Notes under the pieces: generated by a model
Told to the model about the DNA's origin: nothing
The model's database searches: none
What the model saw: only the letters and a program-made list of their open reading frames with translations
Shown: piece after piece, positions 1-36,840 of the stretch
Layout: each line of letters starts with the position of its first letter
How positions within the stretch are numbered: the first letter of the stretch is position 1
Source of the DNA: Bryobacteraceae bacterium
GTDB taxonomy: Bacteria; Acidobacteriota; Terriglobia; Bryobacterales; Bryobacteraceae
DNA: 36,840 nucleotides
Direction of reading: 5' to 3'
NCBI GenBank assembly: GCA_035577325.1
Contig: DATLVQ010000838.1
Coordinates: 1-36,840, forward strand
Program-made: the position numbers and the translations under genes

Positions 1-2666
1 CAGTACCGGTATCGAAGTTCGGAGGGCTGGCAACGGCCTATGCGAACGAAAGCCTGCCGTCTGGGGTGTCTCCGGCCTTGCGGAATGTCCGCTTCACACT
101 TAACACAGTAGCAACGCGCTACGGATTGCGCTGGCAATATCCAGGCGGGTTTCAGTTGCCAGATCAGCAGCGCGTGACGGGCCTTAGCGTCCTCGTTCAA
201 TCGCAAGGAACCACGGTCTATATCCCGATCGCCTTCAGTTCTGCGGGAAACCTCTACATCGAGAGTCCCACGGGCAGCGGGCAATTGCTCGACCTGTTCT
301 CGACGCTGTTCACCCTGCCAGCGAACGCCTACAAGCAAGACACGCTCGTTGCTGGCCGTGAGTATATGGTCTTTGGAGACGGGCTGGTCGGTGTGGGAAC
401 GAACGCTACGTACGACGGCTCATTCCTTGATCCGATGACGCAATGGCCCGTAGGCGGCACGTGGCTCCCAAACACGCCATATCTAGAAGGCGACTGCGTT
501 ACCCCGGCCATCGGGAACAATCGGCTCTACCGGGCGCAGAATTCAGGAGTGACGGGCGCGGTAGAACCTGTATTCCCCACTGGCCAAGGATCAACCGTCG
601 TTGACAATCCGGGGCCATCTCAAATTACGTGGGTGGAGAACACGCCAGAGGTGTTCAATTGCCTCAGCGCCAACTGGTACGACCTGACGGATATCGTTGT
701 CCACGTAGGATTCGGTACACCTCCGGGGATTCCGGCTGGCTTGGACATTTACGCGGTCATAACGCTTGTTCAGAACGGCGGAGGCGTCGGAACGCCATCG
801 CCCATTCAACTCATCGTTGAAAACACTCCGATTCTTCCATCAATCGATGTGAACACGCTGGAATTCAACCACGGCGTAGGGGTTGACTGGCAATTAGGCC
901 TACCTGCTGAATTGCAGCCCTCCAAATACAATGTATACATTGCCACGGTGCCGACCGGGGCGGCACCTCCTGCGCTCGCGGATTTCCATTTCCAATTCCA
1001 GTTGCCGAATCTAGCGACTGGGTTCAATATGCAGTCGATTGGAAATACCGGAGGGCCTCCACCGGCTCCGAGCGCTTGGATAACCGGTCCCGGGACGGTG
1101 CCGAGTATCGGCTCCCGATTCTTTACGGTTTTGAATACGAACCGCGCGGGAAACATCAGCGGATTCAGCGGGCCTACTCTTGCAGCCGTCTTTGCGGTGA
1201 ACCCGCTGGCGCCGGATCGTGACATCCAAATCCGCAATCTACCGATTGGGCCTTCGAACGTCCTAAACCGGATCGTAGCGTTTACGCCGGCGGGGCAGGT
1301 GAGCGCGGGTCCGTTTTATTACATTGGTGAGACTAGCTTCGTCAACGGGACTTTGATTAGCTCGACCATCGTGCCTGGCAACACGGATGACGGAAACGGC
1401 GCGGTACCGATTACATTCAACTTCACGGATGAAGCGCTTCAGGAAGCCGACGTAACGAACTTCACGCGCAAGATTCGACTGCCTCCGCAACTCAACATCC
1501 GATACAGCAAGATTACTGACCGGCTCTTGGCTTGTGGCGAGGCCGGCCAGCCGACGCTGTTGCGTTGCTCCGAACCCGGAGACTACGGCACTTTCTACGG
1601 GGATACCGGATTTCAGTATTTTGGGAAGGATGACGGGCAACGGGTGTGGGGATCGCTCGATTGGAAGAACACGGTCTACGTCCTGAAAGAGCGCGGCGGA
1701 TGGGTCGCGTTGAACATCGCAGGGAACGATCCGATCAACTGGGTCCCGCAACAGCGATGGGATAAGGTAGGGCCGTGTGGGGCTCGAGCGTTCGACTCAT
1801 GCCCTGACTTCATCGCATTTGCGCATCGGTCGGGAGCCTATATCTATACCGGGACAGGCACTCCTGTCTGGATCAGCAAGGAAATCTCAACTCAGGCGCA
1901 AGGTTCTCCGGTTTCTCCGAACGCGACCGAGAATATGGAGACGTGGGACGGTATCAACTGGGCGTATGGGCACTTGATCTCAGTGACGATCGACTACGAG
2001 ACGCAGCGCATATTCTTCAGCGTTCCTTACGGTAATTCAACGCTGCCGAACATCACGTTTACTTGCAACTTCGCGCGGGGAATTGACGAGCCTGTTCACT
2101 ACGGTGCAATTGCTGGCTCGGATGTGGCATCACCGGCTCGCAAGTGGTCGATTGACGACTATGCAGTCCATTCGATTCTGCGTGCCGAGCGGCCGCTGAC
2201 ATCATTGAATCCGAATCTGCCGATTGATCCGCGGTTGGCGACAACGCAGTTGATGTTTGCTTCGTCGGATACCGATGGCGTCGTGAACATCGAAGTGCCA
2301 GACGTGTACGACGATAACGGAATAGGCATTAACGACTTCTACGAGTGCGCCTCGCACCAAGGACCAGGGTCGGTCAACCGCTTTGGCGGTTGCAGTTTGG
2401 GAATCAAAGGAAACGGGAAGGTTCAGGTTTCCTATGTTCCTTTCAATGAAACTCCGGTGCAGATGGGGAATCCGCTGGACTTGGTTCTGAATCCCAAGAA
2501 CACATATCGCAAGCAGACGAAAACTCTCGGACTTCAATTCGGTGTTCGGATAGGAACGGGCGGTCAGTCGCCGGGCGCGTGGTGGGAGATGTGGGACCTG
2601 AAACTGTTTATGAAGGACCTGTACCCGGCAAACACCAAGGCAGACCCAGGGAATTCAGGGGAGTAG
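1..2666 (+). CDS. large virion structural protein (tail tube/fibre-like); 5' end probably outside the window
   Basis: The track ORF 66-2666 starts at GTG, but the same frame (codons phased from nt 3) is open to the window edge and no SD precedes nt 66. It is the first gene of a + strand block that ends in terminase. It contains a fibre-type motif (NRLYRAQNSGVTGAVEPVFPTGQGSTVVDNPGPSQITW). No enzymatic motifs were seen. Confidence 0.55.
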   Translation, partial: VPVSKFGGLATAYANESLPSGVSPALRNVRFTLNTVATRYGLRWQYPGGFQLPDQQRVTGLSVLVQSQGTTVYIPIAFSSAGNLYIESPTGSGQLLDLFSTLFTLPANAYKQDTLVAGREYMVFGDGLVGVGTNATYDGSFLDPMTQWPVGGTWLPNTPYLEGDCVTPAIGNNRLYRAQNSGVTGAVEPVFPTGQGSTVVDNPGPSQITWVENTPEVFNCLSANWYDLTDIVVHVGFGTPPGIPAGLDIYAVITLVQNGGGVGTPSPIQLIVENTPILPSIDVNTLEFNHGVGVDWQLGLPAELQPSKYNVYIATVPTGAAPPALADFHFQFQLPNLATGFNMQSIGNTGGPPPAPSAWITGPGTVPSIGSRFFTVLNTNRAGNISGFSGPTLAAVFAVNPLAPDRDIQIRNLPIGPSNVLNRIVAFTPAGQVSAGPFYYIGETSFVNGTLISSTIVPGNTDDGNGAVPITFNFTDEALQEADVTNFTRKIRLPPQLNIRYSKITDRLLACGEAGQPTLLRCSEPGDYGTFYGDTGFQYFGKDDGQRVWGSLDWKNTVYVLKERGGWVALNIAGNDPINWVPQQRWDKVGPCGARAFDSCPDFIAFAHRSGAYIYTGTGTPVWISKEISTQAQGSPVSPNATENMETWDGINWAYGHLISVTIDYETQRIFFSVPYGNSTLPNITFTCNFARGIDEPVHYGAIAGSDVASPARKWSIDDYAVHSILRAERPLTSLNPNLPIDPRLATTQLMFASSDTDGVVNIEVPDVYDDNGIGINDFYECASHQGPGSVNRFGGCSLGIKGNGKVQVSYVPFNETPVQMGNPLDLVLNPKNTYRKQTKTLGLQFGVRIGTGGQSPGAWWEMWDLKLFMKDLYPANTKADPGNSGE

Positions 2667-2667
2667 T

Positions 2668-3615
2668 ATGGCCTCATCCGGTTTCGCTCTCAGCCCTGAC
2701 GTAATCAATGCCGCAGCGTACCGTGGCGACAAGGATGCGCTGTTCAGGGCGTTGAACGCCTGCTATCAAGGCATCGAAACAATCAGCCAAGAGATAGGCG
2801 TAAGCCCGGGCGTATCGAATGCGCCAACTTCCAGCGGTTCAGGAAGTAGCCAAGGGGCACCGCAGACGATGCCGTCGCCGCCTAACCCGCAGTTTGTGGT
2901 AACGGCGTATCAAGGCCTGTTCTCGGTTCAGATTGCCGTACCGCAGGAGTTGGTGGACCGGACTGCGCAGCCGTTGGGCACAGCTTCACAGCCGTTGCCG
3001 CTTGGGAAACCTGCTACTCCGGTAAACCTCGTTTCTTCGGCGCGGCAACGATACCGCCGGATTCTCTACGAGGTTCAGTACGCGACCGACGCGAATTACG
3101 ACGCAGGTGGAGGAGTAAACAAGCTCGGGCCGGATGATTCGCTGTTCTTCGTGGTTCCCGTGCTTCCCGGATCGTACTTTGTGCGGGTCCGGGCGAGGTA
3201 CCAAAATTCCAGCCCTACGCCGTGGGTAGCGATTGCCGCGCCGATTATCATTCCTTCGCTTGGGACGGTCGCCTCGGGCCTCGGTGAAGGGCTAACGACG
3301 GATGCGCTGCTTTTCACGTTTCCTGCTGTTCAGGGAGGCTATCAGATAGGCGGGTATATCAGCCTTCAGTCGGTTGCGGCCGGATCGATTCGGGTGCAAT
3401 TGGCTTACACGGATCCTCGCGGCGTGGCAAGGACTCAGGTATTTCGGCTGATGGATGACACCGGGGCGGATGGCGTATCGGCGTCTGTCGCAGGGGCCTA
3501 CAGCATCCTCGTGGGAGGAATAGCGGCAGCATCGGGAGACATCACGCTATCGGTTATCGGGACCGGGTTCGCTGGCGAGTACGACGCTTTCGGATGGTTA
3601 GTCCAGGTTGGTTGA
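2668..3615 (+). CDS. virion-associated protein, function unknown
   Basis: 315-aa ORF whose ATG lies 2 nt after the preceding stop. It has a Ser/Gly/Pro-rich linker followed by a beta-rich C-terminal half. The call rests on position only. Confidence 0.5.
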   Translation: MASSGFALSPDVINAAAYRGDKDALFRALNACYQGIETISQEIGVSPGVSNAPTSSGSGSSQGAPQTMPSPPNPQFVVTAYQGLFSVQIAVPQELVDRTAQPLGTASQPLPLGKPATPVNLVSSARQRYRRILYEVQYATDANYDAGGGVNKLGPDDSLFFVVPVLPGSYFVRVRARYQNSSPTPWVAIAAPIIIPSLGTVASGLGEGLTTDALLFTFPAVQGGYQIGGYISLQSVAAGSIRVQLAYTDPRGVARTQVFRLMDDTGADGVSASVAGAYSILVGGIAAASGDITLSVIGTGFAGEYDAFGWLVQVG

Positions 3616-3727
3616 AAACCGATTCCATAAATCGCCTGTCGATTTCTTGGCGCTCTTTGTTGAGAATGGCATCAACGCGGCGTAGGTTGGCTTTCCACCA
3701 CTTCATGTCTGCTTTGGTGAGGATCAT
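3554..3727 (-). CDS. small hypothetical protein (57 aa), third gene of the minus-strand cassette
   Basis: Hand translation gives MILTKADMKWWKANLRRVDAILNKERQEIDRRFMESVFNQPG... Its ATG overlaps the stop of the upstream 62-aa ORF as ATGA. It is below the track's size cutoff. Its last ~20 codons overlap the convergent 3' end of 2668-3615. Confidence 0.3.
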   Translation of the reverse strand: MILTKADMKWWKANLRRVDAILNKERQEIDRRFMESVFNQPGLTIRKRRTRQRTRSR

Positions 3728-3912
3728 ACCTGTGCGGTTCTCACCCGTAGACAGGTTTGGTATCTATATTGAGGTATTGTTGGAATTGCGCGAGCATCGT
3801 ACAAATCTCTATGGATAGATTCAATGTCTACCTCTCTCAGGTAAACCGCAGTGGGCTTTGGTTGCCCATGCTGTTCGAGCCAAGCGAGCCAGTTGAGGAA
3901 TCGGATCAGCAT
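3724..3912 (-). CDS. small hypothetical protein (62 aa)
   Basis: Track ORF whose ATG lies 6 nt after the stop of the 3919-4575 gene. It sits in a visibly AT-richer patch. No motif was recognised. Confidence 0.4.
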   Translation of the reverse strand: MLIRFLNWLAWLEQHGQPKPTAVYLREVDIESIHRDLYDARAIPTIPQYRYQTCLRVRTAQV

Positions 3913-3918
3913 GGCTAT

Positions 3919-4575
3919 TTATTTCTTGATGGTGGTGAAGCTCATTCCAGTTGTTGGGTCGTTAATAGTTTCAAGCGTTACCCCGGACAACTCAGCGTGC
4001 TTCGCTACCATCTTCGGATCGCACACGTGAGGATGCCATTCGGTGTTCGGATAGATTGGCCCTTCTGGATACGTGAAGGCGTTGCCGCCGAACTCGGTGC
4101 CCATCTTGCAGATCGTGACGCCGCAGTTGGAACAGGCATGAGGGCCATAGTAGACGATCTTGGAATTACGGAACGTTAACGGCGCGCGTGAGGGTTTCGG
4201 CGGCGGTGGCGGATCGTGAACTGGGCAGCGCTCTTCTTTGCCACGGTTTCTGGAATCGCAAAAGGCGCAGTGCCCAGCCGATGAGCCTGGGCTGCTTGAC
4301 GAAGGATAAACCAGTGGTGGTTCTTGATGGATTGGGTTAGGGGGCCGCACTTGATAGCTGCTTTCGGTTGCCAGTTGCCCTCCAGCGTTCGGAGAGATAG
4401 GCAGCGAGCCATCATGGATCGGACACCCAGACATCTGTACGACGCCGGGAACCGGGCAAGTGCAATTACTGACCTTGGGAAGAACATCATGCATCGGACA
4501 GGCTTTAGTACTTTTCGTTGACCCAAAGTCGCATGTACAACGACGGGGTCCAACTGATGGCGAAGGGAAAGACAT
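3919..4575 (-). CDS. Cys/His-rich protein with three C.C...CP[MIV]HD knuckle repeats, function unknown
   Basis: Track ORF 3919-4653. The internal ATG at 4575 (MSFPSPS...) is preceded by AAGGAG at about 5 nt, so it is preferred. The repeats are CTCDFGSTKSTKACPMHD, CTCPVPGVVQMSGCPIHD and CAFCDSRNRGKEERCPVHD. A fourth Cys/His cluster follows (HACSNCGVTICK...WHPHVC). Confidence 0.6.
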   Translation of the reverse strand: MSFPSPSVGPRRCTCDFGSTKSTKACPMHDVLPKVSNCTCPVPGVVQMSGCPIHDGSLPISPNAGGQLATESSYQVRPPNPIHQEPPLVYPSSSSPGSSAGHCAFCDSRNRGKEERCPVHDPPPPPKPSRAPLTFRNSKIVYYGPHACSNCGVTICKMGTEFGGNAFTYPEGPIYPNTEWHPHVCDPKMVAKHAELSGVTLETINDPTTGMSFTTIKK

Positions 4576-4718
4576 AGAATCTCCTTGCGTAAGTAGTGTG
4601 CGCCGGGCCTTCTTATTGCGGTCGGCTTGTCTCCACCCAGCCCTAGGGTTCACTGGGATAAAGCCCCTAGCCGCACTTAGGACGCAATCGGCGCACGAGA
4701 GAACTTTAACACAAAATC

Positions 4719-5132
4719 ATGCTTCGTCACCTCAAACCAGAAGATATCCCGTTTCTCCACGCCATCTACGACACGAACCGCGCGCGGGAGAATGCCAGCC
4801 TTCCCGCCGATTGCTGGCTGAAGGACCTTCCAGACCTGACGGACCCAAAGCAAACATTCGCGGCAGTCGTTGAACGCGATGGCCGGGTAACCGGAGCGCT
4901 GGTTTTCCATGCCGTGGCCGAAGTGATTTCGATTGCCGAGACGCCCGGAGACTTCCAAGAGCTGCTTCAAGGCAGCGAAGCGGTACGAGGCATTCTCGAC
5001 AAGGCGGGTGTCGGAAGGGTTTACGTTTTCGTACTCGACAAGCACAAGCGCTCTCAAGGTAGGGCTTTGAAGAAAGCCGGCTTCTTTCCGGTGGAGGACT
5101 TTTTGACGCCTTTTGTATTGGAGGTTCGTTAA
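4719..5132 (+). CDS. GNAT-like N-acetyltransferase (tentative)
   Basis: 137 aa. The N-terminal LRHLKPEDIPFLHAIY and C-terminal RSQGRALKKAGFFPVE resemble GNAT ends. The stop overlaps the next ATG as TAATG. Confidence 0.4.
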   Translation: MLRHLKPEDIPFLHAIYDTNRARENASLPADCWLKDLPDLTDPKQTFAAVVERDGRVTGALVFHAVAEVISIAETPGDFQELLQGSEAVRGILDKAGVGRVYVFVLDKHKRSQGRALKKAGFFPVEDFLTPFVLEVR

Positions 5133-6100
5133 TGCCACAGTCTACCGGATCAAAACAAGAAAAAGAACAGCTCGCTAAGAATAACCAGTACCAGCAGCAG
5201 GCCCTTCAAGGCCAGAACGAAGCGCTGGGCGAGTTCAATACCCAACTGGGGAAGGCGAGCGGCTACGTCGAGGGCCTGACGCCCAGCATTGGAAAGACCC
5301 AAACGTCTCTGGACAAGCAGCAGGCCGCTATTGATCCGCTGGCGCAGAGCGTTGACCGAGAGCAGGCTGACATTGATCCGCTGGCGGCGAGTGTTGATCA
5401 ACAGCAGGGCAGCGTCAACCGGCAGCAGGGCGCGGTGGACAAGCAGCAAAGCTACGTCGATGCGCTGGGCGCTCATCCGGGGTATTCCGATGCCGAAGTA
5501 GCCGCGATGAAGGCGAACGCCGCAGGCCAGACGCATGCGGCTTACGGCGGGGCTATCGACGCAATCAAGCAGGGTTCGGCCAACTCCGGCGGGAATGCGG
5601 GAGAATACACCCAACTGGGGCAATTAGCTCAGAATCGAGCGATCGCGGCGAACAGTGGAGCGAACAATATCGACGCCAAGGCCGCGGATGCCGCGCTGCA
5701 AGAGCGCGAATTGCTTCCGGGGCAGCAGGCGGGCGTTGTCGGCTCTCAGGGACAGGTTACGCAGGGGCAGCAGGGTGTCACTCAGGGCCGTCAGGGAGTC
5801 GTGGGAGCGCAGCAGGGTGTCACTCAGGGCCGTGCGGGCGTCGTAGGTGCTCAACAGGGAGTAACGGCAGGCCAATCGAACATCACTCACGATCTCGGCT
5901 CTCAGGCGTCGTTACAGCAGGGCGTGGCCGGAGAAGCGTTCCAGCCGGCGAACCTCTACGGCAATGAATTTAGCCAGTTGGGTTCGAACAATACCAGCCT
6001 CATCAACGGAATGCCGAAGCAGAGTTTCTTGCAGCAATTGGCCCTTCAGGGAATGCAAAGCGCTGGGCAGGTAGGCGCAGCGGCAGCGGGTAAACCTTAA
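5132..6100 (+). CDS. Gln-rich repeat protein; internal virion (ejection) protein candidate
   Basis: 322 aa of low complexity, with QQGVTQGR.GVVGA repeats and D.QQ..IDPLA repeats. It is the first of three coupled large ORFs upstream of terminase. Confidence 0.45.
   Translation: MPQSTGSKQEKEQLAKNNQYQQQALQGQNEALGEFNTQLGKASGYVEGLTPSIGKTQTSLDKQQAAIDPLAQSVDREQADIDPLAASVDQQQGSVNRQQGAVDKQQSYVDALGAHPGYSDAEVAAMKANAAGQTHAAYGGAIDAIKQGSANSGGNAGEYTQLGQLAQNRAIAANSGANNIDAKAADAALQERELLPGQQAGVVGSQGQVTQGQQGVTQGRQGVVGAQQGVTQGRAGVVGAQQGVTAGQSNITHDLGSQASLQQGVAGEAFQPANLYGNEFSQLGSNNTSLINGMPKQSFLQQLALQGMQSAGQVGAAAAGKP
5768..5875 (+). repeat. 42-nt (14-aa) tandem coding repeat, about 2.5 copies
   Basis: cagcagggtgtcactcagggccgt recurs at 5768 and 5810. 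The protein reads QQGVTQGRQGVVGA / QQGVTQGRAGVVGA / QQGVTAGQ. Confidence 0.8.
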
Positions 6101-6105
6101 AAGCT

Positions 6106-8130
6106 ATGGCCGACACACTAGGACAACTCGGCTCCGATCCGAGCACGCAGACCCAGCAGAAACTACCGCCGTGGCTCATGACGGCCTATCAGGACGGCCT
6201 AATCACGCCCGAGATGCTCCAAGGCCAATCCCCATCGGTTCCTGACGCCACAATCCCCACAGACGAAGAATCCTTCCTTCAAGGCGCATCCAAGGTCCAG
6301 CAGCAGCCGGGTCTTGGCGCCGAAGTCCCGCCGCCACCTTCGACAGCAACCCCTGCTGCTACGCCGGGAGGGTTGGGCCAGTTGTCTCCGAAAGCCGCGA
6401 GTCCAGTCAGCATTCCGATGGTCGAAGCGCCACACATGAAGACCGAAGCGGACATTGAAAAGGAGCATATCGCCCTCGGAGCGCGTCCCGCGTCGAATGC
6501 CGATCTCACAGACCCCAATGTACCGCAGGCTCATCACGGATGGCGCAAAGCTGGCGATGTTCTCGGAGGGATAGCGCTTGGCGCGGCCACGATGAACCCG
6601 ATGGCAGGCGTTGGGGCTTACAAGATGCTCTCAGGAGCACCTCTCCGGCAAGCGCAGGGCGCGTATGACTCGAAACTGCATCAATTGGGCGAGCGCTGGA
6701 ACCAGGCAAAGACCTTGGCCGATCAAGAAGAGCGGTTAGGCCAGATCAATGCGCCGATTCAGGAGCGCGCGCAAATCGCTAATGCGAAGTTGAACACGCC
6801 GAAGTCCAGTGACTTCAAGTACTCGTCTCCAATGGCGGAAGAGTTCGCTAATGGATGGCAGGAAGCCCGCGCAGCCGCGATTAAGCAGAATCCCGATGCT
6901 GACCCGGATGAGAACACGGTCGTTAAGAAGTGGCGCGACAAATACAACGATCAGTTGGAGCGCGATAAGGGCGCTGGCAAGCCGGGGGCCAAGGAAGGCG
7001 TTTGGAAGCCCGAGCCGGGCGGATTGCGTGCCGTCGTTTCTCCTGATGGGCATGTGATAACCGAAGGCGATGCTCGCCTTGATCTACCGGAGAATGCCGA
7101 AGGGAAAAAACTGATTGAGTCGATCGTGGCGCAACAGAATCGCAAGCCGGAAGGCATGAAACAAGCGTCTTACGATGACTTTATTTCTGCCGGTGGCAAA
7201 AATCTTCCAGGGGCGGAGGGTAAGGCTTACCCAGCGAACCATCTTGGGTTTGATCGCTATCAGAACGACCTCGGCATTGGTAAGCAGCAAACCATCCTCA
7301 ATATTAAAACCGATGCTGAACAAGCTGCGGCACAAGGAAGGAACGCTCCGGTCTTCGTCGGTGCCGACAACCGACCACTGACGGGAGAGGCGTATCTAGC
7401 GAAACTCCCCCCGGGCCGGGCCGCTCAGATTCGAGCCTTTGCCGAAGGACGCACTACCAGCCTGCCGCGCGGCAAGGAATTGCTCGCCTTCAAGGATCAG
7501 GTAGCGCAGTACGATCCTGAATGGAGCGAGCAACGCGCACAAATCCGCAAGGCATTTACAACCGGTGCGGATGGCCGCAATATCGGCGCTTTGAACACGG
7601 CTACGGTCCACATGGATCAGCTTGCCGATGCAGCGAAGGCTTTGAAGAACGGTTCGTTCGTACCTGGCAATGAGGTTTACAACAAGGTAGCTTCGTGGTT
7701 TGGTTCGGCCCCGCCAAACAACTTCAATGCCCTAAAAGAAGCTGTTGCGGGTGAAATGGCGAACGCATTGAAGGGGAACGCAACCGATCCTGAGATCGCC
7801 CACATTTCTAAGACGATTCTAAGCTCTGGATCACCCGAGCAGTTGGCGGGTGTCATCAACACGAACCTCCACACACTGGGAGCGAAACTGAACACCTATC
7901 AAGAGCGCTACCGTCAGCAGATTCCTAACGACACGGTATGGTCGCCGGTGCTGCCATCAGCGCGCGCAGTCTACGACAAACATGGGATCAACCCCACGGC
8001 TGGACCGCAGAATGGCCCACCTCCACCCAACGCTGGACAATTTGACGTTAAGGACCCGCGTGGTGTGATTCACCACTTCCCGAATCAAGCCGCAGCTGAT
8101 GCATTCAAGAAAGCAGCCGGGATCAAATAA
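6106..8130 (+). CDS. internal virion (ejection) protein candidate, 674 aa
   Basis: Long ORF with no recognisable enzymatic motif. It sits between the Gln-rich protein and the 1362-aa protein. Sizes and order (322/674/1362 aa) recall T7 gp14/15/16. Confidence 0.4.
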   Translation: MADTLGQLGSDPSTQTQQKLPPWLMTAYQDGLITPEMLQGQSPSVPDATIPTDEESFLQGASKVQQQPGLGAEVPPPPSTATPAATPGGLGQLSPKAASPVSIPMVEAPHMKTEADIEKEHIALGARPASNADLTDPNVPQAHHGWRKAGDVLGGIALGAATMNPMAGVGAYKMLSGAPLRQAQGAYDSKLHQLGERWNQAKTLADQEERLGQINAPIQERAQIANAKLNTPKSSDFKYSSPMAEEFANGWQEARAAAIKQNPDADPDENTVVKKWRDKYNDQLERDKGAGKPGAKEGVWKPEPGGLRAVVSPDGHVITEGDARLDLPENAEGKKLIESIVAQQNRKPEGMKQASYDDFISAGGKNLPGAEGKAYPANHLGFDRYQNDLGIGKQQTILNIKTDAEQAAAQGRNAPVFVGADNRPLTGEAYLAKLPPGRAAQIRAFAEGRTTSLPRGKELLAFKDQVAQYDPEWSEQRAQIRKAFTTGADGRNIGALNTATVHMDQLADAAKALKNGSFVPGNEVYNKVASWFGSAPPNNFNALKEAVAGEMANALKGNATDPEIAHISKTILSSGSPEQLAGVINTNLHTLGAKLNTYQERYRQQIPNDTVWSPVLPSARAVYDKHGINPTAGPQNGPPPPNAGQFDVKDPRGVIHHFPNQAAADAFKKAAGIK

Positions 8131-11100
8131 TGCCAGAACCCGCCGAATTGGAAACCGATCCGCAGGTAATCGACTACGACGCCTTAGCAAAGAAAGCGGG
8201 CGCTACCGGTTCGACTCCTCCACCTCAGTCCACTCCGGCTGTTGACTACGATGCGCTGGCGAAAAAGGCGGGAGCTACCGGGCAGACAGCGCCGTCCAAT
8301 TCCAATCCTACCGATCAGGATCACCCCGGAGCCGTTTCGCGTTTCTTCAGCAGCCTCGCGAAAAACGCCCTCCCGTCCACAACTCCATCTGACTATCTGA
8401 GCGGTCCAGCCACAGCCATAATGCATCCTTCGTTGCTGATGGACTCCCTTGGCCACATGGTCAAAGGCGCATTATCTGCGCAGGGTGAGCAGGGTAAAAA
8501 GGCGCTAGATGCGATCAAGAAAGGCGACATCGCCGGATCAATCCAACATGGCCTAGGCTACGTTCTCCCCGTCATTGGTCCGCAATTATCGAACGCTGGC
8601 GATCAAATGAAGGAAGGCGACATCGCTGGTGGGCTTGGGTCCACGGTCGGCGCCGCACTACCGATTGTCGCGCCCGAGATGATTAAGAACGTCGGGCGGT
8701 CGATTCCTAAAAAGGTCAACATCCCGGCCCTCGCAACGAATCCCAATCCGGCAGAAGCAGCCGCCGTTGAGTTTGCGCAAGAACGCGGCGTCCCCGTGGA
8801 TGCGGGGTTAGCGACGGGCAATAAGTACGTTCAGGGCGCGCAGGCGCTAGCCGACAAGACGACGCTTCCAGGCGCGGTTATTTCCGGACGGGCGCGCGCT
8901 GCGCAGGCGGCTGGCATGGAGAAGTTAGGCGGGGAACTGGCTGGTGAGGCTCACGCCGAACCGCAGGTACCCGAAAGCGCCGGGGAAGCAACCCATGCGG
9001 CCGTCAGGCAAGCAGCGGAAACTGAAGCGCGCGCCTTGGCGCAAGAGGGGCAGGATATTGCCGCGCAGGTACATCCCGAGCCGCAAAGTCCGGAGACTGC
9101 CGGTAAAGCGGTGTCGGGTTCGCTGACCAATCGCATTTCTGCGCTGCGTAATTCGGCTGATTCAGCCTATGACGCCTTCCGAGAACTTGAGCAGGACCCG
9201 AAGAACCTGAAAGACGTTCAGACGGGCACCAAGATCACCACAAAGCAGGTACCTACCGGCGAAGAAGATTCATTTGGGATGCCGACCTACGGCGAGCAGG
9301 AGATTCGTACTCCCATCGCCGAGAAGATGGCGATTCCCACGGATGTCCGCGGTATCAAGGCCGACCTCGCGCCGATGCTTCAGGACATGGAAAAGTGGAT
9401 GGAACCGGCGAGGCGCAACGCTTCCGCAGGATACCAAGCAATCAAGAGCATTGTGAATGGTCCGGACTTTATTCCAGCGAGCCAAGCTGAAAAGGGACTC
9501 GGCGGATTGAAGGCGCTTGCGCGTGAGGCTCCGAGCGAGGACTTGGCAAACGTGAGTCAAGGAATCGGGAAGAATCTTGCGGGACGACTGCAAAAGCAGA
9601 TTGATGCCGCGGTGCAGCACACTGCTGGACCCGAAGCGCTCAAGGCACTCCAAGAAGGACGTGCGTCTCACGCCCAAAAGATGGAGGTAGCGGACGTTTT
9701 AGATTCTCTACGTAAAGAGCCGGTCCAAGCGTTCAATCAGTCAACGATGGCTGGCGATGCGGGTATTGAAAAGCTGCGAGAAATTGCACAGGCCGCGCCG
9801 GGCGAGATTCCAAGGATTGGGCGCGCATGGCTGGATCATCAGATGGCATCAGCGAGTCAGGTACCCGGTCGATTCGACGGGGAGATGTTTACCGACGCTT
9901 GGCACAAGTTGGGTCCTGAGACGCAGAAGATCCTTTTCGGCAAGAACGCGCGCGCTATCGAGAACTTTGCAAACCGCTCGGCTACGGGCGGAGTGGCGCA
10001 GGTGTTCGACCGTCTGAAGGCTGAACCGGTGCAGGTATTCAAGCAGGCAACGATGGCGAATGACGCGGGAATCGATCAGCTCCGATCAATTGCGCGCATT
10101 GCTCCGGAAGAGATGCCGAAGATCGGACGGGCATTCCTAGATGAGTTGCTATCGAAGGCGACTGCTGAAGGCGGGTTTCAGCGAGGTGCTTCTCTGTTCA
10201 GCGACTGGAAACGCTTGGGACCACAGACCAAGGCGCTATTGTTTGATCGGCCAGGCCTCGTGGATTCCCTCGATAAGTTCTTTCTTGTGGCGAAGCGGCT
10301 AGCGGACAACCCGAATCCTTCTGGAACTGCAACGCTTGGGACGCAAGCGGCCGGTGGGCTTCTGATGGGAACTAACCCGCTGTTGGGAACGTTACAGCAG
10401 ATCGGCGGCGGTTCGCTCTCCGCGCTGTTCCGGAATCCGACCGTAATCAAACTGCTGACCAAGGGATTAGAGATTCCGCTTCGTCCGGGCGAGATGGCGC
10501 GTTTGGAAACGGCGGCGAAGGCCGCGGCAGTGGATTCAGGGGTTCGTCCTGCGGCTGGAGTGCGCGCGCCTGCGCAGCCGCCAGCACCACAGCCCGCGAT
10601 TGCACCGCCCGCGGCCCCTGAAGTTCCGCCTGCGCAACCTCTCGGACAATTACCGCCTCCCTCGCCTCGAGCCCCCACGCAGGGAAATCCTAACGCCCCA
10701 GCGTCCCCAATCCTACCCCCGGAGGTTCCCAATGCCCCACAAGCGCCTGTACAAGCGCCCGCGCAGGTTCGTCCAGCGGCGGCGGGAGCGGCTGGCCCGT
10801 CTCCGAGCCAAGGGCAGACTTTAGGACAACTGCCAGCGCCCCTTGACACGGCACCCCAACCAGGTCCACAATCAAGGAATGTCGCAACCGGACAGTCCGC
10901 AAATCTCCCAAGAGCAGCGGGAGAAGTCCAGCAAGTTCGTGGAGCAAATGGAGCGGACCAAAGCCGCACGGCAGGCGTTGAAACAACAATCAGCGTCCCA
11001 GGTGAAACTGCTGAATACCCCGCCCGCTACACAGTCCGTGAACTAGACAGCCTCCAACCGTCGCACAGCGGACTGAATTTCCAATCCAACAAGAAGTATG

Positions 11101-12218
11101 GTGCCGGTGGTCTAGATCTTAAGAACGATCGCAACTACTCCAATTCGGTCAATCAGGACAAGGTTCTCACGAACGCGCAACCGGGCAAGTTCAACCCGAA
11201 CTATCTAGTTACCGACAATCCAGACGCGACCAATGGGCCTCCGATTGTAGACGAGCAAGGTAACGCTCTCGGCGGCAATGGCCGGCTGATGATCCTCCAG
11301 CGCGTTCACGCCTACAACCCGGAAGGATCCGCAGCATATCGTGAAGCGTTGACGGCCAAGGCGGAACAGTTCGGCGTGGACCCCGAAGCGATTGCAGGGA
11401 TGAAGAAGCCTGTCTTGGTTCGTGAGGTTCCCAGTGAGCATTGGGACAGCGGATCGCGCGCAAAGGCGGTTACTGACTTCAATAAGAAAGGCACCGCAGA
11501 CCTTACGCCTTCCGAGCGTGCTATCGCAGATTCTCGGCGCGTCTCGCAAGAGACGCTCGACCACGTAGCTACGCAACTGGAAGCTGCTGGACCAAAGGCA
11601 ACGATGGCCGATGCCTTGGACAAAGGAAAGGGCATTGAAGTTCTTCAGCGGTTGATTGACGATGGCGTGATCTCTCCGCAAGAGAGAGCATCGCTAGCCA
11701 ACGAATCCGGCTTGACGAAAGACGGCCGGTCGCGAGTCAGCAGTTTGCTCATTGGTAGGTTCTTTCAGGACGCCGCGCATATTGACAACGTGAGTCCCGC
11801 GGTCAGAGCTAAAGTGGAGCGGATCGCCGCGCCGCTTGCTAAGACGGAAGGACTTGAAGGCGAATGGAATCTTGTGCCCCACGTGCAGGATGCCATGAAG
11901 ATTCTCGAAGAAATGCGCGGGAAGGGTTCAAAGAACGTAGATGAGTTTATCCGGCAAGAGGGATTATTCGCAAAGCAGAGCTATTCTCCGCAGTCGCTTG
12001 CGCTCGCCGAAGGGTTGAGCAAGGCGAAGACTGCCGACGTCGTTACAGCCGCTCGGCGCTACGCTGAAGACGCTTCTTTCGCTAGTCACCCGTCCATGTT
12101 CGGCAACACACCTACCCCTGAATCTGCGTTCTCTGATACTTTTGGTAAACTTGGTAAGCCCGCTGCAAAGTCGGCAACGACTACGCCTCGGGAAACGCTA
12201 GGTCAGTTAGGAAACTGA
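8130..12218 (+). CDS. 1362-aa multidomain virion protein with a C-terminal ParB/Srx-like domain (polyvalent-protein-like)
   Basis: The ATG overlaps the upstream TAA. The N-terminus has DYDALAKKAGATG repeats and there is an internal ~104-aa duplication. A Pro-rich linker is followed by the segment YTVRELDSLQPSHSG...LKNDRNYS...GPPIVDEQGNALGGNGRLMILQR, which resembles ParB-fold domains. Confidence 0.6.
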   Translation: MPEPAELETDPQVIDYDALAKKAGATGSTPPPQSTPAVDYDALAKKAGATGQTAPSNSNPTDQDHPGAVSRFFSSLAKNALPSTTPSDYLSGPATAIMHPSLLMDSLGHMVKGALSAQGEQGKKALDAIKKGDIAGSIQHGLGYVLPVIGPQLSNAGDQMKEGDIAGGLGSTVGAALPIVAPEMIKNVGRSIPKKVNIPALATNPNPAEAAAVEFAQERGVPVDAGLATGNKYVQGAQALADKTTLPGAVISGRARAAQAAGMEKLGGELAGEAHAEPQVPESAGEATHAAVRQAAETEARALAQEGQDIAAQVHPEPQSPETAGKAVSGSLTNRISALRNSADSAYDAFRELEQDPKNLKDVQTGTKITTKQVPTGEEDSFGMPTYGEQEIRTPIAEKMAIPTDVRGIKADLAPMLQDMEKWMEPARRNASAGYQAIKSIVNGPDFIPASQAEKGLGGLKALAREAPSEDLANVSQGIGKNLAGRLQKQIDAAVQHTAGPEALKALQEGRASHAQKMEVADVLDSLRKEPVQAFNQSTMAGDAGIEKLREIAQAAPGEIPRIGRAWLDHQMASASQVPGRFDGEMFTDAWHKLGPETQKILFGKNARAIENFANRSATGGVAQVFDRLKAEPVQVFKQATMANDAGIDQLRSIARIAPEEMPKIGRAFLDELLSKATAEGGFQRGASLFSDWKRLGPQTKALLFDRPGLVDSLDKFFLVAKRLADNPNPSGTATLGTQAAGGLLMGTNPLLGTLQQIGGGSLSALFRNPTVIKLLTKGLEIPLRPGEMARLETAAKAAAVDSGVRPAAGVRAPAQPPAPQPAIAPPAAPEVPPAQPLGQLPPPSPRAPTQGNPNAPASPILPPEVPNAPQAPVQAPAQVRPAAAGAAGPSPSQGQTLGQLPAPLDTAPQPGPQSRNVATGQSANLPRAAGEVQQVRGANGADQSRTAGVETTISVPGETAEYPARYTVRELDSLQPSHSGLNFQSNKKYGAGGLDLKNDRNYSNSVNQDKVLTNAQPGKFNPNYLVTDNPDATNGPPIVDEQGNALGGNGRLMILQRVHAYNPEGSAAYREALTAKAEQFGVDPEAIAGMKKPVLVREVPSEHWDSGSRAKAVTDFNKKGTADLTPSERAIADSRRVSQETLDHVATQLEAAGPKATMADALDKGKGIEVLQRLIDDGVISPQERASLANESGLTKDGRSRVSSLLIGRFFQDAAHIDNVSPAVRAKVERIAAPLAKTEGLEGEWNLVPHVQDAMKILEEMRGKGSKNVDEFIRQEGLFAKQSYSPQSLALAEGLSKAKTADVVTAARRYAEDASFASHPSMFGNTPTPESAFSDTFGKLGKPAAKSATTTPRETLGQLGN
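8166..8290 (+). repeat. 66-nt tandem coding duplication (DYDALAKKAGATG x2)
   Basis: VIDYDALAKKAGATGSTPPPQSTPAVDYDALAKKAGATGQT is seen in the translated ORF. The two DNA copies are similar but not identical. Confidence 0.7.
9690..10315 (+). repeat. internal ~312-nt (104-aa) domain duplication, diverged
   Basis: Copy 1 reads LRKEPVQAFNQSTMAGDAGIEKLREIAQAAPGEIPRIGRAWLD...WHKLGPETQKILF. Copy 2 reads LKAEPVQVFKQATMANDAGIDQLRSIARIAPEEMPKIGRAFLD...WKRLGPQTKALLF. Confidence 0.75.
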
Positions 12219-12220
12219 GC

Positions 12221-12805
12221 ATGTCCCCGAAACAACACGCAGCCTTGGTAGACGCGGCCCAAAGAAGGAAGGAAGGCAAACCGCCGCGGAACCGCATCCG
12301 GTCTGAGGATCGGAGAAGGAAGCATCGGCCCTTGGTAATCGTCATCCCTGAGATTGAAGTACCAGACCTCCGCGCGGAGCGCATCGAGAACCTCGAGAAG
12401 AAGATTTACGAATGCCAGATGCGCTGCTACCACTTCATCAACCAATCACTCGTCAGCTTGGACAAACTGGAATCCAGCAACCGGGCGTTGATCGAACGAG
12501 GAGCGCCTAAGACCCAATACAGCACCAGTGACCGAATCTCTGACAAGCTGCGTAAGCATGTGGACGCCTGCACATCGATTGTAAAGGCACTCGCGGCGAG
12601 CCAATTGGCAAACTCCTCCTATTTCCGAGAACCGCCGGCTATTCTGCCTCCGGCTGAAGTTCCGACCGAGCCGACAATCGAGATGCGTTCCACTGGTGGG
12701 TATGTTCCAGCAAATCCCACCGACGAAGAATGGATGCGTGAGTCGAAGCATGGCGAGAAGATCGTGTTAAGTTCAATGCCGCTAGCCAGCCGCAAGGAAC
12801 AGTAG
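12221..12805 (+). CDS. small terminase subunit candidate (by position)
   Basis: 194-aa ORF immediately upstream of the large terminase, with a basic N-terminus. No motif was recognised. Confidence 0.3.
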   Translation: MSPKQHAALVDAAQRRKEGKPPRNRIRSEDRRRKHRPLVIVIPEIEVPDLRAERIENLEKKIYECQMRCYHFINQSLVSLDKLESSNRALIERGAPKTQYSTSDRISDKLRKHVDACTSIVKALAASQLANSSYFREPPAILPPAEVPTEPTIEMRSTGGYVPANPTDEEWMRESKHGEKIVLSSMPLASRKEQ

Positions 12806-12808
12806 CCC

Positions 12809-14323
12809 ATGTGGGCTCCGCAGAGTTGGCCGCAGCGCCAAGCGCTGGAATGTCCCGCGCGCTTCCTGCTATTTGGCGGCGCGGCCGGTGCCTTGAAGAC
12901 CGAAACCGCGCTCATGGACGCAATCAAGTACCGTGAGAATCCTCGCGCGAAATCCCTCCTCTTCCGTAAAACCTCCAAAGAAATGTTGCAAATGATCGAA
13001 CGTGGCGATGAGCTCTATCGCCAGTTTGGGGCAGAACCGCGCGGAGGAACCTACAACCGTCACTACATCTTTCCGTCCGGTATGCGTGTCTACATGACCG
13101 GCGCCGGGAAGGACGACAAGGGCATCTACCAGTGGCAGAGTTGGGAATTCGACTACATGGGCGGCGACGAGGCCGGCATGTTTCTCGAAAAACCAATCCG
13201 CTGGCTGATTGCTCGCAACCGTACTTCTGACCCATCGCTTCAGAATCGCTTACGCATCCGCCTTTATACGAATCCGGCCGGACCCGGCGTCAGTTTCATG
13301 AAGCACGCCTTCATCGGACCTGGCTGTCACCATTGCACGATCGAAAGGGATGAGAACGGCAACCGCCTGACTCGCGAGCCATACCACATCTATCGAGACG
13401 CGGAGTGGGAGAGCGACCGACACAAGATCGGAATGAGCACGTGCTTTATCCCCGGAAAGCTCTCGGACCACAACCTACTCCCGGATTATGAAACGACGAC
13501 GCTGGCCACGTTGACGGCTGCTGACCGGAAGAAGCTGAAAGAAGGCTGCTGGATATCGCTGGAGGGAAACTACTTCAGCAACTTCGATATCAAGACGATG
13601 GTCATACCTCGTCAGAAGGTCGGGGATGAGTGGTGGTGGAATCACTGGATGGGAGCCGACTACGGGTTCCGCGGATCGGCGGCTGCGGCTGGCTTGTGGG
13701 TGAAGAGGCCAGCCCCGAAACCTTCAGAAGCAAATCCGAATCCACGACCGTGCTCCATTTTGATTGAGGAGTACGTATCTCGGAATGAGGCCCCTGACGC
13801 ATTTGGACGCACATTGAAAAGTCGATGGCTTGACCGCTCGGACGGCCAGACACGGCGCGTGATGGCCGGATATCTTGGGCCTGACTCATTCGCTCAACGA
13901 GACGATCAGCACACGATCGCGGATCAGATGATTGACGGCTCTGGATATGGATGGGAGGAAGCTTCGAACGACCGGGCTGGCGGCGCATTGCTGTTCTATT
14001 CTGGTCTGGATAATGGCCATATCCTCATCGCTGACAACTGCAAGCAGGCGATTCAATGTCTCCAGACCAGGCAGATTGACCCAAGCGACTCGCGAAAGGT
14101 GCGTAAAGACGTAGGCGACACATTTGACGATATTTGGGATGGGGTCCTACGCTACCCCACATACAGCGAATTCAGAGCGGCACGGGAACCAAACGACGTG
14201 CGCCTAAAGCGCATTGCCGCAGAGATGAAGGACGTAGACCCAACATCAAGGGCTATTCGGATGCGGGAAGAAAGAGCCGCGATGCAAGCCGAAGGGCGCC
14301 CGATCAGCTACCGGAGGCGGTAA
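12809..14323 (+). CDS. terL: terminase large subunit
   Basis: There is a P-loop-like FLLFGGAAGALKTE near the N-terminus and a Walker-B-like YMGGDEAG. The C-terminal half is nuclease-like (WMGADYGF ...). Size (504 aa) and context fit. Confidence 0.8.
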   Translation: MWAPQSWPQRQALECPARFLLFGGAAGALKTETALMDAIKYRENPRAKSLLFRKTSKEMLQMIERGDELYRQFGAEPRGGTYNRHYIFPSGMRVYMTGAGKDDKGIYQWQSWEFDYMGGDEAGMFLEKPIRWLIARNRTSDPSLQNRLRIRLYTNPAGPGVSFMKHAFIGPGCHHCTIERDENGNRLTREPYHIYRDAEWESDRHKIGMSTCFIPGKLSDHNLLPDYETTTLATLTAADRKKLKEGCWISLEGNYFSNFDIKTMVIPRQKVGDEWWWNHWMGADYGFRGSAAAAGLWVKRPAPKPSEANPNPRPCSILIEEYVSRNEAPDAFGRTLKSRWLDRSDGQTRRVMAGYLGPDSFAQRDDQHTIADQMIDGSGYGWEEASNDRAGGALLFYSGLDNGHILIADNCKQAIQCLQTRQIDPSDSRKVRKDVGDTFDDIWDGVLRYPTYSEFRAAREPNDVRLKRIAAEMKDVDPTSRAIRMREERAAMQAEGRPISYRRR

Positions 14324-15755
14324 TCCGATTCCACAGCTTCACAAACGCTATTGATGCACTGTCCGGCGCTACTCCATTTCCGACGCATCGGAGTTGATCG
14401 ACACGGTTTGCCAATCCGGAGGCCAACCCATCAGCCAAGCGGCGAAGCGCGGGTTGAGCCTCCTGTTCTTCTGGGGTTGGGCCATCAACCACGAGAAACG
14501 GGGCAAGCTCGGGGTAGGCGTCGATGATGGCTGGCCATCTTGGGTCGTTGGGTCCGGGGGCGAAGCGTGGAAGAGTTGCTCGGCTGCTTCGTCCAGTTGG
14601 CCGCGTCTCTGTCCCGGCTTCGATGATCCCTTGTGGTCGTTGGCGCTGGGAGTCGGCCTGGCCGACTCCCATGCTGATACCTGATTCCGCAACCGCTGAT
14701 CCGATGTCGCCATTTCTTCCGTTCCGTATCTCTCTGCTCCGTGCTGATCCTGCACGTGATCCCGCGTGGTCGGCGTCCCCCATAACTTCATCACCCCGTC
14801 CAAGCTGTCCGCTTCCCGATCCGCTCTCTTGCCGCCCTGCTTCTCCGCGTCCATTTGTCGAGGTGTTGGCCAGTTCTGTGCTGCATTGATCAGGTCGTGA
14901 TCCTTGTAGTGGTGATCCGCCATTGTGTTGCTGCGCGCCCCTCCTGCGTCGTGATGTTGCGGTGTCGGCAGGATCGATGGAATATTCTTGGTCCGATTCT
15001 CCAATCCGCTTGGATGGTGATCCCTCTCGCTTGGTGATCTCCATTGCGTTGCCTGCTTCGCAAACTCCCCGCCGCATCCGTAATCCCCGCTCGCCTCCTG
15101 CCCCATCATCCCGTGGGGAGTTTTCCAATTGGCCTGAGAGGGTTCCCATGTCGTCGTCGTCGTCTGTAAATTCTCGCCGCCGTCCCGCCCCTCGGTTCCG
15201 GGTCCAGTTATGCAGTTCGCCGTTGGCGACGGCCAACACAAAGAAGCGCTCTCTCTTGTGGCTCGCGCCGACTTCCTCCGCGCTAAAGAGTCCTGCCTCA
15301 AACCGGAAACCCATGCCGCATAATCTTTCTCCGATGGGCTGGAAAAACTTAAGCTGCCCTGGGACGTTTTCGAGAAAGACCAAGGCGGGTCGCACTTGAT
15401 CGATGATGTCGAAGGCACCGGGCCAGATTGCTCGCTCGTCTTCATGACCCTTGCGTGCGCCGGCAACGGAGTAAGGTTGACACGGCAATCCCGCAATGAC
15501 TGCATCCACGATTCCATGCCAAGGGCGACCGTAGAAGGTGGTAAGGTCAGACCAGATAGGCGCGTCAGGAAGTTGGCCTTCTGCCATGCGCGCCGCCAGT
15601 ACTGCGGCTGCATAAGCTTCCCTCTCGACGTGACAGACTGTGCGAGCGCGTCCCAATCCGGCTCTCTCGCAACCTTCGGAGAATCCCCTTCCGAGCATTC
15701 CGACGCCAGCGCAGAGTTCAAGCACGTTGATGGTAGGTAAATCCACATGTGTCAC
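14304..15755 (-). CDS. dcm: DNA (cytosine-5)-methyltransferase with a long low-complexity insert
   Basis: Motifs present are LELCAGVGMLGRGF (I), GLPCQPYS (IV), ENVPG (VI), HKRERFFVLA (VIII) and RVDQLRCVGNGVAP (X). The track ORF extends to a GTG at 15875, but the GTG at 15755 overlaps the upstream stop as GTGA and is preferred. Confidence 0.9.
   Translation of the reverse strand: MTHVDLPTINVLELCAGVGMLGRGFSEGCERAGLGRARTVCHVEREAYAAAVLAARMAEGQLPDAPIWSDLTTFYGRPWHGIVDAVIAGLPCQPYSVAGARKGHEDERAIWPGAFDIIDQVRPALVFLENVPGQLKFFQPIGERLCGMGFRFEAGLFSAEEVGASHKRERFFVLAVANGELHNWTRNRGAGRRREFTDDDDDMGTLSGQLENSPRDDGAGGERGLRMRRGVCEAGNAMEITKREGSPSKRIGESDQEYSIDPADTATSRRRRGAQQHNGGSPLQGSRPDQCSTELANTSTNGRGEAGRQESGSGSGQLGRGDEVMGDADHAGSRAGSARSREIRNGRNGDIGSAVAESGISMGVGQADSQRQRPQGIIEAGTETRPTGRSSRATLPRFAPGPNDPRWPAIIDAYPELAPFLVVDGPTPEEQEAQPALRRLADGLASGLANRVDQLRCVGNGVAPDSASIAFVKLWNRITASGS
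14369..15748 (-). other. 459-codon alternative-frame ORF nested in the C5-MTase gene (+1 frame), coding status unresolved
   Basis: Track ORF. Its ATG lies 4 nt after the upstream gene's stop. It carries seven W/L-P-[ST]-P boxes and a terminal LNPRFAAWLMGWPPDW box. See the findings. Confidence 0.3.
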
Positions 15756-16630
15756 GCTTTCATCTCCGAAGGTTCCACGGAAGCAAATAGCCCTGCCTGG
15801 GTGGTTTCTGCTGCCTTCAGGTTGAGCAACGCCTGCTTGAAGTAACTCGGCTTCAGTTCGATGCCAATAAAGCACCGGCCGCGCTGTACGGCGACGTAGC
15901 CTTCAGAACCGATGCCCATGAATGGAGATAGCACCAAGTCTCCGGGGTTGGTCCATAGGTCGATAGCACGTTCGATCACGTCAAGCTGCAGGGGGCAAAT
16001 GTGGCGCTCGTCTGCGGCTTCTCGAGCTCCATCCCGGTTCAGGGTCCGCGAAGGATTAATATCCATCCAGACGGGTGAGGCATAGCGCTGCCAGACCTCG
16101 ATACTGTAGCGCGTGGCATCGTCAATGTTTCCGCACGAGATCCCGCCGAGTCCTTCCGGCGAGAACTTGTGACGCTTCTCGTAGTTGGTGATATTGATCC
16201 CCGGCTTAATGTCGGATTGGCTCTCGCAAAGATTGACTTTATAGCCAAACTTGGGAGCCTCTTCGAGAGCGGTCTGTTCGGCGACACAAAGCGGAGCGAA
16301 GCAGAGAACAGGCAGGCCAGTGTGCAAACTGACGTGCCGCGACCATTCCATACCTTGAGTCGTTTTCGTCATCCCGCAATCTTCAAAGAATGCAGCCTTG
16401 CCGCGCTTCAATCCCCATCGGACAATGGCTGCGGACCATTCGAAACCGTCAGCGCGAAGTGCTTTCTTGATGCGCGACAGTGGCACGTCGAAACCGCAAG
16501 GCTTTGCGCTGAAGTCCTTGCTGCGCAGAAAGTCTTCATACTCCAATCGTACTGCCAGTGCATCTGCCATGTGATCCGCGCTCCCAATGTCGATTAGGTG
16601 TTTTGTGCTGAGTGGTTGAGTGGCGCTCAT
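15752..16630 (-). CDS. N6A/N4C-type DNA methyltransferase-like protein lacking motif IV, with a helicase-like N-terminus
   Basis: The C-terminus reads HICPLQLDVIERAIDLWTNPGDLVLSPFMGIGSEGYVAVQRGRCFIGIELKPSYF, a typical AdoMet motif I region of the beta-class N4/N6 family. No (D/N/S)PP(Y/F/W) tetrapeptide occurs anywhere. The N-terminal segment GLKRGKAAFFEDCGMTKTTQGMEW...APLCVAEQT resembles SNF2-type helicase motifs I/Ia with a degenerate Walker A. The start is either ATG 16630 or GTG 16699. Confidence 0.65.
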   Translation of the reverse strand: MSATQPLSTKHLIDIGSADHMADALAVRLEYEDFLRSKDFSAKPCGFDVPLSRIKKALRADGFEWSAAIVRWGLKRGKAAFFEDCGMTKTTQGMEWSRHVSLHTGLPVLCFAPLCVAEQTALEEAPKFGYKVNLCESQSDIKPGINITNYEKRHKFSPEGLGGISCGNIDDATRYSIEVWQRYASPVWMDINPSRTLNRDGAREAADERHICPLQLDVIERAIDLWTNPGDLVLSPFMGIGSEGYVAVQRGRCFIGIELKPSYFKQALLNLKAAETTQAGLFASVEPSEMKA

Positions 16631-16745
16631 CGTGTTGGGCGCTTCTTGCAGTGAGGTTCGTGCTTGATGCGTTCGGTTGTGGACATTGACTTTCGGCACC
16701 AGTTGCAGTTGACCATTACGGGCGGTCGGCCCTTGCGTGTTTTCA

Positions 16746-16781
16746 TTGCATTACTTTAATTAAAGAAAGTCGGGAATGCAA
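16746..16781 (-). promoter_or_regulatory. candidate sigma70-type promoter embedded in an inverted repeat
   Basis: The minus strand reads TTGCAT, then 17 nt, then TAAAGT (16781-16753). The flanking inverted repeat is TTGCATT (16746-16752) / AATGCAA (16775-16781). It encloses the perfect 12-nt palindrome CTTTAATTAAAG (16754-16765). The element lies in an AT-rich gap upstream of the methylase pair. Confidence 0.4.
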
Positions 16782-16790
16782 GAAATATTT

Positions 16791-17147
16791 TTATTTACTA
16801 CACATCTTGCACCGCTCGGTCACTGGCGCTCTCCCTCGCTCATGGCGAACGATGACGATTCGGGAGTCTCCACATTCCACGCAAGGCTCTTTCTTCACTG
16901 GTGCTTGAGCCTTGGGCTTGGGCCGGAAGTCTTGACAGAACCAACGAAGGCCGCGAAACCTGCCGGATGCCATTGCTTCGTCGATGGCGGTTGTGAACTG
17001 AGACAATTCCAGATCCCGGTAGCGGCTGAGTAGGTCGTAAATCCAGAACTGGTTGAAGTCGCGCGGGTGCGGATCGCCTCCGAAGTGGCGGTTGTGTGCT
17101 TCCCAGGCGTAGAGGGTCATCTGTTCTGCGAGGTCTGGTTCGGCCAT
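16791..17147 (-). CDS. hypothetical protein with a C-terminal zinc ribbon
   Basis: The track ORF starts at TTG 17171. The ATG at 17147 (MAEPDLAEQ...) lies 4 nt after the upstream stop. The C-terminus reads CVECGDS...CKMCSK. Confidence 0.5.
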   Translation of the reverse strand: MAEPDLAEQMTLYAWEAHNRHFGGDPHPRDFNQFWIYDLLSRYRDLELSQFTTAIDEAMASGRFRGLRWFCQDFRPKPKAQAPVKKEPCVECGDSRIVIVRHERGRAPVTERCKMCSK

Positions 17148-17151
17148 GTGC

Positions 17152-17403
17152 CTACGTCTCTTCTGCAGCAAGTAGGCGCTGCACGCAATCCGTCGCTGTG
17201 TGCAGTTGCCCTGTGATTACGGAGAGGTCCGAGTAACGATTGCCGCTCATTGGCAATTGCTGAGTCAGTTTCAGAGCGAGAACTAAGCTTTGCGTCAGCG
17301 ACCGCATGTCGGTCAAATATCCGTCAATGCAAACTTGGCGCGGAATCAGCGGAATGCCCTTCACTCGTGACTGAACAGCGCTAATTCTAGGTGCATGTTT
17401 CAT
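17152..17403 (-). CDS. hypothetical protein (83 aa)
   Basis: Track ORF whose ATG overlaps the DnaB stop by 4 nt. No motif was recognised. Confidence 0.45.
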   Translation of the reverse strand: MKHAPRISAVQSRVKGIPLIPRQVCIDGYLTDMRSLTQSLVLALKLTQQLPMSGNRYSDLSVITGQLHTATDCVQRLLAAEET

Positions 17404-18833
17404 TTCGGTAAGCTCCTTTGTTCTACGCTAGGCTCAGGTGCAGCAGTCTCTACCTCTGCAAAGTTCATAGAAGACCCTACGAAGCTCAGAGGAACCACCC
17501 CGCAAGGCCCATCTTTATCTTTCAGTAAATCGAACTGCGCTTCCCCGTTTTTCACCCAGTCCGGGTTGACCATCTTCATTGCCTGATCCAGCCGATACAA
17601 TCCCACCATCGTATACGACTGGTTTTCAATTTCTCCGCAGTCACGCGCATCGCTGATCGTAGGTGCTGGTTCCGGCTTCCCACTCTTCTTGTCGGTCTGG
17701 AATCGTCCGATCTGGCTCAACCAAACATACGGGCATCCAAACTCCTGCGCTCCCCGCTTCAGCGTCGTAACCGTCTCGGCTACGGCATCGTTTGTCGTTC
17801 CCCACTTCCCCGGCAAGTGCTTCAGCAGCCGCAGGAAGTCTCCCCAAACAATGTCTACCTTCTGCCCTACATCCCGCGGCAGGCGCCGAACCTGCGCGTT
17901 GACGTCGTTCGCGTTCAGTCCGGCCATATCGTTGATGTACAGCGGCAGCTTGGCGATTTCCTTGCGCGCATCTTCGATTAGGTCTTGCTCCCAAGTGTTC
18001 AGCATGTCATGCATTTTCTTAAACAAGCTGACTCCAGATAGTTGGCAGCAGAGCCGATCCACAAGCCTTTCTTTGGCTGTTTCGAGCGAGAAGATGGCGA
18101 CCACTTTCCCCGCTGATGCTTGGCAGTACGCCTGGTTGAGCATCATTGCCGTTTTCCCATGCGACGTCCTCGCCAGAATGAAACTCAGTTCTCCGGTAGC
18201 CCATCCCCCGCAAGCCATCTTTTCGTCAATGCTGGTGAATCCAGTGGATACCCCTAGAGGTTTCTGAGGTGTTCTCAGCGAAGGAACTATGTCCGATACG
18301 CAGATTAGGCCAGAGCGAGCCGCCGGCCGTACCGCCATGATCGATGATTCGGCGCGGTCCAAGAACGCTTGGAAGGCGTTCTGTGAATCCTCTTCCCCAA
18401 TTCGATAGGCTCCGTCAAGCCCTTCCTGAACGATGCTATGGGCCGTGTGAATCAGGTTTCGTAGGACACTTTTGTCTTTGACGATGCGCGCGTGGTGCTC
18501 CGTGTTGACAGCCCGCGGTAGTCCATCGGTCAGTGATGATAGGTACGAGACATTCCCGATGATCTCCAATTCTTTGGTTGCTAGCAGTTCTTCGGTGAGG
18601 GATGTGAAGTCGATCGGTCGAACTGGGACTCCTTTCCGCAGTGCCACCATTCGCTGAAATATGCGCCGGTGGGCGTCCACGAAGAAGTCATCGACGTGCA
18701 GCATGTCGCTAACAAGATCGTAGGCGTAGTTGTCGATCAGAATTGCACCCAAGACCGCCTTCTCGGCATCTGGACTGGCGGGAAGGCCTTTCTCTATCAA
18801 CACGTCTTTGGGGGGAACTGCCTTCTTAGGCAA
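17400..18833 (-). CDS. dnaB: replicative DNA helicase, DnaB family
   Basis: The N-terminal LPASPDAEKAVLGAILIDN is a DnaB hallmark. Walker A is ILARTSHGKTAMMLNQA, followed by SLETAKERLVDRL. The start is TTG 18833 or GTG 18803. Confidence 0.9.
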   Translation of the reverse strand: MPKKAVPPKDVLIEKGLPASPDAEKAVLGAILIDNYAYDLVSDMLHVDDFFVDAHRRIFQRMVALRKGVPVRPIDFTSLTEELLATKELEIIGNVSYLSSLTDGLPRAVNTEHHARIVKDKSVLRNLIHTAHSIVQEGLDGAYRIGEEDSQNAFQAFLDRAESSIMAVRPAARSGLICVSDIVPSLRTPQKPLGVSTGFTSIDEKMACGGWATGELSFILARTSHGKTAMMLNQAYCQASAGKVVAIFSLETAKERLVDRLCCQLSGVSLFKKMHDMLNTWEQDLIEDARKEIAKLPLYINDMAGLNANDVNAQVRRLPRDVGQKVDIVWGDFLRLLKHLPGKWGTTNDAVAETVTTLKRGAQEFGCPYVWLSQIGRFQTDKKSGKPEPAPTISDARDCGEIENQSYTMVGLYRLDQAMKMVNPDWVKNGEAQFDLLKDKDGPCGVVPLSFVGSSMNFAEVETAAPEPSVEQRSLPK

Positions 18834-19011
18834 TAGATGTCCTCTCGGCCCGCTCGCGTTTCATTCTCTTGCACTCCTCGCAGGATCCTTCGAGATGCTC
18901 GGCAAGTAGCTTCTCCCACCACTCCCGGTCGGATTGCTGCATCGCTCGCGCCGGCAACTCTGCCCGGCGGTTGGCGCGTTGCTCTCCGGCGATGGTTTGC
19001 TGATTCTTCAT
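18826..19011 (-). CDS. hypothetical protein (61 aa)
   Basis: Track ORF with ATGA overlap to the upstream gene. The sequence is charged and helical. Confidence 0.4.
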   Translation of the reverse strand: MKNQQTIAGEQRANRRAELPARAMQQSDREWWEKLLAEHLEGSCEECKRMKRERAERTSIA

Positions 19012-19217
19012 AGTTCGGAGCGGAAATAACCAGACTCAAGCGCTTCTTCGAGAGCCGCAACGATGTCGAGTTTGGCGCTTTCCCATTCTGTGGATTTGCA
19101 TTTCAGGTTCTCGATGTAGGCGATAGCAATATCGAACGTCTTCATCGTCTGGTGAACAGGACCGCCGACATTCGCGGCCTCACCAATGTCTACTTCAATG
19201 CAGCATACTCGGATCAT
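19008..19217 (-). CDS. hypothetical protein (69 aa)
   Basis: The internal ATG (MIRVCCIEVDIGEA...) of track ORF 19008-19280 overlaps the stop of 19214-19573 as ATGA. Confidence 0.4.
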   Translation of the reverse strand: MIRVCCIEVDIGEAANVGGPVHQTMKTFDIAIAYIENLKCKSTEWESAKLDIVAALEEALESGYFRSEL

Positions 19218-19573
19218 TCCGTTCCCTCCACGAATTTCACAATCACCGCAATCACGTGCTGCCCTCGCATGTACTGGCAACCATCTGGGTCCTGAAGCTG
19301 CATGAACGCCGGAGGGTGGGTGATCTCCACCTCAGCGTCTTTGTTGGAGATGTAGCCTTGAAGCTTGGTAAATCCGAAGTCATCGAAAACCTTGAGCCTC
19401 ATTTGGTTGCCTCCAGTGCTTCCCTGGCCGCCAACATCAGGCGCGGCAGGGTCTTTCGCTCCAAGCACGAAGTTGGGCCAATCGACCACCGAACCATCCC
19501 GGCGCTTCACAAGATACTTGCCTTCAGGCGTCTCAGGATTCTTTCTCCACAAACCTGCATTTGGTTTACGCAT
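19214..19573 (-). CDS. hypothetical protein (119 aa)
   Basis: Track ORF. An N-terminal GLWRKNPETPEGKYLVKRRDGSVVDWPNFVLGAKDPAAP segment is followed by a Gly-rich linker and a second half. Confidence 0.45.
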   Translation of the reverse strand: MRKPNAGLWRKNPETPEGKYLVKRRDGSVVDWPNFVLGAKDPAAPDVGGQGSTGGNQMRLKVFDDFGFTKLQGYISNKDAEVEITHPPAFMQLQDPDGCQYMRGQHVIAVIVKFVEGTE

Positions 19574-19609
19574 TCGATTCTCCTTTTACCAACTCCCGCT
19601 TCTGTTTGG

Positions 19610-20227
19610 TCATTTCACACCCCTATCTTGGGTTTCCATTTCCTCGATAGCCCTGTGAATGCGCGAGTCTTTCGCGCCGGATCGTTCGGAAGTTTGGTAA
19701 GCGATGATCTCGCCAAGTAAGGCATGGAATGCAATCAAACCTGCGCGGGCGTCACGTGCTGCGCCGATTCCATTGCACGCGAACGATACCCATTCTTCGG
19801 TGAACTGGATATACCAACCATGCGTGGCATTCTCGAATCGGTAACGGATTCCAGCATCGCGATACTCGTAGCGAACAAGACGAACCTTGCCAAACGGACA
19901 CGCCTGACTCGCATGGTATCGCTCGATTGCGGTTGCGGCGTCGGGGGCGAAGACGAATCTCGGTTCGGTCCACTCTTCCGGCGACGGGATTGGAATGCAG
20001 CGGTTATCGCTTGGCTCTTCCCAAGGACGCCGTAGATCGACCTGTGGTCCCATCGGAGCAAAGCTCAGTGGTGCTGGAGTCTCTGCTGTGGTACTCCATC
20101 CGCCGATGCTCTCGACCGTCCACGATCTCTCTCGGTTGCGAACTGGGATGCAGTAGTTCTCCGCGAGCATCAACACAGCATCGCCAACTTCTGGCGCGTC
20201 CTCGATTCTCTCAACGATTGGTAGCAT
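19610..20227 (-). CDS. hypothetical protein (205 aa)
   Basis: Track ORF in the replication operon. No motif was recognised. Confidence 0.5.
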   Translation of the reverse strand: MLPIVERIEDAPEVGDAVLMLAENYCIPVRNRERSWTVESIGGWSTTAETPAPLSFAPMGPQVDLRRPWEEPSDNRCIPIPSPEEWTEPRFVFAPDAATAIERYHASQACPFGKVRLVRYEYRDAGIRYRFENATHGWYIQFTEEWVSFACNGIGAARDARAGLIAFHALLGEIIAYQTSERSGAKDSRIHRAIEEMETQDRGVK

Positions 20228-20666
20228 CTGGAGCCTCCGTGACTATCGTAATAAATTCTCGCGTGCGGACGCGACGAAGCGCCGAAACCAGCATGTCAAC
20301 TTCCCGTCGCAATTCAACTTCGTTCCGATGTAGTGCTTCGCGAATGACTTTGATCCGGCCATCTTCCATCAAGTAAAGTAGTCCGTAGTCGGTGCCCTGC
20401 AATTCGGTTGAATCAATCACAGCCGGAGGGCACAAGAAGAAGCGCTTGGTTCCAGCGCCCGTGCCATTGGCCGTTGTGTGCTTGTGCGCCTGTTTGAGAA
20501 AATCGGCTCGCGTGGCCTTGCATTCTACGAGCGTAGACCATCCACCTTTCCAGCCGATCGCGTCCGGCTGTTCCCATGCAGCACTGACAATCTCAGACAA
20601 AACTACGGAACACTTCTGCCGGGTGAGCCAACGAGTAGCGGCTTTGCATAGGTCAGCGTGCGTCAT
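20211..20666 (-). CDS. PD-(D/E)XK-like (MmcB-like) nuclease-fold protein, tentative
   Basis: QPDAIGW...STLVECKATRADF gives a D...E.K pattern. 151 aa. Confidence 0.4.
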   Translation of the reverse strand: MTHADLCKAATRWLTRQKCSVVLSEIVSAAWEQPDAIGWKGGWSTLVECKATRADFLKQAHKHTTANGTGAGTKRFFLCPPAVIDSTELQGTDYGLLYLMEDGRIKVIREALHRNEVELRREVDMLVSALRRVRTREFITIVTEAPDATNR

Positions 20667-21147
20667 TTAACTGGAGCCTCCTTCCAGGTCGGAGAATGAA
20701 ACAGGCGATGTGGCGTCCGGTTCCTTTGCCTGCCGATCCATCTTCGGTAGCTAACCAGCGTACATCGCCAAGATTGCGAACTTCGGTTCCGATAGCCGAT
20801 AAAAGCATCAGCACCCACTTGTCTACCGGATACACCAGCACCACCGTTTTGCCTTTGCGATTCTCTTCAATGGCCTTGCGGACCCACGCCGTAGGGCCTT
20901 TCTTGCGGCCTTGATGCACGATGGATCCAAACGGAGGATTAACGTAAGACGAGAATCCCCATTCACAGGTAAGACCATCGAATCCGTCTGGCAGAGGATA
21001 GGGGCAAGGATCAAAGTCGAAGTGAAACTCTGCGTCAAGTTGTGCGTACAAACTCGGTGGAGTAAGCCAATAGTGCTTACCGTTATCTCCATTGCCAACG
21101 TGAAACTTGTTCTCCGCAGGACTCAACTGCGACTGATGAACGCTCAT
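20653..21147 (-). CDS. phage Dam-like DNA N6-adenine methyltransferase
   Basis: HYWLTPPSLYAQLDAEFHFDFDPCPYP...LTCEWGFSSYVNPPFG carries an NPPF catalytic motif with the small phage Dam architecture. The ATG at 21147 overlaps the upstream stop as ATGA. The track start is GTG 21156. Confidence 0.75.
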   Translation of the reverse strand: MSVHQSQLSPAENKFHVGNGDNGKHYWLTPPSLYAQLDAEFHFDFDPCPYPLPDGFDGLTCEWGFSSYVNPPFGSIVHQGRKKGPTAWVRKAIEENRKGKTVVLVYPVDKWVLMLLSAIGTEVRNLGDVRWLATEDGSAGKGTGRHIACFILRPGRRLQLNDAR

Positions 21148-21674
21148 TCTTTCCACCCATCAGCCTTCACCCTCTCGGAGATGAGGGCAGCAAGCCTTTT
21201 GCGCTCGCCATCGGAAACCAACTCCGTCTGAATCGTCTGGAGCCATGCGTCAGCCAACTCCAAGGCCTGTGGATCAATCGCTGGCTTGGGGGGTTGGAGG
21301 CTCGGCAATTCCTCGATTACTTCCCATCGAATCCCCTTTCCAAAGGTTTTCATCGCCATATCTAGTTGCGGCAGTTCGCATAGGTCATTCCAAATCTCCA
21401 CCCGCTTTTCCTCCCTCGCCTCGGCTTTGATAGCCGCATCCCGGGTGGTGATGGCAGCGTGAACGCTAGGAACGTAGGATTTGGATTCCCATCTCCTCGT
21501 CAGGTCTGATAGCTCTTTCCAGAATTCTTCTGGCGTCTGAATCACAGATTCCTCCTTGGTAAACAGCTTCCTCAATCTCCCGGCAAGTTCAGACACATCC
21601 TGGTCAGACTTCCGACCGTGGTATTCGGCCCAGCGTTCTAGGCTCTCGATGATCTCGAAAACTTCTCGGTTCAT
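21144..21674 (-). CDS. hypothetical protein (176 aa)
   Basis: Track ORF starting 2 nt after the helicase stop. The sequence is acidic and helical. Confidence 0.5.
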   Translation of the reverse strand: MNREVFEIIESLERWAEYHGRKSDQDVSELAGRLRKLFTKEESVIQTPEEFWKELSDLTRRWESKSYVPSVHAAITTRDAAIKAEAREEKRVEIWNDLCELPQLDMAMKTFGKGIRWEVIEELPSLQPPKPAIDPQALELADAWLQTIQTELVSDGERKRLAALISERVKADGWKE

Positions 21675-21675
21675 T

Positions 21676-22851
21676 TCATAAACCTCGCATTTGTGGAGTA
21701 AAGTACACGTTCGTCAATTGGATGCCACCCGATTCAACATGCGGCTTGTTTGGCGGTCCGCCAATCAGCAGGTTCTCGACGCGGCCAAACTGTTTTTGCA
21801 ACTGCACCATATCAACCACCATCGAATGAGCCTTGCTCGAATGCGGTCGCACACAGCGTCCCACCATCTGATAATAGAGCGCAAGGCTCAACGTCGGACG
21901 CGCCAGAACTACCGTATCAAGTTCAGGATAGTCGAAGCCCGTCGTCAAGACTCCCACGTTGCACACGACTTGAATGCGGCCGGCCTTGAAGTCTCGCAAG
22001 ATTCGATAGCGTTCATCGGACGGCGTTTCCGCAGACACCATGACGGCACCGGAGACGCGTTGCGTTAATTGACGGCTCTCTTCTACAAACCGCGTGAAGA
22101 CGAGAACGCCGCGGCGCTTGATCTCGATCAGCCGGTTAACGATCGCCTCAAGTTTTCCAGCAAAATCCAGATCGCGGAAGTGCTGCTGAACAGACTTATC
22201 GGTGTAGTCGGCGCCAGTTGAGTTGGTTTGCAGTTTCGTTCGATCAAACCCCTTCACGGCGAAGTACTCCAATTTGGCGAGATAGCCTTCTTTGAACAAT
22301 TGGAGATTCTGCACGTAGTACACAAGGTCATCGAACACACGCGGCCGGGTCCGCGTCAGAAACCTCAGGATTGCGACCGAGCTGTTACTTGATAGACGGT
22401 AAGGCGTAGCGGTCATTCCGAGCACTTTGACGCCTTTGGCGATCAGAGCCGCAAGGAACGTTGAGTACATCCCTTCTTTCGGATTCACGACGTGCGCTTC
22501 GTCTACGATCACATACTTTACGTGATCGAATATTTCAGGCTGTTTCACCACGCTGCCGATTGTCGCAAGGGTGATCGCACGGACGCGCTTTTCTCCGGCG
22601 GACGCTGAATAGACGCCTGGCCGGAAACCGTAGGTGATCATCTTGTCAAAATTCTGCATTAGAATCTCGCGCGACGGCTGGAACACAAGACAAGGCGCTT
22701 CAAGTTCCTTCACGATATTAGCGATTACCAAAGACTTTCCAGAGCCGGTCGGTAACACCATGAGGCCATGACGCTGCGATGGGAGCTTCATGTAACCCAC
22801 CCCGGCGTCTACAGCTTCTTTCTGGTACGGCCTAAGCGTTATCGAGTCCAT
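21676..22851 (-). CDS. superfamily-2 DEAD/DEAH-box DNA helicase
   Basis: Motifs are RPYQKEAV (Q-like), VLPTGSGKS (I), VIVDEAH (II), GMTATP (III) and QMVGRCVRP (VI). The ATG at 22851 (MDSITLRPYQ) is preferred over the track start at 23040, whose 63-aa basic extension has no support. Confidence 0.9.
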   Translation of the reverse strand: MDSITLRPYQKEAVDAGVGYMKLPSQRHGLMVLPTGSGKSLVIANIVKELEAPCLVFQPSREILMQNFDKMITYGFRPGVYSASAGEKRVRAITLATIGSVVKQPEIFDHVKYVIVDEAHVVNPKEGMYSTFLAALIAKGVKVLGMTATPYRLSSNSSVAILRFLTRTRPRVFDDLVYYVQNLQLFKEGYLAKLEYFAVKGFDRTKLQTNSTGADYTDKSVQQHFRDLDFAGKLEAIVNRLIEIKRRGVLVFTRFVEESRQLTQRVSGAVMVSAETPSDERYRILRDFKAGRIQVVCNVGVLTTGFDYPELDTVVLARPTLSLALYYQMVGRCVRPHSSKAHSMVVDMVQLQKQFGRVENLLIGGPPNKPHVESGGIQLTNVYFTPQMRGL

Positions 22852-23137
22852 TAAGTTATTAAAACCCCTGTATCGGAGATACACCCTCCCCGAATTTTGT
22901 TTTGCAGTTGCGTTGCCTTTTCCGAGAGAGCGCAACGAAGTGAAGCGTTTCCGGAAGCCCTTCACTTTGTTACGGGCTAAGAGAAAAGCTCGGAAACTCC
23001 CCCCTACCCCCCTCTTTTGAGGATTTAGAAAGACGCGCATCCGTGGCAGGATCGCGACAACGCCTCAAACCACGCGAGTACAGCACGCGATAAGTGGCGC
23101 AGCGAACGAACGTCTTGCCAGTTCAGATTGTGGGTCG

Positions 23138-23178
23138 CTCCGCATCAAGGCGGAGTTACAACCGCTATCGAGAGCGGT
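23138..23178. promoter_or_regulatory. two adjacent 18-nt palindromes (possible operators or RNA hairpins)
   Basis: The palindromes are CTCCGC-atcaag-GCGGAG (23138-23155) and ACCGCT-atcgag-AGCGGT (23161-23178), 5 nt apart, with near-identical loops. Confidence 0.45.
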
Positions 23179-23256
23179 CTCCACCCTTGGCTGTGAGCGT
23201 TGCCATCAAAGAAATAAGTTTGTGGAAATCGTTCATGTGTTCTTTTCGCCAAACAC

Positions 23257-23285
23257 AGAATGCGCCGCAAAAAAAAGAATGTCAA
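23257..23285 (-). promoter_or_regulatory. candidate leftward promoter
   Basis: The minus strand reads gTTCTTGACA, then 17 nt, then CATTCT. It shares the TTCTTGACA -35 context with the rightward promoters. Confidence 0.35.
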
Positions 23286-23404
23286 GAACTTTCTTCAGTG
23301 GTATTCTGTACGTGGCCTCGGGTCAGTCGCTCATTGTTCGTTTCGCCGCTTACCATGTGCCGCCTTCCGAGCCGGGGCCTTTCCGCCACCATCGTTGCCA
23401 TCAA

Positions 23405-23440
23405 GGGCTGACTCATCGGAGCCAGCCCTTTTCAATTTCC
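23405..23440 (+). terminator. intrinsic terminator-like hairpin
   Basis: GGGCTGaCTCatcgGAGcCAGCCC is followed by TTTTCAATTT. It lies just upstream of the rightward promoter. Confidence 0.5.
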
Positions 23441-23452
23441 ACCAAAATATTC

Positions 23453-23482
23453 TTGACACGCTGTCGTAAGCGATGGTAGCGT
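23453..23482 (+). promoter_or_regulatory. candidate rightward early promoter (near-leaderless)
   Basis: TTGACA (23453-23458), then 18 nt, then TAGCGT (23477-23482). The ATG of the HTH gene at 23489 follows with no SD. Confidence 0.45.
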
Positions 23483-23488
23483 ACACGC

Positions 23489-23701
23489 ATGGAAATTGAT
23501 CCGGTAAAAATGCTAGCCAAGAAATGCAACGAAGGCGAGTCTCTTCGGAGTTACGCAACCCGCATCGGCGTGTCAGCGCCATACCTCAGCGACGTCTTCC
23601 GTGGAGCGCGGACGCCAGGACCGAAGATTCTAAAGTTCCTAGGATTGAAGGTCAAGGTCACCCAGACGCGCAAATATCAATACAACAGAGAGGCAGCATG
23701 A
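23489..23701 (+). CDS. XRE/Cro-like helix-turn-helix transcriptional regulator
   Basis: The 70-aa protein contains ESLRSYATRIGVSAPYLSDVFRGARTPGPKIL, a classic HTH_3 pattern. It is the first gene after the divergent control region. Confidence 0.75.
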   Translation: MEIDPVKMLAKKCNEGESLRSYATRIGVSAPYLSDVFRGARTPGPKILKFLGLKVKVTQTRKYQYNREAA

Positions 23702-23937
23702 GCCATCTCGACTTTGGATTCCACGTAGACCGCGAAGAGCGCAACGATTCCTACAATCCCCAAACCGGCGGTGCTGGTTGGGACCCCACAACCCCGGCTG
23801 GAAAGAAACGGCGCGAGGAAGTGCGGCAAGAGAACGAGCGCAACGCTGCGAGGCATGATTCATCGTGCGATCAGAGCAGTGGCATTGGTTACTGCACTTG
23901 TGGATTTGCCGCAGCGAGAGAGGCGGCGTCCAAGTGA
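23698..23937 (+). CDS. hypothetical protein (79 aa)
   Basis: The internal ATG of track ORF 23524-23937 overlaps the HTH gene's stop as ATGA. The sequence begins MSHLDFGFHVDREERNDSYNPQTGGAGW... Confidence 0.45.
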   Translation: MSHLDFGFHVDREERNDSYNPQTGGAGWDPTTPAGKKRREEVRQENERNAARHDSSCDQSSGIGYCTCGFAAAREAASK

Positions 23938-24386
23938 ACGTCATTGCCATTGATCCAGGTACCACCGAAAGCGGAGTCGTCGCGTGGGATGGGACGAAGA
24001 TTCTTGATGCCAAGTTTCTATTGAACGAGGATGTGCTCACATACCTCAATGCTGTGTGTGACCCGGACGTTGTTCTCGTCATCGAAGAGTTCGTCTGCTA
24101 CGGAATGGCCATCGGGAAAGAGTCAATCAAAACGATCTTCTGGTCAGGGCGATTCTGGCAAGCGTATGATTTCCATCGCGTTCTGATGGAACGCAAGACG
24201 GTCAAGTTGCATCTGTGTGAAACGAGCCGCGCAACAGATTCGAACATCCGACAGGCCTTGATTGATCGCTTCGGAGATCCCGGTCGCAAATCCGCGCCTG
24301 GATTGCTCTACCCGCTCAAAGGCCATACATGGGCAGCGTTCGCTTTGGCAGTGACTTGGATGGACAAAAACGGAGGTGTCAAATGA
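23934..24386 (+). CDS. RuvC-fold Holliday junction resolvase-like protein
   Basis: VNVIAIDPGTTESGVVAW ... LVIEEF fits the RuvC/RNase H-fold acidic motifs. The GTG overlaps the upstream stop as GTGA. Confidence 0.5.
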   Translation: MNVIAIDPGTTESGVVAWDGTKILDAKFLLNEDVLTYLNAVCDPDVVLVIEEFVCYGMAIGKESIKTIFWSGRFWQAYDFHRVLMERKTVKLHLCETSRATDSNIRQALIDRFGDPGRKSAPGLLYPLKGHTWAAFALAVTWMDKNGGVK

Positions 24387-24808
24387 GCATGCTGCTATTG
24401 CTGTTCATGCTGCAAGATGGGCCAAGGTTGGCGGTGAACCCTGGCGAGATTGCCCGGCTTCAGTCGCGGGGCGACGTGCAGGTATTCGGAGAGATGAGCC
24501 AATCTGCCAAAGAGAAATATGACGCAGAGCGCAAGGCATGCGACGACAAGAAATCTGAATTTTGCTTTACCTCTCCGTATTCGATGGGTCCGCTGTTGTG
24601 TCGGCTTACCGCCGACGATGAACTGATCCTCTCCGAAGGTGTCACTGCCGCACAGTGTATCAGGAAAATCGTTGAGTACTCGCGAGAAGCCTCGATGCGC
24701 AACTATAAGCAATGCGAAGCCGACAAGAGGCTGATTTTCGATACGTGGAAGAAATCCAATGACGAGACGATTCAAATATTGTCGCCAAAGAAGAAGGTGA
24801 AACCATGA
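24383..24808 (+). CDS. hypothetical protein (141 aa) with a hydrophobic N-terminus
   Basis: ATGA overlap. The sequence starts MSMLLLLFMLQDG and carries several Cys residues. Confidence 0.45.
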   Translation: MSMLLLLFMLQDGPRLAVNPGEIARLQSRGDVQVFGEMSQSAKEKYDAERKACDDKKSEFCFTSPYSMGPLLCRLTADDELILSEGVTAAQCIRKIVEYSREASMRNYKQCEADKRLIFDTWKKSNDETIQILSPKKKVKP

Positions 24809-24966
24809 GCGTTGAAGTGCGTTGCATCATGTGCTGGCATGTCGTCCGGGCAATGGCGACGGTTGCCAGAAACTACATCTACCGGACGGCCAAGCTGGTT
24901 CCACAGCCGGGCCAGAGGTGCGAGCACTGCGAAGCGGTGTTAGACGCCGCTCAGGTGGTGAAGTAG
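24805..24966 (+). CDS. small zinc-ribbon protein (53 aa)
   Basis: Hand-translated, below the track's size cutoff. ATGA overlap. It contains CIMC ... CEHC. Confidence 0.35.
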   Translation: MSVEVRCIMCWHVVRAMATVARNYIYRTAKLVPQPGQRCEHCEAVLDAAQVVK

Positions 24967-24968
24967 CG

Positions 24969-25166
24969 ATGAAAACCGAAAAGCAGATTCGATCAAGATT
25001 GAAGAAGCTCGAAAAGGAAATGGATCGTCAGGTAGCCCAGGGAATGGAGAATGGATGGCCCGTTCCTTTCTGGGACTATAACTGCGTAGAAAGAGAAGTT
25101 CTCCGCAGTATCCTCGGAATGCGACGTAAGCCATTTTGCGCCGCCGATGTCTTCGCAGGTATCTGA
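24969..25166 (+). CDS. hypothetical protein (65 aa)
   Basis: The internal ATG of track ORF 24822-25166 lies 2 nt after the previous stop. The sequence begins MKTEKQIRSRLKKLEKEM... Confidence 0.4.
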   Translation: MKTEKQIRSRLKKLEKEMDRQVAQGMENGWPVPFWDYNCVEREVLRSILGMRRKPFCAADVFAGI

Positions 25167-25591
25167 TGTTTCCCAAACCCAAGAGAGAGAAACGCAAGCC
25201 CAAGCCGCTGAAGCGTTCTTGGTTGCGTCCGCGTCCTCGCAAGAACCAGGTCCACGTTGTAGTGAGACACGCGCAAATCATCGCCATCTTGGAAAGCTGC
25301 CATCCTCAATCGTGTATCCGGGTGGACCGCATTCACGTGGACCGAGCGGAAGCGGTATCCTCGATACGGCATCAAGTCTTTGCGCGGTCGGGCGGTAGGT
25401 GTGAGCACGTCAAGCAGGATGGCGTGCTGTGCGGCAGGCCAATCACATGGGCCAACTTCGATCTAAACGAGCGCCATCACCGGGGCCGGGGTGGGTTGAT
25501 GAGTATCGACAATTCTGAGGCCGCATGTCGGCAGTGTCATCGCGGCGGTGATGCGCATCCTGAGAAAACGCTACGGTGGAGCAAGAAGTGA
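25166..25591 (+). CDS. HNH endonuclease
   Basis: RSGGRCEHV...DGVLCG...DLNERHHRGRGG...CRQCH. The start overlaps the previous stop as TGATG. Confidence 0.8.
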   Translation: MFPKPKREKRKPKPLKRSWLRPRPRKNQVHVVVRHAQIIAILESCHPQSCIRVDRIHVDRAEAVSSIRHQVFARSGGRCEHVKQDGVLCGRPITWANFDLNERHHRGRGGLMSIDNSEAACRQCHRGGDAHPEKTLRWSKK

Positions 25592-25977
25592 GCAAACGAT
25601 TCAAATTTCCTGGAGTAACGAAGTTGACGCGGTTTCCGCCATACGTGTTCGGGACAGCCGGTACCGCCGCGCTCGTCCATAAGGTGGAGCATGCCGAGAT
25701 TCATTGGAGCGACGTAGACGGCAAGATCTCAAACAAGCCGCTCATCGTGGCAGCCAAGACGGTATGCGGGTATAGCTTTCTAATACAGCACCACCGAAGC
25801 AAGAGGAAACGAGCCGAGTTCTGCGTATTGCCAAAGCCCGACGCTGTTCTCTGCGGAAGGTGCCACGGAACAGGCGTTACTTTCAAGGAGCGCAACAAGG
25901 GACCGAATGGAATAACGATCCGTGAGGCTCATCAGAGACTAGGTTGTATTAGCGAAGGTACGCTAACCGCCGCCTAA
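25588..25977 (+). CDS. hypothetical protein with a CGRCHGTG zinc motif
   Basis: The track ORF starts at GTG 25576. The GTG at 25588 overlaps the HNH stop as GTGA. Confidence 0.4.
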   Translation: MSKRFKFPGVTKLTRFPPYVFGTAGTAALVHKVEHAEIHWSDVDGKISNKPLIVAAKTVCGYSFLIQHHRSKRKRAEFCVLPKPDAVLCGRCHGTGVTFKERNKGPNGITIREAHQRLGCISEGTLTAA

Positions 25978-25980
25978 GCC

Positions 25981-26298
25981 ATGATCAGCTTCCGCCGTGC
26001 TCCTGGTGCGCTATTAAAGCAATCTCCTGATCCTCAACCCCCATCCACTGGAATCGTAGAACTACGCATTGACGGCGCCCACGTGCGGATCATCGGGCGT
26101 CGGCATTTCCTAGTGAAGAGCCGAACAGAGCGCGATGTGTGGCATTGCGTGGATCTCGAGGTGGACGAAGACCGCGACGATCCCGAGCCGATGGGCTGCT
26201 ACTGCCGGGAGTATCACCACCGGAGCCGAGACGCCTCGATGTGCTGGCATCTGGAACTGGTTTTAGAAATAATGAAAGATCGCGTAGAATTTTCTTGA
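25981..26298 (+). CDS. SWIM zinc-finger protein
   Basis: CYCREYHHRSRDASMCWH matches the C.C...C.H SWIM signature. 105 aa. Confidence 0.55.
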   Translation: MISFRRAPGALLKQSPDPQPPSTGIVELRIDGAHVRIIGRRHFLVKSRTERDVWHCVDLEVDEDRDDPEPMGCYCREYHHRSRDASMCWHLELVLEIMKDRVEFS

Positions 26299-26323
26299 CA
26301 CTTCTTACGGTATACGGTAAAAG
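26295..26323 (+). promoter_or_regulatory. candidate internal promoter (near-leaderless)
   Basis: tTTCTTGACA (26295-26300), then 17 nt, then TAAAAG (26318-26323). An ATG follows at 26332 with no SD. Confidence 0.45.
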
Positions 26324-26331
26324 TAATAAGC

Positions 26332-26430
26332 ATGAAAAAAGTTAAGTGCAAGCATTGCGGACATGGATGGTACCCACGCAGTCCGAAGCGTGCGAAGAAG
26401 TGCCCACGATGCCAACGGAAGGACTGGTAA
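26332..26430 (+). CDS. 32-aa zinc-ribbon peptide
   Basis: Hand translation gives MKKVKCKHCGHGWYPRSPKRAKKCPRCQRKDW. It lies directly downstream of the candidate promoter. Confidence 0.35.
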   Translation: MKKVKCKHCGHGWYPRSPKRAKKCPRCQRKDW

Positions 26431-26435
26431 ACAGC

Positions 26436-27089
26436 ATGAACCCACAAAACCTAGTTATCTCCCGATTGATCTCCGAAGACCCCGAACTGTATGAGGATCG
26501 CTACGCTGTCGGCGGCGTTCTCGTTTCTCAGACTCACACTGTTGCAACTGATAGCCATATGCTCATCGCTGTGGAGCTGGAAAAGCCGCGCGAAGGGCCT
26601 GACTACATCCTTCCGGCGAACATCTATCAGTTGGATGAGATGTCGGAAGTAGGGCCGGATGGACGCGTACTTGCCAACGTGAAGCCTTATCCAAATTGGC
26701 GCAATGTCATTCCGCAAGGCGAAGGCGTCGGCTCCGTCGTGCTCAACATCAAATTGCTCGCCAACCTCTGCGCGGTGCTTGACGACGTGGCGGGAGGCAA
26801 TTCCGCTGTACGGGTGTTCTTCTACGAATCGGACAGGCCCGTCAAGATCGTCGGTAGGACTGAAGAAGGCAAGGAGTTCATCGGGCTGGCGATGCTGATG
26901 CGCGACAAGAAAGACGATCTCACCCCGGTTCAATCCAAGTTTGACGAACTGCCCGACCGCTATCGCGAAGCGCTCGAAAAGATCGTTGCGAAATATGATT
27001 CAGACCGGGATGCTGGCCTCGCTGATGACGAGGGCGATTATGGTTGGCAACTTACGCAAATCGCTCGCGAAGCATTGGAGTCCAAGTGA
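26436..27089 (+). CDS. sliding-clamp (DnaN)-like protein, short form
   Basis: TVATDSHMLIAVE resembles DnaN ATDGHRLA. PYPNWRNVIP resembles the DnaN FPDY..VIP box. FIGLAMLMR resembles the DnaN C-terminal (L)MPMR. At 217 aa it is shorter than a three-domain clamp. Confidence 0.4.
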   Translation: MNPQNLVISRLISEDPELYEDRYAVGGVLVSQTHTVATDSHMLIAVELEKPREGPDYILPANIYQLDEMSEVGPDGRVLANVKPYPNWRNVIPQGEGVGSVVLNIKLLANLCAVLDDVAGGNSAVRVFFYESDRPVKIVGRTEEGKEFIGLAMLMRDKKDDLTPVQSKFDELPDRYREALEKIVAKYDSDRDAGLADDEGDYGWQLTQIAREALESK

Positions 27090-27871
27090 ACAACCAGCTA
27101 GGACCACAGGAAGTCAAATCACTCTCCCTCTATGACCGAGAAGCCGAATGGAAGCAACTTGAAGAACTGCTGGCCAATGCGTGCCTTGTCGGACTCAACG
27201 AAGAGGGAGGATTAGAAACACAAGAGAACGCCGAAGCGCTCGTTGCTCTTGTTGAAAAGACCTTCCTAGCCGTCCAAGACAAGCGCGATTCGTTCTGTTC
27301 GTTTCTGGCTTGGCTGGAAGGCCAGCAGCACATGGGAGAGCAGGAGCAGGAGCGCCTTGAATATCGCATCAAGCGGATTGAAGCAGCTCGAAAGCGCCTT
27401 GAGAAACTGGCGATTGATACAATCCGATCGCTTGGCCCTGACGCCAAGGGCAAGTGGAAACGACTGGAGGGGAAAACCTCGACGCTATCGCTTGCCAAGA
27501 ATCCGGCATCAGTGGAAGTGTTGGACGACAAGTTGATCCCTGATGAGTTCAAGGACATAACTATCGAAGTGAAGGTATCTGCGACGATTGCAGACAAGCT
27601 GATTGCAACTATCGTCAACGCCGATCATGCGCTCAACAAGCCTCCACTGATTTCAGTTCGGATGAAGGACGTTGCGGCGGCTCTCAAGGAAATGCTGCCG
27701 TGCGAGGACTGCGGAGAGTTGGGTGTGGTGTCGAAGCCTCCCGATGAATCAGAGGTGATTCATAATCCATCATGGAGTGTCTGCCCGAAGTGCAACGGGG
27801 ACAAGCAAGTTCCCCGGCAGGTTCCCGGCGCCCGGCTAGTTACTGACAAGGTGAGATTGGTTAGGAAATGA
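27086..27871 (+). CDS. Siphovirus Gp157-like protein with a C-terminal zinc ribbon
   Basis: It has a coiled-coil N-terminal half, then KWKRLEGKTSTLSLAKNPASVEVLDDKLIPDEF, typical of Gp157-family proteins found in recombination modules. The C-terminus reads CEDCG...CPKCNG. GTGA overlap. Confidence 0.55.
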   Translation: MNNQLGPQEVKSLSLYDREAEWKQLEELLANACLVGLNEEGGLETQENAEALVALVEKTFLAVQDKRDSFCSFLAWLEGQQHMGEQEQERLEYRIKRIEAARKRLEKLAIDTIRSLGPDAKGKWKRLEGKTSTLSLAKNPASVEVLDDKLIPDEFKDITIEVKVSATIADKLIATIVNADHALNKPPLISVRMKDVAAALKEMLPCEDCGELGVVSKPPDESEVIHNPSWSVCPKCNGDKQVPRQVPGARLVTDKVRLVRK

Positions 27872-28425
27872 GGGATCAATTGACTATCACTGAAGTTTTG
27901 CAACTATACCCGCGAACGAAGGCCGAGAAGTGGAAACAGCATCCGAACGGCGAGGGCTGGATTCACGAGGACGCCAAGGTATCGCCTGAAGCGTTCATTG
28001 GTCCGCGAGTCGCTGTGCGGGGCGGCACCATCGAGGGCGGCACCATCTTGGGCGGCACCATCTTGGGCGGCACCATCTTGGGCGGCACCATCTGGGGCGG
28101 CACCATCAAGGGCGGCACCATCAAGGGCGGCACCATCTGGGGCGGCACCATCTTGGGCGGCACCATCACAGACAAGGCCATCGTCAAGATCGGAGAGGAC
28201 TATGTAACGCTCCTGAGCGTTGCCGAGTGGGGAGCAATCACCGGACACAGAACTACTGACGGTTGGGTGATTGTCTGCGGATGCCGCCGATTCACCTTGG
28301 CTGAGGCAATGGATCACTGGAAGGGACGCGAAGACCGAACCGGAACCAGAATGGCCGTCGATGTAATCGCACAGATCGCCAAACAGCGTGGTTGGGATTT
28401 GACCGCCGACAAGGAGAACAAATGA
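27868..28425 (+). CDS. GGTIx pentapeptide tandem-repeat protein
   Basis: 185 aa. It has ten GGTI[ELWKT] units, then a globular C-terminus with GCRRFTLAEAMDHW. ATGA overlaps occur at both ends. Confidence 0.7.
   Translation: MRDQLTITEVLQLYPRTKAEKWKQHPNGEGWIHEDAKVSPEAFIGPRVAVRGGTIEGGTILGGTILGGTILGGTIWGGTIKGGTIKGGTIWGGTILGGTITDKAIVKIGEDYVTLLSVAEWGAITGHRTTDGWVIVCGCRRFTLAEAMDHWKGREDRTGTRMAVDVIAQIAKQRGWDLTADKENK
28021..28170 (+). repeat. perfect 15-nt tandem coding repeat x10
   Basis: ggcggcaccatc is invariant in all ten units. Only the fifth codon varies (gag, ttg, ttg, ttg, tgg, aag, aag, tgg, ttg, aca). Confidence 0.95.
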
Positions 28426-29513
28426 GCACAGCAATTACAGTTCAAGAACCGAGAGTCCCTGTCGTAGTAGATCTGATGGAGACGGCGATCGATACGCGCA
28501 AGGCAGCAGCCCAAGTCCAGTACGTTCAAAAGATCATGGCCGAAGTAATGATCGACGGCGAGCATTACGGCGTCATCCCCGGCACTGGCAACGGAAAGAA
28601 GACGCTGTTGAAGTCGGGCGCTGAAAAGCTCTGCTTCGTCTTTCGGCTGGCTCCCGAGTTTGAGATTGTTCGATCCGTCGAAGACGAGAACTTTATCCTC
28701 TTCGATATTCGATGCCGTCTTGTTCACATTCCGAGCGGGCAAGTCATGGGTACGGGCATGGGATCGTGTTCGAGCCGAGAAGAGAAGTACGGCTGGCGCA
28801 AAGGAGCGCGCGCGTGTCCGATTTGTCAGAAGTCCGGGAGCATCATCAAGGGTAAACCGGAGTTCGCTCCGAAGGATCGCCAAGGCGTCAAACTGGAAGG
28901 ATTCGAGAAGGGCGGGTTCGTCTGCTTCAAAAAGAAGGACGGCTGCGGGGCCAACTTCCGCGACGACGACGAATCAATCTTGGCTCAGTCGGTGGATCGC
29001 GTTCCTACCGAGAACATTTGGGAGCAACACAACACGCTTTTGAAGATGGCGCAGAAGCGCGCGCTCGTTGCGGCCACGTTGGTCACTACTGCTTGCAGCG
29101 ACATCTTCACCCAGGATCTCGAGGATTCCGTTCCAGAGGCATCCGACAAGGGAGGCGCTATCCCTCCGAGTTTTCCCACTACTCCGGTAGAGCCATCCAA
29201 GCCGGTCGCTCACGCGACGTTCCGAGAGAAAGACGGAGAAGGCAAACCTCGCTGGATTCTGGAAGTGATGCTGGTCTACAACGCCATCTTGGAGATGTCT
29301 CCGGAAGAAGCTGCGTTAGTTCCTGAGAAATACCTGATTGACAGCAAGGGGCCGCACATCTGGGAAGAAGTCTTGACGTGGACGAAGCCGGCCGCTGAGA
29401 AATGGTGGACCAAGGTCCTGACGAAACTGCAAGTCCGCGTCGAGGAACTGGAAAAGCAGATGCCACCATCCGACATCAAGGAAGATCCGATACCGGATGG
29501 TCCTGCGGCATAG
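28422..29513 (+). CDS. putative single-strand annealing/recombination protein with an embedded zinc ribbon (assignment by synteny)
   Basis: 363 aa. AAGGAGA precedes the ATG. It follows the Gp157-like gene. It contains YGVIPGTGNGKKTLLKSGAEKLCFVFRL, CPICQKSG and NTLLKMAQKRALVAATL. The family was not securely recognised. Confidence 0.3.
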   Translation: MSTAITVQEPRVPVVVDLMETAIDTRKAAAQVQYVQKIMAEVMIDGEHYGVIPGTGNGKKTLLKSGAEKLCFVFRLAPEFEIVRSVEDENFILFDIRCRLVHIPSGQVMGTGMGSCSSREEKYGWRKGARACPICQKSGSIIKGKPEFAPKDRQGVKLEGFEKGGFVCFKKKDGCGANFRDDDESILAQSVDRVPTENIWEQHNTLLKMAQKRALVAATLVTTACSDIFTQDLEDSVPEASDKGGAIPPSFPTTPVEPSKPVAHATFREKDGEGKPRWILEVMLVYNAILEMSPEEAALVPEKYLIDSKGPHIWEEVLTWTKPAAEKWWTKVLTKLQVRVEELEKQMPPSDIKEDPIPDGPAA

Positions 29514-29563
29514 TGACCGACACCAGACGGTTAATTCTGGTCGCGTAAAAACAGAGGAGGGGT

Positions 29564-30193
29564 ATGGGTCCTATCAGCACGTTTCTAAGGAATGAAATAT
29601 CGGCGGTGTACCGCAAGCCGTCGAGTTTCAAAACCGACAAGCAGCAACACAAGACGATGGCGATGGAGTTTCACGTCAAGCTTGGAGACATTGACATGTT
29701 CCCGCCGGCGATCCGCCAAGCGGCACGTTGCATCAAGGCCGTGCGGCCGATTCGCTCAATCAAGTTGGACCTGTGGGAAGAGAACTTCCTATTCCGTGTG
29801 GAGACAGGGCCAGCGGAAACGAAGGGCGATAAATACGCCTTCGTGGGTTGCGAAGGGAAAGCGCTTCGCATCTTCCGGTCGGGCGACAAGGACCACACGA
29901 TCTGGCTGTCGTTCCAAGTGAAGGGAGCCACGAACAAGAGCAATGCGGAGTTTACGGCGGTCAACTACGGCGAGGAAGTGCGGATCAGCGCCGAAGGCGA
30001 ACCGGAATTGCCAGGGACGCACGTGGCCGACGACAAACAGAAGGATCTGAACTTCCCGGACGTGGAGGCGCAGCCGAAGAAGCGTGCGGCGAAGAAAGCG
30101 GCGAAGGTCGAAAAGAAGAAGGGCGCGCGTCTGGGCAACGCTCTTCCGCGGCAGTTGGGGACCGGGCCAAAGCGAGCGAAGCGCAAAAAGTAG
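29564..30193 (+). CDS. hypothetical protein with a Lys/Arg-rich C-terminal tail
   Basis: GGAGG precedes the ATG. 209 aa. The tail reads KKRAAKKAAKVEKKKGARLG...KRAKRKK. Confidence 0.55.
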   Translation: MGPISTFLRNEISAVYRKPSSFKTDKQQHKTMAMEFHVKLGDIDMFPPAIRQAARCIKAVRPIRSIKLDLWEENFLFRVETGPAETKGDKYAFVGCEGKALRIFRSGDKDHTIWLSFQVKGATNKSNAEFTAVNYGEEVRISAEGEPELPGTHVADDKQKDLNFPDVEAQPKKRAAKKAAKVEKKKGARLGNALPRQLGTGPKRAKRKK

Positions 30194-30222
30194 GGTAGTC
30201 TAAAAAACAGGAGAATTCCACT

Positions 30223-30591
30223 ATGAAGTCCAAGAAGTCCAAACAGTATCGACAAGGCGATGTTTTACTCACCGAAGTAGCGGTAATCCCGCCGCAAGGG
30301 AAAATCGGCGCGATGCCGATTGAAGGCAATCCGCGCGATGTAGCAAACCGCGTAGTCTTGGCGTACGGAGAGGTCACTGGTCATGCTCACACGCTAGACG
30401 CGGAGGATTGCGAGTTGGTTGAAGTTCCCGCTGGACTCGGCGCGGAATTAGAGGGTTGGTTTTTGCGGGTCCATCAAGACACGCAATTGACCCATCAGGA
30501 GCACAGCACGATCGAGGTTCCGGCTGGAAACTATCGCGTGACGCGTCAGCGCGAGTACTCGCCGGAAGCAATCCGCAACGTGGCCGACTAA
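30223..30591 (+). CDS. conserved phage protein of unknown function
   Basis: AGGAG precedes the ATG. It contains YRQGDVLL...YGEVTGHAH...HQEHSTIEVPAGNYRVTRQREY, a pattern recalled from other phage hypotheticals. Confidence 0.55.
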   Translation: MKSKKSKQYRQGDVLLTEVAVIPPQGKIGAMPIEGNPRDVANRVVLAYGEVTGHAHTLDAEDCELVEVPAGLGAELEGWFLRVHQDTQLTHQEHSTIEVPAGNYRVTRQREYSPEAIRNVAD

Positions 30592-30608
30592 ATCAAAGGG
30601 ATAATCCA

Positions 30609-31775
30609 ATGGCTCGCATCGAGAGATTAACAGCAGAACAGATTGCACGATTTCCTGAGTTTGTTGAGAAGTGGCGAGCCATTGGCCTCCGTACTGATCC
30701 AGCCGAGCGCGGAGCGGCAGAAGCGGCCATCGCAAAGATGTACGCAACTGCTGGACTACCGGCTCCAAAAACCGTCTGGTGCGGATCGCCTCTTTCGCAA
30801 GGTTTGACGAGAGCAATTCTGTTAGATAAGAATTTCTGGGCTTCCGTCGGGGCTTCCGTCGGGGATTCCGTCAGGGATTCCGTCTGGGCTTCCGTCTGGG
30901 ATTCCGTCAGGGCTTCCGTCGGGGCTTCCGTCGGGGATTCCGTCTGGGATTCCGTCTGGGCTTCCGTCGGGGATTCCGTCTGGGCTTCCGTCGGGGATTC
31001 CGTCAGGGCTTCCGTCGGGGATTCCGTCAGGGATTCCGTCTGGGCTTCCGTCTGGGCTTCCGTCTGGGCTTCCGTCGGGGATTCCGTCAGGGATTCCGTC
31101 TGGGCTTCCGTCGGGGATTCCGTCTGGGCTTCCGTCTATGGACAACACGATGCATCATGGCTGGCCTTCTACGACTACTTCCGCGACGTGTGCAATTTGC
31201 ACGAACACACCGAAAAACTACAAGGACTCTGGCTCCTCGCGCAAAGCGCGGGATGGGCGCTGCCACACAAAAACATCTGCTGGATTTCCGAGCGGCACAA
31301 TGTGGTCCATCAGGACGAAAGTTGGCGTCTACATTGCCCAGATGGTCCGGCGCTGATGTATCCGGACGGGTTTGGAATCTGGGCGTGGCACGGCGTGCGC
31401 GTACCACAGCAACTCATCGAGTCTCCGACGACAATTACGATTGAGCAAATCCGCACGGAGCAAAACGCGGAAATCCGACGAGTGATGATTGATCGGTTTG
31501 GAGCGGAGCGGTATCTGCGCGAGAGCGGCGCGAAGTTGATCCACACCCACAAGGGGCGCGAGAAGGGTCTTGCTGGTGGAAAGCTGTGGCGCACGGAGAT
31601 TCCAGGGGATGAACCACTGGTGATGGTGGAGTTGCTGAACAGCACGCCGGAGCCGACAGGCGAGACGAAGCACTATACATTGCGCGTACCCCCTGATGTT
31701 AAAACGGTTCAGCAGGCGGTTGCGTGGACGTTCAATCAGACGGAACAAGAGTACGCTCCTGCGCAGGAAACATAG
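30609..31775 (+). CDS. [A/D]SV[G/R/W] tetrapeptide tandem-repeat protein with a conserved C-terminal domain
   Basis: The internal ATG (MARIERL) of track ORF 30456-31775 is used. 25 four-residue units separate an N-terminal helical region from a C-terminal region (LHCPDGPALMYPDGFGIWAWHGVRVP). From memory this resembles a bacterial DUF family with the same architecture. Confidence 0.65.
   Translation: MARIERLTAEQIARFPEFVEKWRAIGLRTDPAERGAAEAAIAKMYATAGLPAPKTVWCGSPLSQGLTRAILLDKNFWASVGASVGDSVRDSVWASVWDSVRASVGASVGDSVWDSVWASVGDSVWASVGDSVRASVGDSVRDSVWASVWASVWASVGDSVRDSVWASVGDSVWASVYGQHDASWLAFYDYFRDVCNLHEHTEKLQGLWLLAQSAGWALPHKNICWISERHNVVHQDESWRLHCPDGPALMYPDGFGIWAWHGVRVPQQLIESPTTITIEQIRTEQNAEIRRVMIDRFGAERYLRESGAKLIHTHKGREKGLAGGKLWRTEIPGDEPLVMVELLNSTPEPTGETKHYTLRVPPDVKTVQQAVAWTFNQTEQEYAPAQET
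30840..31139 (+). repeat. 12-nt tandem coding repeat x25
   Basis: The unit is g[c/a]ttccgtc[g/a/t]gg. Only nt 2 and nt 10 of the unit vary across 24 units. The last unit ends in tat. Confidence 0.95.
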
Positions 31776-32021
31776 ATGACCAATCGAAACTCACCACGGA
31801 GTCTGCGCACATCTCGCGAATCGATTCTCGAGATTCGGGAAGCTGTAATCAAATTCAAGGATCGCGATGGCCTGTCGTGGCCGGTCATCGCGGTTCGCAT
31901 CGGCGTAAGCAAGACAATGGCACAGCAATACTACCGGGACGCGAAGCGGTTCGATAACGCCAGCGGTCCGGTCACAGCGAATGAGTTACGAGCGCAGAAG
32001 CGCAGAGAGGCGTATTCATGA
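31776..32021 (+). CDS. small HTH-like DNA-binding protein (possible late regulator)
   Basis: The 81-aa protein contains GLSWPVIAVRIGVSKTMAQQYYRDAKR, which resembles a sigma-70 region-4/LuxR-type HTH. Confidence 0.4.
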   Translation: MTNRNSPRSLRTSRESILEIREAVIKFKDRDGLSWPVIAVRIGVSKTMAQQYYRDAKRFDNASGPVTANELRAQKRREAYS

Positions 32022-32269
32022 ACTTCAAGGTAAACACCAGGTTGATTTTCGCCTTGTTATTGTGTTCGATGGCTCACACTCAGTCGAAGGACTGCTGCAC
32101 AACAAAGCCAGACATCATCGCAAAGTTGAACGCCGAAACAGCCAAGCGTGATCTAACCTGGTATCGGGGGATTCACTCACCGGACAGTCCCTCTCCCTTT
32201 GGGCCTTTTCCGTCTGAAGCCTTTGTGCTGGCTTTAAGGATCAAGGAAACACTTGACATGCTGTCCTAG
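32018..32269 (+). CDS. small secreted or lipoprotein-like protein
   Basis: ATGA overlap. It has an N-terminal signal-like MNFKVNTRLIFALLLCSMAHTQS. Confidence 0.45.
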   Translation: MNFKVNTRLIFALLLCSMAHTQSKDCCTTKPDIIAKLNAETAKRDLTWYRGIHSPDSPSPFGPFPSEAFVLALRIKETLDMLS

Positions 32270-32282
32270 TCATGCGAATGTT
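32253..32282 (+). promoter_or_regulatory. candidate promoter
   Basis: cacTTGACA (32253-32258), then 18 nt, then AATGTT. The -10 element is weak. It overlaps the 3' end of the preceding ORF. Confidence 0.3.
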
Positions 32283-32314
32283 AGGTTCGTGCATCGATCC
32301 CCCTCCTTTGACTT

Positions 32315-32361
32315 GCCCGGTACCCGCGTCTTAAAAGCGCTGTTGCCGGGCTTTGTTATTT
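32315..32361 (+). terminator. intrinsic terminator-like hairpin
   Basis: GCCCGG (32315-32320) pairs with CCGGGC (32346-32351). The interior is partly paired. TTTGTTATTT follows. Confidence 0.5.
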
Positions 32362-32475
32362 AGATGGGTGGATGCTTCTACCGGTGGGGTTGAATCGCTC
32401 GGGCCACACGGAACCAAAGGCTTCCCCGAGTCGGCAGTGAATACCTCGCCGTCACAACTACGTCTGTGAGGGTAA

Positions 32476-32700
32476 ATGAACGAAGAATACGTTGTAGGCG
32501 CTTCCTACGAAGGTTCAGTCAAATTCTTCAATTCCGATAAGGGATACGGATTTGTCGAAGAGCCTGGCTTCCCAAATCTCTTCTTCCACTTTCGCGGTCT
32601 TGCTGGCGGTCGCAAGTCAATCGACAACGGCGCGCGTGTGCGCTTCACTGTGATTGATGGACGACGCGGACCGGAAGCTTCAGGAATCGAAGAGCTGTGA
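32476..32700 (+). CDS. csp: cold-shock domain protein
   Basis: GSVKFFNSDKGYGFVEEPG...LFFHF carries RNP1/RNP2-like CSD motifs. GAGGG precedes the ATG. Confidence 0.9.
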   Translation: MNEEYVVGASYEGSVKFFNSDKGYGFVEEPGFPNLFFHFRGLAGGRKSIDNGARVRFTVIDGRRGPEASGIEEL

Positions 32701-33014
32701 AAGAGCCAATCGTTCGCGAGAACATGTTGATCGCAGTTGTCTTGTCGCTGCTCGCTCTCTTCTTCGGATTCGCCACATACAACAAAGGAACGGATGCCAT
32801 CCGTGATGACGTTCGCGTTCAGCAGTCCCAACAGCGTGAACTGAATCGCATCAACCACGCGATTAAGGCGTATGACGCGACGGAGAAGGTTGGTAGATGT
32901 AATTTCAAGTCGAGTCGAATGTATTTTGAATTCAACGATCCCTTCACTTCCATCACGTCCGATGGATTGACAGTAGGAACCGCAGCTAATTCGCGCTTCA
33001 AGGTGAAGGAATAA
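32697..33014 (+). CDS. single-pass membrane protein
   Basis: GTGA overlap. The TM segment is MLIAVVLSLLALFFGFATY, followed by a polar C-terminal part. Confidence 0.5.
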   Translation: MKEPIVRENMLIAVVLSLLALFFGFATYNKGTDAIRDDVRVQQSQQRELNRINHAIKAYDATEKVGRCNFKSSRMYFEFNDPFTSITSDGLTVGTAANSRFKVKE

Positions 33015-33016
33015 AA

Positions 33017-33481
33017 ATGCCTCGCGAAGAGCGCGTCCGCATCTGCCCACCTCACGAAGACCGACCGACAATCGATTCCCCTTACATGGATTTAAGCGAA
33101 GCGCAGGAACTTGTAGCGCTCGGCCTACGCACCTGGAAATGGGAGAACCGCTGGCTGTCGGGTGAAGTGAAGGACACGCCGATCCGCGGAGCGTCGTGCG
33201 GAATGTCAGGAGTCAGCCGTGGATACCAGCCGATGATGAAGACGGTTGAGCGCACGGTTGGAGTGAGCCTGGTTCGAGACGGCGGTGGAAGAAATAAAGA
33301 TCGCAGCTTCAGGACAAAGGTAATTACGCGCAAGGTTCGCGAGCCGGAGCTTGACGAGCACGGCAAAGGAAAACTGGAGCGATCGCCAAGCACGTTAGAG
33401 CGCTTCGCATTCGACCATGATTTATCCGATGCTCTCGAACAAGCGCAGCGCAAAGTAGTTCGCGAGGTAACAACCGCATGA
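33017..33481 (+). CDS. hypothetical protein (154 aa)
   Basis: Track ORF in the operon. No motif was recognised. Confidence 0.5.
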   Translation: MPREERVRICPPHEDRPTIDSPYMDLSEAQELVALGLRTWKWENRWLSGEVKDTPIRGASCGMSGVSRGYQPMMKTVERTVGVSLVRDGGGRNKDRSFRTKVITRKVREPELDEHGKGKLERSPSTLERFAFDHDLSDALEQAQRKVVREVTTA

Positions 33482-33765
33482 ATCGCCGCGCCTTCCTATC
33501 GCTCCTAACAGTCGCTCCGTTCGCGAAGAAAATCGTTCCTGTCTCCGAACCTGGAACATGGGGAGCGGTGACACGCTCGTCGCAATACTTCGCTATCGGC
33601 GGTGGACCGAGAATAGGGAAAACGGCTACTCTCACCCTGGAAATGATTCGTCGCGCATGGGAATTTCCAAAACGTCAGTATGTGGTTTGTGCAACGCCCG
33701 GTATGAAGTCATGGTTCGAATCGCGGGTGCCCACTGAACTTCGCCGGAGAATACGTGTCGTATGA
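33478..33765 (+). CDS. 95-aa protein with a Tat-like N-terminus and a P-loop motif
   Basis: ATGA overlap. The N-terminus is MNRRAFLSLLTVAPFA and the Walker-A-like segment is AIGGGPRIGKTAT. Confidence 0.45.
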   Translation: MNRRAFLSLLTVAPFAKKIVPVSEPGTWGAVTRSSQYFAIGGGPRIGKTATLTLEMIRRAWEFPKRQYVVCATPGMKSWFESRVPTELRRRIRVV

Positions 33766-34013
33766 CAACGACCAAAGTTAAATCTTCCGTGATTGCTGAA
33801 ATCGGATACGACGAAGAGACGAAGCAACTCGAAGTCGTGTTCGCCAATCGGGCGCGGTGGCAATATGCCGACGTGCCGCTAGAAGTTTACGAAGCATTCA
33901 TCGCCGCCGACTCGGTAGGGCAGTTCTTCGGCGCAAAGATCCGCAAGAAGTATAGTGGTGAGATATGCAATAGTATTCTCCAGAAAGAACCAAGTGACAA
34001 AGCAGGCGATTGA
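33762..34013 (+). CDS. KTSC domain protein
   Basis: SSVIAEIGYDEETKQLEVVFANRARWQYADVPLEVYEAFIAADSVGQFFGAKIRKKY matches the KTSC domain pattern. Confidence 0.75.
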   Translation: MTTTKVKSSVIAEIGYDEETKQLEVVFANRARWQYADVPLEVYEAFIAADSVGQFFGAKIRKKYSGEICNSILQKEPSDKAGD

Positions 34014-34188
34014 GCAAGCTCGCGCTTTGCTGATTCCGGGCGAGATGGAAAAGCTGCGAACGCGGCAGATTCGAAGCGTGCGGTTATCGGAGATTCAACG
34101 CATCCGCAGAATGACATTCCATCACCACGCAACAGCGGCCCCGATGGTAACGAAAGAGAGGCCGATACACGAGGTCGAATGGCGTTGA
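33994..34188 (+). CDS. hypothetical small protein (start uncertain)
   Basis: Track ORF 33955-34188. GTG 33994 or ATG 34045 would reduce the overlap with the KTSC gene. Confidence 0.3.
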   Translation: MTKQAIEQARALLIPGEMEKLRTRQIRSVRLSEIQRIRRMTFHHHATAAPMVTKERPIHEVEWR

Positions 34189-34310
34189 ATCAATTGCTCC
34201 ACTACGTTGGCCTTAAGTTTACGCTCCATCAAGAGAGCGGGGATGACGCCAATTTCTGGAGTATTGCCGTGATTGGATTGGCGGCTTACGCCTACTGGAA
34301 GCTTTCCTGA
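34179..34310 (+). CDS. 43-aa putative membrane peptide
   Basis: Hand translation gives MALNQLLHYVGLKFTLHQESGDDANFWSIAVIGLAAYAYWKLS. Its stop overlaps the next ATG as TGATG-type coupling. It is below the track's size cutoff. Confidence 0.25.
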   Translation: MALNQLLHYVGLKFTLHQESGDDANFWSIAVIGLAAYAYWKLS

Positions 34311-34945
34311 TGCTGAACCAATTGCCGACGACGCCGGGAGCAATCTACCTGCTGCGGCATGGCTCGACGAGTTTCGATGAGGGCAAGCGTCCACGCGCGC
34401 AAGGCTGGATCAAAGCAGGCCTTGACGAGCGCGGCAAGAGCGAAGCGCGCATGGCGAAACCAGCCGTAGCGAAACTGAACATCTCCAGATTCCTAGCGGG
34501 CAGTTTGCCGCGAACAAGAGAGACGGTGGAGATTGTTGCCGACGGCGAGCCGGTTACACTGTCGCGCAATCTGCGCTGCCAAAACATCGGCGTGCTGGTC
34601 GGCAAGTCGGAAGACGTGGTAAATGAAATTCTGGGCGACATGGTAAAGACGGCGCCAGATGAAGATATCCCCAATGGCGAGTCTTACGTCTCGTATCGGG
34701 ACAGGTTCTTGAGGGAACTGGAAAGCGCGTTACACCGGGTTGAGAAGAGCGGAGAGAATGAGCTTTGGGGGACGCACTCAAAGAACATTCAGCTGGCGAT
34801 GGCGGCTAAGTCGCGAGACAGTGTGGACGCCAAGGCCGTTGCCGATCCGCCGGAAATCAAGCCGTGTGCGATAATCGAAATCAGCGTGGGGAAAGACGGC
34901 AAGTGGCAAGCGCGGGAAATTAACTGGAGGAAATCAGCATCATGA
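34310..34945 (+). CDS. histidine phosphatase superfamily protein (phosphoglycerate mutase-like branch)
   Basis: The N-terminal IYLLRHGST carries the RHG catalytic motif. A second His lies in the context LWGTHSKNI. 211 aa. Confidence 0.7.
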   Translation: MLNQLPTTPGAIYLLRHGSTSFDEGKRPRAQGWIKAGLDERGKSEARMAKPAVAKLNISRFLAGSLPRTRETVEIVADGEPVTLSRNLRCQNIGVLVGKSEDVVNEILGDMVKTAPDEDIPNGESYVSYRDRFLRELESALHRVEKSGENELWGTHSKNIQLAMAAKSRDSVDAKAVADPPEIKPCAIIEISVGKDGKWQAREINWRKSAS

Positions 34946-35484
34946 TCGAAGAGAAAAAAGTAGTACTTGCGAAGACTCTTGAAATCCGGCACCTCATCGA
35001 CAACGGCGAGCGGCTTGTCAAGGCCCCCGAAGAGGGCGAGCCGAACCCGGAACTGGCGAAGAAGATCGCCGAAGAGGACACGCACCACGAAGCGCACGAC
35101 GGCCAGGTGTTCTTCCGCGCCATTGGACCGAGCGCAGGCCAGGTGACTCGCGAGGAGTTCGCGCAGGCGTTCGTTGATCTTGGCTTTGTTCCGGCGCTGA
35201 AGTTGGCGAGCGAAGCGCAGGCCGCGAAGATTCGCGAACTGCAAGAAACGAACACGATCCTCAATGAACAGTTGGCGCAAGCGAGAGCGGCTATCCCGAA
35301 GGGCGAGGGCGTGCTACCCGTTGCTGGCACCATCGGCGAGACGGCTCCGGCTGGCGAGCAAGCACCTGCGTTGCCGGATGGTGCGCAGAATGGAGCGGAA
35401 CCTTCGGCTTTGAACCGTATCGCTTCGAAGTTGGGCATCGGCAAGGGCAAAGGCAAGGACTCTCCGAATGTCGACGCTGCCTAA
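34942..35484 (+). CDS. hypothetical coiled-coil protein (scaffold-like?)
   Basis: ATGA overlap. The middle is acidic and helical and the tail is Gly/Lys-rich. Confidence 0.45.
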   Translation: MIEEKKVVLAKTLEIRHLIDNGERLVKAPEEGEPNPELAKKIAEEDTHHEAHDGQVFFRAIGPSAGQVTREEFAQAFVDLGFVPALKLASEAQAAKIRELQETNTILNEQLAQARAAIPKGEGVLPVAGTIGETAPAGEQAPALPDGAQNGAEPSALNRIASKLGIGKGKGKDSPNVDAA

Positions 35485-35866
35485 AGTCAGCACGATTCAG
35501 CAACTCGGGTTGCTGGTCAGTGAGCAGCTTTGCTATCCTCGCGGGGTTACGCTCGAAAATGGGCGCGGACCCGCGATAGAGCCGATTGACGGCGTGACCT
35601 TCCGGCTTCACTTCGTCATTCGGTTTGAAGTGGCACAGAAGGCGATGGGCGCGACGTTGACGCTCTGTCCGATGGAGCACAACCCAAAGCGGCTTCAGCG
35701 GATCATCATTGAGCGATTGAAAGAGCTGTCTGAAATCACCTACGAGGACGCCAAGTCCATCATCGAACAAGCCGAGCGCATGTCGAAGCGAATGGACAAA
35801 GCAGCAGAGGCCACGGAAGAATACGCACGGCTTCGGAACGGTGAAGGGAAGGCGCTGAGCGCATGA
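35468..35866 (+). CDS. hypothetical protein (132 aa)
   Basis: Track ORF. No motif was recognised. Confidence 0.45.
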   Translation: MSTLPKVSTIQQLGLLVSEQLCYPRGVTLENGRGPAIEPIDGVTFRLHFVIRFEVAQKAMGATLTLCPMEHNPKRLQRIIIERLKELSEITYEDAKSIIEQAERMSKRMDKAAEATEEYARLRNGEGKALSA

Positions 35867-35985
35867 CCTGGCTAGGAATCTGCGTGGCTCAATATGCCAA
35901 GCGCAATGCTCGCGGCAAAGTTCTCCTGCTGGATGCTCTGTTCGCTGAAGCGCATTATCATTACCTCCGCATTTCACGAAAATAA
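35863..35985 (+). CDS. 40-aa hypothetical peptide
   Basis: Hand translation gives MTWLGICVAQYAKRNARGKVLLLDALFAEAHYHYLRISRK, with ATGA overlap. Confidence 0.25.
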   Translation: MTWLGICVAQYAKRNARGKVLLLDALFAEAHYHYLRISRK

Positions 35986-35991
35986 AACCAC

Positions 35992-36840
35992 ATGCGAAAA
36001 CTCCTGCTTCTAGCCGCGTTGTTTGTGGCTACGCTAGGGGTGTCTCAACCCACCTCTCTCTTAGTTGGCGACCTCGTTACTTCCAGTGGACAGCCTCTTT
36101 CCAATGCCACGCTGACCCTCACGCTCTCGCAACCTGCCTACATCACCGGGCTGTTCACGGTCGCCAGTTCTCCAATCAACTGCTATACCGGATCAACTGG
36201 AGCGTTTCAGGGCGGTACGATTCTCGGCCTACCGGATCCTTCCGCAACTCTAACGCGGACTCCGAACTACGCATCAGGCACGCTTCCAGCGGCGACGTAC
36301 TACATCAAGTACGCCTATTATTACAACGCTCAGACAACCTGGGTAAGCCCAGAGATGTCAACGGTGATGTCCAGCCAAGGGACGTTGACGATCTCGGCCC
36401 CTACGCTGCATCCTAGCGGGGCAACTGGTTGGAGGGTTTACGTTGGGACAAGCAGCGGTGCCGAGACGCTTCAGTCGTCCATCCCCGGATGGTCCAGTTA
36501 TGTGATCAGCGCACCGTTATCGAGCAGCACCGCTCCACCCACATCGAACAACACGCAGTGCATCTTCTGGTTTAACGATTCGATGGTTCCGGCGTACACG
36601 ACATACTCCGTGCTTATTCAAGACGTTCACGGAGCACAGGTACGCGGTTGGCCACAGAATTATTACTTCGCGGGATCGCGAGCAGATCTCAATTCGATGA
36701 CGCCTGCGGGAAACATCAGCGCCAAGTTCCCCACGGCCATCATCGCAAGCCCTTCCAGTGGAGCAACGCAAAGCATCAACGGTGGGTTGACCGTCACGGG
36801 CGTTGCCACTGCGCCGGATGTGAAACTGGGCTACCAGACC
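35992..36840 (+). CDS. fibre/adhesin-like structural protein with an N-terminal signal-like segment; 3' end outside the window
   Basis: It is not in the track because it has no stop. The ATG at 35992 opens a frame that stays open for 283 codons to the window end. The N-terminus is MRKLLLLAALFVATLGVSQP, followed by a Ser/Thr/Gly-rich beta-type sequence (GDLVTSSGQPLSNATLTLTL). Confidence 0.6.
   Translation, partial: MRKLLLLAALFVATLGVSQPTSLLVGDLVTSSGQPLSNATLTLTLSQPAYITGLFTVASSPINCYTGSTGAFQGGTILGLPDPSATLTRTPNYASGTLPAATYYIKYAYYYNAQTTWVSPEMSTVMSSQGTLTISAPTLHPSGATGWRVYVGTSSGAETLQSSIPGWSSYVISAPLSSSTAPPTSNNTQCIFWFNDSMVPAYTTYSVLIQDVHGAQVRGWPQNYYFAGSRADLNSMTPAGNISAKFPTAIIASPSSGATQSINGGLTVTGVATAPDVKLGYQT

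Follow-up and report, generated by a model that had tools for sequence, protein, structure and literature searches.

A phage-type DNA cytosine methyltransferase gene in a Bryobacteraceae genome contains two overlapping reading frames, both full-length, which specify complementary pieces of one enzyme. We consider it probable, on comparative sequence evidence, that two overlapping ORFs at this locus, here called alpha (frame A) and beta (frame B), specify the two polypeptides of a single DNA (cytosine-5) methyltransferase. Since both frames are under selection and the layout recurs in a very large gene family, a two-subunit enzyme like M.EcoHK31I is the most likely explanation. Nested, two-chain C5 methyltransferases are already known but rarely recognised, and the present gene would be a further case.

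Two nested reading frames

The window, i.e., the whole stretch of DNA that was analysed (36,840 nt, contig DATLVQ010000838.1 of assembly GCA_035577325.1), carries the following features on its minus strand:

15752..16699, minus strand: upstream N6/N4 DNA methylase ORF (PF01555, E 4e-13), in the same frame as B
15746..15767, minus strand: shared start region (GGAG 15767-15764; frame-A GTG 15755-15753; frame-B ATG 15748-15746, then TGG)
14304..15755, minus strand: frame A ORF (alpha), 483 aa, called as protein P0001, with S1, an unconstrained linker, S3 and S5
14369..15748, minus strand: frame B ORF (beta), 459 aa, +1 relative to A and wholly within it
15231..15755, minus strand: S1, catalytic large-domain part with motifs I-VIII (I 15681-15722; IV 15468-15491; VI 15357-15371; VIII 15231-15260), coded in frame A, with frame B merely kept open
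14573..15235, minus strand: S2, seven W/L/R-x-[ST]-P boxes through GQLDEAAEQL, coded in frame B
14499..14564, minus strand: S3, FAPGPNDPRWPAIIDAYPELAP (PGPxDxxW..P.LAP), coded in frame A
14411..14458, minus strand: S4, motif IX, LNPRFAAWLMGWPPDW (LNPxFxxWLMGxPxxW), coded in frame B
14334..14405, minus strand: S5, motif X with its helix, RVDQLRCVGNGVAPDSASIAFVKL (RxDxLRxxGNGV), coded in frame A

The initial annotation of this DNA had reported two full-length open frames with these extents and had noted that the next-longest alternative-frame ORF is far shorter; both statements were borne out, the same-strand overlap of 460 codons being an outlier against 128 codons for the next longest in the window. 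The gene caller reported alpha only, and the longest ORF form of frame A begins at 15875. From 5' to 3', beta comprises an N-terminal shadow followed by the WxTP boxes of S2, a second shadow (over S3) and motif IX (S4). All boxes quoted earlier lie where they had been placed: WPSPTAN (15215-15235), WKTPHG (15110-15127), WRSPSERD (15020-15043), LPTPQHHD (14948-14971), WPTPRQMD (14849-14872), WGTPTTRD (14759-14782) and RPTPSANDHKG (14627-14659) in frame B, while VANG, LENS, MEIT, PADT, LANT, MGDA, QADS and RRLADGL in frame A are the DNA of frame-B boxes read one nucleotide earlier.

Profile searches and structure prediction

The C5 methyltransferase motifs I, IV (PCQ), VI (ENV), VIII (QxRxR) and X (GNxV) are all in the frame-A chain, with the strings LELCAGVGMLG, GLPCQPYS, ENVPG, HKRERFFVLA and GNGVAP. 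Contrary to what had been claimed, however, the motif set of frame A is not complete, because motif IX is missing and PF00145 (E 5e-24) covers profile positions 2-168 only; a weak match to the same family was obtained for frame B at profile positions 216-303. Between motifs VIII and X, frame A was found to lack both a recognition region and motif IX, residues 203-392 being disordered and unconstrained. This linker is the stop-free frame-A reading of S2 (about 14580-15230), and the WxTP boxes of S2 are the presumed target-recognition region.

The AF2 model of alpha was confident for the large domain (pLDDT 85-97 in S1) and the motif X helix (73-96 in S5), and of low confidence exactly over the stretches coded in frame B (32-42 in the linker). 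S4 reached a pLDDT of 72-85 in the model of B, against less than 50 for residues 433-439 of the model of A, and beta modelled alone was poor (mean pLDDT 54). Foldseek aligned alpha with M.HaeIII and M.HhaI over about 176-193 columns, with TM scores of 0.42-0.45 normalised to these targets of ~325 residues. Searches of PDB sequences with frame B and its profile returned nothing but a spurious match to MS2 coat protein.

Selection alternates between the frames

Purifying selection alternates A-B-A-B-A along segments S1-S5. In the comparison of the window with its nearest relative (L168), mismatches at frame-A codon positions a1/a2/a3 numbered 17/13/51 in S1, which is the wobble pattern of frame A, 10/3/3 in S2, where the wobble is at b3, 8/5/20 in S3, with the wobble back at a3 (counted over A codons 394-433, about 14457-14576, S3 box included), and 6/1/2 in S4. 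A second pair of loci (L033/L040) gave, in order, 1/1/6, 19/0/0 (S2) and 7/4/16. Family-wide column conservation agrees with the alternation: identity is higher in A than in B over S1, 0.3-0.6 in A vs. 0.1-0.2 in B over S3, 0.7-0.9 in B vs. 0.2-0.5 in A over S4, and 0.6-0.9 in A with low values in B over S5. GC content by codon phase agrees as well, but the window-only plot is weakly discriminating.

Frame B is not conserved as a protein over the catalytic domain, where identity in A exceeds that in B everywhere until the last 8 codons; the conserved RASPSA, SSWKTSQ and MTVTSGRK in it are therefore to be read as shadows of PCQPFS, VFLENVPG and DDRYLWPE, respectively. Identity at a3 over S1 was 0.31-0.44, near background, and the synonymous sites of S1 were without marked conservation. 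The unselected stretches are stop-free shadows; examples in A are the low-complexity linker and RRLADG, and in B the N-terminal 170 residues.

These patterns narrow two of the ideas initially put forward. Dual coding holds insofar as both frames are selected and look translated; coding alternates segment by segment, and the same nucleotides serve both frames only at the junctions, for a few codons each. The suggestion that two methyltransferase tail types are frameshift relatives survives in part: R.D.LR..GNGVVP and PGP.D..W..P.LAP are real frame-A segments, whereas the [LVM][AG]D[ST] linker and RR.ADG are frame-A shadow and not a separate protein type, judged by identities of 0.2-0.5 in A vs. 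0.7-0.9 in frame B of the same genes (RRLADGL, at 14424-14444, is the shadow of S4). A simple A-B-A composite with two compensating indels was also considered and dropped, as the C-terminal PGP..LAP of frame A is conserved in homologues.

Stop avoidance in both frames

When the frame-B-coded middle was shuffled by synonymous codons, frame A was stop-free in 0/300 trials (mean expectation 4.8 stops), and in shuffles of the catalytic part coded by frame A, frame B was stop-free in 2.7% of trials. Among homologous loci, frame A is free of stops over S2 in all of 45 (45/45), against 2-10 stops expected. In nearly every locus the open stretch of frame B upstream of motif VIII measures at least about 97 codons, compared with only 3-70 codons for the +2 frame of the same region, and frame B always opens upstream of motif IV, though that stretch is without protein conservation. 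The extents of the ORFs track the segments that each chain has to carry. In L166 (protein P0161), with S3-S5 in frame B, frame A ends about 130 codons past motif VIII, and in L084/L085, with motif IX in frame A, frame B closes ahead of motif IX.

Start region

The TGA at 15754-15752 ends the upstream methylase ORF, closes frame B and overlaps the frame-A GTG. The overlap of the methylase stop with the frame-A start suggests translational coupling. The ATG of frame B lies one codon past this in-frame TGA and 7 nt downstream of the alpha GTG. Such proximity is common in the family, with an ATG 0-6 codons from the in-frame stop upstream in 74 of the 133 loci vs. about 15 by chance, and an RTGAATGTGG-type layout (RTGA..ATGTGG) recurs at the 5' end in many loci. 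Frame B has start signals of its own, and in K1H, L130, L097 and L069 its internal starts are preceded by GGAG or GAGG at a distance of 7-9 nt. At the frame-B ATG of the window a good Shine-Dalgarno sequence is missing from the usual distance, the GGAG being 15 nt upstream, so that initiation there would need coupling to termination at the end of the upstream ORF.

Homologues and family spread

The same two-frame layout was found in more than 100 independent loci from phages, isolate genomes and metagenomes, at GC contents of 40-72%. Because this number includes isolate genomes and GenBank phages, the layout is not an assembly error, and the compensating indels that the initial annotation had offered as one explanation can be discarded. 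In total, 199 frame-B homologues were collected, and frame B is open in close as well as distant ones. Frame B significantly matches phrog_1008, 'DNA methyltransferase' (E 6e-22), and profile matches to frame-B-like proteins extend to 42,882 representative clusters (50% identity). Neither stops in frame B of homologues nor a missing profile match, outcomes that the initial annotation had named as counting against the second frame, was observed. Frame-B-like proteins are annotated as hypothetical; the sampled ones belong to no Pfam family, and NCBIfam holds no frame-B model. Annotation varies between loci: only beta is called by the gene caller in L164, the frame-B product of Acidovorax phage Alfacinha1 bears the name 'cytosine-specific methyltransferase', and in Escherichia phage K1H both overlapping CDSs are annotated (ORF29/ORF28, 'C-specific methylase' / 'Mte8-like protein'). 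A DNA search of GenBank phages with the gene gave short matches to the motif IV region only and no close relative. A frame break is seen in one close relative, L167 (Logan assembly), inside S1.

The family also contains genes in which these segments share a frame. Mycobacterium phage Girafales gp77 keeps S1, LPTP boxes, an S3-like segment and motifs IX and X together in a single frame, and P0161 has S2, S3, S4 and S5 all in one frame. Judging by gp77 and by the phrog_1008 match, segments S1-S5 belong to one enzyme.

Proposed two-chain enzyme

In the proposed mechanism, alpha would supply the whole catalytic large domain, i.e., motifs I-VIII, the PGP..W..LAP segment and the motif X helix, its parts being joined by a disordered linker of about 190 residues that is the out-of-frame reading of the functional region of beta. 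Beta would initiate at its own ATG, run for about 170 codons through an unconstrained shadow of the catalytic domain, and then supply the WxTP-box region (the presumed target-recognition domain) and motif IX, which together are the counterpart of the small domain of a C5 methyltransferase. Through fragment complementation, alpha and beta would come together as one active enzyme. We infer synthesis and association of both chains, and target recognition by the WxTP region; a requirement for both polypeptides in methylation is supported only indirectly, by the selection on both frames.

Precedents exist. According to the sections on this enzyme in PMC2836561 and PMC3404938, M.EcoHK31I of E. coli (Lee, Kam and Shaw 1995) needs two polypeptides, alpha with motifs I-VIII plus X, beta with motif IX; beta is encoded wholly inside the alpha gene in another reading frame as a short internal ORF, its N-terminal part is partly dispensable, and the target-recognition domain is predicted in alpha. 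M.AquI of Agmenellum quadruplicatum is a natural two-chain C5 methyltransferase (PMC3404938), and monomeric C5 methyltransferases tolerate splitting (PMC2836561, PMC3404938). By description, the window resembles M.EcoHK31I in the distribution of motifs (I-VIII and X in alpha, IX in beta) and in the nesting of beta in another frame, and the partial dispensability of the N-terminal part of beta fits it as well. The window differs in that the WxTP region between VIII and IX is coded in beta, alpha being an unconstrained linker there, and in that beta spans nearly the full length of alpha, beginning 7 nt after its start. The split of M.AquI is matched by that of the relative L166 (P0161), with I-VIII in one frame and recognition region, IX and X in the other, whereas in the window motif X (frame A) shares a chain with I-VIII and motif IX is in frame B.

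Girafales gp77, a single-chain phage C5 methyltransferase, has equal segments in equal order (catalytic motifs, [LW]PTP..D..G boxes, W..Y..AI..WE..AP, motif IX as F.EWMMGWP.GW, and motif X), in one frame throughout, whereas the window alternates between two. ORF29/ORF28 of K1H are a compact version of the layout, the +1 CDS bearing WPTPTANDFRG and LNPAHSRWLMGYPPEW; here beta begins 88 nt inside alpha with its own GGAG, and the record draws no functional link between the two ORFs. Two other gene classes did not fit: an overprinted de novo gene, as frame B holds ancestral methyltransferase segments and constraint alternates rather than overlaps, and a programmed frameshift gene, as the alternative frame is not closed and the S3/S4 junction is without conserved nucleotides.

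Alternative explanations

A single chain could in principle be made by programmed ribosomal frameshifting, with a +1 shift behind motif VIII and again ahead of motif IX, and a -1 shift ahead of S3 and again ahead of motif X. The order of segments on the DNA is indeed the canonical single-chain order of Girafales gp77, the junction overlaps are short, so that a chain with its shifts at the junctions would lose hardly any conserved residue, and one +1 shift would suffice in type-2 relatives such as L166. The window, however, needs four shifts; its S3-S4 interval is without conserved nucleotides or slippery motifs, and the VIII/WPTP junction offers neither an in-frame stop nor a rare-codon pause. 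Furthermore, in the commonest subgroup a conserved frame-A Arg (of R.D) lies upstream of a conserved frame-B Trp (of GW), and therefore one chain cannot hold both. Frameshifting also leaves unexplained why frame A is open through S2 in every locus compared and why frame B is open from a conserved 5' ATG. As both ORFs are open end to end, which frameshifting does not need, the frameshift isoform suggested in the initial annotation is unsupported, and we regard this route as very unlikely.

It is very unlikely that the frame-B product is a separate overprinted accessory or regulatory protein ('Mte8-like') and that alpha works alone. The lack of any Pfam or NCBIfam family for the hypothetical frame-B-like proteins and the separate label of the frame-B ORF in K1H would suit such a function, but alpha has neither motif IX nor any structured region between VIII and X, motif IX is clear in frame B, and frame-B boxes share a chain with catalytic motifs in Girafales gp77 and with motif X in P0161.

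An untranslated frame B kept open by composition, or a gene decaying or mis-assembled through compensating indels, is scarcely tenable and already refuted by the comparative data: long alternative ORFs can occur in GC-rich genes and L167 has its frame break, but in S2 and S4 the wobble substitution patterns reveal that frame B is under purifying selection, most loci have an open frame B at GC contents of 40%-72% despite a shuffle P(no stop) of about 0.03-0.09 per locus, and isolate genomes as well as phages sequenced independently show the layout again.

Implications

Reviews treat two-chain C5 methyltransferases as rare exceptions, represented by M.AquI and M.EcoHK31I, and literature searches on 'Mte8', on overlapping or alternative-frame cytosine methyltransferases and in the GeneTack frameshift survey turned up no account of the family-wide arrangement. 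Our results suggest that two-chain C5 methyltransferases are widespread in phages. More tentatively, a very large, old family of phage and bacterial C5 methyltransferases may normally be encoded in two frame-interleaved ORFs; if true, heterodimeric C5 methyltransferases would be common and not two curiosities, and the missing recognition subunit would be represented by thousands of 'hypothetical proteins'. Measured against a single-frame gene, the two-frame layout brings no saving in DNA, and this, together with long stretches selected only for openness, points to an undescribed rationale which, if the proposal is true, could be that competing start codons at ATGTGG set the proportion of the subunits, or that activity is gated by assembly; less likely is an unknown recoding route by which the frames are joined into one chain.

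For annotation, callers choose one frame and the other is lost, and out-of-frame sequence forms part of the basis of those PHROG and database 'methyltransferase' families that have low-complexity linkers. For the study of overlapping genes, nearly co-extensive ORFs that are both kept, with alternating constraint, are a useful control for dual-coding detection methods. For enzymology, the arrangement suggests that the specificity-determining region is placed on a separate, swappable subunit.

Reading frames and start region of the gene

The cytosine methyltransferase gene can be read in frame A (483 aa from the GTG at 15755, predicted product alpha) and in frame B (predicted product beta), and the ORFs concerned are the following:

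14304..15875, minus strand: frame-A ORF in its longest form (ORF listing)
14369..15748, minus strand: frame-B ORF, 459 aa, ATG start, +1 relative to frame A (ORF listing)
15752..16699, minus strand: upstream N6/N4 DNA methylase ORF (PF01555)
15746-15767, minus strand: shared start region, from GGAG to the frame-B ATG (sequence)

The same-strand overlap of 460 codons is unique within the window (runner-up: 128 codons). All boxes that the initial annotation quoted from the two frames were found where it had placed them, and each frame-A box uses the DNA of a frame-B box, with the reading begun one nucleotide earlier. Its description of the Dcm motif set as complete in frame A holds except for motif IX, since the C5-methylase Pfam profile is covered at positions 2-168 by frame A and, weakly, at 216-303 by frame B, which places motif IX in B and not in A. 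A 504-aa ORF on the plus strand (12809-14323), without a Pfam match at E ≤ 1e-3, converges on the gene and shares 20 nt (14304-14323) with the gene's 3' end.

The 5' end of the gene reads GGAG-N8-GTGACACATGTGG. The GTG at 15755-15753 is the likely frame-A start, and the 483-aa product from it is the protein in public gene calls for the same sequence (P0001). This GTG overlaps, as GTGA, the TGA at 15754-15752, which is the stop codon of the upstream methylase ORF and lies in frame B, one codon ahead of the ATG of that frame (15748-15746). Inspection of the 5' sequence revealed no well-spaced Shine-Dalgarno for this ATG, and initiation there is probably coupled to termination of the upstream ORF. 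As its TGA adjoins both starts, termination-reinitiation could supply both frames.

Selection alternates between the frames

Five segments were distinguished: S1 (motifs I-VIII), S2 (the WxTP boxes, presumed target-recognition region), S3 (PGPxDxxxWxxIxxxxPxLAP), S4 (motif IX) and S5 (motif X and a helix). Mismatches in DNA alignments were tallied per codon phase for moderately close pairs, including the window and its nearest intact relative, locus L168.

Mismatches at frame-A codon positions 1/2/3 and the frame in which wobble is seen
L033/L040, catalytic part, 40-codon windows: 1/2/9, 1/1/6, 1/1/5; frame A
L033/L040, middle: 11/0/1, 19/0/0; frame B
L033/L040, end: 4/1/8, 7/4/16; frame A
Window/L168, S1: 17/13/51; frame A
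Window/L168, S2 block WKTPHG..QW: 10/3/3; frame B
Window/L168, S3: 8/5/20; frame A
Window/L168, S4: 6/1/2; frame B

Family-wide column conservation was higher in frame A (0.3-0.8) than in frame B (0.15-0.38) over S1 up to its last 8 codons, with third positions near background, so the abnormal synonymous-site conservation in frame A that had been proposed as a check did not appear. Over S4, identity was 0.7-0.9 in frame B (LNP.F.EWLMG.P.GWT) and 0.2-0.5 in frame A (RRVADG), while from R.D.L+..GNGVVP onward frame A (0.6-0.9) was conserved and frame B low. The functional overlap of the frames amounts to only ~3 codons (R-V-D / G-W-T), where the frame-B Trp limits the middle frame-A codon to NTG (Val, Met or Leu). 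Phase counts and column conservation thus mark the frame-A [LVM][AG]D[ST] linker and RR.ADG as shadows of frame B (stop-free out-of-frame readings without selection), and frame-B residues 1-170, with strings such as SFSKTSQG, as shadows of frame A. The linker and RR.ADG, initially taken to typify a separate methyltransferase tail type, are merely such shadows, and the true coding path, judged from these substitution patterns, alternates A-B-A-B-A.

The layout is a family trait

Relatives were gathered from 80 viral and 80 genome loci, supplemented with regions of GenBank phages and with the contigs that carry the nearest homologues. By far most of them have the WxTP boxes and NPxFxEWLMGxP in the +1 frame, with motif IV as reference, and GN[GA]VVP in frame 0. 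Whether frame B stays open in homologues, a question of the initial annotation, was thereby answered in the affirmative across loci of 40% to 72% GC, including independently sequenced phages and isolate genomes (Alistipes putredinis DSM 17216, Paenibacillus alvei DSM 29, Niabella aurantiaca DSM 17617 and others); this recurrence rules out compensating indels by assembly error, also suggested there. Frame B opens ~100-190 codons upstream of the motif VIII end, and its stop lies no more than ~10 codons from that of frame A; in the same loci the +2 frame has open runs of just 3-70 codons, and unrelated C5 methylases from the same scan have 14-19 open codons. At L030, L048, L057, L077, L158, L014 and L020, frame A is broken soon after motif VIII or segments lie in the third frame; decay, sequencing errors or additional ways of splitting the gene may account for these loci.

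Synonymous-codon shuffles were performed for 45 non-redundant loci. Frame A is stop-free over the frame-B-coded middle in 45/45, vs. 2-10 stops expected, with a mean zero-stop probability of 0.07 per locus (window: 0/300 shuffles). In 30 loci, frame B lacks stops over 157-170 codons of the catalytic part (mean probability 0.09); in the other 15 its opening lies a short way upstream of motif IV. Both frames are thus kept open where they are non-coding. In all cases frame B is already open before motif IV, over a stretch without protein conservation in that frame, and a single-frame gene would need no more DNA than this two-ORF arrangement.

Frame B appears to have its own start

Of the 133 non-redundant loci whose frame B is open from motif IV through motif VIII, 74 have an ATG 0-6 codons from the upstream in-frame stop (~15 expected by chance). 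In roughly half of the inspected viral loci the sequence is RTGAATGTGG or a close variant, i.e., a frame-A start overlapping TGA, immediately followed by the frame-B ATG-TGG. Internal frame-B starts (phage K1H, L130, L097, L069) have GGAG or GAGG 7-9 nt upstream, and frame-B-type database proteins start at the same MW.. site. In alignment A2, Trp2 and Pro6 of the start MW[LI]x[VL]P, noted at the 5' ends of L002, L008, L022, L031, L034, L063 and others, are ≥ 90% conserved despite the otherwise unconstrained N-terminal 170-residue shadow. Taken together, these sequence features argue for a start belonging to frame B. One may conjecture that the ATGTGG core, whose frame-B ATG and frame-A GTG would be offset by 2 nt, hints at competing starts.

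The MW[LI]x[VL]P peptide lies over frame-A motif I in one subgroup and ~8 codons upstream of it in another. In L127, L142, L146, L120 and L138, frame B starts 128-188 nt upstream of motif IV and opens with an LLPTPT box, which lies on the frame-A stretch separating motifs I and IV. A box of the recognition type is thus overprinted on the catalytic half.

Segments of both frames as one enzyme

Mycobacterium phage Girafales gp77 carries in one frame the catalytic motifs, five LPTP boxes, W..Y..AI..WE..AP, F.EWMMGWPAGW and GNGVCP, and the homologous protein P0161 has S2-S5 within one frame. A separate profile search, as initially proposed, gave a significant match of frame B to phrog_1008 'DNA methyltransferase' (E 6e-22). 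Frame A matches phrog_29583 over its whole length, so the shadow linker is part of some PHROG families, which were built from frame-A reads. These similarities suggest that the segments of both frames belong to one enzyme.

AlphaFold2 model of frame A, run with 58 homologues
Residues 1-190: S1, pLDDT 85-97
Residues 203-392: linker (S2 shadow), pLDDT 32-42
Residues 400-420: S3, pLDDT 66-76
Residues 433-439: RRLADG shadow of motif IX, pLDDT below 50
Residues 451-483: S5, pLDDT 73-96

Foldseek aligned ~176-193 columns of this model to M.HaeIII and M.HhaI (TM 0.42-0.45, normalised to the ~325-residue targets), a part that may be read as the large domain. Frame B modelled alone was poor (mean pLDDT 54), motif IX (72-85) being the best of its C-terminal half, and sequence and profile searches of the structure database returned no solved structure matching it.

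"Single-frame" Girafales gp77 (L163, 520-2265) and P0098 yet contain a low-complexity stretch with V-A-D-P-type boxes after motif VIII and before their first in-frame LPTP box, so part of their box region looks out-of-frame; frame changes inside the box array seem frequent in evolution. The partial relative closest to the window is L167 (Logan contig of P0018). A one-base frame break in its catalytic part (~1500-1650) makes the called protein begin in the frame-B shadow and go on in frame A; decay or an assembly error may be the cause. In L167 the WxTP region is also swapped for a shorter, different box set between flanks that are ~83% identical, suggesting modular exchange of the recognition region.

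Two polypeptides or one

Two polypeptides would be the most economical reading: alpha would provide a complete large domain with a floppy linker in place of the small domain, beta, after a dispensable leader, the small domain (motif IX and the presumed recognition region), and the two would join by fragment complementation. ORF extents follow the segments carried, and two variants behave as this model predicts: at L166, which encodes P0161, S2, S3, S4 and S5 are all in frame B and frame A ends ~130 codons past motif VIII, and at L084/L085 motifs IX and X are in frame A and frame B closes just before motif IX. Such complementation is established for C5 methylases. M.EcoHK31I requires alpha (I-VIII, X) and beta (IX), the latter encoded wholly inside alpha in another frame; M.AquI is likewise split, and M.BspRI, M.BsuRI, M.HhaI and M.SssI function after artificial cutting (PMC2836561; PMC3404938). 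The window resembles M.EcoHK31I in carrying I-VIII and X in frame A and IX in frame B. The short overlaps at the frame junctions would also suit programmed frameshifting that makes one chain, but this is very unlikely, as four shifts would be required, no conserved slippery sequence was found, and the end-to-end openness of both frames would be left unaccounted for.

Annotation and novelty

Public annotation of the family is inconsistent. In Acidovorax phage Alfacinha1 (L161, 889-2022) the frame-B product gp46 (MWLYIPS...) is named 'cytosine-specific methyltransferase', and in a JGI contig (L164, 2501-3298) frame B is the sole called ORF and the catalytic ORF is uncalled. In phage K1H the two CDSs that overlap are both annotated, one as 'C-specific methylase' and the other as 'Mte8-like protein'. 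No NCBIfam model matches the frame-B protein of the window, and among the 120 homologues listed, all except P0225 lack a Pfam family. The two-chain nested-ORF kind has been known since M.EcoHK31I (1995); in the searchable literature we found no description of coding alternation between frames, of a recognition region placed on beta, or of the family scale. With the profile of frame-B-type proteins, 42,882 clusters (50% identity) were matched, 28,198 of them at E ≤ 1e-10. The two-frame arrangement may be general throughout the family, which is the more novel reading.
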